The notes under the pieces were generated by a model. The model made no database searches and was not told the DNA's origin. It saw only the letters and a program-made list of their open reading frames with translations. Source: an uncultured Candidatus Saccharibacteria bacterium (GTDB lineage Bacteria > Patescibacteriota > Minisyncoccia > Phycocordibacterales > JACOZG01). From it: a stretch of 64,000 nt of DNA. A program made the position numbers and the translations under genes. This document shows, one piece after another, positions 1-64,000 of this stretch. The stretch spans positions 68,360 through 132,359 of the forward strand of contig OZ246403.1 of NCBI GenBank assembly GCA_965230925.1, given 5' to 3'. How positions within the stretch are numbered: position 1 is the first letter of the stretch; each line of letters begins with the position of its first letter.

Positions 1-1
1 C

Positions 2-460
2 ACGGGCAACTTTGACCACTTGAACGTTGGCGGCGTAGCGGTGATTCCTGGCGAACAACCACCCGGTCACCCTGGACCGACTGTACCCACAGCCTCTCTC
101 GTTGTTGAAGAGGGAAAGTACGCTGACGGCGATACGGTTAATGCCACCTTCACTCTGACCGCGCCCGCGAGTTCAAGTCGAGACTGGTTGATATCTTGTC
201 CATTCTTGAACCGGAACGTTTTCGAGCTTGACGATGGGGAAGAGGATGAACAGTCTCATGACGTGATGTTGGCAGCCGGGCAGACTCAGGAAAGTTTCGA
301 GTTCGAGTTTGAACTCGACCTCGCAAATGAAATCCTGGCGGGTGAAGTGGACCTGCAGTGTCGGGCATTCCAGCTCGATGATGAAGGTCACCCGATCAAC
401 GCGACAAATTGCACCGTCCAGTGCCCAAGCGCCGTTGCTTGGTTCGAGATCGAACCATAG
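2..460 (+). CDS. C-terminal part of an acidic hypothetical protein; the frame is open to the window start, so it is partial. It lies in a GC-rich segment.
   Basis: ORF track 20..460 in a frame that stays open upstream. An intrinsic terminator follows at 494-531. GC is higher than the window average. Confidence 0.3.
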   Translation, partial: TGNFDHLNVGGVAVIPGEQPPGHPGPTVPTASLVVEEGKYADGDTVNATFTLTAPASSSRDWLISCPFLNRNVFELDDGEEDEQSHDVMLAAGQTQESFEFEFELDLANEILAGEVDLQCRAFQLDDEGHPINATNCTVQCPSAVAWFEIEP

Positions 461-493
461 AACTGGCCAAAAGCACCTTAGTTTGGAAAATAA

Positions 494-531
494 AGACCCC
501 GTTGCTCAAAAGGCGACGGGGCTCTTCTTTT
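494..531 (+). terminator. Rho-independent terminator
   Basis: Stem 496-507 paired with 512-523 (ccccgt..gc / gc..acgggg), followed by a T-run at 524-530. Confidence 0.6.
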
Positions 532-542
532 ACCTGTCAGAC

Positions 543-571
543 TTGACAGGATTTACAGGGTATGCTAATAA
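543..571 (+). promoter_or_regulatory. Sigma70-like promoter: TTGACA, 17-nt spacer, TAATAA
   Basis: ttgaca at 543-548, a 17-nt spacer, and taataa at 566-571, upstream of the CDS at 652. Confidence 0.5.
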
Positions 572-651
572 TAGGGGCAGACGGAAAAGGTGCGCAGTTC
601 AAATGTTGAATTTGTGGCTTATTTCCGAAGGTTTCCTGAGTGGGAGAATCT

Positions 652-1300
652 TATGATTCGCACGGTATGTACATTGTTTTCGGTACTATTTCTTGGTTCA
701 ATGACGTTCTGGAGTGGAGGCTGCGGCGCAGTCGCAGAAGCGAGCGGAGACCAACAAGCGTTGGTTGAGAACACCGGCCAAGAGCAGGACTCGCCGCCGA
801 GTGACGAGCAAGGCCTTACCACCGAAAGTTCCGCCAAGGGCGGCTACGGGGAAGAGGAAGAGTTCGAGACCTCGGTCAACGATCTTGTTGCCGTCGATAA
901 TGAGAACGACGGTGATGGCAACGAGATTGCACAGCGCTGGGTTTACGCCCTACCGCTCGAGATCGATTATCGAACTAACGGCAACCTGCAGTGCGGATAC
1001 ACGTCGCAATACGTTCCGTACGAGGGGTTCGAAGTCTTTTCCCTGATCCTTGACGGCGGCGCATTTCCGGACGACACCGCAGACTATTGGGTTCGATGGA
1101 TTTTCCAAGACGGAAGCATTGAATCTGGTCGTTTGAGCGAAGTCCGCGCAATGCGAGTCAGCCTAGCCGAAGAAGGAATCATTCAGGTTTTCGTCAGCGA
1201 CGACATCAAGGCGAAGAGCGAAGACGAAATCGCTGAGTGGCAGCAACTAACCCTGGCCGAAATCTCGTATGAGAACTGGGGTTGGGGCGGCAAGGGCTGA
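652..1300 (+). CDS. Hypothetical secreted acidic protein with a signal peptide
   Basis: ORF 590..1300. An internal ATG at 652 has GGGAGA 8 nt upstream. The N-terminus is hydrophobic (MIRTVCTLFSVLFLGSMTFWSGGCG), and the region is GC-rich. Confidence 0.45.
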
Positions 1301-1347
1301 TATAACCAAGGTCCCCAATTCGTGAAATAGAACCAATTACACAAGAT

Positions 1348-1391
1348 GCCCCCGACTGGCGAAAGCTAGCTCGGGGGTATTGTAATTTTTG
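1348..1391 (+). terminator. Rho-independent terminator
   Basis: ccccga at 1350-1355 pairs with tcgggg at 1371-1376, followed by tattgtaattttt. Confidence 0.6.
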
Positions 1392-1415
1392 GGCTGATGT
1401 GGTAGTCATATCTAT

Positions 1416-2642
1416 ATGCAATCGAAATTAAGAGCGTTTACGTCTCTCGGCCTTATTTTTAGCCTAATTTTGGCGGTTTTTCCTTTTAATATTAACCTCG
1501 CTCGAGCGGAAGATTTAACGGTTAATGTTACTTCCCCGGATGACGGAGCAAGTTTTGACATCGGAGAATCAATCAATTTCTCCTCGAGCTTTGGTGGCGG
1601 GGTTGCCCCGTTTGGCTTCGTTTGGGATTTCGGCGATGACACCAGCGCTTTGAGTCAAAATTATAGTAAAACCTATTCGGAAGCTGGTTCTTATACGGCC
1701 ACGATTACTGTTACTGATGCTTTAGAGAACCAAGCCACTGCTTCGGTTGATGTTACGATTAATGGCGCTGAAGAGGAGGATAATGAGGAAGAAGATAATG
1801 GAACTTTTGAAGTTAGCATTACTGCTCCAGCTAATAACTCCGAGCACAATGTTGGCAGTGCTATCAATTTTAACGCCAGCTTTACTGGTGGTGTTGCGCC
1901 CTTCGGTTTCGTGTGGAATTTTGGGGACAGTACAAGTGGGCTGAGTCAGAGTTACAGTAAAACTTATAATACGGCCGGTACTTACCCCGTAACAATTACA
2001 GTGACGGATGCTTTGGAACACCAGACAACTGATACCGTGAATGTGGTTATTGTGAACCAAAACGGTGGTGGTAATGGCAATACGCCGACCGTAGATATTA
2101 AAATTAATGGTCAAGATTCTTCGGTAATGATTGAGGAAGGAAACACCGCCACGGCCACTTGGACTTCAAGCAATGCCGATAATTGCAGTGCGACCGGCAA
2201 CTGGAGTGGTTCACGCCCCCTTTCTGGCAGCGAGACTATTCCGAACTACTTAACTCCTGGTGAATACCTTTACACCATGACTTGTTTCAATAGTCAGGGT
2301 AATACCCAAGATATGGTTACTTTGGTTGTGACTGGTGGTAACAATGGTGGTGGCAATGGGGGTAATGGAGGCAATAACGACGCTCTTACGATCAGCAATA
2401 TCCAAGTTTCTGATGTGACCTCTACTAGTGCGGTAATTAGCTGGACCACTAACTTGCCTTCTACGAGTCGTGTGATCTATGACACTACTTCTCACTCAAG
2501 CATTGGCGATGCACCAAATTACGGCTACGCCAACTCTACTGGTACTCAAGACACCAGCCCCAAGGTGACTTCACACCAAGTAACCGTTTCTGGTCTCTCA
2601 CCTTCTACCACCTACTACTTCCGCGTTATTTCTGAGAAATAA
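1416..2642 (+). CDS. Secreted surface protein with two PKD-like domains, an Ig-like region and a C-terminal fibronectin-III-like domain
   Basis: Signal peptide present. A PKD-like motif (FGFVWDFGDDTS...YSKTY..AG.Y..TITVTD) occurs twice. A GGNGG linker precedes an FN3-like C-terminus (VISWTT...TTYYFRVIS). Confidence 0.7.
   Translation: MQSKLRAFTSLGLIFSLILAVFPFNINLARAEDLTVNVTSPDDGASFDIGESINFSSSFGGGVAPFGFVWDFGDDTSALSQNYSKTYSEAGSYTATITVTDALENQATASVDVTINGAEEEDNEEEDNGTFEVSITAPANNSEHNVGSAINFNASFTGGVAPFGFVWNFGDSTSGLSQSYSKTYNTAGTYPVTITVTDALEHQTTDTVNVVIVNQNGGGNGNTPTVDIKINGQDSSVMIEEGNTATATWTSSNADNCSATGNWSGSRPLSGSETIPNYLTPGEYLYTMTCFNSQGNTQDMVTLVVTGGNNGGGNGGNGGNNDALTISNIQVSDVTSTSAVISWTTNLPSTSRVIYDTTSHSSIGDAPNYGYANSTGTQDTSPKVTSHQVTVSGLSPSTTYYFRVISEK
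1535..2060 (+). repeat. Internal tandem duplication, roughly 220 bp x 2, encoding the two PKD-like domains
   Basis: Near-identical peptide blocks (VAPFGFVWDFGD / VAPFGFVWNFGD; ITVTDALENQ / ITVTDALEHQ) are spaced about 300 bp apart. Confidence 0.6.
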
Positions 2643-2741
2643 GCTATAATTCTTCGGTGGACACCGCCAAAGAATTCATTCTGATCCTCCTCATTTTTAC
2701 CATTATGGCGCTCTTGGTGGTGGCGCAAGTATTTTTCTAAC

Positions 2742-3656
2742 GTGCTTTCTGTGCAAAACAATGTGTCGATCGGGAACCTGACCACCTTTGGTGTGGGCGG
2801 CATTGCTCGGCGTTATGTGGCTGTTAATCAGGCTGATGATCTCGTTGAGGCTGTAAAATTGGCGAAGGAAAAAAGGTGGAAATATTTTGTTCTCGCTGGC
2901 GGGAGTAATGTGGTTTTTCCGGAGAAATATAGCGGTTTCGTGATCCACTATCGCTCGGATAAGCCGGAGATTAATGGTCTCACTGTTCAAGCGGGAACCA
3001 GTTTGATGGATTTTATTGATTACACGATCGAGCGCGGTTTTGTTGGGCTGGAAACACTGTCGGGAATTCCAGGCACCGTGGGCGGGGCGATTGTGGGCAA
3101 TGCGGGTGCGTATGGTCAAACAATTTCTGATAATTTGGTTAGGGTAAAAATTTTTAATGGGAAAAAAGTGGTTTGGCTGACCAGGCAAGAATGTAAATTT
3201 ACTTACCGCGAAAGTATTTTTAAGAAAAAAGGGAAACAAGATTGGCTGGTGCTTGAAGCCGAGTTTGATCTGAAACTGGGTAATAAGGCCGAGCTCAAAA
3301 GGAGGTCTCAAGAAATTATTGCCGTGCGCAATGAGCGTTATATACCAGGTCTCAAGTGCCCAGGGAGCTTTTTCAAAAATGTTCCAGCAGATAAGGTGTC
3401 AAAGAAAGTTCTTAAGCTTATTAATCCGGAAAAAATTAAGGGGGGCAAAATCCCAACTGGCTATCTTCTTGAAGAAATTGGCGCCAAAGGCCTTAAATTT
3501 GGCAATCTCGAGATCGCCGCTTTCCACGGCAACCTCATTATCAATAACGGCGGTGCCACAATGAAAGAAGTCAAAAAACTTTCCAACTTCCTCAAAACCC
3601 GCGTCCTCAAAAAGTTTGGTATTAAGCTCGAAGAAGAGGTGCGGTATGTGGGTTGA
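2742..3656 (+). CDS. murB: UDP-N-acetylenolpyruvoylglucosamine reductase MurB
   Basis: N-terminal FAD-binding MurB pattern (FGVGGIARRYVAVN...VLAGGSNVVF), 304 aa. Confidence 0.85.
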   Translation: MLSVQNNVSIGNLTTFGVGGIARRYVAVNQADDLVEAVKLAKEKRWKYFVLAGGSNVVFPEKYSGFVIHYRSDKPEINGLTVQAGTSLMDFIDYTIERGFVGLETLSGIPGTVGGAIVGNAGAYGQTISDNLVRVKIFNGKKVVWLTRQECKFTYRESIFKKKGKQDWLVLEAEFDLKLGNKAELKRRSQEIIAVRNERYIPGLKCPGSFFKNVPADKVSKKVLKLINPEKIKGGKIPTGYLLEEIGAKGLKFGNLEIAAFHGNLIINNGGATMKEVKKLSNFLKTRVLKKFGIKLEEEVRYVG

Positions 3657-3752
3657 TTTTTTCTTAAGTTTCTGTTAGTTTTTGACTTTAGGCCGTCGTT
3701 AAACGGCAACACGTAGTACATTTGTGCGCAGCACAGGAAAGGCTGGTGGTCT

Positions 3753-4466
3753 TTGACAACATCAGATAGGTATGTACTCCTAAAAATAGGGGCAGAAGGT
3801 CTAATGAGAGGCAACAACCCACTTGGTAATTTGTCTACCATTGGGCCCCTGCTAGCTGACATACTGGAAACTAAGCGGGATTTGAAATTAATCATTGTCC
3901 CAGGCGGTGGAAATATCGCCCGAGGTGAGCAGTTCGTGGGCGAATCTCACCGGAGACGTTATGCCGCCGATTATATCGGAATGATGGCTACGAACGTGAA
4001 TGCTATGGCGCTCGTTGAAGCAGGCGCGCTTCGTTCAGAACATCTCGGGTGGGCCTTTCTGACCTCCTTTGCTCCGCCTTACCCCGAAGCCCTATATCAC
4101 GTTGCCAAGGCCCGGGATCTCCTGTCCAGGAATAGGGTTTTGGTTCTTGGCGGCGGAACGGGCAATGTTGGTGTGACAACAGATACGGCGGCCGTGATGA
4201 GGGCAAGAGAGCTTGGTGCGGACCTTGTTGTTAAGGCAACGCCGGGAGTTGATGGGGTACTGAGTCAAGGTGAACCCAAAATACTTATCTCACGGATGAG
4301 TTATTCCCGTTTTCTCTCGGAGGGTTTCGATAAAATCTTGGATCGAGAGGCGGTGGTTGCCGCCCAGCGTGCTAAATTGCCGGTCAGAGTTTTTCGAAGC
4401 TCGGAGGAGAATCTGCGCGCAGTATTGAGCAATGACCAATCTCTTGGTACCCTTATCACCGATTGA
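3753..4466 (+). CDS. pyrH: UMP kinase-like amino-acid-kinase family protein
   Basis: Motifs VPGGGNIARG, GMMATNVNAMAL, LGGGTGNVGVTTDTAA and ATPGVDGV match the UMP kinase pattern. Confidence 0.65.
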   Translation: MTTSDRYVLLKIGAEGLMRGNNPLGNLSTIGPLLADILETKRDLKLIIVPGGGNIARGEQFVGESHRRRYAADYIGMMATNVNAMALVEAGALRSEHLGWAFLTSFAPPYPEALYHVAKARDLLSRNRVLVLGGGTGNVGVTTDTAAVMRARELGADLVVKATPGVDGVLSQGEPKILISRMSYSRFLSEGFDKILDREAVVAAQRAKLPVRVFRSSEENLRAVLSNDQSLGTLITD

Positions 4467-4558
4467 GTAGGTGGGGGTTTCTGTGTTTTGTGAAAGGCTC
4501 GGACATACGTTCCGGGCCTTTTTCTTTGTCCTTCAAAATGATAGGCTAAAAACACTTT

Positions 4559-5920
4559 ATGGAATGGAAACCGACGATTGGGCTCGAGATTCATGCGGAA
4601 CTTTCGACCAAAACGAAGATGTTTTGCCGGTGCAAGAATGAATCGGACCTGCCCGACACATCGGCGGGTGAAAAGCGGCCAAATGTAAATATTTGCCCGG
4701 TGTGCATGGCGCATCCGGGAACTTTGCCGGTGATTAATAAGGAGGCGGTGCGGCAAGTGTTGCGCGTGGGGCTCTCGCTTGACGGCGAGCTTGCTGATTT
4801 TACCGAGTTTGATCGTAAAAATTATTTTTACCCCGATATTCCGAAGGGTTATCAGATCACACAATATAAATTCCCACTTGTCTCGGGTGGTGTGCTCCGC
4901 GATGTGCGAATTCGTCGCGTACATCTTGAAGAAGATACGGCCAAGTCTCTCCACGATCCTAAATCGAATGCGAGTTTGGTTGATTTTAACCGCGCCGGTG
5001 TGCCGCTGATGGAACTCGTGACCGAACCAGATATTACGAGCGCTAAGCAGGCTGGGGATTTTGCTCGCGAATTGCAACTTCTTCTCTGGTACCTTGGTGC
5101 TTCAGAGGCCAATATGGAGAAAGGGGAAATGCGCGTGGAGGCCAATATCTCGCTCAATATGGGGACGAAAGTGGAGGTGAAAAACCTGAATTCATTCCGG
5201 AGCGTGGAAGGGGCAATTGATTATGAGCTCAAACGGCAACAAGAAGCCCTAGAGAAAGGCGAAAAGATTGTACAAGAAACACGCGGTTGGGATGAGGCGA
5301 AGCAAATTACTTTTTCTCAACGCGAGAAGGAGTCGGCGCATGATTATCGCTATTTCCCTGATCCTGATTTGCCGAAGTTGAAGATTGGCGAGATCGCCGA
5401 GTTTAAAAACCTGGAGAAAACTTTGCCAGAATTACCGTGGCAGAAGCGTGAGCGACTAGTGAAGCTCGGGATTAAAGTCGAAGATGCCGAGCAATATATT
5501 GCTGACTTTAAATTGGCAGAATTTTTTGATCTCGTAGAAAAAGAGTTGAAGGAACCGGCGCTCGTGAAAACTGCCTCTAATTTTATTGCCAATGACGTGG
5601 CGGGGAAAAGAAAGAAGGAACCCAGTTGGTTGCCAGACATTAAAATTTTTATCGAAGTGGTAAAAAAATATAGTGCCGGTGAATTACCTTCGCCACAAGC
5701 CAAGAGTTCAATCACAAGCGGGGTGATGACTGAAGTTGCCAGCGCTGATTCCTTAAATGAACTGGTAGAAAAAATTATTGCTGAAAATGCAAAAGTAGTT
5801 GGGGAGTATAAGGCGGGCAAAGCAGCGTCACTACAGTACTTAATCGGCCAAGGGATGAAGCTCTCGCGCGGAACCAGTAATCCACAGATTCTCGAAAAAC
5901 TCTTGCGCGCCAAATTGTAG
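4559..5920 (+). CDS. gatB: Asp/Glu-tRNA(Asn/Gln) amidotransferase subunit B
   Basis: WKPTIGLEIHAELSTKTKMFC and the GatB core; C-terminal GatB/YqeY-like tail. Confidence 0.9.
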   Translation: MEWKPTIGLEIHAELSTKTKMFCRCKNESDLPDTSAGEKRPNVNICPVCMAHPGTLPVINKEAVRQVLRVGLSLDGELADFTEFDRKNYFYPDIPKGYQITQYKFPLVSGGVLRDVRIRRVHLEEDTAKSLHDPKSNASLVDFNRAGVPLMELVTEPDITSAKQAGDFARELQLLLWYLGASEANMEKGEMRVEANISLNMGTKVEVKNLNSFRSVEGAIDYELKRQQEALEKGEKIVQETRGWDEAKQITFSQREKESAHDYRYFPDPDLPKLKIGEIAEFKNLEKTLPELPWQKRERLVKLGIKVEDAEQYIADFKLAEFFDLVEKELKEPALVKTASNFIANDVAGKRKKEPSWLPDIKIFIEVVKKYSAGELPSPQAKSSITSGVMTEVASADSLNELVEKIIAENAKVVGEYKAGKAASLQYLIGQGMKLSRGTSNPQILEKLLRAKL

Positions 5921-6021
5921 TTTGCTAAGATGTCTCCCAGACCCCGTTACTTGTTCTGGTTAGGGCCGGAACAAAAACAAAGTAATGGGCCAGCAGTCGT
6001 TCTTCTCATGGAGGTTCCAGG

Positions 6022-6441
6022 ATGAAGAAAGTGGTCGTTGCATCCCTATTCGCAATGATTGCGATGTGGTATGCAGGAGGAGAGTCTCGGGCGAACCCGA
6101 ACTCTTGTTGCCAGTGTCATCAGGCCATGGAGGCCCCCGTTGCTTTGCAACCGGTACCAATAACTGCATACGAGCAGTTGACGGTTCTGGTCGTGAACAA
6201 TGGGAACGGAAGTGGAGAAAAAGTCATCTTGCCCAACGATGCGTCGAACGATTTCGGCGCAACCGACAGGCAAGTTGCCCTACCGCCCCTTTCCGCCGCC
6301 AATGGTAATAATGACACTGGAAACTGGTTACTCGCTATTACGTCACGCCACTGCGTCGTGACCAGCGAGATCCGAGAGGGGGTGTTTCGCCTAATTTGGC
6401 GAGCACTCATCGTTTTGCCGCAGCAACGCGGCGATCCGTAG
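6022..6441 (+). CDS. Hypothetical exported protein with a CCQCH (CXXCH-like) motif, in a GC-rich segment
   Basis: RBS GGAGG upstream, a signal-peptide-like N-terminus, and a CXXCH-type motif (SCCQCHQ). The antisense ORF 6120..6461 is the alternative reading, so strand assignment is uncertain. Confidence 0.35.
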   Translation: MKKVVVASLFAMIAMWYAGGESRANPNSCCQCHQAMEAPVALQPVPITAYEQLTVLVVNNGNGSGEKVILPNDASNDFGATDRQVALPPLSAANGNNDTGNWLLAITSRHCVVTSEIREGVFRLIWRALIVLPQQRGDP

Positions 6442-6488
6442 ATAACTGTCTTCCTGAACACAACAACCTTTCCGTGGAATTCCTAAAC

Positions 6489-6530
6489 AGCGGCCGAACG
6501 TCATGCGCGTTCGGCCGCTATCCTTTTATC
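6489..6530 (+). terminator. Rho-independent terminator
   Basis: A 12-bp perfect stem (agcggccgaacg / cgttcggccgct) with a 7-nt loop, followed by ccttttat. Confidence 0.65.
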
Positions 6531-6630
6531 CACAAATTGGTTGACTATAAATAATTCAGAGCTAAAATAAGGTCTGCATTAGTAAGCGCCATTGAGGCGC
6601 TAGGTGGTCAGATGATCACCAGACCAAATG

Positions 6631-6712
6631 GAAACTCCGCACCCCGGCTTCTCCCACCGTCTTTTAATGACCACGAGAACTCGACGTGCGGAGTTCTTTG
6701 TTTTTATTTTTC
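6631..6712 (+). promoter_or_regulatory. Long hairpin plus T-tract, 25 nt upstream of gap; either a terminator or attenuator-like element or a small-RNA 3' end
   Basis: aactccgcac at 6633-6642 pairs with gtgcggagtt at 6686-6695 around a 43-nt loop, followed by ctttgtttttattttt. Confidence 0.4.
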
Positions 6713-6736
6713 CTTTACCTTGTTAGAATATAGACA

Positions 6737-7756
6737 ATGAAAACTAAAGTTGGGATCAATGGCTTGGGGCGGATTGGTCGAGCGTTTCTTAAAATTGCGG
6801 TGAAGCGAGAGGAACTCGAGGTGGTAGCGGTGAATGATTTGGGCGACTTAGAAAATCTGGCCTATCTTATTAAGTACGATAGCGCGTATGGAAAGTTTGA
6901 TGGAGAAGTGCTTACTCGAAACGGCAAGCTGGTGGTGAACGGCAAAGAAATTACTTTTTGCCAAAAAAAAGAACCAAAAGAGCTTCCTTGGGGTCAGCTT
7001 GGGGTGGATGTTGTTGTCGAATCAACAGGCTTCTTCGAAACTTATGAGAAAGCGAGGGGTCACATTGATGCCGGAGCGCACAAGGTGGTGATCTCCGCGC
7101 CAGTGAAGGGTGACCCAGTGCCAGGTATCTCGGGCGCGACCGTTTTGATGGGGATTAATGAAGACAAGCTCGCAACCTGCCAAATTACCTCGAACGCTTC
7201 TTGCACTACGAACTCGGCGAGTCCGGTGATTCAGATTCTCCACGACGCGATTGGGATCGAGAAGGCCGTGCTCTCGACGGTGCACGCTTACACCGCAACG
7301 CAAAAAATTGTGGATACACCGGATGCTAAAGATTGGCGGAGAGGGCGAGCGGCCGCGGCTAACATTGTGCCAAGTACCACCGGCGCGGCAATTGCGGTCA
7401 CGGAGGCGATTCCGGCCTTAAAGGGTCTCTTCGACGGTATTGCTTTACGAGTGCCGGTGATTGCTGGTTCGGTGGCCGACATTACCTTTATTGCGCGCCG
7501 ACGAACCAGTGTGGAAGAAGTAAATAATATTCTCAAAAAAGCGGCGAGTGAGCCACGGTGGAAAAATATTTTTACCGCGAGCGAAGAACAGCTTGTCTCG
7601 TCAGACATTGTCGGCAACCCCTACGCCTCCATCGCCGACCTCGGCTTTACCAAGGTTGTTGGTGGTAATCTGGTTAAAGTTCTCGCCTGGTACGATAATG
7701 AAATGGGGTATACGCACGCCTTGGTGGAGCATGTGATTAAGGCGGGACGGAGTTAA
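6737..7756 (+). CDS. gap: Glyceraldehyde-3-phosphate dehydrogenase
   Basis: NGLGRIGR Rossmann motif and the SNASCTTNS active-site motif, 339 aa. Confidence 0.95.
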   Translation: MKTKVGINGLGRIGRAFLKIAVKREELEVVAVNDLGDLENLAYLIKYDSAYGKFDGEVLTRNGKLVVNGKEITFCQKKEPKELPWGQLGVDVVVESTGFFETYEKARGHIDAGAHKVVISAPVKGDPVPGISGATVLMGINEDKLATCQITSNASCTTNSASPVIQILHDAIGIEKAVLSTVHAYTATQKIVDTPDAKDWRRGRAAAANIVPSTTGAAIAVTEAIPALKGLFDGIALRVPVIAGSVADITFIARRRTSVEEVNNILKKAASEPRWKNIFTASEEQLVSSDIVGNPYASIADLGFTKVVGGNLVKVLAWYDNEMGYTHALVEHVIKAGRS

Positions 7757-7757
7757 T

Positions 7758-8228
7758 ATGAAAATCTATCTTGGTACCGATCATGCCGGTTTTGAACTTA
7801 AAGAAAAGTTAAAAGTGTGGCTGAAGGAGGAAGGTCATCAGGTTTTGGATGAAGGTGCTTTTGAGCTCGATCCTGAAGATGATTATCCAGATTTTATAAA
7901 AATTGTGGCGAAGCAAGTGGCGAGCGATGCGGGTAGCTTCGGAATTATCTTGGGGGGTTCGGGTCAAGGTGAGGCCATGGCGGCCAATAGGCATGCTGGC
8001 GTACGGGCAACTGTTTACTATGGGAATAAACCGGAGATTCTCAAACTCTCACGTCAGCATAATAATGCTAATATTCTTTCGCTTGGGGCGCGTTTTATCA
8101 CCGAGAGTGAGGCCAAGGAAGCGGTAGAAACCTGGCTCGAGACTGATTTTGTTGGCGAGGAGCGGCACGCGCGTCGCATTGCGAAATTAGATGAACAAGA
8201 ATCCGGTCAAGTGGCTCACGATTTTTAA
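7758..8228 (+). CDS. rpiB: Ribose-5-phosphate isomerase B
   Basis: RpiB/LacAB pattern (IYLGTDHAGFELK...GIILGGSGQGEAMAANR). Confidence 0.9.
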   Translation: MKIYLGTDHAGFELKEKLKVWLKEEGHQVLDEGAFELDPEDDYPDFIKIVAKQVASDAGSFGIILGGSGQGEAMAANRHAGVRATVYYGNKPEILKLSRQHNNANILSLGARFITESEAKEAVETWLETDFVGEERHARRIAKLDEQESGQVAHDF

Positions 8229-8237
8229 ACTTTAAAC

Positions 8238-8903
8238 ATGGCAGAAATTATCCCGTCAATTATTGGCAAGAATTTTACTGAAGTAGCGTCGAAGATGGCG
8301 CAAATTAATGATTTGGTTAAGTGGATTCATTTTGATGTGGTAGACGGCAAGTTTGCGAAGCCGGCTAGTTGGCCTGCCCGCCATAGCTACGCTTCAGGCG
8401 TTGCAGGCGGGGCAATAGACGACATAGCTACGATTGGTAGCAAAGTTAAGATCGAAGCGCACCTCATGATCGAAGCGCCGGAAGAGGTGTTGCCCTTGTG
8501 GCTCGAGGTCGCCGACCGCGTGATTGTGCATTACGAGGCGACTCATAACTTAACCGAGATTCTCGATGTTATTGGTCTGCGCGTTAACGAAGCCGGTGTG
8601 GCGCTCCTGATGAGCACCGATCTCGATGTTCTCACGCCGCATATTGAGAAAATTGATGTGGTCCAACTCATGACCATCGACGAAATTGGCGAGTATGGTC
8701 ATTCATTTAGTTCTCGTGCCCTGGAGAGAATCCGCGCCTTGCGATCAAAATTTCCCAACGTAAAAATCTCTGTTGACGGTGGTATTAATATAGAAACGGG
8801 TAAGCAGGCGATCGAAGCGGGAGCAGACCAACTCGTTGTCGGTTCAGCGATTTGGGAAGCATCCGATCTGGCGAAGGTGATTGAGGAGTTTAAGAAGTTG
8901 TAA
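8238..8903 (+). CDS. rpe: Ribulose-phosphate 3-epimerase
   Basis: HFDVVDG, HLM, DGGIN and AGAD..VVGSAI motifs, with an insertion in loop 1. Confidence 0.8.
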   Translation: MAEIIPSIIGKNFTEVASKMAQINDLVKWIHFDVVDGKFAKPASWPARHSYASGVAGGAIDDIATIGSKVKIEAHLMIEAPEEVLPLWLEVADRVIVHYEATHNLTEILDVIGLRVNEAGVALLMSTDLDVLTPHIEKIDVVQLMTIDEIGEYGHSFSSRALERIRALRSKFPNVKISVDGGINIETGKQAIEAGADQLVVGSAIWEASDLAKVIEEFKKL

Positions 8904-8909
8904 GCAAAA

Positions 8910-8938
8910 TTGACTTTTTGACTCGGGCGTGATAGTTA
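8910..8938 (+). promoter_or_regulatory. Sigma70-like promoter: TTGACT, 17-nt spacer, TAGTTA
   Basis: ttgact at 8910-8915, a 17-nt spacer, and tagtta at 8933-8938. The RBS AAAGGAGGTGA precedes the ATG at 8994. Confidence 0.45.
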
Positions 8939-8993
8939 GAAGGTTGGTAAATTGTTCTCCAAAACGGCTTCAGACCACGAAAGGAGGTGATCG

Positions 8994-9470
8994 ATGAGTT
9001 GGAATACACGGCTTGTTTCTGATCAAGTGCTTATTGTCCCAGAAACTGATGGGACCAAGACTATCTTGGATGCGCGAGATGTTTTTCTGGCAGGGATTAG
9101 CTCTAATTTTCAGGAATGGGGTTGCTGCATCACAGGAACGCCAACACCACAGGTTCCAGCGGAAGCTCGTTTCTTAGTCGAAAGTGCAACATTTGAAGAA
9201 ATCTTCGACATAGAACTTGCTGGCCGGTTCTGGACTTCCACTGACCAAATCACGAAGTTTGTGACCTGCAACCGAAATTGGATGTGGGATGATCGGGGTG
9301 GTGACAAAGTATTTCCTCTCATAATTTGGGGGAAAAAGTTTATTGCCAGCGCTTACTATCGGGCTGACGGTCGGCTTGGAGCCCACCTCCTCGATTTTGT
9401 TAACGAGCGTGTTTGGCATTCCAGGCAACGCCGTCGGTTCATTGTTCCACAACCGGCTGTCGTTCAGTAG
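8994..9470 (+). CDS. Hypothetical protein with no recognisable domain
   Basis: Strong RBS and its own promoter. It sits between rpe and tkt. Confidence 0.5.
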   Translation: MSWNTRLVSDQVLIVPETDGTKTILDARDVFLAGISSNFQEWGCCITGTPTPQVPAEARFLVESATFEEIFDIELAGRFWTSTDQITKFVTCNRNWMWDDRGGDKVFPLIIWGKKFIASAYYRADGRLGAHLLDFVNERVWHSRQRRRFIVPQPAVVQ

Positions 9471-9496
9471 CCTAATCCCAAGTGTTTGCTTTTATA

Positions 9497-9537
9497 ATCC
9501 CCTGGATCAACAGATCTAGGGGATTTTCATTTTTTGA
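9497..9537 (+). terminator. Rho-independent terminator
   Basis: atcccct at 9497-9503 pairs with aggggat at 9518-9524, followed by tttcatttttt. Confidence 0.6.
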
Positions 9538-9551
9538 TCATGATATAATAA

Positions 9552-10433
9552 ATGCACTTCATCATGCCCCATCTTCACGACGAGAAAATTAAGTTTTTGG
9601 AACAAAAGGCGAATGATATTCGTCGCTCGATCATTGAGATGCTGGTGGCTGCAGGTTCTGGTCACACGGCGGGGCCCTTGGGTATGGCCGATATTTTCAC
9701 CGCGCTCTATTTTCATCTTTTAAATCACGATCCTAAGCGACCAAATTGGGACGATCGCGACAGAGTGATTCTCTCTAATGGTCACATTTGCCCCGTGCTC
9801 TACGCCACGATGGCGCATGCCGGGTACTTCCCTGTGGAAGAACTCAAGACATTGCGCCGCTTCGGTTCTCGGCTCCAGGGTCATCCTCATCGTGAGTGGT
9901 TGCCCGCGCTTGAGACCAGTTCTGGTCCGCTTGGTTCTGGCCTTTCGCAAGCGGTGGGCATGGCGCTCGCTGAGCGTATCGATCGCGGCCGCGCTTCAGA
10001 TAAATTTTTCTATTGTCTCATGAGCGACGGCGAGTTCGATGCTGGGAATACTTGGGAGGGGATCTTGCTCGCGGGTAAAGAATCACTACACAATCTCATT
10101 GCGATCGTTGATCGCAATAATATTCAGATCGACGGCTTTACCGAGGACATCATGCCGCTTGAGCCGTTTAAGGCCAAGCTCGAGGCCTTCAACTGGCAGG
10201 TGCTCGAGATCGATGGTCACAACTTCGAGCAAATTAGTGATGCTGTCGGCCGAGCGAAGGCAGTGTTTAATAATCCCTCGATCATCATCGCTAACACCAT
10301 TCCCGGCAAAGGTGTGGCTGAATTTGAGCGCAAAGTTGAGTGGCACGGCAAACCACCAAATAAAGACGAAGCCAAAAACGCTTTGCATGAACTAAGGACG
10401 CTTTGGGGAAAGGTAAAGAGTGAGCATGAGTAA
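9552..10433 (+). CDS. tkt: Transketolase, N-terminal subunit (split transketolase)
   Basis: TPP-binding N-terminal motifs (GSGHTAGPLGMADI...SNGHICPVLYA), 293 aa with no C-terminal half. Confidence 0.9.
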   Translation: MHFIMPHLHDEKIKFLEQKANDIRRSIIEMLVAAGSGHTAGPLGMADIFTALYFHLLNHDPKRPNWDDRDRVILSNGHICPVLYATMAHAGYFPVEELKTLRRFGSRLQGHPHREWLPALETSSGPLGSGLSQAVGMALAERIDRGRASDKFFYCLMSDGEFDAGNTWEGILLAGKESLHNLIAIVDRNNIQIDGFTEDIMPLEPFKAKLEAFNWQVLEIDGHNFEQISDAVGRAKAVFNNPSIIIANTIPGKGVAEFERKVEWHGKPPNKDEAKNALHELRTLWGKVKSEHE

Positions 10434-10677
10434 AAACCACATAATTATTAGTTGTATCTATTTAGCTGTCCTGTTAATGTTTTTCCTTCGCTCCACTCTT
10501 GAAAAAGCTGTCCCAGTTTCTATAATATTTTTGATCTTTTCTTTGGTTCTCATACTCAAAAAACGATTTCCTTATACAGCTTTTTCCTTAATAGTTTTTA
10601 TAATCTCTGTTTTACACGTAATTTTGTTCCCGCTACTTGCGGTGCTTATCATTTTTTCTGGTGGACCTGCGTTATAA
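10420..10677 (+). CDS. Small three-TM membrane protein, paralog 1 of 5
   Basis: 85 aa, three hydrophobic helices, and a KKRFPY loop between TM2 and TM3. AT-rich codons. It overlaps the tkt N-subunit stop by 14 nt. Confidence 0.5.
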   Translation: MSMSKNHIIISCIYLAVLLMFFLRSTLEKAVPVSIIFLIFSLVLILKKRFPYTAFSLIVFIISVLHVILFPLLAVLIIFSGGPAL

Positions 10678-10722
10678 TTGTACTTATAGTGATTAACTCA
10701 AACCAACAAGTGGCCACAATCG

Positions 10723-11064
10723 GTGCGGTTTATAAAAATCTACATGAGTAGCTCTAAACTAAAAAAGTTTTTTCACTTTACTAACACCAGAATGTCTTTG
10801 GCTATCTTGATTTTTGTTATCGGACTCATTTTGTTGTTAGGTTTATTGCCGCAAGCACTAAACGATCACGGCGGAGCAACAACCTCTTTGGGAGGCTTGT
10901 TTCTGGCTATTATTTTCTGGCCAGGAGCCGTTTTTATGAGTCTTGGTCAGGTTTTGTCCTTAGGTTTTATCTTTGCCCCTATAGCTTTTGTAGCCAGCGT
11001 TCTGTATTTTTACGCGTTGTCTTGTGTTTTCTGTAATCTTGTTTCTTATATAAAAAATAAATAA
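10723..11064 (+). CDS. Small three-TM membrane protein, paralog 2 of 5 (start uncertain; internal ATGs at 10744 and 10789)
   Basis: 113-aa ORF with three hydrophobic segments, in an AT-rich region. Confidence 0.45.
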   Translation: MRFIKIYMSSSKLKKFFHFTNTRMSLAILIFVIGLILLLGLLPQALNDHGGATTSLGGLFLAIIFWPGAVFMSLGQVLSLGFIFAPIAFVASVLYFYALSCVFCNLVSYIKNK

Positions 11065-11066
11065 TC

Positions 11067-11354
11067 ATGAGTAAGTTTCTTAAATTCGTCGAACTGTTAT
11101 CGGTTTCTTATTTTGCAATCTCAGCCCCAATACTCTTTTTGAGCTTGCGGCCAACGTTTTTCGATATTCTTTTTCCTAAGGTGATGTTGATTGGTGGTCC
11201 AATAAGTTTAATGATGACCCCCCCATTGATAATTTATTTTCAAAAACCACCCAAAATAAGGTGGCCCGCCGGATTTTCTCTAGCAACCGCTTCTATTATT
11301 AGTCTTTGCTTCTTGTTTTTCTTGGCGCTCCTTTGGTCGGTAGATTTAATTTAA
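11067..11354 (+). CDS. Small three-TM membrane protein, paralog 3 of 5
   Basis: 95 aa, MSKFLKF N-terminus, QKPPKIRWP loop between TM2 and TM3. Confidence 0.5.
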   Translation: MSKFLKFVELLSVSYFAISAPILFLSLRPTFFDILFPKVMLIGGPISLMMTPPLIIYFQKPPKIRWPAGFSLATASIISLCFLFFLALLWSVDLI

Positions 11355-11406
11355 AAAGTTAATCTCAGTCAGTAGTTTCAACTTCGTGATATCATTTTAA
11401 ACGAGC

Positions 11407-11697
11407 ATGAGTAAACTTAAGAAAATAAATTGGTGGATTAGTTTAGGTTTTCTTGTCGTGCTTGTTTCTTCGTTTCTGATTCCATATATTTTTCCTCTCG
11501 ATCTTTTGCCTTATCTGCTTGGCGTACTCCCATTCATTTGGATTCTATCTATTATTGATTTAATAAAACCACCAAGGTCTAAACTAGTAATTTTGGTAAT
11601 GATTTTAGCTGTAGTATTTTACCTTGTTCACGATACTCTATTTCATTGCGGCCTGTCCTGGGGAAAATTATTCGAAGAGGGTAAAATCTGCATTTAG
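11407..11697 (+). CDS. Small three-TM membrane protein, paralog 4 of 5
   Basis: 96 aa, MSKLKKI N-terminus, IKPPRSK loop between TM2 and TM3. Confidence 0.5.
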   Translation: MSKLKKINWWISLGFLVVLVSSFLIPYIFPLDLLPYLLGVLPFIWILSIIDLIKPPRSKLVILVMILAVVFYLVHDTLFHCGLSWGKLFEEGKICI

Positions 11698-11750
11698 AAG
11701 TTAACCCCAGGCGGTGAATTTTATTTTTTTGGTTGTGTTAAAATTTATAC

Positions 11751-12023
11751 ATGGTATTTATCGCGGTTTTATATTTGATTGGCTCTCTCGTAACCATCTT
11801 TAATTTTATTTCCGTACCACTTTTGGACCTTTCCTTTCCTAATGTAGTGGTAGCGCTAGTGGTTGGTTCGATTACTTTTACTGCTTCACCACTATTGCTC
11901 ATTGGAAGTCTAATCTCAATTTTCTACCTCAAGAAGAGGTCGCCATTATTTTTTGTTGTTATGGCAGTATCGCTTGTGATGTCGCTATTTTACATTTATT
12001 CTTTTTTGCGTCCGACATATTAA
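11751..12023 (+). CDS. Small three-TM membrane protein, paralog 5 of 5
   Basis: 90 aa, LKKRSP loop between TM2 and TM3. It ends 1 nt before the tkt C-subunit start. Confidence 0.5.
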   Translation: MVFIAVLYLIGSLVTIFNFISVPLLDLSFPNVVVALVVGSITFTASPLLLIGSLISIFYLKKRSPLFFVVMAVSLVMSLFYIYSFLRPTY

Positions 12024-12024
12024 A

Positions 12025-13011
12025 ATGCTCAACCCCAACCAACATTTAAATCCCAGACTTTTTGATCTGAATGTCGAGCAGGTGCCGATTCGGAAGGGTT
12101 TTGGCGAGGGATTACTCGCGGCGGCGGAGAAGGATGAACGGATTGTGGGCTTGTGCGCGGATCTTACGGAAAGTACGCAGATGCATTTGTTTCGGAATAA
12201 ATTCCCGAATCGCTTTGTGGAGATTGGTGTCGCGGAGCAAAATTTGGCCACTGTTGCCTCGGGCATGGCGGCGATGGGCAAGATCCCATTCTTGAGTTCT
12301 TACGCCATGTTTAGCCCGGGTCGGAATTGGGAGCAGATTCGCACGACGATTTGCTATAACGACCAAGATGTGAAGATTGTGGGCTCGCATGCTGGTGTTT
12401 CTGTTGGTCCCGATGGCGGTACGCACCAAGCGATTGAGGACATTGCGATTATGCGCGTGATCCCACGGATGACGGTGGTAGTGCCATGCGATACGATTGA
12501 GGCCAAGAAGGCGACCCTCGCGATTGCGGCTAAGCGCGGTGCCACTTACTTGCGCTTGGCGCGAGAGAAAACGCCAGTAATTACCACCGAAGATACACCC
12601 TTCGAGCTCGGTAAAGCCAATGTGCTCATGGACCCCGAAGACGCTCAAGTGGCGATCTTCGCTTGTGGTCAACCGGTTTACAATGCTCTTGTGGCGGCGA
12701 AAAAGTTAGATAAAGAGGGAATTAAAGTCGCGGTAATTAATTTACATACGATTAAACCACTTGATACGAAAACGATTTTACACTTTGCCAAAAAGGCGGG
12801 GAAAATTCTTACCGTCGAAGAACATCAGAAGCATAGCGGCATGGGCAGTGCCATCGCCGAATTTTTGGTAGAAAATTACCCAATCCCGATGGCCATCCTC
12901 GGCGTCAATGACGAATTCGGCCAAAGCGGCACTCCCGAGCAACTCGTGGAGCACTATGGTCTCGGTGTTGACTCAATTGTGGAGAAGACGAAGAGTTTAA
13001 CTAAGAATTAA
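12025..13011 (+). CDS. tkt: Transketolase, C-terminal subunit (pyrimidine-binding plus C-terminal domains)
   Basis: FGEGLLAAAEKDERIVGLCADL and EIGVAEQNLATVASGMA motifs, 328 aa. Confidence 0.9.
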   Translation: MLNPNQHLNPRLFDLNVEQVPIRKGFGEGLLAAAEKDERIVGLCADLTESTQMHLFRNKFPNRFVEIGVAEQNLATVASGMAAMGKIPFLSSYAMFSPGRNWEQIRTTICYNDQDVKIVGSHAGVSVGPDGGTHQAIEDIAIMRVIPRMTVVVPCDTIEAKKATLAIAAKRGATYLRLAREKTPVITTEDTPFELGKANVLMDPEDAQVAIFACGQPVYNALVAAKKLDKEGIKVAVINLHTIKPLDTKTILHFAKKAGKILTVEEHQKHSGMGSAIAEFLVENYPIPMAILGVNDEFGQSGTPEQLVEHYGLGVDSIVEKTKSLTKN

Positions 13012-14542
13012 TATCTGAAAGGTAGTCAGTGGGTAAGCCAACCGGAGGAAGTTGTTGGGAGAATTCTTTAGCTGATTCGATCCAATCTTCACCACCTGAA
13101 GCGGGGTAAATGATTGTTTTGTTGCCCAACAGTTGCTGGGTATTGTTGTCGCCCACCCAACGGGGGAAATAACTTTCCAGTTGTTGTAGGGCTTCGCTAG
13201 TAGAATAGGCTCTAAGACAACCAGCATAAGCACCATCTGGCTCTGGTGCGTCCCAACCGCAAGTTTCTGGGTCTGGTGCCGGGCCCCAGTCATGCATGAC
13301 CCACAAGTCTTCTACCACATTGTCTAAGCCAACGAAATCAACGGTTAAATTTCTGGCATTCTCGTCTAAGTCATTCCACCAATAGCGGGCGGCGGTACCA
13401 AGAATAAATTTAGAGTTAGGAACATTGTTTTTTACCACTTCCACCAGGGCGCGAGTCCAAGCAATGCGGTCTCGGCCGTCATTAGGCGCATAGTCGGGCA
13501 AAATCTCGGGCAACCACCACCAGAATTCAATATCTTGATTATTGGCCGCGGCGGCAAGAGGTTGGAGAGCAAGAGCAAGCGCCTGGTAATCAATGGGATA
13601 ATAGTCGAAGTTGTAGCCAGTGAGGTTGGTTTCATTTTCTAATACGATCTGTTTATTGCCCGTGTCTTCAGCAATGGCAATAGCGGCAGAAGCAATCGTT
13701 TGCCAAGCTGCGGCATTGGCAAAATCATAGAGAGGTGTACCACCAGTAGCTGGAGATATGGGCAAAGGCATGGCGGAAAGAGTTTTGATCCCGCCAATAA
13801 TTTCTAAACCAGGTGGTTTGCGATCATTTACTTCATTGTAAAAGTTGGTGTAGGCATATTCGTGGCGGGTGGTAAAAATTGTTCGATGAGACACTTTGGC
13901 GATATCGGGCAAGGCTTCCATGGCAAAGTCGAGCACATCCATCTCGGCGGTGGCCCCATCTTCTTCAGTATAAAATTCGGACGCTGGCCAGTCGGGCACA
14001 TTCACTTCCTTCCAAAAAATAAGTTCCGGCAAAACCTTAAGCGTAATAGTTCCGCGGTCAGTATTACCATCGCTATCGGTCACACGGAAGGTAAAGCTGT
14101 CGGTGCCCTTGAACCCCGCCTCCGGCGTATACGGTACGCGCGCTTCACGACCAAGTGACTGAATTACTCCCAAATGTCCATGACTTGGTTGCGTGCTGAT
14201 GGCAAAGGTCAAGTTGGGGTCGTCATCGTCATTGGCCTTCATGGTGAAAAGTAGGGTTTTCTCTTTTTGGGCTAAATAGCTGGAGTTCCTAGCTCTTGGC
14301 TTGAAGTCGGGCTCGGGAATTTCTGAAAGTGGGGGATTTTGATTTCCTGAATCACCGGAAGCAGAAAGTCTTTGTTCAATAGTCACCGTCGGTTCGACTT
14401 CGTCTACCAGCAAGAGCTTTGCCCCGCCCGAACGCGAGAGTTGATCGGAGAAAAAGAGCTGTTGCCCGACTACATAAAAGAAACCGAACGTTAGGACGAC
14501 GAGAAGCGACGCCAACAAGGTGGCTTTATCTTTCATTGACAC
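13001..14542 (-). CDS. Membrane-anchored exported protein with an Ig-like (cadherin/He_PIG-like) domain and a large uncharacterised C-terminal domain
   Basis: N-terminal TM segment (LLASLLVVLTFGFFYVV), an Ig-like block (FTFRVTDSDGNTDRGTITLKV), 513 aa. Confidence 0.6.
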   Translation of the reverse strand: MSMKDKATLLASLLVVLTFGFFYVVGQQLFFSDQLSRSGGAKLLLVDEVEPTVTIEQRLSASGDSGNQNPPLSEIPEPDFKPRARNSSYLAQKEKTLLFTMKANDDDDPNLTFAISTQPSHGHLGVIQSLGREARVPYTPEAGFKGTDSFTFRVTDSDGNTDRGTITLKVLPELIFWKEVNVPDWPASEFYTEEDGATAEMDVLDFAMEALPDIAKVSHRTIFTTRHEYAYTNFYNEVNDRKPPGLEIIGGIKTLSAMPLPISPATGGTPLYDFANAAAWQTIASAAIAIAEDTGNKQIVLENETNLTGYNFDYYPIDYQALALALQPLAAAANNQDIEFWWWLPEILPDYAPNDGRDRIAWTRALVEVVKNNVPNSKFILGTAARYWWNDLDENARNLTVDFVGLDNVVEDLWVMHDWGPAPDPETCGWDAPEPDGAYAGCLRAYSTSEALQQLESYFPRWVGDNNTQQLLGNKTIIYPASGGEDWIESAKEFSQQLPPVGLPTDYLSDINS

Positions 14543-14596
14543 GGTAAATTATAACGCATAAATAATTTTTATTAGTCTAACTGGGGAAAAGTGTGA

Positions 14597-15844
14597 TTGT
14601 TTAAAAGTGATCGTGCTATAATTTCCTCCGTGCGACGGCCCCGGATACTTATGTTCGGTTGGGAGTTTCCGCCACACAACAGTGGTGGACTGGGCACGGC
14701 CTGCTTCGGCCTGACGAGAGCACTTGCGAGTGTTGGAGCCGAGGTGATTTTTGTCTTGCCTAAACACATGCCAGTAGAGGCGGATTTTTTGCGTTTTCGC
14801 TTTGCCGGCATTGAGAATGTTAAGTTCCGACGGGTACCGGGTTTGCTCTATCCGTATGTCACAAGCGAGAAATATGCCGAGATGCGTAATGGAATCAATT
14901 CTAATCTTTATGGTTGGAGCTTGCTCGAAGAAGTTCAGCTCTATGCCGAGCGCGCGGCGGCCATTGCGGCCGAAGAAGACTTCGATATTATCCACGCGCA
15001 CGATTGGCTCGCCTATCCAGCCGGGCTCGCGGCTAAGGCGGTGAGTGGGAAGCCGCTCGTGGTGCACGTTCACGCCACCGAGTTTGATCGGACTGGCGGG
15101 ACTGGGGTGAATGAACAAGTGTACGCTATTGAAAAAGCGGGGATGGAACAGGCCGAGCAGGTGGTGACCGTGAGTGGTTGGACCAAAAATATTGTGGAGA
15201 AAAATTATGCGATTCCGAGTGAGAAAATTAAGGTGGTGCACAATGGCGTGGATATCGAAAACTTGGCGAGTCGGAAGCCGTTGCCACTCGCGGCCCTCAA
15301 ACAAGCCGGAAACAAAATGGTGCTCTTTGTTGGCCGGATTACTTTGCAAAAAGGTCCGGATTATTTTATCCAACTCGCTAAGCGGGTGCTGGAACTTGAG
15401 CCAAAAACTTATTTTGTGGTTGCTGGTTCGGGCGACATGGAAGCGCAAACTATTCGCCAAGCGGCGGCGCTTGGTATCGCCGATCGCGTGATCTTCGCTG
15501 GTTTCTTGCGCGGCGCCGAGCTCGATGCCATGTATCGCGCCGCTGATATTTATATTTTACCTTCTGTCTCCGAGCCGTTTGGCATTACACCGCTTGAGTC
15601 ACTGGCCGCTGGTACGCCGGTGCTCGTTTCTAAACAATCCGGCGTGGCCGAAGTGGTGAAGCACGCACTCAAAGTTGATTTCTGGGATGTGGAAGAAATG
15701 ACTAATCAAGTTGTTACTGCGCTCCGCCACCCGCCGCTCCAGCAAACTCTCGCCAATTACGGCAATCAAGAAGTCCAAAAAGTCACTTGGATGGAAGCAG
15801 CGAAGAAGTGTATAGACCTCTATCGGAATTTTATTCCAGTTTGA
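14597..15844 (+). CDS. GT-B glycosyltransferase, glycogen/alpha-glucan synthase-like
   Basis: N-terminus RILMFGWEFPPHNSGGLGTA resembles the (K)TGGL motif of glucan synthases. A C-terminal GT1/GT4-like fold is present. GH57 and GH15 genes follow. Start codon is uncertain (TTG at 14597 or ATG at 14651). Confidence 0.7.
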   Translation: MFKSDRAIISSVRRPRILMFGWEFPPHNSGGLGTACFGLTRALASVGAEVIFVLPKHMPVEADFLRFRFAGIENVKFRRVPGLLYPYVTSEKYAEMRNGINSNLYGWSLLEEVQLYAERAAAIAAEEDFDIIHAHDWLAYPAGLAAKAVSGKPLVVHVHATEFDRTGGTGVNEQVYAIEKAGMEQAEQVVTVSGWTKNIVEKNYAIPSEKIKVVHNGVDIENLASRKPLPLAALKQAGNKMVLFVGRITLQKGPDYFIQLAKRVLELEPKTYFVVAGSGDMEAQTIRQAAALGIADRVIFAGFLRGAELDAMYRAADIYILPSVSEPFGITPLESLAAGTPVLVSKQSGVAEVVKHALKVDFWDVEEMTNQVVTALRHPPLQQTLANYGNQEVQKVTWMEAAKKCIDLYRNFIPV

Positions 15845-15930
15845 CGGGGTTTATTAGCTGGTTACAATAAGCCCGGACCTAGTTGTTTGGGGGCCCCATA
15901 ACGGGTCAGTTTCAACAGTGGAGGACGTTT

Positions 15931-16320
15931 ATGGTGCTTAGGATTTGGGCAAGGATGCGTTGGCGCGCGTTGCGTCGAGCACGAGACCTGATTGGTAAGG
16001 AGCCAGAAGTAGATAGAAACACGCTGATTTGGCGAAACAAGAAAGGGCTGATGGTTAGCTATCAGAGAGATGGCTACCTGAGTATCGCGTGGGGGCAGGC
16101 CACCAAGCAGTTCTATATCCCAATCAAGGGGCGTCGACTCCAGTTTGATGAAGGTAGGCTGTCGATTTCGCAAGGGGAAGGTGGTTTGAACATCTACTCG
16201 GTGCCAGATTCGGCAAAAGACAAACTCGAAAACCTGTTGTCGGCAATTCAAAAGAAAGTCGACAAAAAGCTCCGTAAGAAAAAGAAACGAATCAAGACCA
16301 AGAAGCGTCGAGTGGCCTAA
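15931..16320 (+). CDS. Hypothetical protein with a PH-like core and a Lys-rich C-terminus
   Basis: GGAGG RBS 7 nt upstream of the ATG at 15931. C-terminal KKLRKKKKRIKTKKRR. Confidence 0.4.
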   Translation: MVLRIWARMRWRALRRARDLIGKEPEVDRNTLIWRNKKGLMVSYQRDGYLSIAWGQATKQFYIPIKGRRLQFDEGRLSISQGEGGLNIYSVPDSAKDKLENLLSAIQKKVDKKLRKKKKRIKTKKRRVA

Positions 16321-16349
16321 AAAGCTGCTGTATCCAAGGTGTGAGTTCC

Positions 16350-16377
16350 GGGTCCTGCGCCGCAGGACCCTTTTTGT
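16350..16377 (+). terminator. Rho-independent terminator
   Basis: gggtcctg / caggaccc stem followed by ttttt. Confidence 0.75.
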
Positions 16378-16465
16378 GTCTACTTAAAATAGAGGTTGCA
16401 CAGTTTCTTAATTTGTGGTAGTTAATAGGTGACGTATTGGATCATTGAAAACTGAAGGTTAGGTC

Positions 16466-16843
16466 TTGTTGAAAGGGATGGCGATGAAAAATAAAGGTTT
16501 AGTTGTCTTCACTGCGGGATGTGCGATTTGTTCCGCGTTTTTTGGAGGAATGTATTGGGAACAACGGACTCAGTTTGCCAAGAAATATGGTGAGACTGAA
16601 GTTTGTCAAAAACAAATCACTGCGTCTTCGAGCCCCAAAGACGTGGAAGCACTCCTTGTCCAAATTGCAGACATTCTTAAAGAGAACGACAACCGTGATC
16701 TGCTTGCGACAGCAGGGGTTCTTTATGCCCTGTCTGGTTGTTTGAATGTCGGTCAGGAGCGTGCGATTGAGATGTTAAGGGTCCTTGTACCCTTCATCGA
16801 AGGGGAAACCATTGCTCTAAAGTTTCCAATATCTCAAACGTGA
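16466..16843 (+). CDS. Hypothetical lipoprotein
   Basis: Hydrophobic N-terminus with a lipobox-like FTAGC. 125 aa. Start may be the ATG at 16478. Confidence 0.45.
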   Translation: MLKGMAMKNKGLVVFTAGCAICSAFFGGMYWEQRTQFAKKYGETEVCQKQITASSSPKDVEALLVQIADILKENDNRDLLATAGVLYALSGCLNVGQERAIEMLRVLVPFIEGETIALKFPISQT

Positions 16844-16865
16844 CTCACGAGCACTGCTGTTTGTG

Positions 16866-16899
16866 ACCCACTCTCGGTTCGAGGGTGGGTTTCTTTTTG
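16866..16899 (+). terminator. Rho-independent terminator
   Basis: 11-bp stem (acccactctcg / cgagggtgggt) followed by ttcttttt. Confidence 0.75.
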
Positions 16900-16927
16900 T
16901 CTGGAAAAGTCGCTATACTGGAGCCAA

Positions 16928-18187
16928 ATGCCAGCCGTTTGCATGTATTTTCAGGTTCATCAGCCCTTGCGGGTGAAGAAGTATCGAGTCTTTGATATTG
17001 GCACAGACGGTGACTATTTCAACGATAATTCCGAGACAAATTTAAATAATAAGCGGATTGTGCACAAAGTGGCCGAGAAGTGTTATGTCCCGGCGAGCAA
17101 AGTGATTCTTGATTTACTGAAACGTCACCCGGAGTTCCACGCTAACTTCTCGATTTCTGGCGTCGCCCTCGAGCAACTTGAGGCTTGGTCGCCCGAGACG
17201 ATTGATCTCTTTAAAAAATTGGTAGACACCGGCCGTGTCGAGATTCTCGGCGAGACGTATCATCATTCACTCTCCTTCTTCTATTCACCCACTGAATTTG
17301 AACATCAGGTTAAGATGCACGCAGCGAAGGTGAAGAAACTTTTTGGCGTTAAACCAAAGATTTTCCGCAATACCGAGCTCTCATATCGTAACGACCTCGG
17401 CACTTGGGCCGAGCAAGCGGGTTACGATGGTGTTCTTACTGAAGGTTGGGATCATTGGTTGGGTTGGAAAAGTCCGAACTTCTTATATCGCCCGCCCGGG
17501 ACGAAGAAAATTAAGCTGTTTTTAAAAAATTATAAACTCTCCGACGACATGGCCTTCCGCTTCGGCGAGCGTTCTTGGCGCGAGTGGCCTCTTACGGCCG
17601 AGAAGTTTGCTCACTGGGTCTCGGCGCATAATGGCGCGGGTGAGATTATCAATCTTTTTATGGACTACGAAACTTTTGGTGAGCATCAATGGGCCGATAG
17701 TGGTATTTTCGATTTTCTCTCCGCTTTGCCAGGCGAGGTCTATAAACATCCCGACAATCGCTTCCTCACCTTGAGCGAAGCGGCGAAGGAGTTTGAGGCG
17801 CGCGATGAGCTTGATTTGCCGAGCATCGTGACTTGGGCCGACACCGAGCGCGATCTCTCGGCCTGGACGGGGAATGATATGCAAAATTATGCGCTCAAGA
17901 CAATTTATGATCTCGAGCCCGTGGTTCTCGAAACCGAAAATAAAAACCTGATCGAGAGCTGGCGTCGACTCCAAACCTCCGATCACTTCTACTATATGTG
18001 CACCAAGTGGTTCGCCGACGGCGATGTCCATGCCTACTTCAACCCCTACGCCTCACCCTACGAAGCATTTATTGCTTATATCAACGCGGTGACCGACCTC
18101 AAGTGGAGATTAGAACAGATGCCACGTGAGCAAATCACAGTTCGCCCTTCGCGAGATAAGAAGCGGGTGGTAAAATTAAAGGTATGA
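16928..18187 (+). CDS. Glycoside hydrolase family 57 protein (alpha-amylase or branching-enzyme-like)
   Basis: N-terminal MYFQVHQPLR GH57 signature. 419 aa. Confidence 0.8.
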   Translation: MPAVCMYFQVHQPLRVKKYRVFDIGTDGDYFNDNSETNLNNKRIVHKVAEKCYVPASKVILDLLKRHPEFHANFSISGVALEQLEAWSPETIDLFKKLVDTGRVEILGETYHHSLSFFYSPTEFEHQVKMHAAKVKKLFGVKPKIFRNTELSYRNDLGTWAEQAGYDGVLTEGWDHWLGWKSPNFLYRPPGTKKIKLFLKNYKLSDDMAFRFGERSWREWPLTAEKFAHWVSAHNGAGEIINLFMDYETFGEHQWADSGIFDFLSALPGEVYKHPDNRFLTLSEAAKEFEARDELDLPSIVTWADTERDLSAWTGNDMQNYALKTIYDLEPVVLETENKNLIESWRRLQTSDHFYYMCTKWFADGDVHAYFNPYASPYEAFIAYINAVTDLKWRLEQMPREQITVRPSRDKKRVVKLKV

Positions 18188-18513
18188 TAAAAAAGGAAAC
18201 AAAATCTCCGAAAAAGGTTTCGTCACCGAAAACGGTGAAGGTGAAACCGTCTTTGGTTGTGGCTAACGGTGCACAGGCCTTCTGGGTTCACAATGGGCCG
18301 ATTCTGAAAACTTTGGTCGACCTGAAAAACTTTTTAACCACAGCGACGCTCGACCAGTTTTTCCATCACACCAAGCGCGGTGGTAATGATTTCGCCAAGT
18401 GGGTCAAGGCTGTTTTGCGAGACGAGAAATGTGCGAGTGAACTAGAAAAGGCCGACACACCAAAGAAAGCGCTAGCTGTAATAACGAAGGCAATTAAAGG
18501 CTATAGGCTCTAA
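18184..18513 (+). CDS. Hypothetical protein with a Lys-rich N-terminus
   Basis: Overlaps the GH57 stop (ATGA). 109 aa. Confidence 0.4.
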   Translation: MIKKETKSPKKVSSPKTVKVKPSLVVANGAQAFWVHNGPILKTLVDLKNFLTTATLDQFFHHTKRGGNDFAKWVKAVLRDEKCASELEKADTPKKALAVITKAIKGYRL

Positions 18514-18519
18514 TTTCTA

Positions 18520-20493
18520 ATGGCCAAAGCCCTGACGATCGGGAACGGTACTATCCTCGTAAACCTCGACGAGCGGGGCCAGGTTCGTGACTTTTATTTT
18601 CCTCATGTAGGGCTGGAAAATCAAGTTGGAGGTTACTTTGCTCACCGCGTTGGGGTTTGGATCAACGGTGATTTCTCTTGGACGGCTGACGCTGATTGGA
18701 AAATGGAAGTGCACGGTGAGACTGATTATTTGGCCGGCAAAACGGTGGCGGAAAATCATCGGCTTAAGGTGCGCCTCGTTTTCCAAGATTTGGTCTACAA
18801 TGAAAAAAATATTTTTGTCCGAAAAGTTCTAGTTTCTAATTTAGCCAAAGAGAAACGAGAAATCCGCCTCTTTTTCCATCAACAATTCCAACCTTATGAA
18901 TCATATGCCGCCCACACCGCCTATTTTGATCCATTTTCGAAAACCCTAATCCACTATCGCAATCGCCGTGTTTTCCTGGCCAATGCCGAGCTCCACGGCA
19001 AACCTTTTGATCAATTTAGCACCGGCTTGAGTGGTCGTGAGGGGCGAGAAGGCACTTATCGCGACGCAGAAGACGGTGTTTTGAGTGGAAACCCTATTGA
19101 ACACGGACCAGTGGACTCGGTTTTGCGTCTTAGTGCCGAGTATGCGGCAGGGGAAGACAAGCTTGCCTATTACTGGCTCGCGGCCGGGAAAAATGTGGCG
19201 GAAGTGACGGCGCTCAATACTTACGTGATCGAGAATGGACCAGGGCACTTGTTCCAAACCACTCGTGACTTCTGGCGCGCTTGGGTATATCGGCAAAATT
19301 TTACCTTCGAGGGATTGCCGACCGAAGTGGTAAATCTTTTTAATCGATCACTCTTCATGATCCGCGCTCACGTTGACGCTGGTGGCGCCATTATTGCCTC
19401 GGCAGATTCCAACACCTTACAAAACGGCAAAGATACTTACTGCTACACCTGGATGCGCGACTCGAGCTTCGCCGCCTTGGCGCTCACCGGAGCAGGGAGT
19501 CACTCCGTCGCCAAACAATTTTTCACTTTTGCCAACGAGATTATTACGCCTGAAGGCTACTTTCTCCACAAGTACAGCGCGGATGGCTCACTCGGCAGTT
19601 CCTGGCATCCCTGGCTTAAGAACGGCGAGGCTCAACTGCCAATTCAAGAAGATTCAACGGCCCTGGTCATTTTCGCCCTTTGGCAATTTTATGATAAGTC
19701 AAAAGATCTGGAGTTTATTGAATCGATTTATAATTCGCTAATCAAAAAAGCCGCGGACTTTCTGGTGACTTACCGCGACGAACAAACCGGCTTGCCCAAA
19801 CCAAGCTATGATCTCTGGGAAGAAAAGTGGGGTACCTCAACCTTCACCGCCGCGGCCGTGTATGGTGGTCTTATGGCCGCGGCCAACTTTGCCAAAGTGC
19901 TAGGCAAGCTCAAAAGCGGAAATATTTATCATAAAGCTGCCCTTGAAGTCCGTGAAGGAATTCTAAAGTATTTATACGACGAGAAAACTGGTTACTTCCA
20001 CAAACTAATGCGTTTTAATGGTAAAGAATTATTACTTGATACCACGGTAGATATCTCGAGCGTGTATGGGATTTACCAATTCGGCGTCTTACCACCCAAT
20101 GATCAAAGAGTGATTCGCGCCCTAGGCGTGGCCGTGAAAAAGCTCGACACTAAGAATGGTCTGGCGCGCTATGACGGCGATAGTTATTGTCGCACCAATG
20201 ATAATTTGCCGGGTAATCCCTGGATTATCACTACCATGTGGCTCGCTGAACATCAGGTGGCCCTCGCCAGCTCGCAGAAAGAGTTAGAACCGGTGAAAAA
20301 GTGGCTTAGCTGGGCCGCCAAACACTCTTTCGCTTCCGGTATTCTCCCCGAGCAAATTAATCCTGACACTAGTGAACCAATATCTGTTGCGCCTCTAGTC
20401 TGGAGTCATGCGGAATTTGTCCGCGTCATCATTGCCTATCTCGACAAACTCGAGGAACTTGGGATTTGCAAAGCCTGTAACCCCGTGTATTAA
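18520..20493 (+). CDS. Glycoside hydrolase family 15 protein (glucoamylase/glucodextranase-like)
   Basis: IGNGTILVNLDERGQVRDFYFPHVG N-domain and a YDLWEE catalytic motif in the (alpha/alpha)6 domain. 657 aa. Confidence 0.8.
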   Translation: MAKALTIGNGTILVNLDERGQVRDFYFPHVGLENQVGGYFAHRVGVWINGDFSWTADADWKMEVHGETDYLAGKTVAENHRLKVRLVFQDLVYNEKNIFVRKVLVSNLAKEKREIRLFFHQQFQPYESYAAHTAYFDPFSKTLIHYRNRRVFLANAELHGKPFDQFSTGLSGREGREGTYRDAEDGVLSGNPIEHGPVDSVLRLSAEYAAGEDKLAYYWLAAGKNVAEVTALNTYVIENGPGHLFQTTRDFWRAWVYRQNFTFEGLPTEVVNLFNRSLFMIRAHVDAGGAIIASADSNTLQNGKDTYCYTWMRDSSFAALALTGAGSHSVAKQFFTFANEIITPEGYFLHKYSADGSLGSSWHPWLKNGEAQLPIQEDSTALVIFALWQFYDKSKDLEFIESIYNSLIKKAADFLVTYRDEQTGLPKPSYDLWEEKWGTSTFTAAAVYGGLMAAANFAKVLGKLKSGNIYHKAALEVREGILKYLYDEKTGYFHKLMRFNGKELLLDTTVDISSVYGIYQFGVLPPNDQRVIRALGVAVKKLDTKNGLARYDGDSYCRTNDNLPGNPWIITTMWLAEHQVALASSQKELEPVKKWLSWAAKHSFASGILPEQINPDTSEPISVAPLVWSHAEFVRVIIAYLDKLEELGICKACNPVY

Positions 20494-20499
20494 TAGGCC

Positions 20500-21636
20500 G
20501 TGCTAAATTTTAAAATTGAGAAAAAAGGCCTGCCTGCCGGTAGGCAGGGCCAGGGCCTTGCGCGTGCCGGCATAATCGAAACACCACACGGGGTAATAGA
20601 AACTCCAGCTTTTATTCCCGTCGCGACCAAGGCGACAGTGAAGTCGCTCACGCCCGAGATGGTTAATAATCTCGGCGCCCAAGCCGTGCTTGCGAACACT
20701 TATCATCTCTATTTAGAACCAGGCGATGAGCTGGTGAAGAAAGCTGGCGGCTTGGGAAAATTTATGAATTGGCAAAAACCGACCTTCACCGACTCGGGCG
20801 GCTTCCAGGTGTTCTCACTTGGGGCGAAGACCAATAAATTTGGCGAGATTAAGAGTGAAGATCGGGCACCACTCGCTAAAATTGATGATGACGGCGTGAC
20901 TTTCCGCTCACACTTGGATGGCAGTGAACATCGCTTTACGCCCGAGAAGTCGATTGAGATTCAATACAATATTGGGGCGGATATTATTTTTGCCTTCGAT
21001 GAATGTCCTCCTGGAGATTCTGATCATGTGTATCAAACTAAGGCGATGGAGAGAACGCATGCTTGGGCCAAACGATCACTCGTGAGGCACCAAGAACTTG
21101 GTGGGGAGCAAGCTTTGTTGGGAATTGTCCAAGGTGGACGCTTCGATGACCTCCGCGAAGAGAGTGCCAAGGTGATTGGTAAAATGGCTTTCGACGGTTT
21201 TGGCATCGGCGGCACCTTCGATAAACGCGACATCGAGCTAACGATTGCGAAAGTAAATCAAATTTTGCCAGAAGATAAACCGAGACACTTGCTCGGTATT
21301 GGCGAGCCAGAAGACTTTATCGCTGGCGCACTCGCTGGTTGCGACACCTTCGACTGCGTTCTTTCCACCCGCTTAGCGCGCCACGGCACTTTGCAAACTG
21401 CGTCTGGAAAACTTAATTTATTAAATGCCCAATATCGTGAAGATTTTTCACCCATCGAACACGGCTGTGCTTGTTACACTTGCCAACACCACACTCGCGC
21501 CTACTTAGCGCACCTTTTCCGGGCTCAAGAAATTTTGGCCGCCACCCTCGCTTCTATCCACAATCTCTATTTCTCAGTGAGTTTTGTAAAAAAGTTAAGG
21601 GAAAAGATATTAACAGGAAAACAGTTGACAGGATAG
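20500..21636 (+). CDS. tgt: Queuine tRNA-ribosyltransferase
   Basis: TPAFIPVATKATVK..DSGGFQVFSL, and C-terminal zinc site CACYTCQHHTRAYLAHL. Confidence 0.9.
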   Translation: MLNFKIEKKGLPAGRQGQGLARAGIIETPHGVIETPAFIPVATKATVKSLTPEMVNNLGAQAVLANTYHLYLEPGDELVKKAGGLGKFMNWQKPTFTDSGGFQVFSLGAKTNKFGEIKSEDRAPLAKIDDDGVTFRSHLDGSEHRFTPEKSIEIQYNIGADIIFAFDECPPGDSDHVYQTKAMERTHAWAKRSLVRHQELGGEQALLGIVQGGRFDDLREESAKVIGKMAFDGFGIGGTFDKRDIELTIAKVNQILPEDKPRHLLGIGEPEDFIAGALAGCDTFDCVLSTRLARHGTLQTASGKLNLLNAQYREDFSPIEHGCACYTCQHHTRAYLAHLFRAQEILAATLASIHNLYFSVSFVKKLREKILTGKQLTG

Positions 21637-21841
21637 TCTTGCTTGGTAGTATTAAATGGTCCAAGACAACTCCACGCCAGGAAGCGTCTCGGGACAAGTT
21701 CGGGAAGCCTGTCCGGTAGTTATCTCCGAAAACCAAACTCGCAACCACCTATAACGTCATGAAGTTTCTCAACGGCACACTGCCGGACAGGCAACCCATT
21801 TGATCTTTGGCTAGACCGTCCCTTGTGGACCACACTCTAAA

Positions 21842-21881
21842 AGACCCCACCTGTCTTCCAGGCTTCGGGGTCTAATTTTTT
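21842..21881 (+). terminator. Hairpin plus T-run that abuts the rsmE start codon
   Basis: agacccc at 21842-21848 pairs with ggggtct at 21867-21873, followed by aatttttt, then the ATG at 21882. Confidence 0.5.
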
Positions 21882-22568
21882 ATGAAAACCCATCGCTTTA
21901 TTGGCGACTTTAATTTTAAATCAACAGAAATTACTCTCACTGACGGTGAGCTTTTTAATCAACTCAAAAATGTATTACGTCTCACACCGGGAGAGAAAAT
22001 CTTGATTGGTAACGGCCAAGGCGAAGAAGCTGAAGCAGAAATTGAAGTTCTGGAGAAAGAGAAACTGGTTTTAAAAATTAACCAAGTCAAGCCAATCAAT
22101 ACCGAACCAGCGCGGAAGGTTAAACTCTATTGCGCTATCCTTAAAAAAGAGAACTTCGAGCTCGCGGTGCAGAAGGCGACCGAGATCGGCGTTAGTGAGA
22201 TTACGCCGGTAATTACCGAACGAACCGTAAAAACTGGTTTGAACTTTGAACGTTTGCAGAAAATTATTAAGGAAGCTGCGGAACAGGCCGGTCGGGGAAT
22301 CTTACCAATCTTAAAAGAAACACTAGATTTCGAAAAAGCTTTGCAAACAGAAACTAGTCCAAAAATCCTCTTTCATCCTTCTGACCATCAGATGGCCCCA
22401 GTTTCTGGTGACCAAATTGCCGTTTTCATTGGCCCCGAGGGCGGTTTTACGGAAAATGAAGTTGCTTTTGCCAAAGAACACGGCGCCCAAATCGCCACCT
22501 TCGGCCCCCTCATCTTCCGCGCCGAAACAGCAGCGATTATTGCGAGTTATCTGGCGGCAAGAGTTTAG
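21882..22568 (+). CDS. rsmE: 16S rRNA (uracil1498-N3)-methyltransferase RsmE-like
   Basis: MKTHRFIGDF start and a C-terminal SPOUT motif (FIGPEGGFTENE...AETAAI). Confidence 0.8.
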   Translation: MKTHRFIGDFNFKSTEITLTDGELFNQLKNVLRLTPGEKILIGNGQGEEAEAEIEVLEKEKLVLKINQVKPINTEPARKVKLYCAILKKENFELAVQKATEIGVSEITPVITERTVKTGLNFERLQKIIKEAAEQAGRGILPILKETLDFEKALQTETSPKILFHPSDHQMAPVSGDQIAVFIGPEGGFTENEVAFAKEHGAQIATFGPLIFRAETAAIIASYLAARV

Positions 22569-22824
22569 ATATCCACAGCCCTCTTGACTCGTTTCCACGA
22601 AGGAATATCCTTTTAAGTGGCAATAGCACATAAGATATTCGGAACCACGGCGTCACAGCTGGGGTGGGGCGAGTTACCGACGAACAGCGGGCAGCGGCGC
22701 ATAAGGGGCGTAGCAACTCGCCTCACCCCCGGATTGGTTTCTGGATATTTTTTAATACGAGGACCTGGTCATCTTTGACCCGGTCCTTCTTCTTTTATTT
22801 AGCAAAATGTAGTACTTTTAGCGG

Positions 22825-24855
22825 GTGCCAAACTTTAAATTAAAATCGGAGTTTAAGCCGGCGGGGGATCAGCCGCAGGCGATTGAGAAATTGGTGAGTG
22901 GGCTCAAGAAGGGACTGCGTCATCAAACTTTGCTTGGCGTGACGGGGTCGGGAAAAACTTTTACGGCAGCCAATGTGATTGCTGCGATAGATAAACCAAC
23001 CCTGGTGATTGCCCACAATAAGACGCTGGCCGCCCAGCTCGCGCAGGAGTATCGTGACTTTTTCCCTGACGCCGCGGTGCATTACTTCGTTTCTTATTAC
23101 GACTTCTATCAACCGGAGGCCTATTTGCCGACCACCGACACCTACATCGAGAAAGACGCGAGTATTAATGAAGAAATTGATCGCCTACGTCACGCTTCGA
23201 CCCAAGCTTTACTGACGAGAAAAGATGTAATTATCGTTGCTTCGGTCTCGTGTATCTACGGCCTCGGCAGTCCCGCCGAATATCAAGAAGAGAATTTACG
23301 TTTGCGCCGCGGTGATAAATTAAGTCGCACCGACCTGCTCAAGAAATTGGTGAAAATTCATTATGAGCGGACCACGGCGGATCTTGCGCCGGGCACCTTC
23401 CGCGCGCTGGGCAACAGAGTGGAAGTTATGCCGCCGGGCGAAGAAATGGTTTATCTATTTACTTTTAGCCCGAGCGAAATCGAAGAAATTACGAAGTTAG
23501 ATCCAATAACGCGTGAACTTAAGGGCGATGTGATCGAGACTTGGCTCTTCCCTGCTAAGCACTTTATCACCAGTGTCGCGGCGCGGAATCGAGCGATTAA
23601 GGCGATTAAAGAAGAGTTGGCCGAACGCCTAAAATATTTCGAAGATAATAAAATGCCGCTTGAAGCCGAGCGAATCAAGCGTCGCACCAATTACGATCTC
23701 GCGATGATTAAAGAAATTGGTTATTGCTCGGGGATTGAGAATTACTCGCGTCACTTGGCGGGGCGTGAGGCGGGCTCGGCACCAGACACTTTGATCTCTT
23801 ACTTTCCCAAGGATTTCCTGACCATTATTGACGAGTCACATGTGACGATTCCGCAAATTGGCGGCATGTACGCCGGTGATCAGAGTCGCAAACAAACTTT
23901 GATCGAATACGGTTTTCGTCTACCAAGCGCGCGAGACAACAGACCGCTGAAGTTCGATGAATTTGAGAAGCGTGTGGGGCAAACTATTTATACTTCGGCG
24001 ACGCCAAGTAATTATGAACGAGAAAACTCACAGCAAACTGTTGAGCAAATTATCCGACCAACTGGCCTGGTGGATCCTGAGCTCTCGATTCGACCAGTGA
24101 CGGCTAAGAGTAATTACCCCGGCCAAGTTCAGAACTTTATTGCTGAAGCGATTGCGACAATTAAGAAAGGTGACCGCGTGATTGCGACCACCTTGACCAA
24201 GAAGATGGCGGAGGATCTCGCGACCTATCTCAAAGAAAAGGGGATTAAAGCGGAATATTTGCATAGCGAAATTAAGACATTGGAGCGGATTAAGATTCTC
24301 ACCGCCTTCCGCCAAGGCGCGGCCAAGGGTGGATTTGATTGTATTGTTGGCGTGAACTTGCTCCGCGAAGGTCTCGACTTACCCGAAGTGTCATTGATCG
24401 GAATTTTGGACGCCGACAAAGAAGGCTTCTTGCGCTCGGAGGTGTCGCTTATTCAAACCATTGGTCGCGCGGCGCGCAATGCCGAAGGTCGGGTAATTCT
24501 CTACGCTGACTCGGTGACCGGCTCCATGGACGCGGCGATCAGAGAGACAAATCGTCGGCGAGAAATTCAGCTCGCGTACAATAAAAAACACGGGATTACA
24601 CCAAAAACGATTATCAAAAATATTAAAGATATTACGGCCACCCTCGAGAGCGAGCGCAGTAAAGCAGTGAAAAACTTGGCGGCGCTGGATCGCCAAATGT
24701 ACGGCAAAAATCTAAAGAAAGCGATCAAAGAGAAAGAAAAACAAATGGCCGCCGCCGTCCGTGACCTCGACTTCGAAACCGCGGCGCTGATTCGAGATGA
24801 AATTAAAGAACTTCTGGGTGAGAAATCAGTTAATAAAAACAAAAAAGACCGGTGA
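22825..24855 (+). CDS. uvrB: Excinuclease ABC subunit B
   Basis: GDQPQAI..LLGVTGSGKTFT, helicase motifs, and a C-terminal UVR domain. Confidence 0.95.
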   Translation: MPNFKLKSEFKPAGDQPQAIEKLVSGLKKGLRHQTLLGVTGSGKTFTAANVIAAIDKPTLVIAHNKTLAAQLAQEYRDFFPDAAVHYFVSYYDFYQPEAYLPTTDTYIEKDASINEEIDRLRHASTQALLTRKDVIIVASVSCIYGLGSPAEYQEENLRLRRGDKLSRTDLLKKLVKIHYERTTADLAPGTFRALGNRVEVMPPGEEMVYLFTFSPSEIEEITKLDPITRELKGDVIETWLFPAKHFITSVAARNRAIKAIKEELAERLKYFEDNKMPLEAERIKRRTNYDLAMIKEIGYCSGIENYSRHLAGREAGSAPDTLISYFPKDFLTIIDESHVTIPQIGGMYAGDQSRKQTLIEYGFRLPSARDNRPLKFDEFEKRVGQTIYTSATPSNYERENSQQTVEQIIRPTGLVDPELSIRPVTAKSNYPGQVQNFIAEAIATIKKGDRVIATTLTKKMAEDLATYLKEKGIKAEYLHSEIKTLERIKILTAFRQGAAKGGFDCIVGVNLLREGLDLPEVSLIGILDADKEGFLRSEVSLIQTIGRAARNAEGRVILYADSVTGSMDAAIRETNRRREIQLAYNKKHGITPKTIIKNIKDITATLESERSKAVKNLAALDRQMYGKNLKKAIKEKEKQMAAAVRDLDFETAALIRDEIKELLGEKSVNKNKKDR

Positions 24856-24895
24856 GTGCGCGAGGCACTCACCGGCTGGAGGCTTGGTTTTGCTC

Positions 24896-25249
24896 TTATT
24901 TATCCGTTAGGATTACGTGCGCTTTGTAAGTCACCGTTCTCGTCCCGTCGGGTGATTTTTTGCTCTCGGTGTAGAGAAGAACGGTGTCATGATTCTTTAG
25001 ACCATATTCTTCTCCAAACTGAGCGAGCACTTGTTTTCCTGCAGGAGGATCCAAAAGGGCAACTTGGGCCTCGCAGATCCTTTTCCCGCTCCAACCAGAA
25101 CATGACGGTTCTTCAATCAAACGCGCTCTTTCCCCGCCGAACAAGGGTTCCCTGATAAACTCATCTACCCCAATCCGCGCAAGGTGGAATGCCACGGCCA
25201 AAAACATGACGATCAGCATTCCCACAATAACTTTAAGACTACGAGGCAC
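24896..25249 (-). CDS. Hypothetical membrane-anchored protein
   Basis: N-terminal TM segment (VIVGMLIVMFLAVAF). 117 aa. Confidence 0.4.
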   Translation of the reverse strand: MPRSLKVIVGMLIVMFLAVAFHLARIGVDEFIREPLFGGERARLIEEPSCSGWSGKRICEAQVALLDPPAGKQVLAQFGEEYGLKNHDTVLLYTESKKSPDGTRTVTYKAHVILTDK

Positions 25250-25421
25250 GACTCACCTCCCTTTCTTTATGTGAAGAACGCCTCCAAATATAAAAGTAGC
25301 GCCGCTAACTTTGGTTGTCAATGAAAACACTCGCCGCAAGGGACGAGTGTTTCGAACGATCGCAAGAAGGCCATATCTTTAATTTGTCAACCGTCCAAAA
25401 TTCTGTTAGAATTGCCCGACT

Positions 25422-28028
25422 ATGGATCGATCTGGCGCTGACAAAATTATAATTAAAGGGGCTAAAACTCATAACCTCAAGAATATCTCGCTCGAATTGC
25501 CGCGGGGGAAAATGATTGTGTTTACGGGACTCTCGGGTTCGGGCAAGAGCTCGCTCGCCTTTGACACGATTTTTGCCGAGGGTCAGCGACGTTATGTCGA
25601 ATCACTCTCGGCGTATGCGCGGCAGTTTTTGCGCCAAATGCAGAAGCCGGACGTGGAAGAAATTTCTGGTCTCTCGCCCGCGATCTCGATTGATCAAAAG
25701 TCGCGCTCCAATAATCCACGTTCGACGGTGGCAACGATTACCGAGATTTATGATTACTTGCGTGTGCTGTACGCGCGCGTGGGCAAGCCGCATTGTCTTG
25801 AGTGCAACCGGCCAATCGAGAAAATGTCGCACGGCGAAATTATTACACTGATTAATAAACGAGTTAGCGAAGTTAAAGTAAAAAACAGTAAGGTGATGAT
25901 TCTCGCGCCGCTCGTTCGTGGCCGGAAAGGGGAATATTATCAGCTCTTGTACGATCTTCTGGAGAAAGGTTATCGGGAAGTTTTTGTAGACGGTGAACGG
26001 AAAAAGTTGCGCGAGCAAATTGTACTCGAGAAGCAGAAGAAACACAGCATCGATGTTCTCGTGGATGAAATTGAAATTGGCGCTTTGGTGCCGAAGCTGG
26101 AGACCAAGAAAGGAACGATTTTAAGCAAAAGCGTGCTCGCTGCAATGACGCAATCGGCCCGGGAACGGCTGAGTGAGGCCGTGGAGAGGGCGCTAAACGA
26201 GAGCGATGGCCTGGTGCGCATTGTCCTTGCTGATGAGCCGCTCGGTGATGCGCAGATCGTGTCTTCCAAATTTTCTTGTCCGTACGATGGTTTTTCTTAC
26301 CCGGAAATTGAGCCGAGATTATTTTCTTTTAACTCACCTTATGGCGCTTGCCCGGCTTGCCATGGTTTGGGCACCAAGCACTTTTTCGGTAGTGATAATT
26401 GTGAGACTTGCCATGGCGCGCGCTTGCGACCCGAGGCGCTAGGAGTAAAAATTGGCGGTAAAAATATTACCGAACTCACGTCGAGCTCGATTGCTATTGC
26501 CGACAACTTCTTCGATAGCGTGAAGTTCTCGCCGAAAGAGAAACAAATCGCCGCCGCGGTGTTTAAAGAAATTACTGATCGTCTCAAGTTCTTGCTCAAT
26601 GTGGGTCTCGACTATCTCACGCTCGATCGCCGTGCCCACACGCTCTCGGGTGGTGAGTCGCAACGCATTCGCCTGGCGTCGCAACTCGGCTCCAAGCTCG
26701 TCGGCGCGCTCTATGTGCTCGATGAACCGACGATTGGTCTGCACTCCTTCGACAATGATCGATTGATTAAAACCCTCGAAGAATTGCGTGATCTTGGCAA
26801 TACAATTATTGTGGTGGAGCACGATGAGGACACGATTTTTGCTTCTGATTATCTCGTCGATATTGGTCCCGGTGCTGGTGTGCACGGTGGACACGTGGTG
26901 GTGACGGGCGAGACGGATAAACTGATTACTGGAAAAACACCGAAAGAGGGCGAGTCTCTCACACTTGATTATTTGCGCGGTGATAAAAAGATTCCGGTGC
27001 CGGATGATCGGCGAGAAAGTGAAAAAGGTTCGCTGAAAATCCGTGGGGGCAATATTTTCAATATCAAAAACTTAAACCTTGATGTACCGCTCGGGCGTTT
27101 GGTGGCTGTGACGGGCGTGTCTGGCTCGGGCAAGAGTACTTTTGTGTACGAAATTATTTATAAAAACTTGCAGGCGCGCTTCGATCGCAAATATCGCTCG
27201 GCGAAAATTTATAATTGCAAAGAATTCACCGGCACGGAGTATATTCATCGCGAAGTGCTCATTGATCAATCGGCAATTGGTCGCACTCCGCGCTCTAACC
27301 CGGCCACGTATACCGGCGCTTTTTCTCATATTCGCGACCTCTTTGCCGCTACGGAGATGGCGAGAACGCGCGGGTGGAAGTCAGGGCGATTTTCCTTCAA
27401 CGTCGCGGGTGGACGCTGCGAAGCTTGCCAAGGCAATGGTATGGTGGGCGTGGAAATGCAATTTCTCCCGACCGTTTTCGTAGAGTGCGAAGTATGTCGT
27501 GGCAAGCGTTTTACCAAAGAGACGCTCGAGGTGAAATATAAGAAGAAAAATATTAATGAAGTCTTGCATCTCACGGTAGAAGAAGCCCTAAACTTTTTCG
27601 GCGATATTCCGGCGATTGCGGATCGTTTGCGAACCCTGAACGAAGTGGGCTTAGGCTATCTCGAGCTTGGTCAAAGCGCCACAACGCTCTCGGGCGGTGA
27701 GGCGCAGAGAGTGAAGATTTCATCGGAACTTTATCGGCCGTTTACCGAGCGGACGATGTATATTCTTGATGAACCCACAGTTGGTCTCCATTTCGAAGAC
27801 GTCAATAATCTCATTCAAATTTTGCAAAAATTAGTTCAGAAGGGGAATTCGGTCTTGGTAATTGAGCACAACTTAGAGCTTATTAAATGCGCCGATTATC
27901 TCATCGATATGGGACCCGAAGGCGGCACCGGCGGCGGGCAAATTGTAGCGACTGGTACGCCAGAGCAAGTGGCTAAGCACCCCAAATCTCACACGGCCAA
28001 GTATCTTAAAAAGATTTTAGAGAAATAA
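25422..28028 (+). CDS. uvrA: Excinuclease ABC subunit A (compact, 868 aa)
   Basis: Two ABC ATPase modules ([14 protein letters not shown]...; [11 protein letters not shown]) and zinc-finger Cys clusters. Confidence 0.95.
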
Positions 28029-28101
28029 AAGCGCCCCGCCCAACCTGGTGGCTGGAACGGGGGCTTGTGGAAACGCGCGATTGGGCGATCGCAGGAGCAG
28101 A

Positions 28102-28434
28102 TTAGGCAGCTATCTCATCAGTTTTACTTTCTTGCGAGGTGGCGATTATTAACGCTCTTTCGAGTTCATCACGACGTTGTTCGGCCCTAGTTCTTAGTGT
28201 GTGAATTGCTCGAATTGTCGTGATCTGATTGGGCCGCGGTCGTCCCATCAATTCGCACAGCCAGCGAAAGCATTCGTAACCGACGTCGGTTAGAACTCTC
28301 TCTGGTATGAAACCTTTTGGACGACCCATCTCAAAAACAAAAAGTTGCCCCGACTTCTCCAAGCCGTGAAGATTACTGACCGCTTGCTTAAGTTGGCCAA
28401 TCTTCACCTGCTGTTCACAAACAAGGTTCATCAT
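28102..28434 (-). CDS. Hypothetical protein of about 110 aa
   Basis: Internal start MMNLV with AGGGAG 9 nt upstream. The longer 179-aa ORF reading has a low-complexity N-terminus and would span a GC hairpin. Confidence 0.4.
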   Translation of the reverse strand: MMNLVCEQQVKIGQLKQAVSNLHGLEKSGQLFVFEMGRPKGFIPERVLTDVGYECFRWLCELMGRPRPNQITTIRAIHTLRTRAEQRRDELERALIIATSQESKTDEIAA

Positions 28435-28439
28435 CAAAA

Positions 28440-28970
28440 AAACTCCCTCTCTCACTACGGAATCTCCTCCCTGGGGTACAACACCCGGCAAACCATTACC
28501 GGGAAAATTTGATCTGCGGCCAGCATAACACCTCTTATCCTTAGTTGTCAAATAGGAAAGGCCTCGTACGAAACGAGGCCTTATTGGACCGGTCCGCGCG
28601 ATGGACGATCCCCAGAAGGTTATCGTGATAAGAGAGAACACCGGTAAGAAACAGCGTGCTTAAGCAACCTGTTTAGTTGGAACGGGGTAGCTCGCGCACC
28701 GAGCTCTTTGTATCCAGTTGTGTGGATGAGACTCGACACCACCGAAACTGCTGTTGAAGTCAACTCTGTCTTGCGATGCCTCCTGGCTTTCCTTCTCGCC
28801 AAGCGCTCACCCCCGACGAAGACTTCGTCGGCCCCCCTCAGTTCTCTAACCCTCTGGGCGCTTTGATAAACCCTGGTTTCCTCCCTGTTCATTGCGATCC
28901 TCCCTGTTTGTGCTATTTGCCAGCAAATCGTTGCCAGCGTCCGGCGAATACTATAGACTAGGGACAAGGT
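28440..28970. other. Roughly 530-bp GC-rich noncoding interval with several stable hairpins; possible ncRNA or leader region
   Basis: No credible ORF. Hairpin at 28561-28584 (gcctcgt acgaaa acgaggc), palindrome ccgacgaagacttcgtcgg at 28813-28831, and a C/T-rich tract at 28868-28900. Confidence 0.3.
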
Positions 28971-28971
28971 T

Positions 28972-30192
28972 ATGTCAAGCAAGGTAAAAGGTGTGGAAAA
29001 GTTAGTCGACCGGCCTGGCGTGTACTTCTTTAAGCGTGGGCGGGAGATTCTGTATATTGGCAAGGCGACCTCACTCCGCGATCGGGTGCGGAGCTATTTT
29101 AATAAAGAAATTGGCGAGACGCGTGGGCCCAAGATTGAACAAATGTTGGCCCTTGCCACGCGCGTAGAGCATCAGGTAACCGACTCCGTGCTCGAGGCGC
29201 TGATTCTCGAAAGCAATTTAATTAAAAAGCATCAGCCGATTTACAATAGTCGCGAGAAGGACGACAAAACTTTTTATTATGTGGTGCTAACCAAGGAAGC
29301 TTGGCCGCGCGTGCTCCTCGAGCGAGGAAGTGATTTGGCCGCCGACAAAACACTTGATGGTGAAATTTTTGGTCCCTATCCCCACGGCAATGAACTCAAA
29401 GAAGCACTCCAGATTATCCGAAGAATTTTCCCTTTCCGAGACAAGTGCTTGCCCCGAGCGGAGTCGAGGGGTCGACCGTGCTTCAACCGGCAAATTGGTT
29501 TATGTCCCGGTGTTTGCTCGGGAGAAATTAGTCAGTCTGATTACGCCAAAATTATTCGCCACTTAAGGCTGTTTTTCCAAGGAAAAAAGAAATCGCTTCT
29601 CGCTCTTCTCAAGCGCGAAATGAAAGTCGCGGCGCGGGAACAAAACTTCGAGCAAGCGGCGAGAATGAGGAATCAAATTTTCGCCCTCGAGCATATTCAG
29701 GATGTCTCGCTGATTAAACGAAAAAATGTTGAACATTCAATGTCCAACATTAGAGTTGAGGCTTACGACGTGGCTCACTTGAGCGGTAAAAATACGGTGG
29801 GCGTGATGACCGTGGTCGTGGGTAGCGAGCTCGACAAGGCAAGTTATCGGAAGTTTAAACTCCGCGGGGTAACGGCCGAGAAGGCTGATGACACCGCAAA
29901 CTTGCGCGAAGTTCTCGAGCGCCGCTTTACTCACACAGAATGGCCGAAGCCAGATCTGGTAATTGTCGACGGTGGTCAGGCACAGATTAATGTTGCTACC
30001 CAAATTCTCACCCAACACGAACTCAAAATTCCAGTCATTGGCGTAGTGAAGGATGATAAACATAAGGCCGGCCACTTGCTCGGCCGCGCTGACCTGATCC
30101 GTGATTATCATCGCGAAATTATTCTCGCCAATGCCGAAGCCCACCGTTTCGCCATTACCTACCATCGCAAGTTGCAAAGGCGGATGATATAA
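28972..30192 (+). CDS. uvrC: Excinuclease ABC subunit C, short form (GIY-YIG plus UvrBC plus endonuclease-V-like domains; C-terminal (HhH)2 absent)
   Basis: GIY-YIG (GVYFFKRGREILYIGKA), UVR motif (QNFEQAARMRNQIFALEHI), and RNase-H-like domain. Ends at 406 aa. Confidence 0.85.
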   Translation: MSSKVKGVEKLVDRPGVYFFKRGREILYIGKATSLRDRVRSYFNKEIGETRGPKIEQMLALATRVEHQVTDSVLEALILESNLIKKHQPIYNSREKDDKTFYYVVLTKEAWPRVLLERGSDLAADKTLDGEIFGPYPHGNELKEALQIIRRIFPFRDKCLPRAESRGRPCFNRQIGLCPGVCSGEISQSDYAKIIRHLRLFFQGKKKSLLALLKREMKVAAREQNFEQAARMRNQIFALEHIQDVSLIKRKNVEHSMSNIRVEAYDVAHLSGKNTVGVMTVVVGSELDKASYRKFKLRGVTAEKADDTANLREVLERRFTHTEWPKPDLVIVDGGQAQINVATQILTQHELKIPVIGVVKDDKHKAGHLLGRADLIRDYHREIILANAEAHRFAITYHRKLQRRMI

Positions 30193-30201
30193 TTCTCGGT
30201 A

Positions 30202-31653
30202 ATGTTTGAGGCGGGGAAAGAGAAACTCGAAGCCAATGCGTGGCTAATCACCGCGCGTTGGTATTACACGATCGGCATTTTTCTTTTCTTCCTTATTTCC
30301 TTAGTGAGCCGCTCGCGGATGATCGACTTCCCACTCAAGATTACCGTTGAACTTTTTTTCCTCGGACTTCTATTCAACCTCTTCTTCTGGCTCGCGCATC
30401 GAGAAGTTAAGAAACGGGAAAGTTATGAAGACTTGCGCAATCTCTCGCTCGCTCAACTCGGAGTTGAGGTCTTGTTCTTCCTCGTTATTACCCACATCAC
30501 CGGCGGAGTAGAAGGAGTGGCTCCCGCACTTTTCTTTATCCCAATTGTGGCCTCGGTTACCCTCTTTGATCCTCGAGGACCAATTCTCACCGCCCTCGCT
30601 TCAACCCTACTCCTTAATGGTCTCGTGGTGCTCGAATATGGTGGCCTCTTAGAGCAAGCGGGAAAATATTTTGGTCTCCATTTTCTCACCTTCAATGATT
30701 GGTCGGGGGCCTGGGTCCGCGCCGCGCTTATCAGTTTAACCTACCTCATCGTTGGCCTCTTTGCAGGTTATACGGCCAGACTCATTAAGCGTCGCAGTGA
30801 TCTCTTGGCCGAGAAGCTGGTGGAAGAAAAGAATAAAATTAAAGACATTGAGCGGCTCAACCAGGAACTCACCGATTATGCAAAAGAACTTTTCGATAAA
30901 GACTTCGAACTCACTTTGGCCAATAAGCGTCTCCAAATGCTTGAGCAAGCGAAGTCAAAATTCGTTTCTGTTACTACCCACCAGCTACGCACACCGCTTG
31001 CCGCCATTAAGTGGACTTTCCACATGGTCTTGCAAGAAGGATTGGGAAAAATTAATCCGGAACAAAAAGAGTTTCTCCAAAAAGGCTTCGACAGCACCCA
31101 ACGAATTATTTCTATCGTTAATGATCTGCTCAATATCGATTATATTGAAGCCAATAAGCTGGATTATCACTTCATTCCAATTAAACTGGACGAACTAATT
31201 GAGGGTTTAATCTTCGAATTCACCAACCACGCCGAGAGTAAGAAAATTAAACTCAATTTCCTTAAACCCAACAAAATACCGCCAGAGGTAAATGCCGATC
31301 CAATTAAGATCAGCATGGTGCTCGAGAACTTGGTAGACAATGCCATTAAATATACTTCGCCCGGTGGCTCGGTAAGCGTTGAACTCAATGATGACAAGCT
31401 CAATAGCGCCGAGGCTACCCTTGAAGTAAAGGTGATCGATAGCGGTATCGGTATACCGCCCACCGAACAAGAGAAGATCTTCCATCGCTTCTTCCGCGCC
31501 TCCAATGCCGTGAAGCAGAGTCCAGATGGCTCGGGATTGGGTCTTTTTATCTCTCGTGATATTATACAGAAGCATGGCGGTCAGATGTGGTTTGAGTCTA
31601 AAGAAGGGAAGGGGACACATTTCCACTTCACCTTGCCTATTCACCGCAAATAA
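30202..31653 (+). CDS. Sensor histidine kinase with a multi-TM sensor domain, HisKA and HATPase_c
   Basis: H-box SVTTHQLRTPLAAI, and N/G boxes NLVDNAIKYT, DSGIGIP, GSGLGLFISR. Confidence 0.85.
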   Translation: MFEAGKEKLEANAWLITARWYYTIGIFLFFLISLVSRSRMIDFPLKITVELFFLGLLFNLFFWLAHREVKKRESYEDLRNLSLAQLGVEVLFFLVITHITGGVEGVAPALFFIPIVASVTLFDPRGPILTALASTLLLNGLVVLEYGGLLEQAGKYFGLHFLTFNDWSGAWVRAALISLTYLIVGLFAGYTARLIKRRSDLLAEKLVEEKNKIKDIERLNQELTDYAKELFDKDFELTLANKRLQMLEQAKSKFVSVTTHQLRTPLAAIKWTFHMVLQEGLGKINPEQKEFLQKGFDSTQRIISIVNDLLNIDYIEANKLDYHFIPIKLDELIEGLIFEFTNHAESKKIKLNFLKPNKIPPEVNADPIKISMVLENLVDNAIKYTSPGGSVSVELNDDKLNSAEATLEVKVIDSGIGIPPTEQEKIFHRFFRASNAVKQSPDGSGLGLFISRDIIQKHGGQMWFESKEGKGTHFHFTLPIHRK

Positions 31654-31680
31654 AATAAGCTATCATTAAACAAACAAACC

Positions 31681-32061
31681 ATGGCAGAAGCAAAAAACAA
31701 AAATGTAATGATTGTGGAAGACGACGAGTTCTTGCGCTCGCTCACAGCTAAGCGCTTGGAGAAAGAGGGCTTCACGGTTACGGTGGCGGTAGACGGCGAG
31801 AACGCTATTGGCACTCTCGCTAACGTGAAGCCAGATATTGTCCTTCTCGACCTGCTTCTCCCCGGTGTGGACGGCTTCGAAGTTTTGAAAAAAATTAAAA
31901 CGACCGATAATCTTAAGTCAACGCCAGTCATTATTTTCTCTAATCTTGGTCAGAAAGAAGATATCGAGAAAGCAAAGTCCATTGGTGCCGACGACTTCCT
32001 CATTAAGGCGAACTTTACGCTCGATGATGTGGTCGCCAAGATCCATAGTTTGGTAAAATAA
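31681..32061 (+). CDS. Stand-alone response regulator receiver (CheY-like)
   Basis: VMIVEDDEF...DIVLLDLLLPGVDGFEV..., 126 aa, no output domain. Confidence 0.85.
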   Translation: MAEAKNKNVMIVEDDEFLRSLTAKRLEKEGFTVTVAVDGENAIGTLANVKPDIVLLDLLLPGVDGFEVLKKIKTTDNLKSTPVIIFSNLGQKEDIEKAKSIGADDFLIKANFTLDDVVAKIHSLVK

Positions 32062-32066
32062 ACTGA

Positions 32067-33041
32067 ATGCCAAGCAAAATTCGGGTTGGGGTCATCCGCG
32101 GTGGTCCGAGCCATGAGTACGATGTCTCTCTCGAGACAGGGAAAAGTGTGCTCGCGCATCTCCCCGAGAAGTATGAGAAGAAAGATATTCTAATTACGCG
32201 CGGAGGCGTGTGGCACTTGCAAGGCTTGCCCGTTACACCAGAAAGACTGACGCAAAATGTGGACGTGATCTTCAACGCCCTCCACGGCGAATATGGTGAA
32301 GACGGCAAAGTGCAGAAGGTAATGGATGATCTGGGATTGCGCTACACTGGCTCGGGACACTTACCTTCGGCCCTCGGTATGGCCAAACACCTCGCTAAAG
32401 ATGTGTATCGCCAAGCGGGGATTAAAACGCCGCCGGGCATGGTGTTCCGTCGCGGTCAGGCGGAGCCACATGAGATGGCGAAGGAAGTCTTCACCAAAAT
32501 TTCTCCCTTCTGGATTGTGAAGCCAGCCGACCGTGGTTCTTCCGTTGGTCTACTCGTCGCCAAGACCTTACCGGAGCTGGCCGAAGCTATTAATACTTGC
32601 TTCCAATATTCATCGCTTGTTCTCGTAGAGCGCTTTATCCAAGGAGAAGAAGCGACCTGTGGCGTCGTAGACAACTTGCGCGGTGAAGAAATTTATCCGC
32701 TTTTCCCCATTGAGATCCGTAAACCTGGCAAGAAAGAAGTGTGGACCTATGATGATAAATACAGCGGCGCAACACAAGAAATTTGCCCGGGCAACTTCTC
32801 GGATGAGGTAAAACAAGAAATTCAAAACCTCGCGGCTAAGGCACATCAAGCACTTGGCCTGCGACACTATTCACGTTCTGACTTTATTATTGCGCCCAAT
32901 GGCCATATTTACCTTCTAGAGACCAATAGTTTGCCGGGCCTGACCAGTGAATCACTTTTGCCTAAAGCCCTCGCCGCCCACGGTATCTCCTACCCACAAT
33001 TCTTAGATCATGTTCTCACCCTTGCGCTAGAGGGAAAATAA
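32067..33041 (+). CDS. ddl: D-alanine--D-alanine ligase
   Basis: IRVGVIRGGPSHEYDVSL...ALHGEYGEDGKVQ plus an ATP-grasp C-terminus. Confidence 0.9.
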   Translation: MPSKIRVGVIRGGPSHEYDVSLETGKSVLAHLPEKYEKKDILITRGGVWHLQGLPVTPERLTQNVDVIFNALHGEYGEDGKVQKVMDDLGLRYTGSGHLPSALGMAKHLAKDVYRQAGIKTPPGMVFRRGQAEPHEMAKEVFTKISPFWIVKPADRGSSVGLLVAKTLPELAEAINTCFQYSSLVLVERFIQGEEATCGVVDNLRGEEIYPLFPIEIRKPGKKEVWTYDDKYSGATQEICPGNFSDEVKQEIQNLAAKAHQALGLRHYSRSDFIIAPNGHIYLLETNSLPGLTSESLLPKALAAHGISYPQFLDHVLTLALEGK

Positions 33042-33058
33042 TTTAAGCTTAAAGTCTT

Positions 33059-33131
33059 GGGCCCGTAGTTCATCTGGTAGAACGCCTCATTTGCAATGAG
33101 GAGGTAAGCGGTTCGAGTCCGCTCGGGTCCA
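33059..33131 (+). tRNA. tRNA-Ala (anticodon TGC)
   Basis: Manual cloverleaf: acceptor GGGCCCG/CGGGTCC with G3:U70, anticodon loop TTTGCAA, T-arm AGCGG-TTCGAGT-CCGCT. 73 nt, no encoded CCA. Confidence 0.8.
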
Positions 33132-33267
33132 CAATTCCTTATTTGCCAGGTTTTGGTTGGTGGGATATTCTGGGTCATGCTTCATAATCGTCAGATAAAG
33201 ACTTGGTCTAGTTTTGTTTGGAACACCTCTCCCGACCGGTAGGGTAAGGGTTGCTTTTTGTCTCTAG

Positions 33268-33296
33268 CCCCCGCCCTATCGGGCGGTTTTTGTTTG
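33268..33296 (+). terminator. Rho-independent terminator
   Basis: ccgccc tatc gggcgg followed by tttttgtttg. Confidence 0.75.
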
Positions 33297-33322
33297 TCTT
33301 TTAAAAGTTAGAACAAAAAATC

Positions 33323-34030
33323 ATGATTACTCAACCAATCAAAACCCGTGTCTTCCAGGAAGGCGAAAGCTTGCTTTCATTTATCAAGAAATATCTCAAA
33401 AAGATCCCTGAGAAATCTGTTCTCGTCGTGACTTCTAAAATTGTTGCTCTGGCAGAGAGGCGAACAGCCATTGCCGAAAATGTTCAGAGCAAAGAAAAAC
33501 TCATTCGAGCCGAGAGTGAACTCGTAATACCCACCAAATATGCCTGGCTTACCATCAAGGATGGAATGGTTATGGCTTCCGCCGGCATTGATGAATCAAA
33601 TGCGAATGGTAAATTTATTCTTTTGCCAAAAGACAGCTTCAAAACCGCCCGCCTTCTGCGCCACAAATTGCGGGGGCATTACCGGCTCAAGCATCTTGGT
33701 GTTCTCATTACCGATAGTCGGACCTTGCCGCTCCGCGCTGGCGTGGCGGGTGTGGCCACGGGGTATGCCGGCTTCCGAGGTATTAAGGATTATCGGGGCT
33801 TGCCCGACATCTTTGGGAGAAAATTTAAATTCTCTCGCACCGATGTGGCCGACAGTCTCGCTACCGCCGCCGTCTTCGTGATGGGAGAGGGAAATGAACA
33901 ACAACCTTTGGCGATTATTAAGAAAGCTCCGGTTGAATTTTGCGACAAAGTTCATCGTCAAGAATTACACATCGATATTCAAGAAGACATGTACGGACCA
34001 CTCTTTGCCAAGTTACCCAAACCTTGCTAA
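33323..34030 (+). CDS. CofE-like (F420-0:gamma-glutamyl ligase family) protein
   Basis: VLVVTSKIVALAERR and downstream GVATGYAGF blocks resemble the CofE fold. 235 aa. Confidence 0.5.
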   Translation: MITQPIKTRVFQEGESLLSFIKKYLKKIPEKSVLVVTSKIVALAERRTAIAENVQSKEKLIRAESELVIPTKYAWLTIKDGMVMASAGIDESNANGKFILLPKDSFKTARLLRHKLRGHYRLKHLGVLITDSRTLPLRAGVAGVATGYAGFRGIKDYRGLPDIFGRKFKFSRTDVADSLATAAVFVMGEGNEQQPLAIIKKAPVEFCDKVHRQELHIDIQEDMYGPLFAKLPKPC

Positions 34031-34125
34031 CCTTTTACTGAACCGTGAGCGGGCACTGCACAGGGTGTGCGGAGGCAAAAGCTCACAATTTGTTCTCCTT
34101 ATTATATTTCGTGGAGGTTGGTATA

Positions 34126-34290
34126 GTGAACACGAAGCAAGGGACTCAGGAAAAAACCCAGGAAACGAGCGTGGCCGATCGAGTGCGGACGAGAATAGCC
34201 GCGCAAGGACGACAATCTGGACAGGACACTGACGCCGCACCAAGGCTACCCGAAAAAAATCACGAGGACAGCAAAAACTCAATCACCTAA
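34126..34290 (+). CDS. Putative small hydrophilic protein of 54 aa
   Basis: GGAGG 8 nt upstream of the GTG at 34126. Terminator directly downstream. GC-rich segment. Confidence 0.3.
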   Translation: MNTKQGTQEKTQETSVADRVRTRIAAQGRQSGQDTDAAPRLPEKNHEDSKNSIT

Positions 34291-34313
34291 AACACAGAAC
34301 CACTTAGGACCCC

Positions 34314-34368
34314 GGGCCGGCTACGTTGCTATGAACAACGAGCCGGCCCAAATTTTTTGACTTTTTTC
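34314..34368 (+). terminator. Rho-independent terminator
   Basis: 9-bp stem (gggccggct / agccggccc), followed by aaattttttgacttttttc. Confidence 0.7.
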
Positions 34369-34527
34369 TTTATCCACAGTTTTGCTTTTCAACTCTTGAC
34401 GATGAAAACGAGGGGAGTAAACTGAAAGCTGGCAAGATTCATTGTTCTTTGTTGAATAGTTCCTGGGGCACGGTTGCCGAGGAAAATTTCAGAGAACATG
34501 AGTCACACTGAAAAAGGAGTCATTCGT

Positions 34528-34704
34528 ATGTTGTTTACCATTCGTAACCACATGGCCGCACATGACCGTCGACAACGTGCTTTGGCTGGTCATCTTTCGG
34601 CGAATTTCAACGTGATGAACATGATCGACGACCCTGCTGCCACCACCGCCAACAGGAAGAACACCGCCGCTCCACCTGCGACGACGACCGTTCTCCGTGT
34701 TTAG
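34528..34704 (+). CDS. Putative small protein of 58 aa
   Basis: AAAGGAG 9 nt upstream of the ATG at 34528. GC-rich segment. Confidence 0.3.
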   Translation: MLFTIRNHMAAHDRRQRALAGHLSANFNVMNMIDDPAATTANRKNTAAPPATTTVLRV

Positions 34705-34881
34705 CGCGACGAGCAGCTGACCCGGATTTAGGAACTTTCACTCCACTGCGCTGGAGTGCCCGGGACCGAAAGGTCCCAAAAACAAGAAGCCCTGTAGCCT
34801 GCATGCCAAGTAGGAGCGGGGCTTTTTCATTTTTAAATTCCATTTTCAAACGTAATTTGCTAGGATTGAGGGCGCAAATAG

Positions 34882-34955
34882 GCACCCTTAGCTCAGCTGG
34901 TTAGAGCGTACGATTCACATTCGTAAGGCCCCAGGTTCGATTCCTGGAGGGTGCA
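34882..34955 (+). tRNA. tRNA-Val (anticodon CAC)
   Basis: Acceptor GCACCCT/AGGGTGC, anticodon loop TTCACAT, T-arm CCAGG-TTCGATT-CCTGG. 74 nt. Confidence 0.8.
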
Positions 34956-34979
34956 CCCGCTTCGAGGAGCGAGGCGAGC

Positions 34980-35054
34980 CGGGGTGTGGTGTAACGGTAA
35001 CATGTCCGTCTCGGGGACGGATGACTCCGGGTTCAAATCCCGGCACCCCGACCA
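34980..35054 (+). tRNA. tRNA-Pro (anticodon CGG), with encoded CCA
   Basis: Acceptor CGGGGTG/CACCCCG, anticodon loop CTCGGGG, T-arm CCGGG-TTCAAAT-CCCGG, 3' ACCA. Confidence 0.8.
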
Positions 35055-35120
35055 AGAGTTATGATATGATGGAGGTGTTCCCAAGGTCGCTTTATTAGCG
35101 TAATACCTGAAGGAAATATT

Positions 35121-35204
35121 ATGGATACTAAATGTGAGAGTTGCGGCCACATGCACAACGCTGGTGAGAAGTGCACAGAAAGTGGTTGCAGTTGCGAAGG
35201 TTAA
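35121..35204 (+). CDS. Putative 27-aa Cys-rich mini-protein (MDTKCESCGHMHNAGEKCTESGCSCEG)
   Basis: GAAGGAAAT RBS-like sequence 4 nt upstream. CxxC...C....GC.C pattern. Confidence 0.25.
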   Translation: MDTKCESCGHMHNAGEKCTESGCSCEG

Positions 35205-35277
35205 GCTAAGTTTGCCTCATTAGAATAGAGGCCAAAATTCGCTCTGGTTTACTTCCCGAGCGGATTTTGTTTTTTTG

Positions 35278-35323
35278 TGGACCCAGCGAGAATCGGACTC
35301 GCGCCTCGGCAATGCGAATGCCG
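35278..35323 (-). other. tRNA 3'-half-like fragment (anticodon arm with CGC loop, T-arm, 3' acceptor strand) with no 5' half
   Basis: Minus-strand CGGCA-TTCGCAT-TGCCG AGGC GCGAG-TCCGATT-CTCGC TGGGTCC A. No matching GGACCCA 5' acceptor strand or D-arm upstream. Confidence 0.4.
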
Positions 35324-35377
35324 CGTAACCCGCCCGCAACGCCTGAGCGCGTAGCGATGGCGGGCGGGTACCACCTG

Positions 35378-35450
35378 TGGACCGTGCCGGAATTGCACCG
35401 GCGACCTCTCGAATGCGAATCGAGTGTTCTACTAACTGAACTAACGGCCC
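35378..35450 (-). tRNA. tRNA-Ala (anticodon CGC)
   Basis: Minus strand: acceptor GGGCCGT/ACGGTCC with G3:U70, anticodon loop TTCGCAT, T-arm GCCGG-TGCAATT-CCGGC. 73 nt. Confidence 0.8.
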
Positions 35451-35505
35451 TCAATGGTTCTACACAATAGCAAAAGGTACTTGAAAAGGGAACTTGCTAT
35501 AATGG

Positions 35506-36804
35506 TTGGTGATGAAGTGGGTAAACAACGCTGAACAAATTATTGGTAATAAATTGCGTCGTGACGCTCTTGAAATTTTAGAATCTGGCCTAACTGCCAT
35601 TGAGACCAAACACGTAGTGCGGGAAGCCCTTGATTGGAAAAATGAAACCAGAACTCTTTGCGTGCGCGGCCTTGATATTTGTTTTGCTGACTATGAGAGA
35701 ATTTATTTTATCGCAATTGGCAAATGCGCTGTAGCCGCGGCCGAAGTGGCGGAAGAAATTTTTGGCCACGAACTTACTGGCGGCTTTGTCCTTGATGTGC
35801 AGTCTGGTATTTTTTCCAAATTAGTCTCTAGGGTCGGCACTCATCCTCTGCCTTCCAATGATAATGTGTCAGCCACCGAAGATATTGTTTTGCTTCTCGA
35901 CCAAGCCACCGAGCGTGATTTGGTCTTGGTGGTAATTTCTGGCGGCGGTTCCGCTTTGCTCTGTAGTCCCAATGAGATGGGTTGTGACACTTTGGCCAAG
36001 ATTGTGGCTGAACTAATTGCAGGCGGAGCTGATATCAACGAGCTTAATACCGTGCGAAAGCATTTGTCTAAGGTGCAGGGTGGTCAATTGGCAAAAATTG
36101 CTTATCCAGCAACGGTTATTGGTCTAATTTTTTCTGATGTAATTGGTGACGATGTTTCCATGATTGCTTCCGGCCCACTAACCAAAGACACAACAACCAA
36201 AGAGGAAGCTGAACAAATTCTCGCTAAGTACCAAATTGTAACTAAGTGCGCCTTGCCAAGTTGTGAAGTCTTAGAGACACCGAAGGACGATAAATATTTT
36301 TCACGAGTTAAGACCGTGCTCGTGGTCAACAATTTGCGCGCGCTTACAGCCATGGCCAAGAAGGCAGAAGAATTGGGCTATCAGGCGAAAATTGAAACCA
36401 CCACTCTCGCTGGTGAGGCGGCTGAGGTGGGTAAAAGTTTGGCCACGCGACCACTTGAGCCCAAAACCGCATTACTTTTTGGCGGCGAAACCACGGTAAT
36501 TTCTAAAAATAGTTCGGGGCAAGGTGGCCGCAATCAAGAATTGGCCCTCGCGGCGCTTACTAAACTCGGCGATAATCGTCTCGTTCTCGCTTGTGCTTCT
36601 GATGGTTGGGATAATGGACCAGCCGCCGGCGCCATTGCTGATCAAGAGACCATTCTTTCGGTTGAGCAAGGTGGTCTCCAGCCGGAAGTGGCGCTCGGTG
36701 GTCACGATTCCTTCACTTTCTGGTCCAAGACTGATAGTCAGATTATCACCGGCAAAACTGGAGCCAATGTTTCCGATTTAATGTTAATTTTAAAAGATTT
36801 ATAA
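35506..36804 (+). CDS. Glycerate kinase (MOFRL family)
   Basis: VISGGGSALL...LNTVRKHLSKVQGGQLAK and the MOFRL C-terminal domain. 432 aa. Confidence 0.7.
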   Translation: MVMKWVNNAEQIIGNKLRRDALEILESGLTAIETKHVVREALDWKNETRTLCVRGLDICFADYERIYFIAIGKCAVAAAEVAEEIFGHELTGGFVLDVQSGIFSKLVSRVGTHPLPSNDNVSATEDIVLLLDQATERDLVLVVISGGGSALLCSPNEMGCDTLAKIVAELIAGGADINELNTVRKHLSKVQGGQLAKIAYPATVIGLIFSDVIGDDVSMIASGPLTKDTTTKEEAEQILAKYQIVTKCALPSCEVLETPKDDKYFSRVKTVLVVNNLRALTAMAKKAEELGYQAKIETTTLAGEAAEVGKSLATRPLEPKTALLFGGETTVISKNSSGQGGRNQELALAALTKLGDNRLVLACASDGWDNGPAAGAIADQETILSVEQGGLQPEVALGGHDSFTFWSKTDSQIITGKTGANVSDLMLILKDL

Positions 36805-36811
36805 TTATTTT

Positions 36812-39226
36812 ATGAATAAAAATGAAGCATTGGTCTTGTGGTTTGACCAAGTTTCCAATGACGACGTGGCTCTCGTGGGTGGAAAGAACGCTTCGCTCGG
36901 CGAGATGTATGCCACCTTACGTCCGCAGGGTATTCGTATTCCCAATGGTTTCATTATCACCGCCAAAGGTTATCGCCACTTCATTGAGAAAACTGGTTTG
37001 AGTAAAACCATTGAGCATGAATTGTCCGGTCTCGACACAAACAACATGAAAGATTTACAAGCTCGTGGGGCAGAAATCAGACGCTCTTTTCTCGCTGTCC
37101 CTTTTCCCGAGGATTTGGCGGCAGAAGTGAAGCGGGCTTACGCTGATTTGTCTCACGCTTACAATGTATCCGAGGTGGATACGGCGGTGCGCTCTAGCGC
37201 CACGGCCGAAGACTTACCAGGAGCTTCTTTTGCTGGTGAACACGAAACATTCTTAAATGTCCGAGGAGAAAATCACGTCCTTCACGCCATCCAAGCTGCT
37301 TTCGCCTCTCTTTTTACCGACCGCGCTATTTCTTACCGAGTAGATAAGGGTTTCGATCATCAGGCGATTTCTCTCTCGGTTGGGGTGCAAAAAATGGTGC
37401 GGTCTGATCTCGGCGCTTCTGGGGTAATTTTTACCCTCGATACTGAAACGGGTTTCCGCGACGTAGTTACCATCACCAGTTCTTGGGGGCTCGGTGAGAT
37501 GGTGGTGCAAGGGAAGGTCACACCGGATGAATTCTTGGTTCATAAGCCAACTCTCCGCGCTGGCTTCGCCTCAATTATCCGGAAAAATCTCGGACCGAAA
37601 ACGATTAAAATGATTTATCACGGCTCGGGTAATAAGCCGGTGAAGGAAGTGACGACAACGAGTGAAGAACGAGAAAAGTTCTCGCTCACCGATAGCGAAG
37701 TGCTGGAGCTTGCTCGCTGGGCGCTCGCGATTGAAGAACATTATTCCACGCGCGCTGGTCACCCGATGCCGATGGATCTCGAGTGGGCCAAGGATGGTGA
37801 ACGCAATGAGCTCTACATTGTGCAGGCCCGGCCAGAAACGGTGCAAGCCGAGAAAAAAGGTTTTGTCCGAGAGGAATTTAAACTTCAAGGAACAGGCAAA
37901 ATTATTACCGAGGGCATTTCGGTCGGAGCTAAGGTGGCAAACGGCAAGGTGAGAATTATTTTGTCGCCCAAGAAACTTCATGAATTCCAAGACGGCGAAA
38001 TTCTCTTTACCGAGATTACTGACCCAGATTGGGAACCGATTATGAAAAAGGCGGCGGCGATTGTGACCGAGAAGGGTGGCCGGACTTCCCACGCGGCCAT
38101 TGTCTCGCGCGAGCTTGGGATTCCGGCGATTGTGGGCGCCAAGGGAGTGCTCGCAAAAGTAAAAACAGGTGAATTGGTTACTGTGGATACTTCCTCCGGC
38201 GATGTGGGAAGAATTTATGAGGGAGCCATTCCTTTCGAAAAGAAAAACATCAACTTGGCCGAGGTGCCAACCACGCGCACCAAAATTACCGTTAATGTGG
38301 GCGCACCAGATGGTGCCTTCATGCACGCTCAATTACCTCATCGCGGCGTGGGGCTAGCGAGAGAAGAATTTATTATCGCCTCACACATTAGGGTTCATCC
38401 TCTCGCTTTGCTCAACTTCGATCAGTTGCCGAGCAAAGAACTGAAACACAAGATTGAAAAAATCACCTTAGGTTACGCCTCGAAAAAAGATTTTTATATT
38501 CGCAAACTAGCCGAAGGCATCGCTCAAATTGCCGCCGCCTTCGCGCCCCATCAAGTGATTGTTCGCTTTTCTGATTTCAAGACTAATGAGTATCGCGCCC
38601 TCTTGGGTGGCGAACTCTATGAGCCAGAAGAAGAAAACCCCATGCTCGGTTGGCGCGGCGCTTCGCGTTATGCCCATCCTGACTTCAAACCCGCTTTTGC
38701 TCTGGAGTGCGCGGCAGTGAAGGTGGTGCGAGAAGAATTTGGGCTAAAAAATCTCCAAACAATGGTACCTTTCTGTCGCACACCGGAAGAAGGAAAAAAG
38801 GTGATTGAGGTGATGCGCGAGTTTGGCTTGGAGCAAAGCGGGGGAGAAAATGGTCTAAAAATTTATGTGATGTGCGAAATTCCGTCCAATGTTATCTTGG
38901 CCGATCAATTCCTCGATATTTTCGACGGCTTCTCAATTGGTTCCAATGATTTAACTCAACTCACCATGGGCCTCGACCGCGACTCTGGACTAGTGGCCAA
39001 AATTACCAATGAAAATAACCCAGCGGTGCGTAAATTGGTAGAAGACGCGATTACGGCCTGCAAGCGTCGAGGCAAATATATTGGCATTTGTGGTCAAGCG
39101 CCGAGCGATTACCCCGACTTTTTGCGTTTCCTCGTGCGGGCGGGGATAGATTCTATTTCCCTCAACCCCGACTCGGTGGTGCCAATGACCTTCGAGGTGG
39201 CGGAGGAAGAGAAAAGCTTGTTTTAA
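36812..39226 (+). CDS. ppsA: Phosphoenolpyruvate synthase / pyruvate, water dikinase
   Basis: ATP-grasp N-terminus (GGKNASLGEM), phosphohistidine domain (GGRTSHAAIVSRELGIPAIVG), and PEP-utilising C-terminus. Confidence 0.9.
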   Translation: MNKNEALVLWFDQVSNDDVALVGGKNASLGEMYATLRPQGIRIPNGFIITAKGYRHFIEKTGLSKTIEHELSGLDTNNMKDLQARGAEIRRSFLAVPFPEDLAAEVKRAYADLSHAYNVSEVDTAVRSSATAEDLPGASFAGEHETFLNVRGENHVLHAIQAAFASLFTDRAISYRVDKGFDHQAISLSVGVQKMVRSDLGASGVIFTLDTETGFRDVVTITSSWGLGEMVVQGKVTPDEFLVHKPTLRAGFASIIRKNLGPKTIKMIYHGSGNKPVKEVTTTSEEREKFSLTDSEVLELARWALAIEEHYSTRAGHPMPMDLEWAKDGERNELYIVQARPETVQAEKKGFVREEFKLQGTGKIITEGISVGAKVANGKVRIILSPKKLHEFQDGEILFTEITDPDWEPIMKKAAAIVTEKGGRTSHAAIVSRELGIPAIVGAKGVLAKVKTGELVTVDTSSGDVGRIYEGAIPFEKKNINLAEVPTTRTKITVNVGAPDGAFMHAQLPHRGVGLAREEFIIASHIRVHPLALLNFDQLPSKELKHKIEKITLGYASKKDFYIRKLAEGIAQIAAAFAPHQVIVRFSDFKTNEYRALLGGELYEPEEENPMLGWRGASRYAHPDFKPAFALECAAVKVVREEFGLKNLQTMVPFCRTPEEGKKVIEVMREFGLEQSGGENGLKIYVMCEIPSNVILADQFLDIFDGFSIGSNDLTQLTMGLDRDSGLVAKITNENNPAVRKLVEDAITACKRRGKYIGICGQAPSDYPDFLRFLVRAGIDSISLNPDSVVPMTFEVAEEEKSLF

Positions 39227-39229
39227 ATT

Positions 39230-40399
39230 ATGGCGAAAATTACCAAACTGGAAGCTAGAGAAATTCTTGACTCGCGCGGTAAACCAACCCTAGAAATCAA
39301 GCTCAGCTCTGGCGACTTGTTTGGTGTGGCACAAGTGCCGTCAGGGAAATCGACCGGTCGGCACGAGGCGGTAGAGTTGCGTGATGCATCAGGAAGAATT
39401 GAGCCAGCTTTGCGGGTAATTGAAGAGACCGTCAAACCAGTTTTGCTCGGGCAAGAAGTGCACCAGGGTCTAGACCAAACCCTGCTCGAACTCGACGGAA
39501 CCGAAAATAAATCGAAGCTGGGTGGCAATACGATAATTGGCCTCTCCATGGCCACAGCTAGGCTCGCAGCGCGGGTGGAAAAAGTAGAACTTTGGGAATA
39601 TTTGGCCGATTTAGCTAGCACTAAACCACACAAGCCAAAATTATTTATGAATCTGATTAACGGAGGCGTGCATGCCGACTTTAGACTGCCATTCCAAGAA
39701 TATATGGTGGTGGTAGAGAGTTATGCGCAAGGGAAAAATTTGTTCGAGAAATTAAAGCAAGAAATTGCTACTCAATACGGTGAGGTGCCCTACGGTGACG
39801 AGGGTGGTCTCTCGCCCGAGCTAACTAAATTAGAGGAGCCGTTCGAAATTTTAACAAGATTAATTACCGGGGAACCAAACGTTAGCCTTGCTATTGACGC
39901 CGCCGCCTCGGAACTCTGGCAAAACGAAATTTATACGCTGAAGAATCAAGAATTCACGGCCGCCGAATTAACCGATTTTTATCTTGAATTAACAAAAAAG
40001 TATCCGCTCCAAAGTATTGAGGACCCCTTTGCCGAAGATGAAATCGAGAGTTTCCAGAACCTGACTCGCCAGGTGAGTGAAGAAATTCTTGTGGTTGGCG
40101 ATGATTTAACAGTCACTAATCCCAAGCGCTTGAAAACCATGATTGAGCAAAAAGCGGCCAACGCCCTCATTATTAAACCCAATCAAATTGGGACAATCAG
40201 CGAAACTTTAGAAACAATTAAATTGGCCCATGAAGCCGGTTGGCAAACTATTGTCTCGCACCGTTCTGGTGATACGCTCGATGATTTCATTGCCGATCTT
40301 GCTTATGCCATTGGCGCTTATGGTCTCAAGGCCGGCTCACCCGAACCCCCCGAACGCCGCGCTAAATACGAAAGGTTAGAAAAGATTGCGGGAGAATAA
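39230..40399 (+). CDS. eno: Enolase (compact, 389 aa)
   Basis: IKLEAREILDSRGKPT, SHRSGDT..DFIADL and KAGSP..ERRAKY motifs. Confidence 0.9.
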   Translation: MAKITKLEAREILDSRGKPTLEIKLSSGDLFGVAQVPSGKSTGRHEAVELRDASGRIEPALRVIEETVKPVLLGQEVHQGLDQTLLELDGTENKSKLGGNTIIGLSMATARLAARVEKVELWEYLADLASTKPHKPKLFMNLINGGVHADFRLPFQEYMVVVESYAQGKNLFEKLKQEIATQYGEVPYGDEGGLSPELTKLEEPFEILTRLITGEPNVSLAIDAAASELWQNEIYTLKNQEFTAAELTDFYLELTKKYPLQSIEDPFAEDEIESFQNLTRQVSEEILVVGDDLTVTNPKRLKTMIEQKAANALIIKPNQIGTISETLETIKLAHEAGWQTIVSHRSGDTLDDFIADLAYAIGAYGLKAGSPEPPERRAKYERLEKIAGE

Positions 40400-40408
40400 C
40401 CAAAAACT

Positions 40409-40482
40409 TGGTGGACCTACGGGGAGTCGAACCCCGACCTGTTCCATGCCATGGAACCGTTCTACCGCTATACTATAGGCCC
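40409..40482 (-). tRNA. tRNA-Ala (anticodon GGC), with encoded CCA
   Basis: Minus strand: acceptor GGGCCTA/TAGGTCC with G3:U70, anticodon loop ATGGCAT, T-arm CGGGG-TTCGACT-CCCCG. The D-stem has one mismatch. Confidence 0.7.
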
Positions 40483-40631
40483 TTGGAGTTAAATTATCCT
40501 TAATTTTAAGAAAGACGCAACCGAGGAAATGAGTCTCTGGACTTATTTACACAATAATGGTAGTTTAAGTGTCGAGGTTTTGGGAATTGATAGATATTTG
40601 ACAACCGAAAACGGAAAGGAGAGAGAACTCA

Positions 40632-40972
40632 TGGCGACAAACAGAATGGAAAGGGTCCTGAAAAAGGAACTCCGCAATAGAGATTTGCGTCTCGTATGGA
40701 GTCCTAAGCCGGGACACATGAAAAGGGATGAGTTGGTGGTTTTCGGGGCAGAGCAAAAGGTTGGCTGTAAGGCCAAGAAACAACTCAGCATGGCTTCACC
40801 CATGCCTGTGGTCAATGAGTACCATGAAGCTTTTCTTCGGTCGCTCGAGCTGGCTGGTGTTCCGAGAAATTGTCTTCACTCTACCTACGTCCATGTTGGC
40901 CGGGGAAAGATCTGGCCAACCTTTATCGCTCGGATTACTCAGGAGAGTTTCCGGGTGATCAAGGAAAGGTAA
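40632..40972 (+). CDS. Hypothetical protein of 113 aa
   Basis: GGAGAG RBS upstream of the ATG at 40632, inside the longer ORF 40529..40972. Confidence 0.4.
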
Positions 40973-40989
40973 CTCCGTTGTTTTTTTCA

Positions 40990-41028
40990 GGGTCCGCTGT
41001 CTTCACGATGGCGGACCCGTTTTCTTTC
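40990..41028 (+). terminator. Rho-independent terminator
   Basis: gggtccgc / gcggaccc stem followed by gttttctttc. Confidence 0.75.
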
Positions 41029-41043
41029 TGATATATTAGCGCG

Positions 41044-41259
41044 ATGTTTAAAGAATTTTTGATGAAGAAGATGCTCAAGCGCCAGGGCGTGCCGGAGGAT
41101 CAAGTGGAGAAAGTGCTCGCGATTATGGAAAAAAATCCAGACTTGTTTAAGCAAATCGCCGCCGAAATTCAGGCGAAGATGCAAAGCGGCATGGACCAAC
41201 AAGCCGCCGCGATGCAAGTAATGCAAGCGCATCAAGAAGAATTGAAGAAAATTTTGTAG
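41044..41259 (+). CDS. Small helical hypothetical protein of 71 aa
   Basis: Immediately precedes ychF (stop TAG then ATG). Confidence 0.4.
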   Translation: MFKEFLMKKMLKRQGVPEDQVEKVLAIMEKNPDLFKQIAAEIQAKMQSGMDQQAAAMQVMQAHQEELKKIL

Positions 41260-42240
41260 ATGTCTCTCTCAATTGGAATTGTGGGTCTGCCAAATGTCGG
41301 GAAGTCGACATTGTTCAATGCGCTGACGGGGAAGGGGGTGCCGGCGGAGAATTATCCGTTTTGTACTATTGATCCATCGGTCGGGATTGTGGGTGTGCCC
41401 GACGATCGCTTGGCGAAATTGACCGAGTTTAGTAAATCGGCAAAGACGATTCCGGCGGCGATTGAGTTCGTCGACATTGCCGGGTTGGTGAAAGGTGCCT
41501 CGAAGGGTGAAGGCTTGGGGAATCAATTTCTCTCGCATATCCGCGAGGTGGATGCCATTCTCCACATGGTGCGAGTGTTTGCCGACGACAAAGTGACGCA
41601 TGTGAACAATAAAGTTGATCCTTCGGGTGATATCGAGACAATTGGTCTTGAACTTATCTTGGCCGATCTCGCGACGGTAGAGAAGCGGCGAAGTAATTTG
41701 CAAAAAGAAGTGAAGCGGGGAGATAAAATGTCAATAATGGAAGATGGGGTGCTCGCGCGAGCAGAAGCTTTATTGAAGAATAGTGAGCCCGTGTCGCGAC
41801 TAACTTTCGCGAGTAAAGATGAGGAAAAAATTTTAAAAGGGATGCACCTCTTGAGTGCGAAGCCGATGCTCTATGTACTCAACACCTCAAGCGCCACAGA
41901 AAATGCGGTGGCAGAGATTAAAGAAAAGTTGAAAGGAGAAATTTTTGTCGAGATTGATCCGGTCTTCGGCACCGGCCTCGATGATCTCATTAAAGCGAGT
42001 TATAAATTACTCGGTCTCGCGACCTACTTTACGACTGGAGAAGATGAGACACGGGCATGGACTTTCAAAATCGGCTCTACGGCGCCAGAAGCGGCGGCGG
42101 CGATTCACACCGACTTCCGCGAGAAGTTTATTAAAGCTGATGTCATCAATTGGCAAGATCTCCTCGCCGGTAAACATTGGCACCTCGAAGGCAAAGAATA
42201 TCTCGTCAAAGACGGGGATGTAATTGAGTTTAGGATATGA
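41260..42240 (+). CDS. ychF: Ribosome-binding ATPase YchF (compact)
   Basis: G1 GLPNVGKSTLFNALT, G3 DIAGLV, and C-terminal TGS domain. 326 aa. Confidence 0.9.
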   Translation: MSLSIGIVGLPNVGKSTLFNALTGKGVPAENYPFCTIDPSVGIVGVPDDRLAKLTEFSKSAKTIPAAIEFVDIAGLVKGASKGEGLGNQFLSHIREVDAILHMVRVFADDKVTHVNNKVDPSGDIETIGLELILADLATVEKRRSNLQKEVKRGDKMSIMEDGVLARAEALLKNSEPVSRLTFASKDEEKILKGMHLLSAKPMLYVLNTSSATENAVAEIKEKLKGEIFVEIDPVFGTGLDDLIKASYKLLGLATYFTTGEDETRAWTFKIGSTAPEAAAAIHTDFREKFIKADVINWQDLLAGKHWHLEGKEYLVKDGDVIEFRI

Positions 42241-42261
42241 AAAAACAAAAAAAATAATCGG

Positions 42262-42286
42262 GAGACACGAGGTCTCCCGATCAAAA
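42262..42286 (-). terminator. Hairpin plus A/T-runs, usable as a terminator for the minus-strand gene 42304..42717
   Basis: tcgggagac acgag gtctcccga flanked by long A-runs on + (T-runs on -). Confidence 0.55.
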
Positions 42287-42303
42287 GAAGGCTTGTTGGT
42301 AAC

Positions 42304-42717
42304 CTAAGTTTTCATCTTTAGGCCTCCCCATTTAATCTCTTTCCTCCGGTAGATAGTTTCTGGTGACAAAGCAAAGAGTTGGGTTACAACCCAAGACTGG
42401 GTTTGCTCGTTCTTGAGGAACAATTCCCCCAAGAGGGCCTGGATATTGGTCTCCAGAAGCGGCGCTTTTACTGCCGCGTTTTGCAAGCCGGTGACGCCAA
42501 CAATGAAATTCAACCCGGCAAGGTACTTACCCGAGGAGGGAAAAATTCCCCTGGTTTCAATTTCAATGTCGTGGACGTTTAGTTCTTCCCCGTTGATGCC
42601 GTTTGAGTGCGCCTCCGGAAACATCCCAAACAAGAGCCTCTGTAAACGGAACTGGAATTCAGCGTTGGTTCCAACATTGGCCAACTCAGAAACGTAATTC
42701 AAACGCAAAGTAATCAT
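42304..42717 (-). CDS. Hypothetical protein of 137 aa
   Basis: Strong promoter in repeat copy 1 and an RBS AGGAAAGGCGGGAG. Confidence 0.5.
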   Translation of the reverse strand: MITLRLNYVSELANVGTNAEFQFRLQRLLFGMFPEAHSNGINGEELNVHDIEIETRGIFPSSGKYLAGLNFIVGVTGLQNAAVKAPLLETNIQALLGELFLKNEQTQSWVVTQLFALSPETIYRRKEIKWGGLKMKT

Positions 42718-42756
42718 AACTCCCGCCTTTCCTAAACATTTTGATCGTCACCATGA

Positions 42757-42800
42757 CGACCTCTGCCGGAGAATTATACAGATTTATGACTTCTTGTCAA
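42757..42800 (-). promoter_or_regulatory. Consensus sigma70 promoter on the minus strand (TTGACA, 16-nt spacer, TATAAT), inside a 44-bp repeat (copy 1)
   Basis: Plus-strand tgtcaa at 42795-42800 and attata at 42773-42778. The segment cgacctctgccggagaattatacagatttatgacttcttgtcaa recurs at 43359-43402 with 2 mismatches. Confidence 0.65.
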
Positions 42801-42812
42801 CCTAGATATGAA

Positions 42813-42846
42813 AAACCGGCCGAGAGTTTCGGCCGGTTTTTGGGAA
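42813..42846 (-). terminator. Bidirectional hairpin terminator
   Basis: aaaaaccggccga gagt ttcggccggttttt. Confidence 0.65.
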
Positions 42847-42877
42847 CTTGTGGGAGGGTGAAGAACAGGAAGGTGTC

Positions 42878-43330
42878 TCACTCGGCGAACAAGCTGAGGC
42901 ACTTTCCACGGGGTAGCGAGGCGCTGGCCTGCCAACCACCAATGTTGAGTCTGAAAAAAACAGGATCTCCTACGTCCCCGTCGATCGTCAGTTCCGCCTT
43001 CTCCACCAGAACAAAAGACAGGGCCTGCTTTAATCGAGACACTGGATCAAACCCGGTACCGCCCAGATCGTTTACTGAACGGAGAAAGAGGTTTAGATCG
43101 ACGGTTACATCTCTTGGTACGATAGCGAGCTCGAGCTGTCTATCGAAGAGAATTGTGGGATATGGTTCGTCCCCGAATGGGTCCTGCTCATCATCAAAAA
43201 TTAATTCGACTCTCCATTGTCCCCGCACATAATCGGGAAAAATTGAGCAGAAGAGATCTTTCACCAACGTAACCCCAGACGGTTTGATTGTCTTTATCCT
43301 TCCCCAGCCATTAGTGTCCTCAATGTGCAT
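42878..43330 (-). CDS. Hypothetical protein of 150 aa
   Basis: RBS AAGGAGGTG. Promoter in repeat copy 2. Confidence 0.5.
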   Translation of the reverse strand: MHIEDTNGWGRIKTIKPSGVTLVKDLFCSIFPDYVRGQWRVELIFDDEQDPFGDEPYPTILFDRQLELAIVPRDVTVDLNLFLRSVNDLGGTGFDPVSRLKQALSFVLVEKAELTIDGDVGDPVFFRLNIGGWQASASLPRGKCLSLFAE

Positions 43331-43358
43331 GTCGCACCTCCTTTTTTCAATTTCGAGT

Positions 43359-43402
43359 CGCTACAACAGCGACCTCTGCCCGAGAATTATACAGATTTAT
43401 GA
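43359..43402 (-). promoter_or_regulatory. Consensus sigma70 promoter on the minus strand (TTGACA, 16-nt spacer, TATAAT), repeat copy 2
   Basis: Plus-strand tgtcaa at 43397-43402 and attata at 43375-43380, with the same surrounding 44-bp sequence as copy 1. Confidence 0.65.
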
Positions 43403-43459
43403 GTTCTTGTCAAGCAAATGATTTTTTCTTAGGTTCTGCTAAACTTCTGTAAATTAGAC

Positions 43460-46117
43460 ATGAAAGGCAAGAAAAAAACCTATTTACTCGTTGAGTTCCC
43501 GTATCCATCCGGCGATGGTTTGCACGTGGGTCATGTGCGTAGTTACACGGCGATGGATATTGTGGCGCGGAAGCGGCGAATGCAGGGCGAAGAAGTAATG
43601 TACCCAATGGGTTGGGACGCTTTTGGTTTGCCCGCCGAGAATTACGCAATCAAAACTGGCATTAACCCCGCCATCACGACAAAGAAAAATATCGACACTT
43701 TCCGCCGACAGCTTAAGGCTTTGGGAATTTCTTTTGACTGGAAACGGGAGGTGAATACGACCGATCCGAATTATTACAAATGGACGCAGTGGTTATTCTT
43801 ACAATTCTTTAAACAAGGTTTGGCGTATAAATCGAAGTCAGAAATTAATTGGTGTCCAAAAGATAAAATTGGTCTCGCGAATGAGGAGGCGATTGGTGGC
43901 GTGTGTGAGCGTTGTGGGACGAAAACCGAGAAGCGCGAGAAAGAACAATGGATGCTCGCGATTACGAAGTACGCTGATCGACTTGATAAAGATCTTGATC
44001 TCGTGGATTACCCCGAGCCGGTGAAGTTGCAACAGCGCAACTGGATCGGGAAAAGTGAGGGGTGGGAAATTGATTTCGATAATATTAAAGTTTTTACCAC
44101 CCGGCCGGACACCATCTTCGGTGCGAGTTTTGTGGCTATTGCGCCGGAGTTAGCGAAAAAGTTAACGGGCAAAGATTTTGGTATTAGGGTTGATAATGAT
44201 CGGGAAAATAAGGAGAAAGTGGGTGCTGATACTGGTTTGCGGGTAAAGAATCCGGCCAGTGGCGAAGAATTGCCAGTGTGGGTCGTGAATTACGTCTCGG
44301 CCGACTACGGCACCGGCGCCATCATGGGCGTGCCTGCTCACGACGAACGTGATTTTGAATTTGCCAAGAAATACAACTTGCCAATTAAAGCCGTGGTAAT
44401 GCCAAGCCTAACTGATTACTCTAATCCACCGCGGGAAGGGAAAGAAAACACTTTCCGCAATATGGTGCTCGGTATTCTGCACAATCCAAAAACAAAAAAA
44501 TATCTGGTTCTGAAGTGGAAGAAACAGCCGTGGATCGGTTTTGTTACCGGAGGAGTTGAAGAAGGAGAAAATCATGCTGAAGCGATGAAACGTGAAATCG
44601 CTGAAGAGACTGGTTATACCAACACCAAATTGGTGAGAAGCTTAGGAATGACTGAGGCGTACTTTTTTGCCGCGCACAAAGATGTGAATCGTCGAACTCA
44701 TGGTGAACACTTCTTGTTTGAACTACTTGATGAAACCAGAAATGAAGTGAGCAAAGAAGAGCAAGAATTGTATGATTTTGAATGGCTTTCTTTCGACGAG
44801 CTCAAAGCGACGCGATTGCAACACACTGAGTCGCCAATGCTCTTAGACCGAATCGCCACGGGAAAAGATTTTTTCACCGGCTCGGGCCGAGTTTTCAACT
44901 CGGGAGAGTTCTCTGATCTCATGAGCGACGAGGCGAAAGAGGAAATCGCCAAAGAAGTAGGCGGGAAAAAGGTGACGACATATAAACTCCGCGATTGGGT
45001 GTTTAGCCGGCAGCGGTACTGGGGTGAGCCAATTCCAATGATTTATTGCAATGATTGCGGGTGGCAGCCGGTCCCGGAGAAAGATTTACCGGTCAAATTG
45101 CCGAAGATGGATAAATATCAGCCAACGGATAATGGCGAATCGCCACTCGCGAATATTAAAAAGTTCGTGGAAACAAAGTGTCCAAAGTGTAAGAGCAAAG
45201 CGCGCCGAGAAACAGACACAATGCCCAACTGGGCTGGATCTTCTTGGTATTACCTCCGGTACACTGATCCCAAAAACAAAAAAGAATTTGCGAGCAAGAA
45301 AAATCTTGAACATTGGCTGCCAGTAGACTGGTACAACGGCGGCATGGAGCATACCACACTTCACCTGCTCTATTCCCGTTTCTGGCACAAATTCCTGTTT
45401 GATCAAAAGCTTGTGCCGGGCAAAGAACCGTATGCCAAACGCACATCGCATGGTCTCATTCTCGCTTCTGATGGCGAAAAGATGAGTAAATCGCGGGGGA
45501 ATGTAATTAATCCCGATGAAATTGTGAAAATGTATGGCGCCGACGCCCTGCGGCTCTACGAAATGTTTATGGGCCCCTTCGAGCAGGCGGTCTCATGGCA
45601 GACTGAGAGTATTATTGGCGTGAAGCGCTTCTTGGAGCGAGTGGAAAAAGCGGGGAGGAAGGTGAGTAAAAAAGCTTCTGATCACCAGCTTGATATTTTA
45701 ATCAACAAAACTGTTCAGAAAGTGAGCGATGACATAGAAGCGATGCGCTTCAACACCGCCGTGAGCGCGCTGATGATTGCACTCAATGAACTGGAGAAGG
45801 CAGAGAAAATCCCAGCTAAAGTGTGGGAGACTTTCTTAACCCTACTTTCGCCCTTTGCGCCACATATCGCGACCAAACTAAAAGCAGGTAAAAAGTGGCC
45901 AATCTATGACCCGAAATTGGTGGGCGAAGAAAAAAAGAAGCTTTCTGTCCAAATTAATGGCAAGGCTCGGGGAATTCTCGAAGTCTCTGGGGCTGAAACT
46001 GAGGCGGAAATTCTTCAACTCGCTGAACAAGAAGCCAATCTCGCCAAGTGGTTCTCTGGCAAACCTCTCAAAAAAGTTGTCTACCAACCAGGAAGGTTTA
46101 TCAACCTCATTGTTTGA
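43460..46117 (+). CDS. leuS: Leucyl-tRNA synthetase carrying a Nudix-box-containing insertion (~150 aa)
   Basis: HIGH-type motif HVGHV, TTRPDT and GTGAIMGVPAHD editing-domain motifs, KMSKS. A 150-aa insert with a perfect Nudix box (GGVEEGENHAEAMKREIAEETGY) lies between the editing domain and the GRVFNSGEF block. Confidence 0.9.
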   Translation: MKGKKKTYLLVEFPYPSGDGLHVGHVRSYTAMDIVARKRRMQGEEVMYPMGWDAFGLPAENYAIKTGINPAITTKKNIDTFRRQLKALGISFDWKREVNTTDPNYYKWTQWLFLQFFKQGLAYKSKSEINWCPKDKIGLANEEAIGGVCERCGTKTEKREKEQWMLAITKYADRLDKDLDLVDYPEPVKLQQRNWIGKSEGWEIDFDNIKVFTTRPDTIFGASFVAIAPELAKKLTGKDFGIRVDNDRENKEKVGADTGLRVKNPASGEELPVWVVNYVSADYGTGAIMGVPAHDERDFEFAKKYNLPIKAVVMPSLTDYSNPPREGKENTFRNMVLGILHNPKTKKYLVLKWKKQPWIGFVTGGVEEGENHAEAMKREIAEETGYTNTKLVRSLGMTEAYFFAAHKDVNRRTHGEHFLFELLDETRNEVSKEEQELYDFEWLSFDELKATRLQHTESPMLLDRIATGKDFFTGSGRVFNSGEFSDLMSDEAKEEIAKEVGGKKVTTYKLRDWVFSRQRYWGEPIPMIYCNDCGWQPVPEKDLPVKLPKMDKYQPTDNGESPLANIKKFVETKCPKCKSKARRETDTMPNWAGSSWYYLRYTDPKNKKEFASKKNLEHWLPVDWYNGGMEHTTLHLLYSRFWHKFLFDQKLVPGKEPYAKRTSHGLILASDGEKMSKSRGNVINPDEIVKMYGADALRLYEMFMGPFEQAVSWQTESIIGVKRFLERVEKAGRKVSKKASDHQLDILINKTVQKVSDDIEAMRFNTAVSALMIALNELEKAEKIPAKVWETFLTLLSPFAPHIATKLKAGKKWPIYDPKLVGEEKKKLSVQINGKARGILEVSGAETEAEILQLAEQEANLAKWFSGKPLKKVVYQPGRFINLIV
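44410..44880 (+). other. Nudix-box-containing insertion (~150 aa) within leuS
   Basis: GX5EX7REUXEEXGU satisfied at nt 44549-44617. Canonical LeuRS has only about 25 aa at this position. Confidence 0.65.
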
Positions 46118-46170
46118 CACAGTTGACTAAAAATAGATAGGATGATAGAAATAAGGTAATTATTAAAAAT

Positions 46171-47199
46171 ATGGCCAAAATGAGCCCAAATTTTAAGCCC
46201 AAGGAGGTGGTCAAAGGCCTCTTAATTAGTCTCCCAGAACGCTCACAAGACGTGATCCGGAAGCGCTATGGTTTGGACGCTGAGGAAGGTATGACGCTCG
46301 AAGCAATCGGGCAGATTTACGGTATTACTCGTGAGCGCGTACGCCAGATTGAGGAAGCCACGCTCAAGATGATCAAGAAGTCTGAGCACTTTGCCCGTCT
46401 TGCGGCTGAACTTGAGGAACTTAAGTCGGCGCTTGAGGATTACGGTGGTATTGCCCATGAAGGTGAATTCCTCCGCCATCTCCACGACCATCCTACGACC
46501 CAAAACCAAGTGAACTTCCTCTTGGTACTTGGTGACGACTTCGTTCGCCTTAAGGAAGACGACGATTTCCATCATCGCTGGACGGTCAATAAAGGATTGG
46601 CCGACCGCGTGCATGTGGCGCTTAATAAACTCGCCAAAGAACTCGGCGAAGACGATTTGCTTTCCGAAAAAGATATTGTTTCTAAGCTCTTGGCCAAACT
46701 TGATGGCGACACCAAGGATGATCTCTTCCGTGAACGTGGTCGCCGCTGGCTCGCTATTTCTAAGAAAATTGGCGCTAACCCTGTAGGTGAATGGGGCCTC
46801 GCTGTTTCCCCTAATGTCCGCCTCCGCGGTATCCGTGATTACGCCTTCCTCGTACTCCGACGCCATGGCTCGCCGCTCCACTTTACCGAAGTGGCCAAGG
46901 CTATTGAATCTTCTTTCAAACACCGCGCCAATGCCGCCACTTGCCACAACGAACTCATTAAAGATGACCGTTTTGTTCTCGTGGGTCGCGGTCTCTACGC
47001 ACTTACTGAGTGGGGTTACACCCGCGGTGTCGTTCGTGACGTTATTCGCGCCCTCATTGAGAAGCATGGCCCAATGACCGAGAAAGAAATTATTGACCGC
47101 GTGATGAAGGAGCGCTATGTGAAGGAAAACACCATTCTCGTTAATCTCCGCAATAGCAAAAACTTTAAGAAAAACAGTTCCGGCAAATACACAGTCTAA
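46171..47199 (+). CDS. Putative DNA-binding protein with an N-terminal sigma70-region-4-like HTH and a C-terminal HARE-HTH-like winged helix
   Basis: Residues about 17-66, LPERSQDVIRKRYGLD...MTLEAIGQIYGITRERVRQIEEATLKMIKK, match the sigma-70 r4 signature. The C-terminus FTEVAKAIE...DDRFVLVGRGLYALTEWGY resembles HARE-HTH. Confidence 0.5.
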   Translation: MAKMSPNFKPKEVVKGLLISLPERSQDVIRKRYGLDAEEGMTLEAIGQIYGITRERVRQIEEATLKMIKKSEHFARLAAELEELKSALEDYGGIAHEGEFLRHLHDHPTTQNQVNFLLVLGDDFVRLKEDDDFHHRWTVNKGLADRVHVALNKLAKELGEDDLLSEKDIVSKLLAKLDGDTKDDLFRERGRRWLAISKKIGANPVGEWGLAVSPNVRLRGIRDYAFLVLRRHGSPLHFTEVAKAIESSFKHRANAATCHNELIKDDRFVLVGRGLYALTEWGYTRGVVRDVIRALIEKHGPMTEKEIIDRVMKERYVKENTILVNLRNSKNFKKNSSGKYTV

Positions 47200-47238
47200 C
47201 TGGTAGCCCCCAAGCACCCCATCCGTTATAATGGAGGG

Positions 47239-48459
47239 GTGTTTTTGGTTCAAGTGTTGCAACTAACTCTCGAAACCCTCGTCAACGGATTTTTCCAGAC
47301 GAGTGTGATCTGGCTTCCGTTTGGTCTTGGCGGTATCACCTGGACTCTCTGGTACCGCTACAAGCAAGCGCAATACATTAATGCCACCGCTTGGGTATTG
47401 TTAGAAATTAAAATTCCGAAAATCATTGATAAATCACCGCAAGCGATGGAGATGGTGATGGGAATTTTTCATCAGACTTGGCAGGGGAATTGGCTGAATC
47501 GCTTCACCCAAGGTATTGTCCGCGGCTGGTTCTCTTTAGAACTGGTGTCGTTTGGTGGTGAACTTCATTTTTATATCCGAGCACCAAAATTCTTCCGTAG
47601 CATTGTGGAAGCGCAAATTTATTCGCAATATCCTGAGGTTGAGATTTACCAAGCAGATGATTACGTAACCAAGGTAGACCTAAACTCGCCAGGAAGCGCT
47701 CTCGATATTTGGGGTGGGGAGTGGCAGTTGAGCAAAGATGATCCTTATCCGATAAAAACCTATCTCGATTACAAGCTCGATGAGAATCCCGATGAGGAAT
47801 TCAAAATTGATCCGATTACGCCTCTGATTGAGTTCTTTGGTTCCATTAAGCCCACCGAGCAACTCTGGATGCAGGTCTTGATCCAAGCTACCAAGGATCG
47901 CTATCCGGATCCAAAAACCTGGTTTGGCAAAAGAGATTGGAAGGCAGAAGGAAAAGACTTGATTGAGAAGCTGATGAAGCGTGATAAGCAACCTAAACCC
48001 GATGAACCGCTGCGCTTAGAAATTCTCTCACCGGGCGAGCGCGAGGCCGTGGCCGCCGTGGAGCGCAGTATCTCCAAGCTCGGCTTCGACTGCGGTATGC
48101 GCACCATTTATCTTGGACCTAAAGACAAATTTGATCCCGTGAAGCCGGTGGGTCTCCGCGGATGTATGCGCCAATTTAGCTCGCAGCACTTAAATGGTTT
48201 CAAGGTGAAAAAAGACACGACCGTGGACTTCCCGTGGCAAGACTTCCGTGGCATCCGGGTAGCGTATAAGAAGAAAAAAATGTTTAAAGCCTATGCCTTG
48301 CGCGGTTGGTTCTACGAGCCCTTCAAGCGCAAACCTTTCGTGCTGAACACTGAGGAGCTTGCTACCATTTACCACTTCCCTGGCGCGGTGGCGCGCACGC
48401 CGACCCTCGAGAAAATCGAGTCGAAGAAGGGCGAGGCGCCAATCAATTTACCTTTATAA
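47239..48459 (+). CDS. Hypothetical membrane-anchored protein of 406 aa (start uncertain)
   Basis: N-terminal hydrophobic segment (VIWLPFGLGGITWTLWY). No recognised domain. Confidence 0.45.
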   Translation: MFLVQVLQLTLETLVNGFFQTSVIWLPFGLGGITWTLWYRYKQAQYINATAWVLLEIKIPKIIDKSPQAMEMVMGIFHQTWQGNWLNRFTQGIVRGWFSLELVSFGGELHFYIRAPKFFRSIVEAQIYSQYPEVEIYQADDYVTKVDLNSPGSALDIWGGEWQLSKDDPYPIKTYLDYKLDENPDEEFKIDPITPLIEFFGSIKPTEQLWMQVLIQATKDRYPDPKTWFGKRDWKAEGKDLIEKLMKRDKQPKPDEPLRLEILSPGEREAVAAVERSISKLGFDCGMRTIYLGPKDKFDPVKPVGLRGCMRQFSSQHLNGFKVKKDTTVDFPWQDFRGIRVAYKKKKMFKAYALRGWFYEPFKRKPFVLNTEELATIYHFPGAVARTPTLEKIESKKGEAPINLPL

Positions 48460-48462
48460 ATC

Positions 48463-49416
48463 ATGAAGAAAAAAAGAAAGATTATTCTTATCTCACTAGC
48501 GATTGTGGTCTTTATTATCGGCTGGACTGCGATTTTACTTGTCTTGCCACCGAGCGACTTCCCACTTGAAAAAACAGTAAAGATTGAAGCTGGTCTTAAC
48601 CTGGATGAGATTGCGACCAAACTTACCAGCGAGCGATTGATAAGGAGCGAACGGGTTTTTAAATTCCTGGTGTATCTTGGCGGTACGGCGCGAGTGATCC
48701 CGGCGGGGGATTATTTCTTCCCCAAAAAGGCCAGTGCTTTCAGCGTAGCTAAGCGCTTCGGCAATGGTATTTTTAATCTCAACCTCGCCAAGATTACAAT
48801 TCCGGAGGGTGCGACGGCTAAAGAAATTGGAGTGTTAATTAAACGCAAAATTAAAGAATTTGATATCGAGAACTTCAATTTACTCGCCACGCCACTTGAG
48901 GGCTACCTTTTCCCCGACACCTACTTCTTCTCACCCAAGATCACTCCCGCCGAAGCCGTGGAATATCTCCACAGTAATTTCAAAAATCAAACCGCGAGCG
49001 CCCTAGAAGCGGTTAAAAAATCAGGGAGAACTCTCGAAGAAATTATTACCATGGCCGCGCTTCTTGAGGAAGAAGCCAAAACCACCGACTCGCGGCGCAT
49101 TATTTCAGGGATTCTCTGGAAGCGGATCGATGATGATATGTTGCTCCAAGTAGACGCTGTTTTCCCTTACATTATTAATAAAAACACTTTTGAGGTCACG
49201 CGGAAAGATCTCCAAACAGACTCGCCGTACAATACGTATAAATATAAAGGCCTTCCGGCTGGGCCAATTACCAACCCTGGTCTCGACGCCATTCTGGCGG
49301 CCGCTGAGCCCCTAGAATCGCCCTATTGGTTCTATCTTTCTGACCATTCTGGTAGGATGCACTACGCTATTGATTACGATCAACACAAAAAAAATAAAGC
49401 CCAATATCTGAACTAG
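48463..49416 (+). CDS. mltG: Endolytic murein transglycosylase MltG/YceG family
   Basis: N-terminal TM segment, YceG-like motifs (YFFSP; GLPAGPITNPGLDAILAA). Confidence 0.75.
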   Translation: MKKKRKIILISLAIVVFIIGWTAILLVLPPSDFPLEKTVKIEAGLNLDEIATKLTSERLIRSERVFKFLVYLGGTARVIPAGDYFFPKKASAFSVAKRFGNGIFNLNLAKITIPEGATAKEIGVLIKRKIKEFDIENFNLLATPLEGYLFPDTYFFSPKITPAEAVEYLHSNFKNQTASALEAVKKSGRTLEEIITMAALLEEEAKTTDSRRIISGILWKRIDDDMLLQVDAVFPYIINKNTFEVTRKDLQTDSPYNTYKYKGLPAGPITNPGLDAILAAAEPLESPYWFYLSDHSGRMHYAIDYDQHKKNKAQYLN

Positions 49417-49971
49417 ATGAAAAAACACGACCTTGCCTTCATCGACCTGGAAACCACCGGGTTCAACCCTGACCAACACGAGATCATTGAGCTCGGCTGT
49501 CTCATTGCGCGACAAGTGCCACAAAACAACGGCCGCGGGCCCAAGGTTGAGCTTGTCGATGAGTTTGAATTCAAAATTAAACCAACACACATTGAGACCG
49601 CTGACCCCGGCGCCTTTGCGAAAAATGGCTACAATGATGCTGATTGGCTCTTCGCCATTGATCTCAAGAGTGCACTCGAACAAGTATCTAAGAAAGCGGA
49701 GGGTGCCTCCATGGTGGGGCATAACGTGACCTTCGACTGGAACTTCCTCAACAAGGCATTTAATACGACTGGCGTGGCAAATAAAATGCATTATCATCGC
49801 ATCGACACCATGTCGATGGCCTTCGCCAAACTTTATCACAATGAACGGGCGCAATACTTCAGTCTCCAGGCGCTCTGCGAACTCTTCGATATCAAAAATG
49901 ATCGCGCCCACACCGCGCTCTCCGATATCCGCGCCACCTTCGAGCTCTACAAAAAGTTGTTAGAGATTTGA
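49417..49971 (+). CDS. DEDDh 3'-5' exonuclease (DnaQ/epsilon-like)
   Basis: Exo I (FIDLETTG), Exo II (VGHNVTFDWNFL) and Exo III (HTALSDIRAT) motifs. Confidence 0.85.
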   Translation: MKKHDLAFIDLETTGFNPDQHEIIELGCLIARQVPQNNGRGPKVELVDEFEFKIKPTHIETADPGAFAKNGYNDADWLFAIDLKSALEQVSKKAEGASMVGHNVTFDWNFLNKAFNTTGVANKMHYHRIDTMSMAFAKLYHNERAQYFSLQALCELFDIKNDRAHTALSDIRATFELYKKLLEI

Positions 49972-50055
49972 CAAAATTATAGATAAAATGTAGTATCTCC
50001 ACTGGATTGTACTCGGAGCGTAAACCGATACACCTTGAAATTAAGGAGATTAGCC

Positions 50056-50286
50056 ATGGCAAACCACAAGGCCTTGAGTTTAGACCTGCAACAAAAGGTC
50101 CAACTACTCCCAAAAGACTGTCTCGAAGCCCTAAGGCTCTTCACTACAATGATTGAGGGTCAGTTGCTACCGGAAGACGGCAAGGTGTTTACTCAACACC
50201 TCGCCCAATGCAAGAGGGGCTGCCACCGAACGTTCAGGATAATCAACGGTCACATCAACCTGGTTATTAAGGGGAATGAATCATGA
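50056..50286 (+). CDS. Hypothetical protein of 76 aa
   Basis: AAGGAG 7 nt upstream of the ATG at 50056. Confidence 0.35.
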   Translation: MANHKALSLDLQQKVQLLPKDCLEALRLFTTMIEGQLLPEDGKVFTQHLAQCKRGCHRTFRIINGHINLVIKGNES

Positions 50287-50690
50287 AAAAGTTGAATCCG
50301 GTCCAACTGTTTGTTTTGATCCTTATCCTTACATTTGATCTAGTCCTGGTCAGTGGCTGCAGTCACAAGAAGTCTCCATGGAAAGAACACGAGTTATTTC
50401 CACCCACCCCGACGGTGATTGAACCGGGATCAGGAAAGTGGCTCGGACCACCGGAAGAAAAATCGTTTCGGTTCTTGAACTACAAGGACTTTGACGGTGT
50501 GATGATGGCTTGCTTTAGCGCGCCGGGCAGTATCACCTTCCACCAAGGGGTTCTAAGTAGCAACTCTTCTCTGGGCGCCCACAATATCTGCCTCAGTCGA
50601 GAAGCTCTTGTAAAACGCTTGAAGGACAGGGACGAAGGAGATCTTCATCGCGGTGAAACCCTACGCGCCCTATGGAGCTGGCCGAAATGA
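50283..50690 (+). CDS. Hypothetical lipoprotein
   Basis: Signal peptide with lipobox LVSGC. Overlaps the upstream stop (ATGA). Confidence 0.5.
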   Translation: MKKLNPVQLFVLILILTFDLVLVSGCSHKKSPWKEHELFPPTPTVIEPGSGKWLGPPEEKSFRFLNYKDFDGVMMACFSAPGSITFHQGVLSSNSSLGAHNICLSREALVKRLKDRDEGDLHRGETLRALWSWPK

Positions 50691-50718
50691 CTTCCGCGCC
50701 GACAAACGCAATATCGAA

Positions 50719-50757
50719 ACGCACGACTTTAACCGGTCGTGCGTCTTCTTTTTTTAT
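50719..50757 (+). terminator. Rho-independent terminator
   Basis: 9-bp stem (acgcacgac / gtcgtgcgt) followed by cttcttttttttatt. Confidence 0.7.
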
Positions 50758-51524
50758 TCTAACCACAAGAGGCCAAACATCAGAAGGATACCGAGAACGA
50801 GAGCGAGAAATTGGGCGAGTGAGCGGCGAGGGTCAGTAGTTTTATGAAGCTCAGGAACAAGATCAGAGCCAGCAATGTAGAGAAAGCCGCCAGCAGTGAA
50901 GGCGAGGAGAACGGGGATTAGACCTTCAATTTTTGAACTTAGGAGCAAGGCAAGAATTGTGCCAATAATGGCAAGAGCGGCCGAGAGTAAGTTAAAAAGC
51001 AAAGCCTTTTTCTTAGTAAATCCAGCGTGCAAGAGAATGCCGAAGTCGCCGATTTCTTGCGGGATCTCATGGAGAATCACGGCAAGAGTGGTGGCAAAAC
51101 CGAGCGCCGGCGAAGCAAGAAAACTAATCCCAATAATCACCCCGTCGATGAAATTATGGAGCCCATCAGAAATTAAATTAAGATGACCCACCGGATGCAC
51201 CTGCGCGTGATGATCACTCTCTTCGACTGAAACATCAATCGCGTGATGATGGTGCCAATGAAGAAATTTCTCGAGAATAAAGAAAACCAAAATCCCAGCG
51301 AGGATAGCAACAGAAAGGGTAGTGGGATTCATTGCCTCTTCGAAGATCTCCGGCAAGAGGTGTAGAGCGACGTCGCCAAAAAGCGCTCCAGCTGCCAGAG
51401 CCACCAAGAGAAAAACTGCCTTTTTCAGCCGTTCGGCATTGATGGCGAGGGTGAAGGCTCCAACGAGCGAAGCGAGGCTAACCGCAACCACGCTCGCAAT
51501 AGCATAGAGATAAATAGTAATCAT
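50754..51524 (-). CDS. ZIP family metal (zinc) transporter
   Basis: HEIPQEIGDFGILLHAG and His-rich loops. 256 aa. Confidence 0.9.
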   Translation of the reverse strand: MITIYLYAIASVVAVSLASLVGAFTLAINAERLKKAVFLLVALAAGALFGDVALHLLPEIFEEAMNPTTLSVAILAGILVFFILEKFLHWHHHHAIDVSVEESDHHAQVHPVGHLNLISDGLHNFIDGVIIGISFLASPALGFATTLAVILHEIPQEIGDFGILLHAGFTKKKALLFNLLSAALAIIGTILALLLSSKIEGLIPVLLAFTAGGFLYIAGSDLVPELHKTTDPRRSLAQFLALVLGILLMFGLLWLE

Positions 51525-51602
51525 AAATTAATTTGTATACCTAAAATGTGGCTCAACCACAACGTTAAAAACTACTTACAGCCTATCACATCCTCATAAC
51601 GC

Positions 51603-51630
51603 TTGACAAGTTTTACACTTCGTGTAGAGT
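51603..51630 (+). promoter_or_regulatory. Sigma70-like promoter (TTGACA, 16-nt spacer, TAGAGT) reading into a GC-rich locus with no ORF
   Basis: ttgaca at 51603-51608 and tagagt at 51625-51630. Confidence 0.45.
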
Positions 51631-51639
51631 ATTGGGCGT

Positions 51640-52180
51640 GGAAGCTGGTTCGTTAGGGATTAGAACAAAGATTCTATTCCCGCCAGCAGGGTCCACTTAG
51701 TACATTTTATTCAGGAGAAACAGTCATGGACAGATCACCCAGCAGGACGCGTGGGCGTCCGGAAACCACCCAATTTTCTCGCTTTAGCAAGAAGAATGTC
51801 CAGATCCGCAGCACGCACAAGTTCTCGCGATTCACTCGCGACTGATCGACGCGCGACGGCGCACACATAGCCGCCCATCTCAATAGGGCATGGAAAACGA
51901 GATCGGCGGCAAAAGCGGCGAAGAGGGAAGAAGCAGGTGCTAGGGGAAAAGAAGCTGAGCGAGATGGCGCAGGCCGTCGCTGTAGCAACTGGTCGCCGCG
52001 ACAGAGACGACGACCAGAACCCAAGAAAGGAGTAATGACTCATGACGAGGTCAGGAAGACCGCCTCCGAAATAAATTCGCTGCTCGAGCCAAAAAAGGTC
52101 CCCTCCTTTTACGCGCAGCGATCGAACCAAGGCCGGTAGAAGTACACGCAAACACGTACTTTCACCGGCCTTTCATTTTA
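51640..52180 (+). ncRNA. Candidate noncoding or small-peptide transcript: GC-rich, bounded by a promoter and a hairpin/T-tract, with no ORF of 60 aa or more on + and only implausible ones on -
   Basis: Only tiny ORFs, for example a 39-aa ORF at 51726-51845 with an AGGAGA RBS. Hairpin ggccggt...accggcc at 52130-52166 followed by tttcattttat. Confidence 0.3.
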
Positions 52181-52207
52181 TCTAAATCTTGTGCTAAGTT
52201 AATTTTA

Positions 52208-53311
52208 ATGATGAAAAACAAAGGCTTGTCTCGCCAAAGTGGAACGAAGGCGGAGCGGGTGGTAGTGGCCATGTCGGGCGGGGTGGATAGCTCGGTGGCG
52301 GCAGTGCTCTTAAAAAAAGAGGGCTATGAGGTCGTGGGTGCGTTTATAAAAGTATGGGAGGCTCCTAAAGAATGGGCTGGAGTTACCGGTGTGTGTAATT
52401 GGCGCGAAGAACGGCGTTGGGCTATGCGCGCGGCAGCCAAACTCGAGATTCCGCTCATCACATTCGATCTGAGTGAAGAATATAAAAAGGGGGTGGTGGA
52501 TTATATGGTAAGCGAATATCGCGCCGGTCGGACGCCGAACCCGGACGTAATGTGTAATAAAGAAATTAAGTTCGGGGCCTTCTGGCGTGCAGCGGAGAAA
52601 AAACTGAAAGCAGATTTTATTGCGACCGGACACTATGCAATTACTAAAGACGGCAAACTCCACAAAGCGAAAGATAAAACTAAAGAGCAGAGTTACTTCT
52701 TGTGGGCAATCGAACCAGAACTGCTCCCGAAAATCATGTTCCCGATTGGTAATTTGAAGAAAACAGAGGTGAGAAAACTCGCGAAGAAATTTGATTTACC
52801 CAATGACGTGAAGCCAGACAGTCAAGGCCTCTGTTTCATTGGTAAAGTTGATTTTAAAGACTTTTTGAAAAATTTTATTACAGAAAAACCAGGAAAAGCG
52901 CTCAATGATAAAGGAGAAACGATTGGCGAGCACCCGGGGGCACTCTTCTTTACCCTCGGCGAGCGCCATGGCTTCACGATCACGAAACAATCGCCGAGTG
53001 AGGCGCGTCACTATGTGATTGCAAAGGATTTGGCAAAAAACACTATTACTGTTTCTAACAAAAAGCAGGCTAAGTCGCATGACTTGAAAACACTTACGCT
53101 TATCCACACCAACTGGCTAATTACTCCAAAACCAAACAAGATTTATAAAGCCCAAATTCGCTATCATGGCACTGAATATCCTTGCCAATTAGAACAAAAT
53201 GGTGATGTCTGGCAAGCAATTTTTACCAAATCGCCGGACTTCGCTACGCCAGGCCAATCGCTTGTTCTCTATGACAAAAAAGTTTGCCTGGGTGGCGGCG
53301 TGATTGCGTAA
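52208..53311 (+). CDS. mnmA: tRNA-specific 2-thiouridylase MnmA
   Basis: PP-loop SGGVDSS and GRTPNPDVMCNKEIKFGAF. Confidence 0.9.
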   Translation: MMKNKGLSRQSGTKAERVVVAMSGGVDSSVAAVLLKKEGYEVVGAFIKVWEAPKEWAGVTGVCNWREERRWAMRAAAKLEIPLITFDLSEEYKKGVVDYMVSEYRAGRTPNPDVMCNKEIKFGAFWRAAEKKLKADFIATGHYAITKDGKLHKAKDKTKEQSYFLWAIEPELLPKIMFPIGNLKKTEVRKLAKKFDLPNDVKPDSQGLCFIGKVDFKDFLKNFITEKPGKALNDKGETIGEHPGALFFTLGERHGFTITKQSPSEARHYVIAKDLAKNTITVSNKKQAKSHDLKTLTLIHTNWLITPKPNKIYKAQIRYHGTEYPCQLEQNGDVWQAIFTKSPDFATPGQSLVLYDKKVCLGGGVIA

Positions 53312-53374
53312 ATCTAAATAAAACACTAAACTAAGCCTCAGCTAGGGGTCTTTCCAGAAAGGAGTGTGGAGGCT

Positions 53375-53791
53375 ATGAGAGCAAAGGGGCGCGTCGTCCT
53401 TTTCGTCCTGGATCAAGAATCTGAAAACAAACTAGTTGTTGAACAAACTCTTCCTAAGATTGAAGCTGACGGCTTCACTTGCCAAATGCACGGGTTTAAT
53501 ACGCTGAGCGCGGTGACTGATCAAGACTTGGCGACACTTGTCGTGGTTCTCTCTAACCCAGAAACCACAATTGGGACAGAATTATCCACCCTCATTACAA
53601 AACAACACGAGTTAGGGGTACCAATTATTTTGTGGAAGCGTCATCCTGGGTGCTTAGATCAACTACCAGCACCAGTAAAACTACTCTTGCGTCCGCAAAA
53701 ACCGGGTGATTCTGGTGGCCCTGGATGTTCTTCTGTTGGTGGAGAAATTCTTGCAATTGCTTACCCAGAGCGGGTTGCGCCAAGAGCATAA
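53375..53791 (+). CDS. Hypothetical protein (start ATG 53375 preferred over 53366)
   Basis: RBS AGGAGTGTGGAGG. 138 aa. Confidence 0.4.
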   Translation: MRAKGRVVLFVLDQESENKLVVEQTLPKIEADGFTCQMHGFNTLSAVTDQDLATLVVVLSNPETTIGTELSTLITKQHELGVPIILWKRHPGCLDQLPAPVKLLLRPQKPGDSGGPGCSSVGGEILAIAYPERVAPRA

Positions 53792-53831
53792 AACATCCGT
53801 CAGTTCCTCACCCCAGGAGAAAGGGGTAAAC

Positions 53832-53869
53832 GCCTCCACGGCTACGGTCGTGGAGGCAACATTTTTTTT
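53832..53869 (+). terminator. Rho-independent terminator
   Basis: gcctccacg / cgtggaggc stem followed by attttttttg. Confidence 0.8.
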
Positions 53870-53880
53870 GGCCTAAAATC

Positions 53881-55548
53881 ATGGTAGAATCGCCAAATAT
53901 GAGTTCGGCCGAGATTCGCGAACAATTTCTTAAATTCTTCGAAGCGCGCGGGCACAAAATTGTTCCCTCGTCTTCCTTAGTGCCCGAGAATGATCCGTCG
54001 GTGCTCCTAACTTCAGCCGGAATGCAACAGTTTAAGCCCTATTTCACCGGCGCGGCTAATGCCGAACAAGATTTCGGTTCCAAAAACACTTGTTCGGTCC
54101 AAAAATGTTTTCGGACTTCAGATATTGAAGAAGTGGGGGATGAGCGTCACTTAACTTTCTTCGAGATGCTCGGGAATTTTTCTTTCGGCGGCTATTTTAA
54201 AGAAGGCGCAATCCAACTCGCGCATGAATTTATTACAAAGGAGCTTAATTTGCCAATTTCTTACGTCACAATTTTTAAAGGGTCGAACGAAGTGCCAAAG
54301 GATGAGGAGTCCCGCGCAATTTGGCAAAAGCTCGGCGTGCAAGATGTCCGCGAAGAAGGAATGGAAGATGTTTTCTGGGGTCCAACGGGAACTGAAGGCC
54401 CCTGTGGACCAACAACGGAAATTTATTGTAAGAACGCGGCTGGGCAAGATATTGAAGTCTGGAATCTAGTTTTTAATCAATTTTATTATCCCGGGACGCG
54501 AGAAGAACTACTGGCTGGTGCGCCGGGTAAAAACTTGCGCCCACTTGAAACCCCCGGTGTAGACACCGGCATGGGACTTGAGCGCTTGGTGATGATTGCC
54601 CAAAAAACACCCACAATCTTTGAAACTGATTTGTTCAAACCATTAATCGAAATTACGGACAAAAACTTATCAGAAACCAAAAAGAGAATACTTGCTGATC
54701 ACGCGCGCGCTATTAGCCACCTCATCACCGATGGAGTGCGCCCAAACAACAAAGGTGCGGGCTATATTTTGCGACGACTAATTCGGCGAATGATTAGTTT
54801 CGGTCAAAGCACTAATTTACAAAACTTACTTGCCCTAGTAACAGAAAACCCGGTGGTAATTGATGAGTTTAATAAAGAGAAAGAAACTTTTACCAAAGCG
54901 ATGGAAAGCGGCAAGCGAGAACTTGAAAAAATAAGTGACCTTGGCGCCGCCCAAGCCTTCCAACTCTACGAAACATACGGCTTACCCTTCGAATTAATTC
55001 AAGAAAAGTCCCCGTCATTGAAAAAAGCTGATTTTGAGGCGGAATTTAAGAAACATCAGGAGGTGTCGCGTGCGGGATTAGAGAAGAAGTTTGCTGGTGG
55101 CTTGGCTGATCATGAACCGGCCACGATTAAACTCCACACTGCGCACCATTTACTCTTAGCCGCACTAAAACAGGTGCTCGGGCCAGAAGTGAAGCAAAAG
55201 GGGAGTAATATTACCCAAGAACGCTTGCGGCTTGATTTCTCTTGGCCAGAAAAGATGACGGATGAACAGAAAAAACAAGTGGAAGAAATCGTGAACGAAA
55301 AAATTAAAGCAGCTTTGCCCGTGGAAAGGCGAGAAATGCCGAAAGTTGAAGCCGAAAAACTAGGCGCCGAGATGGAATTTGGCGCAAAGTATGGCGAAAC
55401 AGTTTCTGTTTATCTAATAGGAGATTTTAGTAAGGAATTCTGCGGCGGGCCTCATGTCTCTAACACTAGCGAACTTGGCACTTTCAAAATTCTGAAAGAA
55501 GAAGCCGTGGCAGCCGGCGTGCGGCGCATAAAAGCAGTTGTGATATAA
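53881..55548 (+). CDS. alaS: Alanyl-tRNA synthetase, short form (catalytic plus editing domains; C-Ala domain absent)
   Basis: N-terminal class II AlaRS motifs and an editing-domain HxxxH (HTAHHLLLAAL). Only 555 aa. Confidence 0.9.
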   Translation: MVESPNMSSAEIREQFLKFFEARGHKIVPSSSLVPENDPSVLLTSAGMQQFKPYFTGAANAEQDFGSKNTCSVQKCFRTSDIEEVGDERHLTFFEMLGNFSFGGYFKEGAIQLAHEFITKELNLPISYVTIFKGSNEVPKDEESRAIWQKLGVQDVREEGMEDVFWGPTGTEGPCGPTTEIYCKNAAGQDIEVWNLVFNQFYYPGTREELLAGAPGKNLRPLETPGVDTGMGLERLVMIAQKTPTIFETDLFKPLIEITDKNLSETKKRILADHARAISHLITDGVRPNNKGAGYILRRLIRRMISFGQSTNLQNLLALVTENPVVIDEFNKEKETFTKAMESGKRELEKISDLGAAQAFQLYETYGLPFELIQEKSPSLKKADFEAEFKKHQEVSRAGLEKKFAGGLADHEPATIKLHTAHHLLLAALKQVLGPEVKQKGSNITQERLRLDFSWPEKMTDEQKKQVEEIVNEKIKAALPVERREMPKVEAEKLGAEMEFGAKYGETVSVYLIGDFSKEFCGGPHVSNTSELGTFKILKEEAVAAGVRRIKAVVI

Positions 55549-55556
55549 TTTCGGGC

Positions 55557-56693
55557 ATGAAAAGTTCGCCTGTGGCGATTCTCGACATTGGGAGTGACCG
55601 CGTGCTCGGCGGCGTACTCACGCGAGGAACAAAAGAAGACAAAAAGCCTTTTCTCAATTATCTCTTTACAACGAAAAAGGAATTACCGTATCAAGAAAAT
55701 CTCGACCCGGCGCGACTCTTAAACGAAAGCTTAACCGCCGCCAAACAGGTTATCGAGGAACTAGCTGCGAGCAAGACAAAACCCGAGCAAACATATTGTT
55801 TTCTTTCTTCACCCTTCTATGCCTCGCAAACCCGGATCGCTAAACTGCAAAAAGACGCGGCGTTTAATGTAACAAGTAAACTCCTCGGGGATCTCGTTAG
55901 AACGGAAGCTGAAAAATTTAAACAAACTGGAGCCCGGCTTCTAGACCAGAAGGTTATGCAGACGAAGTTAAATCGTTATGTGACGACCAAACCAGAGCGC
56001 AAAAAGGCAAAAGAGCTTGAATTAGACCTCTTTTTCAGCCAAGGCGAAGACACGATTATTAAACAATTGGAAGAAATGATTCGTGGGCGATTGCATCACC
56101 GACGGCCGGAGTTCCATGCTGGCACATTGACCTTCTTTTCTGCTATTCGCGACCTTAAACCTGAGCGACCGAGCGCTCTAATTCTCCACGTAAGCGGCGA
56201 GATCACTGAGCTCTCACTCTTTAGCGATCGAGTGCTGGCCGAAACCGTGTCTTACCCCATTGGCTATAATTTTCTGATTCGAGAACTTACCACCCGTCTT
56301 GGTTCACCAGCGGCCGAAGTTCTGTCTCGACTCAAACTCCACCTCGCTGGCGATGCAAAAGAAACCGAAAATGAAAAAATGACCGAGATGGTGGGGGAAT
56401 TTGGCGTCCGCTTCCTCACCGCGGTAAAGGAAATGCTTCGCACCCTAGGAGAAAATCACTTTTTACCCGGCGAAATTTTCTTAATTCTCGATAATCGTTT
56501 CGTGCCAATATTTGAACAGTGGCTCAAAGGGGCTGATCTCGCCGCTACCGGTATTATGCGTAAGAACCTTGCCATAACCATTTTAGAAAATAATCTCTGG
56601 GCTGACTGGCAACCGTCAGACGTAAATGCCGTTATCCCCGACGTTGCCCTTATCTTGGATGGAATATTTTATGCTAAAATAGCTGACAACTAA
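55557..56693 (+). CDS. Actin-like ATPase fold protein (FtsA/PilM-like)
   Basis: VAILDIGSDRV phosphate-1-like and ILHVSGEITELSLF phosphate-2-like motifs. Confidence 0.45.
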   Translation: MKSSPVAILDIGSDRVLGGVLTRGTKEDKKPFLNYLFTTKKELPYQENLDPARLLNESLTAAKQVIEELAASKTKPEQTYCFLSSPFYASQTRIAKLQKDAAFNVTSKLLGDLVRTEAEKFKQTGARLLDQKVMQTKLNRYVTTKPERKKAKELELDLFFSQGEDTIIKQLEEMIRGRLHHRRPEFHAGTLTFFSAIRDLKPERPSALILHVSGEITELSLFSDRVLAETVSYPIGYNFLIRELTTRLGSPAAEVLSRLKLHLAGDAKETENEKMTEMVGEFGVRFLTAVKEMLRTLGENHFLPGEIFLILDNRFVPIFEQWLKGADLAATGIMRKNLAITILENNLWADWQPSDVNAVIPDVALILDGIFYAKIADN

Positions 56694-56696
56694 GCA

Positions 56697-58019
56697 ATGC
56701 GAGAAGTCATTCAAGATATTAAAAAACCAAAGCGCAGTTTGCGTGAGGTGTTGCCAAGAAGTCCAGTGCCCACCATCAAGCGGGTAAGCCAAAGCGTGAG
56801 TGATGAGGTAGAGCCCGAGCCAGAATTCACTTCACCGCCACCACGCCCTCGGACGGGCCGGCGGGGCGGCAAGTTCTTTGGTTTTGTTATTGTCATTATC
56901 CTCCTCGCCGTTCTCGCGATCGGGGCTTCTGCTTTCTTAAACCAGGCTACGGTTAAATTAAGTCCGAAAGAAACCAATGTCTCCCTGAACGAAGAGACAA
57001 CGATTACAGCAATAAAGAAGCCCGAGAATGACACAGATCTAACCTTCGCTATCATGACCCTCGAGATGAGCGAGGGTCGACTCCTGCCAGCCAAAGGCAA
57101 GGAGCAAGTATCACAAAAAGCTTCTGGAACCATCACTATTTATAATGACTACAGCACCAAAAGCCAAAGTTTAGTGAAAGATACTCGTTTTGAAGCAAAA
57201 AACGGGAAAATTTACCGCATTTCTCAAGCCGTAACTGTGCCGGGGCAAAAAAAGCAGGGAGCCGAAACCGTTCCAGGCTCAGTAGAAGCGACAATACAAG
57301 CTGATGAACCAGGAGCTGATTACAACAGCGATTTAACAGAGTTTACTATCCCGGGATTCCGCGGCGATCCTCGATATACCAAGTTTTCGGCAAAGTCCAA
57401 AACGACCCTTAGTGGGGGTCTAGTAGGCGAAGTAAGCTTGGTTGAGCCAGCAGATAAAGCTAGGGTTAAGGCCGAATTAGAAGATCTTTTGACCAAAAGG
57501 CTTCTTGAAGAAGCCAAGACCAAGGTGCCAGCTGATTTCATTTTCTATAATGAAAGCCCAATCATCACCTTTACTGAAATTAACCCTCAACCAGGAAGCG
57601 TAAGCGCGGCTGGTGAGGTGGAATTTAAAGAAGGCGGTAAATTAACCGTGCCGATCTTTCATCGCCAAAAATTAAGTCAACACGTAGCCAAGAGCAAGCT
57701 CGGTGAGTCTGTGGGAGAAGAAAAAGTGATCATAAATAATCTAGAGCAACTCACTTTCAAGGTAAAAGGGCAAACGCCAACCACCTGGGAGCAAGTGGAA
57801 GAATTGGAGTTTACCTTAAACGGCGAGGCGAAAATTAGTTGGCTCATTGATCAAGAAGAATTGAAAAATAGTCTCACCGGACTCTCAAAAGATGGCTATC
57901 AATCGGTCTTCTCGCAGTACCCAGCCATCAAGCGTGCAGAGGTAATATTCCGCCCACCGTGGATTCGAGAATTCCCTACAACCGTTGATAAAATTAAGAT
58001 CGAAATCGATCGTTCTTGA
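56697..58019 (+). CDS. Hypothetical single-pass membrane protein with a large extracytoplasmic domain
   Basis: Basic N-terminus, then TM segment ([21 protein letters not shown]), then about 370 aa. Confidence 0.45.
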
Positions 58020-58062
58020 CCGACTAATTAATAATCTGCTAGTATTACCAAGCCCACAAGGA

Positions 58063-58278
58063 ATGTCGGAAGATAGTCAGTCAAATTTGGAGACCGGAGT
58101 AGTGGTGGAGGCTTTGCCCAACACCCTGTTTAAGGTCAAACTCGATAACGGCAATGAGATATTGGCCTTCTTATCGGGGAAAATGCGGCTTTATCGCATC
58201 CGGGTACTAGTGGGCGATCGGGTTGATGTCTTCCTTGACCAATACGGTGGGAAGGGTAGAATCCAAAAACGCCTATAA
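58063..58278 (+). CDS. infA: Translation initiation factor IF-1
   Basis: S1-like fold ([43 protein letters not shown]). Confidence 0.8.
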
Positions 58279-58395
58279 ATGCAAGTTCGATCAGCCATTG
58301 TAAAAAGATGCGCAAGCTGCCGCCTGGTTCGCCGGCGGGGCCATTTGTATATTATTTGCAAAAACAAGAAGAAACATAAGCAAAAACAAGCCTAA
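58279..58395 (+). CDS. rpmJ: 50S ribosomal protein L36
   Basis: MQVRSAIVKRCASCRLVRRRGHLYIICKNKKKHKQKQA. Too short for the ORF track; starts directly after the infA stop. Confidence 0.8.
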   Translation: MQVRSAIVKRCASCRLVRRRGHLYIICKNKKKHKQKQA

Positions 58396-58398
58396 AAC

Positions 58399-58779
58399 AT
58401 GCGTCTAGCCGGTATCACCTTACCCGATAATAAGCGGATAGAGATCGCTCTCACAGCGATTTATGGTATTGGCCGCAATTTAGCCCAAACCTTGCTGGAT
58501 GAGGCTAAGGTGGAATACGGTAAAAAGACCAAGGAAGTGAGCGCGGACGAGGAAGCCAGAATCCGGAAAATCGTTGAATCTCTGCGGGTTGAAGGAGTTC
58601 TCAAGCGTGAGGTCGCTGGTAATATTAAACGCTTGATTGACGCTAAAAGTTACCGGGGTTCCCGTCATGCCCGCCACCTTCCTTCTCGTGGCCAGAGAAC
58701 TAAGACCAATTCTCGAACCCGCCGCGGCAACATGAGAAAGACCATGGGTTCAGGTCGCAAGAAGGTAGAAAAGAAATAA
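58399..58779 (+). CDS. rpsM: 30S ribosomal protein S13
   Basis: MRLAGITLPDNKRIEIALTAIYGIG. Confidence 0.9.
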   Translation: MRLAGITLPDNKRIEIALTAIYGIGRNLAQTLLDEAKVEYGKKTKEVSADEEARIRKIVESLRVEGVLKREVAGNIKRLIDAKSYRGSRHARHLPSRGQRTKTNSRTRRGNMRKTMGSGRKKVEKK

Positions 58780-58787
58780 TTTTAATC

Positions 58788-59216
58788 ATGGGAAAGAAAC
58801 GCGTAGTAAAACAAGGGGGAACAGAAGACGGGGCACAAGCTCGTTCCGCGGCCAAGGCGCCAAAGCGGAAACTGTCTGAGGGTGTTCTCCATATTCAATC
58901 AACCTACAACAACACACGACTTCTTCTTACCGATAAGGAAGGGAACGCTTTGGCTTGGAGTTCAAGCGGTTCACTTGGCTTTAAGGGGGCCAAGAAGGGC
59001 ACCACCTTCGCCGCCGGTAAGGTGGGGGAGCTTATTGCTGACAAGGCCATGGCGATGGGAATTAAAGATGTAAGCGTGGTAATCCGCGGCGTGGGTTCGG
59101 GCCGCGAATCATCCTTGCGCGCCTTCTCGGCCAAAGGGCTCGGCTTTACCAGCATTGAGGACTCTACGCCGGTACCCTTTAACGGCCCCAAGCCTCGTAA
59201 GCCTCGACGGGTGTAA
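58788..59216 (+). CDS. rpsK: 30S ribosomal protein S11
   Basis: S11 core (TYNNTRLLLTD..GNALAWSSSGSLGFKG). Confidence 0.9.
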   Translation: MGKKRVVKQGGTEDGAQARSAAKAPKRKLSEGVLHIQSTYNNTRLLLTDKEGNALAWSSSGSLGFKGAKKGTTFAAGKVGELIADKAMAMGIKDVSVVIRGVGSGRESSLRAFSAKGLGFTSIEDSTPVPFNGPKPRKPRRV

Positions 59217-59238
59217 TTAATTTCCTTCATTTTTTATT

Positions 59239-59850
59239 ATGAAAATTGGTCCAAAATATAAAATCGCTCGTCGCCTCGGAGATCGCGTTTTCCCCAAGAC
59301 GCAGAACCCGCGCTTTAGCCTCACCAAAGAGGGAGGGCGGGGCAGTGGCGGTCGACCAAAACCACTTTCCGACTTCGGTCGACAATTGATTGAGAAGCAA
59401 AAAGCGCGCTACACTTATGTGGTTACTGAAAAACAGTTTGGCAATTATGTGAAGCGCGCTCGCCAAACCGGCGGTACCGACAAGGTTGGCACGCTTTACC
59501 GCGCACTGGAATCTCGGCTCGATAATGTGATCTTCCGCCTCGGACTCGCGAACTCCCGCCTCTTTGGTCGCCAGTTGGTCTCGCATGGCCATATTTTGGT
59601 GAATGGAAAGAAGGTCACCATTCCGTCATACGAAGTGAAGGCGGGTGACCGGATCAGTATTCGGCCAGGTAGCGCGGCGAAAGGACCGTTTAAAAATTGG
59701 GAGGAAAAAAAGGAGAATTATCAGACCCCAGAATGGCTCGTTTTAGAGGAGGGGAAGGCCAGTTGGCAGGTAAAACACTTGCCGCTCGGTAATGATCAGG
59801 AGTTGACCCTGAATTTCGGCGCCATTTTGGAATTTTATAGTCGAGGTTAA
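59239..59850 (+). CDS. rpsD: 30S ribosomal protein S4
   Basis: S4 N-terminus and an S4 RNA-binding domain. Confidence 0.9.
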   Translation: MKIGPKYKIARRLGDRVFPKTQNPRFSLTKEGGRGSGGRPKPLSDFGRQLIEKQKARYTYVVTEKQFGNYVKRARQTGGTDKVGTLYRALESRLDNVIFRLGLANSRLFGRQLVSHGHILVNGKKVTIPSYEVKAGDRISIRPGSAAKGPFKNWEEKKENYQTPEWLVLEEGKASWQVKHLPLGNDQELTLNFGAILEFYSRG

Positions 59851-59861
59851 TTAATAAAACC

Positions 59862-60851
59862 ATGAGTGATTTAAATATTATTTTGCCTTCGAAGCCACGC
59901 ATTATTTCGGAGTCAGACAAAGACAATAAGGGAATCTACGAGATTGAGGGTCTATCACCTGGGTACGGTCAAACCTTGGGTAACTCTTTGCGCCGGATTA
60001 TTCTCTCCTCAATGGCGGGTGTGGCCATCACTTCGGTTAAGATTGCTGGGGTTACTCATGAGTTCGCAACTATTCCTGGTCTAAAAGAGGACGGTATTGC
60101 TCTTATTTTGAATCTTAAGAAAATTCGCTTCCGATTGGCTGACGAGGGTCCTCACACGGTAACCCTCAAGGTGAAGGGTGCGAAGGAAATTAAAGCTGGT
60201 GATATCGAGTTGCCTGGTCAGGTGGAAGTAATGAACCCTGAGTCTTATGTCGGTAGCCTCAGTGGAAAAGATTCTAGCCTTGAGGTGGAAATGACACTTG
60301 AGAAGGGCATTGGCTACTTACCTAAAGAAGCAGTGAAGCATGACAAGGCGGCGGAAATTGGGGCAATTACCCTTGACGCTGCTTTTACCCCGATCCGCCG
60401 CGTGAGTTATGAGGTAGAAAATATGCGGGTGGGCGATCGCACCGACTACAATCGCTTGAGACTCACCATCGAGACCGACGGCATCATTAGCCCAAGAGAA
60501 TCACTGGACCATTCTATTAGGATTATGATCAACCAGCTCAAGGCGATTGTTGGCTTCAAAGAGGAAATGGTGGAGGAAACCACATCTACCTCGGAAACCA
60601 AGCGTGGTCGGAGCGAAGAATCTGGTGAAGAAGGTGAATCAACCGACGAAGAACTTTTGAAAACTCGCATTGAGCAGCTCGATCTCGGTGCCCGAACAGT
60701 GAAGGCGCTCGGCAATGCTGGTATTCGCACGCTTGGCGGCCTCGCGCGCAAGCGCCTGGCTGATCTCGAAGAGCTCGAGGGGCTCGGCGAGAAGTCGGTA
60801 GAAGAAATTAAGAAACTCCTAAAGAGTCACGATTTGAGCTTGAAGGATTAA
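59862..60851 (+). CDS. rpoA: DNA-directed RNA polymerase alpha subunit
   Basis: NTD GYGQTLGNSLRRIILSS, and CTD with a HhH-like fold. Confidence 0.9.
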   Translation: MSDLNIILPSKPRIISESDKDNKGIYEIEGLSPGYGQTLGNSLRRIILSSMAGVAITSVKIAGVTHEFATIPGLKEDGIALILNLKKIRFRLADEGPHTVTLKVKGAKEIKAGDIELPGQVEVMNPESYVGSLSGKDSSLEVEMTLEKGIGYLPKEAVKHDKAAEIGAITLDAAFTPIRRVSYEVENMRVGDRTDYNRLRLTIETDGIISPRESLDHSIRIMINQLKAIVGFKEEMVEETTSTSETKRGRSEESGEEGESTDEELLKTRIEQLDLGARTVKALGNAGIRTLGGLARKRLADLEELEGLGEKSVEEIKKLLKSHDLSLKD

Positions 60852-60861
60852 TTAACGGACC

Positions 60862-61212
60862 ATGCGGCACCACAACAAAATCAAAAAATTTGGCCGAGAG
60901 ACGAATGTTCGTCGTGCCCTCATGCGCTCCTTGGCTCGTAACCTTATCTTGAAAGGAAAAATTAAGACGACTCAGGCTAAGGCTAAAGCTCTCCGACCCT
61001 TCGTGGAGAAGCTAGTGACCAAAGCGCGCGGTGGCGACTTGGCCGCGAGACGCCTGGTGGCAAGCCGACTCGCTGGGGACAAGGAGACGAAAATTCTCTT
61101 CGCTACAATTGGTCCGCGCTATGTGAACCGACCAGGTGGCTATACCCGAATCACCAAGTTGCCGCCTCGGGCTGGTGACGCGAGCCCCATGTCCCTGATT
61201 GAATTTGTATAA
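60862..61212 (+). CDS. rplQ: 50S ribosomal protein L17
   Basis: MRHHNKIKKFGRETNVRRALMRSLA. Confidence 0.9.
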   Translation: MRHHNKIKKFGRETNVRRALMRSLARNLILKGKIKTTQAKAKALRPFVEKLVTKARGGDLAARRLVASRLAGDKETKILFATIGPRYVNRPGGYTRITKLPPRAGDASPMSLIEFV

Positions 61213-61215
61213 AAC

Positions 61216-61581
61216 ATGAAAACGATGCCAAAAAATCAAGAGCTCAATATTGACGCTAGTGGCCAAGCCATTGGTCGCGTGGCCACCCAAGCCGCCTTTC
61301 ATTTGCGCGGGAAAACCCTTCCCACTTTTACCCCCAATCAACTACCCGCGACCAAGGTAAACATCGTAAACGCTGCTAAAATTAAAATTACGACGAAGAA
61401 ATTAAAAGAAACCGAGTATCCAAATTATACCGGCTACCCAGGCGGACTTCATTACCACAGTCTCGAGACCGTGGCCAAGAAACACGGATACAGCGAGCTC
61501 TGCCGCCGAGCCATCTTGAGAATGTTGCCTCGGAATAAACTCCGACCGCAGATTATGAAAAATTTAACGATTAGTGAGTAA
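61216..61581 (+). CDS. rplM: 50S ribosomal protein L13
   Basis: IDASGQAIGRVATQAAFHLRGK. Confidence 0.85.
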   Translation: MKTMPKNQELNIDASGQAIGRVATQAAFHLRGKTLPTFTPNQLPATKVNIVNAAKIKITTKKLKETEYPNYTGYPGGLHYHSLETVAKKHGYSELCRRAILRMLPRNKLRPQIMKNLTISE

Positions 61582-61987
61582 TATGGCAACGCAAACCAAA
61601 AATTATTTCGAGGCGGTAGGCCGGCGCAAAGAGGCAATTGCCCGCGTGCGCTTAACCCCTCAAGCCAAACAGGAAATCACTGTAAACGGGAAGCCGGTGC
61701 AAACTTATTTTCCTACGGCTGATTGGCGAGAACAAATTACGAAGGGACTAAGAGATGGTGCAGTGGAGCAAAAGTTTGGGATCACTATTCAAGTGAAAGG
61801 TGGGGGAACTCACTCGCAAGCTGAAGCCAGTGCTCATGGCTTAGCCCGCGCCCTACTTTTGTTTAATCCTGAACTCCGGATTGCCTTAAAGAAAGAGGGT
61901 AATCTCCGCCGCGACCCACGAGCCAAAGAACGCCGCAAATTCGGTCTCAAAAAAGCCCGCAAAGCCCCACAGTGGTCAAAGCGTTAA
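61574..61987 (+). CDS. rpsI: 30S ribosomal protein S9
   Basis: C-terminus RRDPRAKERRKFGLKKARKAPQWSKR. Confidence 0.9.
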   Translation: MSNMATQTKNYFEAVGRRKEAIARVRLTPQAKQEITVNGKPVQTYFPTADWREQITKGLRDGAVEQKFGITIQVKGGGTHSQAEASAHGLARALLLFNPELRIALKKEGNLRRDPRAKERRKFGLKKARKAPQWSKR

Positions 61988-62010
61988 TTCTCCACTTTTA
62001 CTTACTCTCA

Positions 62011-62036
62011 AAAACGGCCCAACTGGGCCGTTTTTC
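62011..62036 (+). terminator. Rho-independent terminator
   Basis: cggccc aact gggccg followed by ttttt. Confidence 0.75.
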
Positions 62037-62067
62037 CGTCCTCACGCTTAACAACTTATAAAAATGC

Positions 62068-62095
62068 TTGACAGGAAAATTGATTCATGTATACT
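62068..62095 (+). promoter_or_regulatory. Near-consensus sigma70 promoter (TTGACA, 16-nt spacer, TATACT)
   Basis: ttgaca at 62068-62073 and tatact at 62090-62095. Confidence 0.55.
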
Positions 62096-62099
62096 ATCG

Positions 62100-62433
62100 G
62101 GCAGATGTTGACCACCACGCGATGGTCACGAACCAGCCGGTAAGCTTGATTAAATGGTTCACTTACTAGACTGATGAGAGTAGTGCACAGGTAACTGTGC
62201 CCTCGAACCTGATCCCGGGACTGCAGGGAGGGATGCTCGCCATGAGTCTAACTTGGCAAAATCCTCGAGACGGTCGAGGGCATGATGGAAGGATGCGGAA
62301 ACCACGGGGCGCCGCTAAGATCTCCACCATGACACAACGCACCAACCCTGAACCAAATAGTTCTTCGAACTAGATCAAGGGGTTTTGTAACCCACAACAC
62401 CGCTGGAGCAATTTTGCCCAGCGGTTTCTCTTT
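62100..62433 (+). ncRNA. Candidate noncoding RNA of about 330 nt, bounded by a promoter and a terminator; identity unresolved
   Basis: No ORF over 46 aa. Internal hairpins (gtgcacag gtaact gtgccc; ctcgagacggtcgagg). Terminator ccgctgg..ccagcgg followed by tttctcttt at 62400-62433. Confidence 0.4.
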
Positions 62434-62446
62434 GCTAAAAATTGAA

Positions 62447-62474
62447 TTGACTTTTTTTGAAATCGGTGTAAGAT
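62447..62474 (+). promoter_or_regulatory. Sigma70-like promoter for grpE (TTGACT, 16-nt spacer, TAAGAT)
   Basis: ttgact at 62447-62452 and taagat at 62469-62474, 10 nt before the ATG at 62485. Confidence 0.45.
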
Positions 62475-62484
62475 TGGCGGGCTT

Positions 62485-63036
62485 ATGGAGGAACATGATG
62501 AAGAAATTGTCCCCGAGGACGAGAATGAAATGGGCGAGGCCGCCATTAAGAAATTGCGTGAGCGGGTGAAGCGGGCGCTGGAGGAAAAGCAAGAATATCT
62601 CGATCTCTCGCAACGACTGAAGGCAGATTACTTAAATTTAAAGAAAGAAACGGAAAGAGAAAAAGGAGAGATCAAAAGTTGGGCGACGGCAAACGTCTTA
62701 CTTGAATTATTAGGAGTCGCCGACAGCTTCGAGATGGCGCTCGGCAATAAGGAATCGCTGAAGCAAGTTCCGGAGAATTGGTTGAAAGGTGTAGAATATA
62801 TTTATCAAAAATTACAAAGCGTTTTTAGAGATCACAAGCTGGAGGAGTTTAAACCAAAACCGGGCGATACTTTTAATCCCGAAACGGAGCAAGCGGTAGA
62901 ACAAGTGGCTACTGATGAGGAAGACAAAGATAATACAGTTACCACAGTGATTCAGGCGGGTTATAAATTGCATGGGAAGGTGGTCCGGCCGGCGCAGGTG
63001 AAGGTCGCGAGTTGGCAATTAGAAAAAAATAATTAA
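62485..63036 (+). CDS. grpE: Nucleotide exchange factor GrpE
   Basis: Coiled-coil N-terminus and the GrpE core (ANVLLELLGVADSFEMAL). Confidence 0.8.
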   Translation: MEEHDEEIVPEDENEMGEAAIKKLRERVKRALEEKQEYLDLSQRLKADYLNLKKETEREKGEIKSWATANVLLELLGVADSFEMALGNKESLKQVPENWLKGVEYIYQKLQSVFRDHKLEEFKPKPGDTFNPETEQAVEQVATDEEDKDNTVTTVIQAGYKLHGKVVRPAQVKVASWQLEKNN

Positions 63037-63045
63037 AATAAAACC

Positions 63046-64000
63046 ATGGGAAAAATTTTAGGGATTGATTTGGGTACGACCAATTCCGCCATGGCCTATG
63101 TGGAAGGCGGGAGTCCGAAGATTATTGAGAACGCTGAAGGCGCGCGCACGACGCCGTCTATTGTCGCGCTATCAAAGAGTGGCGAGCGCATTGTGGGACT
63201 CCTCGGCAAGCGCCAATCGGTAACGAATCCACAAAACACAATTTTTGAAGTGAAGCGCCTGATGGGTCATCGCTTCGACGACCCGAATATTCAGAAGGAT
63301 AAACAAACCTTTCCATTCCAAATCGAGAAAAGTGAGGATGGGGGAATTAAAATAAAGTTGGGGGACAAGACTTATCGGCCGGAAGAAGTGTCGGCCATGA
63401 TTTTGCAAAAGCTCAAACACGATGCAGAAGCTAAGCTCGGTGAGAAAATTGAGGAAGCGGTGATTACCGTGCCGGCCTACTTCGACGACTCGCAACGCAA
63501 AGCGACCCGCGACGCTGGTGAAATTGCTGGCTTTAAGGTGCGGCGAATAATTAATGAACCCACCGCCGCGGCTCTCGCTTACGGCTTTAATAAAAAGAAG
63601 GAGGAAAAAATTGTGGTCTACGACTTCGGCGGCGGAACCTTCGACGTCTCGGTCTTAGAAATTAGCGGCGGGAATGATGAGCAGAGCATTCAAGTCAAGT
63701 CGACCGACGGCGACTCACACATGGGCGGCGGTGACATTGACCAGAAGATGATCAAGTGGATTGGTGATGAATTTAAAAAAGAATCAGGCATTGATATTAC
63801 TCGCGATCCACTGGCCTTACAACGCCTGAAGGAAGCGGCGGAGAAAACGAAGCACGAGCTCTCAACAACCCTGGAATCAGAAATTAATATTCCGTTTATT
63901 ACTTCCGACGCTTCTGGCCCGCGCCATTTACTTCTCAAGATGACGCGCGGTCAGCTCGAGACTCTGGCGCGCGAATTTATTGATCGCTCGATTGAGATTA
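63046..64000 (+). CDS. dnaK: Chaperone DnaK (Hsp70), N-terminal part; runs off the window end
   Basis: [24 protein letters not shown], and nucleotide-binding domain motifs. Confidence 0.9.

Follow-up and report, generated by a model that had tools for sequence, protein, structure and literature searches.

The split transketolase locus and its AT-rich insert

The window, i.e., the whole 64,000-nt stretch of DNA analysed here, contains a pentose-phosphate operon (gap-rpiB-rpe-tktN-...-tktC) in which transketolase is encoded on the forward strand as two separate halves. tktN (9552–10433) encodes the N-terminal, TPP-binding half (Pfam Transketolase_N, 1.1e-62), has a C-terminus that reads ...K-V-K-S-E-H-E-stop and shares 69–93% amino acid identity with tktN of 140 Paceibacteria loci. 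tktC (12025–13011) encodes the C-terminal half (Transket_pyr, 1.4e-39; Transketolase_C, 3.4e-30). Between them lies a 1.6-kb insert (10434–12024) that has the lowest GC content in the window, 35.6% compared to a mean of 48.1% (sd 2.0) and to 48–51% in the flanks. GC3 is 0.31–0.41 in the five small genes of the insert, m1–m5, and 0.57 in tkt. The original prediction had described a contrast of about 30% against about 50% GC; the insert is strikingly GC-poor and deviant in composition, as claimed, but the actual values are 35.6% and, for the window, 48%. Hydrophobicity of the encoded proteins is by itself insufficient to account for the low GC content, because a native, ZIP-like membrane protein elsewhere in the window has a GC content of 0.48.

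Genes within 8 kb on each side encode MurB, an amino-acid kinase, GatB, GAPDH, RpiB, Rpe and the transketolase halves, as well as a Big_9 protein, glycosyltransferases and glycoside hydrolases; the neighbours of the array belong to pentose-phosphate and glycogen metabolism. Over the same distance there was no integrase or recombinase (IntI included), no phage gene and no lysin, and no toxin, phage or defence partner, bacteriocin or secretion gene adjoins the array. Known RNAs or tRNAs were not detected in 9000–13500, nor was an excess of terminators seen around the array. Tandem Repeats Finder detected no DNA tandem repeat in the region and no convincing attC-like or flanking repeats were present at the insert; six short inverted repeats (14–18 nt, 78–93% complementary) are irregularly placed. 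An apparent duplicate of the tktC 5' end inside the insert (25-nt match, 10684–10708) was discarded, as 93 of 300 shuffles scored as high. All available copies of the five-gene array are identical to one another.

Five small membrane-protein genes

m1–m5 are all encoded on the forward strand and occupy 90% of the insert, whose reverse strand has no ORF of ≥80 aa. m1 (10426–10677, 83 aa) has about three hydrophobic segments and a basic loop, KKRFPY. Its ATG overlaps the final 8 nt of tktN, an alternative GTG start at 10420 would yield 85 aa, and it is a called gene in the NCBI and Logan assemblies. The Logan contig stems from SRR12816581, and contigs related to it originate from Hainich groundwater. 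m2 (10744–11064, 106 aa) has three long helices and a basic C-terminus; alternative starts are located at 10723 and 10792, and gene callers chose the ATG at 10792 (90 aa). m3 (11067–11354, 95 aa; loop QKPPKIRWP), m4 (11407–11697, 96 aa; loop IKPPRSK) and m5 (11751–12023, 90 aa; loop LKKRSP) have three transmembrane (TM) segments each. m3 starts 2 nt past the m2 stop, m4 has a C-terminal tail of 22 aa with two Cys, and m5, which is without a basic N-terminus, ends 1 nt upstream of the tktC ATG. The packing at both ends is thus as tight as previously noted, and the five ORFs are co-oriented and 83–106 aa long (85–113 aa in the original prediction). The basic loop with Pro that had been ascribed to the TM2–TM3 interval of each ORF was found in four, m2 being the exception, while an MSK-type N-terminus, reported for two, is real but part of an MS(K/S) start common to four (m1–m4).

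m1–m5 are real ORFs. None of 2000 Markov-1 simulations yielded five such ORFs (maximum, three), codon periodicity was found in m1–m5, and gene calling in independent assemblies predicted all five. Shine-Dalgarno-like motifs precede only 8 of the 41 long genes of the window and are therefore useless as a test of ORF reality here. The encoded proteins are strongly hydrophobic (GRAVY 1.15–1.71), and T at codon position 2 accordingly reaches 0.47–0.58, as expected for hydrophobic coding. The predicted architecture of three TM helices was corroborated by this hydrophobicity in all five and by AlphaFold models with three long helices for m2 (residues 4–40, 45–71 and 74–104; pLDDT 71) and m4 (3–28, 34–53 and 57–80, followed by a short helix at 85–91; pLDDT 71). 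Judging from their charge distribution, m1, m3 and m4 would have an N-in, C-out topology in which the basic loop is cytoplasmic. The C-termini of m1–m5 are hydrophobic or weakly charged.

Similarity searches

The five genes had been described as paralogues. In ten pairwise Smith-Waterman comparisons evaluated against shuffles, z peaked at 2.4 (m3–m5) and was ≤1.65 for all other pairs; neither these comparisons nor a MAFFT alignment supported paralogy, and phmmer searches of m1–m5 against 8208 ORFs of the related loci and reversed decoys revealed none. With no DNA tandem repeat in addition, the proteins have no mutual similarity beyond composition, and the postulated paralog expansion was not upheld. 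All five are singleton clusters. m4 is weakly similar to the first ORF in the tktN–tktC gap of one relative, L009 (E 0.002–0.017), and an HMM started from m4 and L009_6899 gained no further members on iteration.

Sequence searches of the five proteins in Pfam, PHROGs, PADLOC, NCBIfam and PDB returned nothing significant. No membrane family of Pfam or NCBIfam matched even at E 0.1 to 1, PADLOC models gave no matches at E ≤0.1, and known immunity families in Pfam and NCBIfam were likewise not matched. A word-index search of 5.8e9 proteins retrieved only m2 and m4 themselves, and HMMER, run with m3 over the full set of 1.84e9 representatives, retrieved m3 itself and a spurious eukaryotic sushi-repeat protein; m1 and m5 were compared with the protein clusters, the ORFs of the related loci and the libraries. 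Within this scope, narrower for m1 and m5, m1–m5 appear to be orphans. Foldseek aligned the m4 model with generic 3-TM proteins alone (E above 3). Small subunits of Mrp antiporters (MrpC/F/G-like; E 5.6–8.4, TM-score 0.55–0.61) were considered and rejected as not significant, with no Pfam match and no MrpA/MrpD large subunits nearby.

Size and 3-TM topology like those of class I holins, together with the deviant composition, would fit a phage remnant whose ORFs are holins or superinfection-exclusion genes. PHROGs and the Pfam holin families, however, gave no matches, and four IMG/VR matches to m4 proved to be out-of-frame artefacts inside real genes, leaving no IMG/VR relatives. Lysin, integrase and other phage genes are absent within 8 kb on either side, and so is a highly charged C-terminal tail. 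We know of no precedent for five consecutive holins. A phage remnant is thus largely refuted and has a very low probability. Of the roles first proposed, holin, immunity and phage exclusion all lack support in Pfam, PHROGs, PADLOC, NCBIfam and PDB, and the holin role also fails on genomic context.

The tktN–tktC junction is a variable hotspot in Paceibacteria

In the 140 related Paceibacteria loci, the tkt halves are contiguous (<80 nt apart) in 72 and separated by inserts of 0.15–2.9 kb with differing cargo in 67. That the segment was inserted between normally adjacent genes, as originally predicted, is further supported by the closest relative, L082 (tkt proteins ~90% identical; tkt ~83% identical at the nucleotide level). 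Homology to L082 ends at 10433, the tktN stop, and restarts at 12031, the third tktC codon, and its gap contains a HigB/HigA-like pair in place of m1–m5. The junction is therefore a core-gene-flanked hotspot that varies in both presence and content of cargo. This variability across the lineage, rather than a one-off event, was absent from the earlier description of the locus.

ORFs in the gap are predominantly co-oriented with the operon (109 forward versus nine reverse). Those with Pfam matches include Gp49/HigB-like proteins with HTH partners (seven pairs), MazG-like proteins (n = 4), DUF1653 (n = 3), HepT (n = 2, one with an MNT-type nucleotidyltransferase partner), PemK (n = 2), NUDIX, HD and others. 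The main cargo, however, consists of unrelated small membrane ORFs. Of the small ORFs in the gap, 41% are TM-like, whereas only 10% of those in the flanks are (odds ratio 6.5, p = 2e-13); the TM-like gap ORFs have a median length of 109 aa, and 28 of 43 have about three TM segments. In almost every relative whose insert reaches 150 nt, the gap has a lower GC content than the locus, and inserts of nine relatives carry real duplicates of the tktC 5' end. L061 and L074 are 86% identical in DNA up to a membrane ORF, have no DNA identity across it and are 74% identical in tktC, with TM ORFs of ~35% amino acid identity next to an ORF of 97% identity.

Large membrane proteins also occur in the gap of some relatives (613 aa in L144, 345 aa in L110), and m1–m5 are co-oriented, hydrophobic and separated by gaps of merely 1–66 nt. 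The array might accordingly be viewed as the wreck of a single gene that once encoded a large, multi-pass membrane protein, e.g., a transporter, and was broken by frameshifts and stops. No fragment matches a membrane family in the permissive Pfam and NCBIfam searches or any ORF in the phmmer search of related loci, several stop codons lie in the shared frame between m1 and m2, and m2–m4 each have their own ATG behind a relic of the tktN tail (see below), which makes such a wreck highly improbable.

Relics of the tktN tail inside the array

The conserved tktN tail GTAAAGAGTGAGCATGAGTAA (10413–10433) contains the m1 start, an ATG at 10426 embedded in the final codons CAT GAG TAA. It is kept in 110 of the 140 loci (K-I-K-S-E-H-E/Q-stop), and the resident copy is the best match in the window to a position weight matrix (PWM) of the tail (score 24.5). 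In relatives, the embedded ATG is the start (position −7) of at least eight unrelated first-gap ORFs, five of which are strongly hydrophobic.

Decayed copies of this tail are located at the starts of three internal ORFs. The relic at m2, AAAATCT--ACATGAGTA (10735–10750), resembles AAA TCT GAA CAT GAG TA of other lineages and scored as high as or lower than only 8 of 1200 random ATG sites (p ~0.007); its Ser codon family and stop codon differ from those of the resident tail. The relic at m3, AAAATAAATA---ATCATGAGTAA (11054–11074), was equalled by 26 of 1200 random ATG sites (p ~0.02), and that at m4, TTAA-A-CGAGCATGAGTAA (11397–11414), by a single one (p ~0.001). The m4 relic is the second-best PWM match on the forward strand and includes the 13-mer GAGCATGAGTAAA, which is identical to the resident tail and occurs in the window only at 10422 and 11403. 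The 9-mer CATGAGTAA has four copies on both strands of the window, three of them at the starts of m1, m3 and m4, and ATGAGTAA begins three of the five mini-ORFs but none of the 41 long genes. No relic was detected at m5 (score 17, reached by 428 of 1200 random sites). Scores against foreign and resident tails were 26 and 16 for m2, 24 and 18 for m3, and 28 and 24 for m4; as the foreign score is the best of 110 tails, the closer match to foreign tails is suggestive but not decisive.

A similar arrangement is present in relatives. The tail core motif is ~48-fold enriched in the interior of their gaps (five copies in 50 kb versus three in 1445 kb), four of the five interior copies run directly into TM ORFs, and L087 has two tail-plus-TM units with unrelated ORFs. 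Because m2, m3 and m4 start with a decayed tktN tail, each would once have been a unit of tktN tail plus mini-ORF, and because each has its own relic with different synonymous codons, the units were probably added separately. This argues against the single acquired cassette of the original prediction.

Tail relics could also be explained if m1–m5 were true paralogues, i.e., if one tail-plus-3-TM unit, its left breakpoint falling within the 3' end of tktN, had been duplicated in tandem in situ and the copies had diverged past recognition under diversifying selection. Any tandem duplication covering the ORF start necessarily copies some of the tktN tail, the m4 relic matches the resident tail over 13 nt, four of the five proteins share a basic N-terminus, three TM segments and a basic Pro loop, and the small TM ORFs of the junction undergo very rapid evolution or replacement, as in L061 and L074. 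Yet pairwise protein similarity and a DNA tandem repeat are both absent, the relics are better kept than the ORF bodies, the m2 relic departs from the resident tail in its stop codon and in the codon family used for Ser, and the ORFs behind the separate tail copies of L087 are unrelated. On balance, we regard in situ duplication as unlikely.

Putative origin and function of the array

Our preferred reading, to which we assign a probability of roughly 0.58, combines a hotspot at the junction, five unrelated mini-genes, expression borrowed from the operon, stepwise growth by tail units and, with low confidence, a role in conflict or the cell envelope. The tktN–tktC boundary would act as a recombination hotspot across Paceibacteria into which accessory genes enter in operon orientation, here filled by five apparently unrelated, lineage-specific genes for three-helix membrane proteins of ~90 aa. 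m1–m5 are presumably co-transcribed with the pentose-phosphate operon, and translation of m1 is probably coupled to that of tktN via the embedded ATG. Rather than through a single transfer or a recent tandem duplication, the array would have grown as units were added in succession. Relatives are the most likely source of these units, which would have entered by recombination within the conserved ends of tkt; import is deduced from the relics, which are 9–20 nt long, since no donor or homologue was found for the five proteins.

A less probable origin than duplication in situ is de novo emergence, in which an AT-rich spacer behind tktN is translated by coupling, the tktN codons supply the ATG, and hydrophobic three-helix peptides with little or no function are tolerated products of a nursery of young genes. 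Consistent with this are the orphan status of m2, m3 and m4 among 5.8e9 and 1.84e9 proteins, low GC and GC3, use of the embedded ATG by at least eight unrelated ORFs in relatives, and the documented origin of membrane peptides from thymine-rich DNA in yeast (PMC7005711). Noncoding gap DNA of the relatives is not T-rich, however (AT skew +0.04, compared to −0.19 in TM ORFs), and hydrophobic coding is therefore not a by-product of spacer composition. Furthermore, ORFs of 83–106 aa in DNA of 36% GC far exceed chance length, and no noncoding syntenic precursor was found, the closest available relative, L082, having a toxin-antitoxin pair at this position.

Under the preferred stepwise reading, m1–m5 may have a fast-turnover membrane function in microbial conflict or the cell envelope, for example in protection against membrane-targeting toxins or phage. 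This low-confidence assignment is one of guilt by association: in relatives, the slot is occupied by toxin-antitoxin and nucleotide-hydrolase genes, a cargo typical of defence and addiction islets. In a more speculative version, which we consider doubtful, the junction would be an integrase-free, integron-like capture platform: the operon would provide transcription, the last codons of tktN a start codon and coupled ribosomes, and tail units would be exchanged and stacked as a repertoire of 3-TM proteins for conflict with phages, competitors or the host cell. Alternatively, the recurrence of three TM segments with a basic loop could reflect one very fast-evolving family.

Patescibacteria (CPR) have tiny genomes, and to our knowledge very little is known about the routes by which they gain genes. 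At this locus, a compact slot in an essential sugar-metabolism operon repeatedly takes in accessory genes, which are probably expressed from it, prefers orphan three-helix membrane proteins and can provide a start codon from the upstream enzyme gene. Stepwise, homology-driven capture, if true, would be a simple, recombinase-free route to gene arrays and make the junction a tractable site for studying gene capture or birth in an uncultured lineage. The practical value of the locus is modest and lies in a searchable signature, a mini-ORF preceded by a KSEHE-stop relic, with which further genes of this kind can be sought.

Comparison with known systems

Our literature search recovered no description of a hotspot at the tkt junction or of these proteins. 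Similar to yeast membrane proto-genes (PMC7005711), m1–m5 are short, orphan, TM-rich and AT-rich ORFs, but they are part of a bacterial operon, the neighbouring noncoding DNA is not T-rich, and a noncoding precursor was not found. Tandem genes for small membrane immunity proteins are known from the tsaI strings beside the T7SS toxin TspA in staphylococci (PMC9484751). In both systems, several genes that encode small polytopic membrane proteins lie side by side and turn over rapidly through recombination; the tsaI genes, however, are recognisable paralogues next to a toxin and secretion locus, whereas the tkt array is without detectable paralogy and without a toxin neighbour.

Hotspots flanked by core genes have been described for defence genes in Pseudomonas aeruginosa (cDHS; PMC10250203) and for defence islands in E. 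coli (PMC10121019). The tkt junction shares with them fixed conserved flanks, highly variable low-GC cargo across genomes and cargo that includes toxin-antitoxin and nucleotide-hydrolase genes, and many of these sites are likewise without their own integrase. It differs in that the flanks are two halves of one enzyme in the same operon, and in that the inserts are tiny (0.15–2.9 kb), almost always co-oriented (109 versus 9), carry duplicated fragments of the flanking gene ends and encode mainly orphan 3-TM mini-proteins instead of recognised defence systems.

The organization of the array is also reminiscent of integron cassette arrays, in which short, promoter-less ORFs in one orientation lie beside a fixed expression platform and a junction sequence is repeated with every unit. 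Addition of new units at the proximal end is suggested, though not proven, by the tail relics. Unlike integrons, the tkt array has no IntI integrase within 8 kb and no attC-like imperfect inverted repeats at its unit boundaries, and the junction sequence that is repeated here is the relic of the 3' end of a housekeeping gene.

Organization of the locus and its mini-ORFs

The window belongs to the genome of an uncultured member of the Patescibacteria (Paceibacteria/Parcubacteria), and its transketolase proteins share 70–93% identity with those of many such MAGs. A 90-kb Logan contig (SRR12816581) contains an identical copy of the region, and the proteins are also encoded on a 716-kb NCBI contig. 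The genes tktN (9552–10433, + strand) and tktC (12025–13011, +) belong to a pentose-phosphate operon in the order GAPDH, RpiB, Rpe, a 158-aa ORF, tktN, insert, tktC. Five small ORFs on the + strand lie between the two tkt genes: m1 (10426–10677, 83 aa), m2 (10744–11064, 106 aa, or 90 aa from the gene callers' start at 10792), m3 (11067–11354, 95 aa), m4 (11407–11697, 96 aa), and m5 (11751–12023, 90 aa). As predicted, packing is tight, with the m1 ATG inside the final 8 nt of tktN and the m5 stop 1 nt upstream of the tktC ATG. Two other ORFs of the operon lack a Pfam family, one of 139 aa (6022–6441, +) and the 158-aa ORF between rpe and tktN (8994–9470, +); DNA homology to the latter was not detected in the related loci L082, L084, and L004. 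Convergent with tktC and overlapping its 3' end by 11 nt is a gene (13001–14542, −) whose 513-aa product, either secreted or anchored, contains Big_9 and cadherin-like domains. This region is probably a second variable spot, because L082, the closest relative, has ~600 nt less DNA than the window from tktC to the next shared gene.

The mini-ORF array is more than chance. Five ORFs of at least 80 aa cover 90% of the insert (10434–12024) on the + strand and none occurs on the opposite strand, a pattern that never arose when the insert was simulated 2000 times with a first-order Markov model (maximum of three ORFs). T at codon position 2 reaches 0.47–0.58 in m1–m5, a signature of hydrophobic coding, and all five were called as genes in independent assemblies. 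The original prediction of an AT-rich array of three-TM mini-proteins thus describes a real feature, with its GC figure and its paralogy excepted. The low-GC island measures 35.6% rather than about 30% and is lower than in any other 1.6-kb segment of the window (mean 48.1%, s.d. 2.0), with a GC3 of 0.31–0.41 in m1–m5 vs 0.57 in tkt. Hydrophobicity does not account for it, since a 256-aa ZIP-like protein, the window's sole other strongly hydrophobic product, is encoded at a GC content of 0.48. Hydropathy agrees with the expected three TM segments (~3 hydrophobic segments per protein), and single-sequence AlphaFold models of m4 and m2 have three long helices (pLDDT ~71). In four of the five proteins, all but m2, the basic Pro-containing loop joins helices 2 and 3; the shared N-terminus is more widespread than the two of five initially noticed, MSK or MSS beginning m1–m4. 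The positive-inside rule predicts an N-in, C-out orientation with a cytoplasmic basic loop for m1, m3, and m4; in m5 this loop is present but the N-terminus is not basic.

Homologue searches

Paralogy among m1–m5 could not be demonstrated. In the ten pairwise Smith-Waterman comparisons, scored relative to composition-preserving shuffles, m3–m5 reached the highest z (2.4) and the other pairs at most 1.65; the region contains no DNA tandem repeat. Each protein is a singleton at 90% clustering. When m1–m5 were compared by phmmer with the complete set of 8208 ORFs from related loci plus reversed decoys, a single marginal pair emerged, m4 and the first ORF in the tktN–tktC gap of L009 (E 0.002–0.017), and an HMM built from these two recruited no further members. 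m4 and m2 matched only themselves among 5.8 billion proteins, as did m3 among 1.84 billion representatives (HMMER scan, no word index); the single extra match of m3, a eukaryotic sushi-repeat protein, was rejected as an artefact. No significant match to m1–m5 was obtained in Pfam, PHROGs, PADLOC, NCBIfam, or the PDB, and Foldseek with the m4 model returned only generic three-helix membrane proteins (E >3). Some of these orphan ORFs may have originated de novo. When assessed as holins, Mrp subunits, or known defence systems, m1–m5 could be assigned to none of these, and the holin function first proposed is contradicted by context.

The tktN–tktC junction is an insertion hotspot

We collected 160 related loci, of which 140 have both tkt halves. 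The halves are <80 nt apart in 72 loci, frequently overlapping or separated by 1–8 nt, and 67 loci carry inserts ranging from 150 to 2908 nt, nearly all of them richer in AT than their own locus. The insertion proposed for the window is therefore confirmed, but as a single event it was too narrow a description, the site being a hotspot across the lineage. In the closest relative (L082/L007; tkt proteins ~90% and DNA 83% identical), the gap holds a HigB/HigA-like pair without a membrane ORF, and DNA homology to the window breaks off precisely with the tktN stop codon (10433), to restart at 12031. Similarly, L061 and L074 share 86% identity over tktN and the first gap gene, no DNA similarity across a small membrane ORF, and 74% in tktC. 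Three further loci (L001, L003, L069), two of which rank among the closest by tktN identity (80–83%), have no tktC within 6 kb downstream of tktN; therefore the halves can separate fully, or tktC was lost. In L001, tktN is followed by an antitoxin/toxin-like pair and then aspS, scpA, and scpB.

Gap ORFs are oriented with the operon (109 on + vs 9 on −). Recognizable cargo, of the kind usual in addiction and defence islets, comprises Gp49/HigB-like plus HTH antitoxin pairs (n = 7), MazG-like (n = 4), DUF1653 (n = 3), HepT (n = 2, one adjoining an MNT-type nucleotidyltransferase), PemK (n = 2), NUDIX, HD, and others. Small membrane ORFs are the characteristic cargo: 41% of small ORFs (60–200 aa) in gaps are strongly hydrophobic, compared with 10% of those flanking the gaps in these loci (odds ratio 6.5, p = 2e-13). 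Among 43 distinct hydrophobic gap ORFs (median 109 aa), 28 have ~3 hydrophobic segments; 26 loci have one such ORF, six have two, and only the window's genome has five. Hydrophobic coding is a property of the genes and not of the spacer, because non-coding gap DNA is not T-skewed (AT skew +0.04 vs −0.19 in membrane ORFs). Hydrophobic gap ORFs are not detectably interrelated, one small subfamily excepted, which is unrelated to m1–m5. It is marked by N-terminal (N/K)TKRYWL and C-terminal GWLYGKIKNRK, has mostly 2–3 hydrophobic segments, and occurs in tkt gaps of several lineages (L061:7247–7600, L074:7258–7554, L077:7870–8223, L109:7209–7508, L116:7441–7740, L110:5887–6159, L009:7976–8080).

Duplicated gene ends within the gaps

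In most loci tktN ends in K-I/V-K-S-E-H-E-stop, and its last codons, CAT GAG/GAA TAA, hold an ATG in the +2 frame. In relatives, this embedded ATG (position −7) is the start of at least eight unrelated ORFs, each the first in its gap and five of them strongly hydrophobic; m1 begins there too. The MSK and MNK N-termini arise because ATG AGT AAn is a frame-shifted reading of C-ATG-AGT-AA. This tail motif is repeated at the starts of m2, m3, and m4. CATGAGTAA occurs four times in the window, both strands counted, three of these at the m1, m3, and m4 starts; GAGCATGAGTAAA is confined to the tktN end and the m4 start; CATGAGTA is present at the m2 start too. None of the 41 long genes of the window starts with ATGAGTAA. 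We scored such relics (decayed tail copies) by gapped alignment of the 33 nt surrounding each start with 110 tktN tails of relatives, using 1200 random ATG-centred sites as control. Random sites scored as high in 8 (m2), 26 (m3), and 1 (m4) of 1200 cases; scores at the m5 and tktC starts were unremarkable. The relics reach upstream of the ATG (m2, AAAATCT--ACATGAGTA; m4, TTAA-A-CGAGCATGAGTAA). The relics score higher against tails of other lineages than against the resident tail (26 vs 16, 24 vs 18, and 28 vs 24 for m2, m3, and m4), and the m2 relic differs from the latter in its Ser codon family and stop codon.

The tail core motif is ~48-fold enriched in gap interiors of relatives (5 in 50 kb vs 3 in 1445 kb of flanks), and four of these five copies lead directly into a hydrophobic ORF (L004, L087 twice, L129), the two ORFs in L087 being unrelated. 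The L087 gap region (5684–8035) contains three tktN tail copies, two tail-plus-TM-ORF units, a single duplicate of the tktC head, and a 40-nt repeat of the stretch following the tktN stop. This layout resembles the outcome of a Campbell-type event in which the entire gap region, circularised, integrated as a second copy. A HepT-like ORF in L087 has taken in a tail copy as its own C-terminus (…LLGKIKSEHE).

Duplicated tktC 5' fragments of ~26 codons were found in gaps of nine of 66 insert-bearing loci (L009, L017, L036, L039, L040, L060, L087, L152, L157; z 6.7–35 vs shuffles). Most end at the same place, PIRKGF/W, suggesting that recombination or integration favours a point ~80 nt into tktC. 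A candidate fragment in the window (10684–10708) was not significant. Located 3' of the duplicated fragment and ~180 nt upstream of the true tktC start is a GC-rich conserved element of ~105 nt (L036:7277–7381, L040:7627–7731, L039:8388–8492, L157:8060–8164). It folds into three hairpins with compensatory changes in 10 of 30 pairs and matches nothing in Rfam. More copies, located elsewhere on both strands with a covariance model, occur e.g. in L124 (2486–2576, 79 bits) and L073, and the L033 and L152 tkt gaps contain it as well. The element resembles dispersed, structured elements of the MITE or REP type.

Proposed expression, growth, and function of the array

The junction is a slot in expressed orientation, bounded exactly by tktN and tktC, with variable cargo; in the window this cargo is orphan three-helix membrane ORFs, with tail relics at three internal starts. 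No terminator excess was found in the region, and m1–m5 would be co-transcribed with the pentose-phosphate operon. Only 8 of 41 long genes of the window have a Shine-Dalgarno-like motif, so missing motifs at the mini-ORFs carry no meaning. This rarity, together with TATAAT-like boxes a few nt upstream of the ATG in many long genes (e.g. those starting at 9552, 30202, 35512, and 55557; tgatataataaATG at tktN), suggests that leaderless or short-leader mRNAs are widespread in this genome. Translation of m1 is probably coupled to tktN, and coupling of m3 to m2 and of tktC to m5 is also possible because of spacings of only 2 and 1 nt.

Each of m2–m4 would formerly have been a unit of tktN tail plus ORF, and the array would have grown through separate additions, probably via recombination in which conserved tkt ends from different lineages paired. 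If, for example, a circularised fragment integrated by a single crossover, the newcomer would have a tail copy on either side. In-situ tandem duplication with extreme divergence is a less probable origin of the array. A role in conflict or at the envelope, e.g. protection against membrane-targeting toxins or phage, is favoured because of the slot's other cargo and rapid turnover; we propose it tentatively, at a probability of about one in four.

Comparison with known systems

Our literature search found no description of a hotspot at the tkt junction. The locus behaves like accessory and defence hotspots flanked by core genes (PMC10250203, PMC10121019), but differs from them in its position inside a split enzyme gene pair, its very small co-oriented inserts, its duplicated gene-end footprints, and its orphan membrane cargo. 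It is functionally reminiscent of an integron, yet both defining features are absent, with no integrase within 8 kb of either side and no attC-like repeats. The array is also similar to membrane immunity gene strings (PMC9484751), though without paralogy or a toxin neighbour, and the orphan, AT-rich, and TM-rich character of m1–m5 recalls de novo membrane proto-genes (PMC7005711).

Follow-up and report, generated by a model that had tools for sequence, protein, structure and literature searches.

Elements that integrate into tRNA genes leave partial copies of these genes (attL and attR) beside intact ones, and annotations frequently list such copies as tRNAs by mistake (van der Gulik et al., 2023, PMC9897764). 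A locus in a Patescibacteria (CPR) bacterium with a genome of 716 kb resembles these cases in having an apparently non-functional 3' piece next to an intact isoacceptor, for which a tRNA finder reports a poor-scoring full gene. It differs in that no element or integrase lies between or near the two copies, the shared repeat measures 8 nt rather than tens of nucleotides, the intact gene is wholly different and not a hybrid, and the fragment, which also contains a palindromic insertion, has its start in the D-loop. The locus is probably a tRNA pseudogene that arose by xenologous replacement and was also hit by a small mobile palindrome, with the orphan tRNA half being the wreck of the bacterium's own tRNA-Ala(CGC) gene, i.e., a gene-replacement scar. 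A preliminary description had taken the fragment as a displaced, non-functional leftover of a tRNA-Ala(CGC) gene, which agrees with our analysis; the integrative element proposed there as the cause fits poorly.

REP/BIME palindromes are mobilized by RAYT (IS200/IS605-like TnpA) transposases, are extragenic and in most cases reach copy numbers of tens to hundreds per genome. The palindrome at this locus is similar in size (about 20-40 nt), in forming a GC-rich, imperfect-to-perfect hairpin and in being multi-copy. Unlike REP/BIME sequences, one copy lies in frame within a gene, the other lies inside a tRNA gene, and no gene for a RAYT or an IS200/IS605 TnpA-like protein was found in the about 82 kb of the genome that were examined for integrase and transposase genes. 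The palindromic elements of Rickettsia (RPEs) lie interspersed, in stretches between genes as well as in those that code for proteins (Blanc et al., 2007, PMC1779305). The parallel is that a reduced genome carries a palindromic repeat in a conserved enzyme, as an in-frame extra peptide missing in orthologs, as well as in an RNA gene. On the other hand, RPEs measure 100-150 bp as compared to 36-40 nt here, only two copies were directly seen, the host belongs to the Patescibacteria, and the RNA gene that was hit appears dead. A sequence relationship with the 36-40-nt palindrome is not expected. Insertion of RPEs in frame and in RNA genes was reportedly described by Ogata and colleagues in 2000.

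Introns in Patescibacteria tRNA genes occupy the anticodon loop (e.g., 35/36), are ribozyme-sized and self-splice (2026, PMC13011429). Here, too, extra sequence interrupts a tRNA gene and standard tools mis-handle that gene, but the insert is only 40 nt long, sits in the D-loop and matches no intron family in an Rfam search of the region at E ≤ 10. An intron of the group I or bulge-helix-bulge type was considered and rejected: removal of the insert restores no tRNA, and the gene lacks the 5' strands of its acceptor and D-stems. Run in intron-aware mode, ARAGORN made the same two calls as before on the intact region, and a single one once the insert had been deleted.

The window, by which we mean the whole stretch of 64,000 nt that was analyzed, contains the locus within a syntenic block UvrC-Ddl-tRNA-Ala(TGC)...MOFRL-PpsA-Eno, which is ancestral and common to loci L039 and L015. 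The features are listed in Table 1. As stated in the preliminary description, the tRNA genes for Val(CAC) and Pro(CGG) on the plus strand and for Ala(CGC) on the minus strand are intact. The intact tRNA-Ala(CGC) is called tRNA #1 below. A bidirectional hairpin separates the two sides: on the plus strand UUUUGUUUUUUU comes after it, and it closes the side with the Val and Pro tRNAs and the Cys-rich ORF, and on the minus strand it lies directly 3' of the tRNA remnant.

Table 1. Features of the tRNA-Ala(CGC) locus and the second palindrome copy, in window coordinates.
Feature	Position	Strand	Evidence or remark
54-aa ORF, GTG start, GGAGG ribosome-binding site	34126-34290	+	Strong terminator hairpin 34314-34349 downstream
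58-aa ORF, gene call in public annotation (L099), singleton cluster P0121	34528-34704	+	Hairpins downstream
tRNA-Val(CAC), intact	34882-34957	+	ARAGORN; Rfam tRNA 70.7 bits
tRNA-Pro(CGG), intact	34980-35054	+	ARAGORN; Rfam tRNA 62.2 bits
27-aa Cys-rich ORF (MDTKCESCGHMHNAGEKCTESGCSCEG), predicted; AAGGA ribosome-binding site, downstream terminator	35121-35204	+	ORF list
Hairpin, terminator-like, bidirectional	35233-35277	both	Fold -18.4 kcal/mol, z = -3.75; sequence reading
Remnant of native tRNA-Ala(CGC)	35275-35328	-	54/54 identity to intact L084 tRNA
GC-rich palindromic repeat, 40 nt	35329-35368		Insert between A21 and U22 of native tRNA
GTGGTA, surviving native D-loop bases	35369-35374	-	Global alignment to L084
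CAG junction	35375-35377	-	Alignment to L084
tRNA-Ala(CGC), intact, putative replacement (tRNA #1)	35378-35450	-	ARAGORN; Rfam 64.8 bits; fold z = -4.3
Second palindrome copy, 39 nt	8373-8411	+	Within rpe (ribulose-phosphate 3-epimerase) ORF 8238-8903

The fragment belongs to the type of tRNA-Ala(CGC) that is standard in this Patescibacteria clade (GGGCCCATAGTAAAGTGGTA-TTACGCGGCATTCGCATTGCCGAGGCGCGAGTCCGATTCTCGCTGGGTCCA), an intact copy of which scores 62.4 bits with Rfam. It keeps the 3' strand of the D-stem, the anticodon arm with loop UUCGCAU, the variable loop, the T-arm, the 3' acceptor strand and A73 (35278-35328), to which three trailer bases are added, with CA at the 3' end. The preliminary description had correctly recognized a 3'-half copy with anticodon arm, T-arm and 3' acceptor strand on the minus strand beside tRNA-Ala(CGC), but its limits of 35278-35323 were too short. 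Furthermore, the native bases GTGGTA survive beyond the hairpin. The palindrome severs them from the remaining native sequence, and the locus reads GTGGTA / insert / TTACG as compared to AGTGGTA-TTACG in the native gene.

Identity of the remnant to the tRNA of L084 is complete over 54 nt, while DNA identity in the adjoining genes is about 75%. In the nearest relative (L084/L001), the gene is complete and has the same location, with about 58-60 nt between it and the start of the MOFRL gene. The 5' flank there and that of tRNA #1 are homologous (41 of 62 aligned columns, with ACTTGCTATAAT in common). The remnant type was also found in 33 metagenomic loci in addition to L001. The tRNA was complete in every case, and the hairpin insert occurred in none of the 33 metagenomic loci that have the same anticodon arm and T-arm. 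These comparisons indicate that the remnant is almost certainly the native tRNA-Ala(CGC) gene of the lineage. The arrangement is beyond chance because of this match to a relative and because independent assemblies of three sequencing runs reproduce it with no mismatch. The absence of substitutions in 60 nt fits a recent event, but would also fit continued selection on the remnant.

The GC hairpin of 9 bp that the preliminary description had placed between fragment and intact gene is present, but its stem is 10 bp (ACCCGCCCGC/GCGGGCGGGT; z = -3.1), and rather than a spacer it is a 40-nt insertion (CCCGCCCGCCATCGCTACGCGCTCAGGCGTTGCGGGCGGG on the tRNA strand) within the D-loop of the broken gene. 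It is one of only seven perfect hairpins of at least 10 bp in the 64 kb, and it is present in none of 35 intact orthologous or homologous tRNAs. The copy in rpe lies in frame and encodes PARHSYASGVAG(G). This is a clean insertion of 12 amino acids without counterpart in seven orthologs (77-46% identity), and alignments with Rpe sequences from the PDB show a gap of 10-11 amino acids at the same spot. The two copies match each other by blastn (89% over 37 nt, E = 0.001) and nhmmer (E = 1.5e-8 and 6e-8), and their hairpin energies are -24.5 and -20.0 kcal/mol.

Thus, the palindrome occurs more than once at unrelated sites, is an insertion as compared to orthologous sites, and forms a stable hairpin, and it is very likely that it entered the tRNA gene as a repeat element. 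The assemblies point the same way. The k = 31 contigs of all three runs end at 35357 or begin at 35339, exactly 30 nt into 35328-35368. Because contigs break 30 nt into this segment from either side, further identical copies with other flanks are implied. Two copies were directly seen in the about 82 kb; the 17.6 kb of extra sequence contained no others, and neither the tRNA copy nor the rpe copy has a clear target-site duplication. With a little more confidence than doubt, we propose that the 36-41-nt palindromes form an undescribed and recently active Patescibacteria family that can enter genes for structured RNAs and, in frame, essential enzymes. If true, this family would be a miniature counterpart of the Rickettsia palindromic elements.

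tRNA #1 lies at the orthologous position, with about 60 nt between it and the start of the MOFRL gene. Its sequence is of the classical type, including G3:U70 and A73. It diverges from the native type from position 6 on, and its two acceptor strands pair perfectly with each other. Its best matches are 81-82% identical (L039). Judged from these alignments, tRNA #1 did not arise by recent duplication, because it has only 67% identity to the native type with compensated stems and because its type is absent both from the 95 loci searched and from viral contigs, in which the native type was not found either. Its dissimilarity and its absence from this limited sample suggest a foreign origin. The 7-nt anticodon loop is common to tRNA #1 and the remnant, but the stems differ throughout, and the only identical direct repeat is the 8-nt GGTCCACA in which both copies end.

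Alignment to L084 gives the order GGGCC / body of tRNA #1 plus CAG / GTGGTA / 40-nt insert / TTACG. The CAG may have come in with the new gene as its trailer, or may be native U8-A9-G10 in which one base has changed; native positions 1-14 (GGGCCCATAGTAAA) are otherwise missing. The joints lie in short stretches common to both tRNAs, GGGCC on the 5' side and CCA-C/TAG on the 3' side, and both are almost exactly at the ends of a tRNA gene. When the palindrome is discounted, 9 nt separate tRNA #1 from the remnant, of which six (GTGGTA) are native D-loop.

The native gene thus carries two lesions: its first 14 nt (5' acceptor strand, U8-A9 and 5' strand of the D-stem) have been swapped for a whole classical-type tRNA-Ala(CGC), and the 40-nt GC-rich palindrome has entered the D-loop between A21 and U22. 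The palindrome would be a separate small mobile repeat. The incoming gene would now decode GCG. The remnant, unable to make an acceptor stem or a D-arm, would at most serve as a 3' trailer with structure, on a transcript that starts with the new gene and runs to the hairpin and U-run at about 35233-35277, and most probably it has no function. With the closest relative just 75% identical, the two lesions cannot be ordered or dated well.

After its uptake, the foreign DNA may have been joined at the conserved tRNA ends by recombination of a homology-anchored or illegitimate kind, with no site-specific integrase involved. In homology-facilitated illegitimate recombination of naturally transformable bacteria, foreign DNA enters beside a homologous anchor, the opposite joint is formed at microhomology, and a few resident bases are lost. 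The GGGCC and CCA-C/TAG motifs at the joints fit this process. It does not predict, however, that both joints lie at tRNA gene ends, and it is only a candidate. This location is odd for illegitimate recombination, and a mechanism that recognizes tRNA genes could be involved. On balance, we lean slightly toward xenologous replacement without an integrase as the origin of the locus.

The preliminary description had explained the fragment as the footprint of a tRNA-targeting integrative element. In that scenario, a tyrosine-integrase element with an attP in tRNA-Ala(CGC) entered the resident gene and displaced its native 3' part, and the body of the element including the integrase was later deleted. 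A native-type fragment 3' of an intact gene is what a displaced attB-derived piece would look like, and the piece is indeed the host's own tRNA sequence, as the match to L084 and the 33 other loci shows. The 3' end of the tRNA is exactly where synteny with L084 stops, both copies finish with the same 8 nt, fragments derived from integration are common and often mis-called (PMC9897764), and an att-like identical 3' repeat of 45 nt in locus L048 indicates that such events do occur in the phylum. The structure of the two copies argues against it. The intact gene does not combine a native 5' part with a 3' part from an element, as its early divergence and complementary acceptor strands show. The direct repeat of 8 nt falls short of the 44 nt in documented cases (PMC9897764) and of an att core, for which at least 15 nt are typical. 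The start of the fragment lies in the D-loop rather than at a crossover in the anticodon loop or T-loop.

The surroundings lend this scenario little support either. Between the copies there are only 9 nt and the palindrome instead of element DNA with an integrase. The left flank has ancestral synteny and no island DNA, and neither tRNA type occurs in viral contigs. The preliminary description had already noted that no integrase is present, and this held in a wider search: no integrase, recombinase or transposase (Pfam) was found in the window at about 8.5-59 kb or in the about 9 kb past each end (8.6 kb on the left to 9 kb on the right). A classical att scar is unlikely because no integrase lies within about 82 kb and the direct repeat is only 8 nt.

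Slightly less probable still is an old tandem pair, i.e., two head-to-tail tRNA-Ala(CGC) paralogs, the first of the classical and the second of the clade type, of which the second was killed by a small deletion and the palindrome with no horizontal transfer. Adjacent Ala genes occur in many Patescibacteria, tight Ala-Ala tandems are common in related loci (L077, L081 and L090-L092), and the similarity of tRNA #1 to classical Patescibacteria Ala tRNAs such as that of L039 would be explained. However, L084/L001 has the clade-type gene only, with a 5' flank that matches the flank of tRNA #1 by homology and not a spacer. Because of this match, the sister lineage would need a precise deletion of the first gene. 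Moreover, the tRNA #1 type occurred in 0 of 95 loci searched, and none of the 33 clade-type loci has a second CGC isoacceptor in tandem upstream.

The remnant together with part of the palindrome could also be read as a second functional gene, a working non-canonical tRNA-Ala(CGC) in which the palindrome supplies the 5' acceptor strand and an enlarged D-arm. A complete, non-canonical tRNA reported by a tRNA finder would, according to the preliminary description, speak against a scar, and ARAGORN formally reports one: a 74-nt tRNA-Ala(CGC) at 35277-35350. The predicted acceptor pairs at six of seven positions, G3:U70 and A73 are kept, and the 3' 54 nt are perfectly conserved. The call is an artefact, because its 5' half consists of insert DNA, because Rfam (RF00005) gives 21.3 bits, and because 5% of shuffled sequences are called too, and the scar reading is unaffected. 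The score is below the cut-off of 29 and far from the 62-65 bits of real copies, with the D-arm unalignable. The 5' 22 nt, which would provide acceptor and D-stem strands, are not conserved tRNA sequence but entirely insert, part of a repeat that also occurs in rpe.

Other features of the predicted molecule are also unfavorable. C2 and C71 are mismatched, the D-stem has 3 bp and encloses 12 nt, base 26 is missing, its minimum free energy fold (73 nt) is no cloverleaf (z = 0.02), and the form was seen in none of 35 relatives. Of 500 shuffled 5' contexts, 25 were called as a tRNA by ARAGORN, as were 15 of 500 random ones, and exact deletion of the insert abolished the call. A chance level of about one in 20 does not make the call overwhelmingly random, but a working tRNA of this kind is very improbable. 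A chimeric join or collapsed strain variants that mimic a tandem can be practically dismissed: although the sequence is a metagenome-assembled genome and every short-read contig breaks within the hairpin, assemblies of three runs repeat both junctions (fragment-palindrome and palindrome-tRNA #1) with 0 mismatches and a 19-nt overlap, and the break positions fit a repeat node and not a misjoin.

At another locus, L070, a resident tRNA-Pro(CGG) gene is interrupted by inserted DNA, in which a tRNA-Pro(CGG) of another sequence is present and intact. Together with the locus in the window, this might reflect, in this phylum, a recurrent, self-compensating insertion of a 'tRNA cassette' that brings along an isoacceptor of foreign sequence and needs no integrase. 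As a process distinct from sporadic illegitimate recombination, we regard such cassette insertion as a rather unlikely, speculative option.

The region upstream of the tRNA genes had been described as GC-rich, which it is not: the GC content of 34030-34870 is 0.497 as compared to a window mean of 0.481, i.e., at the 73rd percentile among 840-nt windows. The two terminator-flanked mini-ORFs and the Cys-rich ORF reported with it do exist (Table 1). None of the three has a Pfam match or relatives detectable by tblastn in 99 loci; the two longer ones are orphans, and the 27-aa ORF, which does not occur in the protein collection examined, is predicted as coding only and unproven. Hairpins followed by U-runs flank the three small ORFs (z = -5.1, -3.6 and -3.75), and those after the 58-aa ORF include a terminator-like hairpin at 34784-34827.

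The tRNA-Ala(CGC) locus in the window is a tRNA pseudogene, probably made by xenologous gene replacement, with insertion of a small palindromic repeat. ARAGORN called six tRNA genes in the window, which comes from a Patescibacteria (CPR) genome whose flanking housekeeping genes have relatives in Patescibacteria MAGs throughout. Rfam confirmed five of the six calls (56-71 bits), including the three intact genes of the preliminary description (Val-CAC, Pro-CGG and Ala-CGC); the tRNA-like piece was also present at the position given there. The sixth call lies on this piece and reached 21.3 bits against a cut-off of 29, with the D-arm unaligned.

Coordinates of features in the window and of orphan tRNA pieces in fetched comparison loci
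Feature	Position	Strand	Remark
rpe ORF (ribulose-phosphate 3-epimerase)	8238-8903		
Palindromic element, second copy	8373-8411		in rpe
Stretch without called gene	10434-12024		1.6 kb
tRNA-Ala-TGC	33059-33132	+	ARAGORN
CofE-like gene	33323-34030		F420_ligase family
tRNA-Val-CAC	34882-34957	+	ARAGORN
tRNA-Pro-CGG	34980-35054	+	ARAGORN
Remnant of native tRNA-Ala(CGC)	35275-35328	-	also GTGGTA, 35369-35374
tRNA-Ala-CGC call on remnant	35277-35350	-	ARAGORN; without Rfam confirmation
Palindromic element (40-nt insert)	35329-35368		
tRNA-Ala-CGC (tRNA #1)	35377-35450	-	ARAGORN; signatures GCCGGTGCAATTCCGGC, GTTCAGTTAGTAGAAC
tRNA-Ala-GGC	40409-40482	-	ARAGORN
Direct repeat, 44 nt	42757-42800 and 43370-43413		
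Split tRNA-Pro(CGG)	L070:226-430	-	
tRNA-Ala 5' piece and hairpins	L076:1045-1181		
tRNA-Pro(GGG) spare 5' half	L086:12524-12573		
tRNA-Glu 3' repeat	L048:1166-1210		
tRNA-Gly 5' end duplication	L043:10535-10621		

The identity of the piece is apparent from its nearest relative among species-representative genomes (L001), in which the protein of the neighbouring MOFRL gene is 75% identical to that of the window. The L001 contig begins inside the tRNA gene and reads, on the tRNA strand, GGGCCCATAGTAAAGTGGTATTACGCGGCATTCGCATTGCCGAGGCGCGAGTCCG, a normal tRNA-Ala(CGC) 5' part; the last 35 nt of its tRNA sequence are identical to the window fragment. A scan of the metagenome collection with the anticodon arm and T-stem common to both returned 33 loci, in all of which the tRNA was complete and canonical and in none of which the hairpin occurred. 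This native tRNA type scores 62.4 bits in Rfam. A further locus of the same species, L084, contains the whole region; starting at the intact tRNA and going right, it is collinear with the window at about 75% identity. The fragment matches its tRNA at 54 of 54 positions. In a global alignment, the gene-proximal flank shows homology as far as GGGCC and is followed by the body of tRNA #1 (the intact gene) with CAG, by GTGGTA from the native D-loop, by the 40-nt insert and by TTACG, from which point the window is identical to the native gene through its 3' end. Native positions 1-14 (GGGCCCATAGTAAA) are missing. The remnant carries no substitution over 60 nt, whereas only 41 of 62 aligned columns (about 66%) agree with L084 in the intergenic DNA beside it, so inactivation was probably recent relative to the split from L084. 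No MOFRL homologs closer than those of L084 and L001 were found; the next ones are at most 59% identical and lack the tRNA context.

The preliminary description had held that a complete, non-canonical tRNA at the fragment would refute an integration scar. ARAGORN formally reports such a tRNA, but as an artefact: what it takes for the 5' acceptor strand and D-arm (35350-35329) is insert DNA throughout, and with the native 3' 54 nt retained, a tRNA was called in 25 of 500 sequences with the upstream 48 nt shuffled and in 15 of 500 with random upstream sequence. No cloverleaf results when the 73-nt piece is folded (z = 0.02). Exact removal of the insert abolishes the call, so the gene is not intron-bearing, and together with the Rfam scan this rules out an intron. 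For the 99-nt piece, RNAfold proposes an alternative cloverleaf with GGUGGUACCC as the 5' strand, but at a z of only -1.7 and with both a bulge and a discriminator base that is paired. A structured RNA other than a tRNA was likewise discarded: the Rfam scan at E<=10 returned nothing above threshold, only noise such as Plastid-ycf2 (an antisense tRNA match) and ohsC (30.7 bits against a cut-off of 50). Fragments of this kind are routinely mis-listed as tRNAs (PMC9897764). The call should be annotated as a pseudogene, and counting it would inflate the number of tRNA-Ala(CGC) genes.

The intact tRNA #1 is 67% identical to the native type, with compensated differences in the anticodon, T and acceptor stems. 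It carries G3:U70 and A73 and folds as a cloverleaf (z = -4.3). Judged from its sequence, tRNA #1 reads as a different gene and not as a duplicate; an old tandem pair is an improbable account of the two copies. About 60 nt separate tRNA #1 from the MOFRL start, which is the orthologous distance. Among 69 tRNA-Ala genes of the fetched loci, its best matches reach 81-82% (L039, Kaiserbacteria), and its D-arm and T-arm sequences were found in none of 95 loci searched nor in viral contigs. Phages, plasmids and viral contigs likewise revealed no source for tRNA #1 or the palindrome, giving only generic tRNA similarity of 73-80% and no exact match.

In the simplest reading, a foreign-type isoacceptor would have replaced the 5' end of the resident gene, incoming DNA having presumably recombined at the conserved tRNA ends. 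The joints would lie in short common stretches, GGGCC at the 5' end and ...GGTCCA-CAG versus native GGCCCA-TAG at the 3' end, where the similarity probably arises because the GGGCCC acceptor is itself palindromic.

The preliminary description had proposed a scar left by an integrative element and reported that no integrase was present. The latter holds, as neither an integrase nor a transposase occurs in the window, in 8.6 kb to its left or in 9 kb to its right. The scar itself fared poorly: there is no identical repeat that could serve as an att core (the intact gene and the fragment share only 8 nt), the intact gene is not a hybrid, the crossover point lies outside the anticodon loop and the T-loop, and no element DNA separates the two tRNA copies. 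The segment at 34030-34870, described as GC-rich, has a GC content of 0.497 versus 0.481, the 73rd percentile, which rules out a GC-rich island. Furthermore, loci L039 and L015 have the block UvrC-Ddl-tRNA-Ala(TGC)...MOFRL-PpsA-Eno in common with the window, which marks the locus as ancestral rather than as an island. An integrase scar from which the element was later deleted is therefore improbable. Because the features expected of it are mostly missing and the locus is ancestral, recombination of incoming DNA at conserved tRNA ends is favoured, with a somewhat better than even chance of being the step that took place.

The hairpin that interrupts the remnant is a repeat element, with the sequence pattern CCYGCCCGCCATMGCTACGC(N)YTCAGGCGTTGCRGGCGGG. 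It could not be established as a multi-copy REP by its arm alone: a search with ACCCGCCCGC, allowing 1 mismatch, gave a count at chance level, and a repeat finder also missed the second copy. Only short-word blastn revealed this copy, which is 89% identical over 37 nt; nhmmer E-values for the two copies are 1.5e-8 and 6e-8. The second copy is in frame inside rpe, where 12 residues, PARHSYASGVAG, are absent from the seven closest Rpe orthologs (77-46% identity), and PDB Rpe homologs have a 10-11-residue gap exactly at this site. The peptide sits just after the conserved DG-F motif region, and the rpe gene is otherwise intact and unchanged on 5 contigs.

Independent assemblies at k=31 from three sequencing runs matched the window with 0 mismatches. 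One of the contigs starts at 35339 and two end at 35357, each exactly 30 nt into 35328-35368, the pattern that a de Bruijn graph gives when an identical segment exists elsewhere with other flanks; the same contigs pass straight through the diverged rpe copy. From this we infer that the genome or community holds at least one more identical copy; an additional 17.6 kb of the same genome and viral contigs yielded none. In kind, the element resembles known RPE/REP-like palindromes (PMC1779305). The genome hosts a tiny palindromic repeat able to enter a tRNA gene and, in frame, a central-metabolism enzyme (Rpe).

A screen of all fetched loci turned up further orphan pieces of tRNA genes next to intact isoacceptors, most clearly in L070. 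There, a 112-nt insert interrupts the anticodon loop of the resident tRNA-Pro(CGG) between A31 and U32; the insert brings a complete, intact tRNA-Pro(CGG) whose sequence differs and which has 14-nt inverted repeats on its two sides (CCCCGCACCAAATTT / AAATTGGTGCGGGG). The interrupted gene shows two further changes, 2 inserted nt in the anticodon and, in the anticodon stem, a 19-nt GC palindrome. This locus resembles the window in that a broken resident gene stands beside an intact foreign isoacceptor. A relation between the window element and the L070 hairpins through the motif CCCGCC...GGCGGG, about 10-fold enriched in the fetched loci, was rejected, as most instances are plain terminators. 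In L076, hairpins and a 28-nt 5' piece of tRNA-Ala precede an intact tRNA-Ala that is bounded by a 13-nt inverted repeat. The spare half in L086 adjoins an 'intact' tRNA-Pro gene with a mismatched acceptor (46 bits), the tRNA-Glu repeat in L048 is an identical 45-nt copy, and L043 has a threefold tandem duplication of 63 nt including the 5' end of tRNA-Gly.

Remnants of tRNA genes are a known kind of feature, and the locus is a variant, not categorically new. It provides a base-resolution record of a streamlined Patescibacteria genome swapping a tRNA gene for a foreign-type isoacceptor with no visible integrase, a clean example that brings no surprise and does not overturn current understanding. 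The locus is of use in annotation and hints at how tRNA genes turn over in Patescibacteria, bacteria thought to depend heavily on DNA uptake. If the orphan-piece pattern is general, tRNA genes would be hot spots of small-scale horizontal replacement in this group and their gene trees would be unreliable markers.

The near-universal U55 is absent from many tRNAs of these bacteria. Among 104 distinct tRNAs from the window and 99 loci, T-loop positions 54-56 are UCC in 26 and UGC in 4. The native tRNA-Ala(CGC) has the T-loop UCCGAUU; tRNA #1 has UGCAAUU, with A replacing G18 in the D-loop, which may represent a co-changed 18-55 tertiary pair. The 100-kb Logan contig SRR12822863_21787 starts about 2 nt inside the 3' end of tRNA-Ala(GGC), at window position ~40411 by coordinate arithmetic, another assembly break at a tRNA-Ala gene.

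The mini-ORFs of 54, 58 and 27 aa have plausible ribosome-binding sites and real terminator-like hairpins. They gave no Pfam match and no tblastn relatives in the fetched loci, and were singletons or absent in the protein collection. The CofE-like protein has homologs in many different Patescibacteria lineages, with identities of about 77-84%, whereas the proteins of neighbouring genes are 40-75% identical to their best relatives. In a comparison meant to show whether the mini-ORF region in the CofE-to-tRNA-Val spacer is an insertion, homologs of the CofE-like gene were not syntenic and its neighbours were not conserved elsewhere; the context differs everywhere, with DHFR adjoining in two loci and Mur-type ligase genes in one. 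Lateral spread or exceptionally strong conservation may account for this. Two small uncharacterised ORFs (137 and 150 aa) lie close to the 44-nt direct repeat, on the opposite strand; the two copies of the repeat are 95% identical and 613 nt apart. The stretch without a called gene, between N-terminal and C-terminal transketolase genes, has no Rfam match. On the + strand it holds five ORFs of 85-113 aa in succession, and it could represent either one gene in decay or several small genes that escaped gene calling.

Follow-up and report, generated by a model that had tools for sequence, protein, structure and literature searches.

The 64-kb window, i.e. the whole stretch of DNA that was analysed, carries between ychF and leuS two short minus-strand genes, ORF1 and ORF2, each of which is preceded by a copy of the same 44-nt direct repeat. 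The explanation that we favour, and that we hold to be probable, is that a variable gap houses two monocistronic accessory genes with strong signals, of which ORF1 would be a recent insertion whose promoter is a copy of the ORF2 type. Genes in the window are mostly on the plus strand, and those in the neighbourhood are enolase, PPDK, ychF, leuS and a sigma-like protein. An earlier note on this DNA had described the predominance of the plus strand and the two minus-strand ORFs of 137 and 150 aa between ychF and leuS, and the ORF calls bore this out. The positions of all features are collected in Table 1.

Table 1. Features of the ychF-leuS locus, in the coordinates of the window.
Feature	Position	Strand	Remarks
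ychF	41260-42240	+	
Left-hand copy of direct repeat GATATGAAAAA	42234-42244	+	With the right-hand copy (42805-42815) brackets the 571-nt ORF1 unit
Term1	42240-42283	-	12-bp GC-rich hairpin (42255-42283) and U-tract (42240-42254, U8GU6); z -5.2; abuts the ychF stop codon
ORF1	42304-42717	-	137 aa, near-neutral (pI 6.7), soluble, no hydrophobic segment
5'-proximal stem-loop, ORF1 leader	42743-42761	-	GGUCGUCA/UGACGAUC; position as in ORF2, sequence of distal stem differs
Promoter copy P1 (ORF1)	42757-42800	-	-35 at 42800-42795; -10 at 42778-42773; GGCAGA at 42767-42762
Putative relic of the ancestral ychF-stop/terminator junction	42804-42824	+	AGATATGAAAAACCGGCCGAG; 21/21 identical to the ychF end in L003; contains the right-hand GATATGAAAAA
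Term2	42811-42841	-	A5-stem-loop-T5, 8 GC-rich bp; z -4.0; bidirectional in form
ORF2	42878-43330	-	150 aa, acidic (pI 4.6), soluble, no hydrophobic segment
Shine-Dalgarno sequence of ORF2	43337-43341	-	GGAGG, at 6 nt from the ATG, with an A-rich tract before it
5'-proximal stem-loop, ORF2 leader	43356-43374	-	GGUCGCUG/UAGCGACU; first 5 nt within the repeat
Promoter copy P2 (ORF2)	43370-43413	-	-35 TTGACA at 43413-43408; 16-nt spacer; -10 TATAAT at 43391-43386; GGCAGA start-region motif at 43380-43375
leuS	43460-46117	+	

The two copies of the repeat (P1 and P2) are identical at 42/44 positions and their starts lie 613 nt apart. No such match is expected by chance, none of 100 shuffles of the window yielded one, and the window holds no third copy. 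The repeat and its two mismatches had been recognized before, whereas the position given for the second copy (43359-43402) was 11 nt too low, the actual one being 43370-43413. Also as described, both copies read on the minus strand TTGACA, a 16-nt spacer and TATAAT, which corresponds to 12/12 consensus positions. These are the only sites of this kind in the window, and only three were encountered in 644 kb of related loci. In their hexamers, spacing, orientation and leader distance to the gene both copies conform to a sigma70-type promoter, and the interpretation of the repeat as a duplicated consensus promoter of this type is well supported by its sequence. As in the housekeeping promoters of this class, perfect -35 and -10 hexamers are combined with AT-rich DNA upstream and a position before an RBS and an ORF. 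The copies differ from them in the length of the spacer (16 nt, the optimum being 17) and in the presence of a lineage-specific GGCAGA 3-5 nt past the -10, which occurs at five promoter-like sites of this genome. They also carry a TG that directly abuts the -10, unlike the canonical TGn of extended -10 promoters. No useful literature on CPR promoters was found.

The distance between the start of the -35 and the ATG is 83 nt for ORF1 and ORF2 alike. Given this identical placement of a consensus promoter before each gene, parallel strong expression of ORF1 and ORF2 is the natural reading, promoter strength being judged from the hexamers. The earlier note had proposed high and co-regulated expression. 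The duplicated consensus promoters at equal distance would agree with the former, but no evidence for a regulon was obtained, as the element is present twice in 64 kb and absent from the public collections that were scanned (representative genomes and viral contigs).

Scanning the representative genomes, a set that does not include the source genome, for the promoter core gave 29 promoter look-alikes, unrelated and from many phyla, and the downstream TCTCSGGCAGAGGTCG was present in 0/29 of them; likewise, no copy of the 44-nt element was detected in the viral contigs. The full 44-mer appears not to be generic. Its GGCAGA part was found 3-5 nt past a -10-like hexamer at three further promoter-like sites of the window (576, 3791 and 62100), which precede unrelated products and one of which likewise has a hairpin after it. 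This suggests that GGCAGA is a general strong-promoter or start-site signature of this genome, while the spacer and TCTCS seem specific to the ORF1/ORF2 promoter pair. At the 19 strong promoter-like sites of relatives GGCAGA was not found. The case for a specific co-regulatory element made in the earlier note is weakened by the recurrence of this 3' part at unrelated strong promoters.

It could be argued that the 44 nt are kept identical by a regulator that binds to the spacer or the start region of both promoters, and that ORF1 and ORF2 form a switchable, stress- or condition-induced pair rather than a constitutive one. The identity of P1 and P2 is indeed unbroken from the -35 to about +10 and then ends abruptly, dropping from 95% within the repeat to 16/39 (41%) in the remainder of the leader; the two mismatches in 44 nt are far below the divergence of that adjoining sequence, and the GGCAGA motif is seen at other promoters too. 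However, conservation in the orthologous promoter, as expected for a regulon-type operator, was not observed. In the contig L003, which carries the sole homologue of ORF2, TTGACA is followed by 16 nt, CAGAAT, 12 nt, an 8-bp hairpin starting with GTCG, an A-rich leader and GGAGG. This promoter agrees with the element of the window at 27/44 positions (61%), keeping no more than the -35, the spacing and some of the -10, and no conserved operator is apparent in it. Moreover, no regulator gene adjoins the locus, and the palindromic stems differ between the two copies, which argues for an RNA structure rather than for a common DNA site. We regard such an operator as unlikely, a recent copy of the promoter being the simpler account of the identity.

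The 3' end of the repeat is GGCAGAGGTCG, in which GGTCG constitutes the 5' foot of a stem-loop, and from there to the ATG both leaders measure 39 nt. For both leaders the MFE as well as the centroid fold contains this stem-loop of 7-8 bp; the distal part of its stem differs between ORF1 and ORF2 and the pairing is retained. When the two leaders of the window and that of L003 were compared, 24/24 hairpin cells were able to pair and three pairs had changed on both sides, while slid controls gave 17-79%. This covariation is suggestive: with three sequences it was reached by 50/500 shuffles, and the energies of the leader hairpins are unexceptional when taken alone (z -0.2 to -1.5). Stem-loops at the 5' terminus are known to stabilize mRNAs, e.g. 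in the ompA leader of E. coli and the aprE and ermC leaders of B. subtilis, and the stem-loops upstream of ORF1 and ORF2 may act likewise. They share with these stabilizers the position of a 7-8 bp hairpin within a few nt of the predicted 5' end and the unstructured A-rich leader and Shine-Dalgarno sequence that follow it, with compensatory changes in the three leaders; they differ in that the structure is known here from three sequences alone.

A strong RBS had been ascribed to each gene. This holds for ORF2, with its GGAGG at 6 nt from the ATG. The RBS of ORF1 is purine-rich (GGAAAGGCGGGAG), but its GGGAG lies only 2 nt from the ATG, a non-canonical spacing, and it cannot be called fully strong. 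The hairpin terminator that each gene was reported to possess was recovered in both cases, Term1 terminating ORF1 and Term2 terminating ORF2. Both have the characteristics of Rho-independent terminators, and they are unrelated to each other. With Term2 separating the genes and a promoter in front of each, ORF1 and ORF2 are best read as two monocistronic units and not as an operon. Either unit has the order promoter, GGCAGA start region, 5' stem-loop, purine-rich RBS, ORF and intrinsic terminator. Term2 is homologous to the terminator that ychF and the ORF2 homologue have in common in L003, where the hairpin served both genes in the manner of bidirectional terminators between convergent genes. 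In the window, by contrast, Term2 no longer adjoins ychF, which now ends at Term1 with a U-tract on the ORF1 strand only. Searching the locus with Rfam gave only sub-threshold, terminator-like matches. A type II toxin-antitoxin pair was considered and rejected, in view of the separate promoters, the strong terminator between the genes and the absence of any PADLOC or Pfam toxin-antitoxin domain.

For ORF2, a word-indexed search of about 5.8 billion protein clusters identified one homologue, P0003, which is 61% identical and is encoded on the 962-nt contig L003. Profile searches retrieved no homologue beyond P0003, and the profile had no match in the JGI metagenomes. In the codon alignment of ORF2 and P0003 the differences at positions 1, 2 and 3 number 43, 32 and 74, respectively, and the NG86 estimates are 0.27 for dN and 1.82 for dS (ratio about 0.15). 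This pattern indicates that ORF2 is a real protein-coding gene under purifying selection. An antisense ORF (42741-43232) was dismissed as a shadow frame: in the relative used for the alignment it is interrupted by stop codons, and the substitutions are distributed in a way that fits the frame of ORF2.

For ORF1, about 15 billion proteins were found to include no homologue. The word-indexed search (5.8 G protein clusters) returned only ORF1 itself, scanning 1.84 G representatives in full with HMMER yielded no genuine homologue, and no DNA precursor of ORF1 was found in relatives. P0004, the single additional match of the HMMER scan, is a translated perfect tandem repeat with a score that is the sum of 14 weak matches, and it was discarded as spurious. 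That ORF1 occurs nowhere else and ORF2 in a single relative weakens the earlier interpretation with respect to the conservation of both ORFs. Exact-sequence look-ups of ORF1 and of YchF led to four contigs of the same strain with 100% identical DNA, and no strain variants were retrieved.

Nevertheless ORF1 probably encodes a protein. By chance, a frame of 137 codons would stay open with a probability of about 6e-4, given the base composition. ORF1 fills the interval between promoter and terminator: its start lies at exactly the same distance from the -35 as that of ORF2 and its end is 20 nt before the terminator. Its codon-usage score (0.13) is the best of the six frames, is like that of other small genes (-0.14 to 0.50) and is above that of ORF2 (0.04), which is demonstrably under selection. 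These points bear on the alternative that the ORF is fortuitous and that the 571-nt insert gives rise to a non-coding or spurious transcript. The failure to find a homologue, with a tandem-repeat artefact as the lone match, would be in line with it, as would an AlphaFold2 model with a pLDDT of 50, the odd Shine-Dalgarno spacing and a codon score under that of every core gene (0.15-0.41). Weighed against the open frame and its fit between the signals, we judge a non-coding ORF1 very improbable.

Both proteins are functionally blank. That they have no recognizable domains, as had been stated, was upheld by searches of Pfam, PHROGs, PADLOC and NCBIfam, in which one PHROG of unknown function was reached at E 0.033; a sequence search of the PDB gave only noise for either protein (E 0.27 or higher). 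Neither viral contigs nor phage and plasmid collections contained a protein or DNA match. The AlphaFold2 models are poor (pLDDT 50 for ORF1 and 49 for ORF2) and matched no fold, the best TM in the fold search of BFVD being 0.31, so that the structure prediction advised in the earlier note did not strengthen its case. Its description of the proteins as beta-rich can be referred to no more than these low-confidence models, of which that of ORF1 is mixed alpha/beta. The same note had speculated on a tube, Hcp-like or capsid-associated role. Structural subunits such as phage tail tube, Hcp-like or capsid-associated proteins, or members of a phage or defence island, would be extremely unlikely: the domain and phage searches are against them, the models are too poor for claims about the fold, the neighbours are housekeeping genes and no phage or T6SS/secretion-system genes were seen among them. 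Our best guess is that ORF1 and ORF2 are dispensable accessory proteins, e.g. with a role in host, phage or cell-cell interaction.

The ORF1 unit comprises 571 nt and consists of Term1, ORF1, its leader and its promoter. It is bracketed by two copies of the 11-nt GATATGAAAAA, which represents the last codons of ychF, the stop codon and the A-tract. In L003 the terminator of the ORF2 homologue directly abuts the end of ychF (…GAGTTTAAGATATGA being followed at once by AAAACCGGCCGAG…), with no ORF1 between them. In the window this same junction is still recognizable next to Term2 and directly beside P1, although the real ychF stop is 571 nt off. The bracketing by GATATGAAAAA and the intact L003-like junction at Term2 suggest that ORF1 is most likely a recent insertion that brought with it a fresh copy of the ORF2-type promoter. 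The ancestral state, ORF2 without ORF1, is deduced from the single 962-nt contig L003. Since the orthologous promoter has diverged to 61%, the 95% identity of P1 and P2 would reflect a recent copy or gene conversion and not long-term constraint. In GC content (0.46-0.52, the window having 0.48) the sequence is not foreign and the ORF1 unit is typical of the genome.

A different history would start from an ancient tandem duplication of the whole ORF2 unit, from promoter to ychF junction, after which the coding regions diverged beyond recognition into cryptic paralogues, while gene conversion or selection preserved the likeness of the promoters. The two ends of the unit recur in an unchanged order and no additional bases have to be assumed at the junction, as such a duplication would predict; the leaders, moreover, are of identical length, have the hairpin in the same position and agree at 16/39 positions. 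However, what the two units have in common is limited to the 44-nt promoter and the 11-nt GATATGAAAAA, with nothing between these in any frame. No similarity was detected between the ORF1 and ORF2 proteins (BLASTP E 2.2, hhalign probability 0.15%, shuffle z -0.3), in six frames or in the DNA (interior z 1.5-1.7); the terminators are unrelated, and the predicted secondary structures, which derive from low-confidence models, differ. An old duplication also needs a precise later loss in L003, which is without ORF1, and an unselected 8-nt relic of ychF would not outlast such divergence. This makes an ancient tandem duplication quite unlikely.

If ORF1 is taken as a recent insertion, the locus would consist of two independent monocistronic units for high expression of small, soluble, lineage-specific proteins in a small-genome, probably CPR/Patescibacteria-like, bacterium. 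Each unit would comprise a consensus promoter, the genome-typical GGCAGA start region, a message-stabilizing 5' hairpin, an A/G-rich leader, the ORF and a terminator. ORF2 would be the older resident, which the one relative to possess it has tail-to-tail with ychF, the two genes using a common bidirectional terminator. The ORF1 unit would have arrived later, at precisely the stop codon of ychF, with duplication of 11-14 nt of the junction. P1 would then be a recent copy of an ORF2-type promoter, derived either within the locus or from an allelic cassette that a very close relative carried, with the outcome that equivalent strong promoters drive both proteins. The direction and mechanism of this copy event we infer from the comparison of P1, P2 and the L003 junction.

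Apart from the terminators no inverted repeats were seen at the locus, nor was a transposase or recombinase, and the neighbours called within about 10 kb include no integrase. A transposable element or MITE was considered and rejected: an 11-nt direct repeat flanks the unit, but terminal inverted repeats, a transposase and a further copy of it within the window are lacking. The situation resembles the duplication or capture of promoters by newly acquired or newly born ORFan genes in hot spots, in that a lineage-unique ORF adjoins a promoter copied from its neighbour, and the gap that holds it is variable in content between syntenic flanking genes. It departs from such cases in the compactness of the insertion, which has its own terminator, and in a direct target duplication of 11-14 nt with no recombinase, transposase or inverted repeats nearby. 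Overall the locus is a tidy and fairly ordinary case of lineage-specific accessory genes, ORFans with a duplicated promoter, and reveals no new system. A bolder proposal, to which we give little credence, is that ORF1 is a very young gene: either a 571-nt cassette bearing promoter and terminator that was placed at the ychF stop, pointing to an undescribed mechanism of cassette exchange at a ychF-leuS hot spot of reduced CPR-type genomes, or a gene that arose de novo in situ. In both cases ORF1 and ORF2 would found new families of highly expressed proteins.

Should the reading of ORF1 as a recent insertion hold, the locus would offer a compact view of how a minimal genome gains a gene that is ready for expression: the newcomer brings or copies the consensus promoter and 5' hairpin of its neighbour and lands in a gap that is variable among relatives. 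P1 and P2 constitute two readily testable promoter-leader modules from organisms in which transcription signals are barely characterized. The value of the locus would lie mainly in annotation and evolution.

The gap between ychF and leuS is an evolutionarily variable spot. In 22/22 related metagenomic loci, with YchF 50-65% identical, ychF is followed by leuS on the same strand, and 0.9-5.5 kb with differing genes separate the two; a relative of ORF1 or ORF2 is present in none of these gaps. This agrees with the possibility, raised in the earlier note, that the pair is variable in relatives. The genes that occupy the gap in these loci include a family of membrane proteins of about 330 aa (15 loci), a family of about 190 aa and an acidic-repeat membrane protein encoded on the opposite strand, besides others.

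The order ychF, leuS and a Sigma70_r4/HARE-HTH protein was syntenic over a broad clade, as seen at the ychF loci of relatives (L033-L112). At these loci the content of the ychF-leuS gap was variable (0.9-5.5 kb), the commonest being a multi-pass membrane protein of ~330 aa, which the genome of the window lacks. The hairpin that stands 3' of ychF (42240-42283) since the proposed arrival of the ORF1 unit at the ychF stop codon carries a U-tract solely on the opposite strand, that of the 137-aa ORF1. Therefore, transcription of ychF may read antisense into ORF1. Term2, the ORF2 terminator and ancestrally a bidirectional terminator adjoining ychF, now lies 571 nt from that gene. On the other side of ychF, a 147-aa ORF had no Pfam domain, and no match to it was found by tblastn among the related loci; it is possibly another lineage-specific gene.

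For ORF1, a public protein of 1152 aa (P0004) was rejected as a homologue. It is built of a 74-aa unit in 14 identical copies and is evidently a translated DNA tandem repeat, the E value of 8e-13 arising from summed weak repeats. Such matches call for checking by hand in searches with ORFans.

A Shine-Dalgarno sequence was absent ahead of leuS (43414-43462), and a TG-TAAATT -10-like element was present at 43450-43455. Because this element lies only 4 nt upstream of the ATG, the leuS mRNA may be leaderless. The candidate leuS promoter would then stand back-to-back with P2, the promoter copy ahead of ORF2. The editing domain (PF13603) of the encoded leucyl-tRNA synthetase is truncated, covering positions 1-146 of the 185 in the profile, and a domain of the NUDIX hydrolase family (PF00293, E 4e-17) is inserted immediately behind it. 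A literature search yielded no description of this insert, which was also present in LeuS from 12 related metagenomic loci.

Features of the window (positions and strand)
Feature	Position	Strand	Remark
GGCAGA sites	576, 3791, 62100	+	3-5 nt past -10-like hexamer
GGCAGA sites	42767, 43380	-	3-5 nt past -10-like hexamer
147-aa ORF	40529-40972	+	between tRNA-Ala (40409-40482) and ychF
leuS	43460-46117	+	NUDIX insert at LeuS residues 335-460
Strong promoter-like site, stretch lacking a credible ORF, terminator	62068-62432	+	upstream of grpE-like gene (62485)

Five promoter-like sites in the window share the motif GGCAGA 3' of the -10-like hexamer, and CTAAWAATAGGGGCAGA is common to those at 576 and 3791. 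Related loci totalling 644 kb contained 19 strong promoter-like sites, none of which had the motif. It may be a lineage-specific signature of the start site or of the initial transcribed sequence. Upstream of the grpE-like gene TTGACA-16-TATACT is followed by GGCAGA and then by a hairpin, and the ~330 nt downstream of this promoter-like site, devoid of a credible ORF, are followed by a terminator (~62398-62432). Rfam gave no match to this unit, even at E <= 1, and ARAGORN found no tmRNA in it. Its MFE z was -2.3. The unit is possibly an unclassified ncRNA or a long leader.
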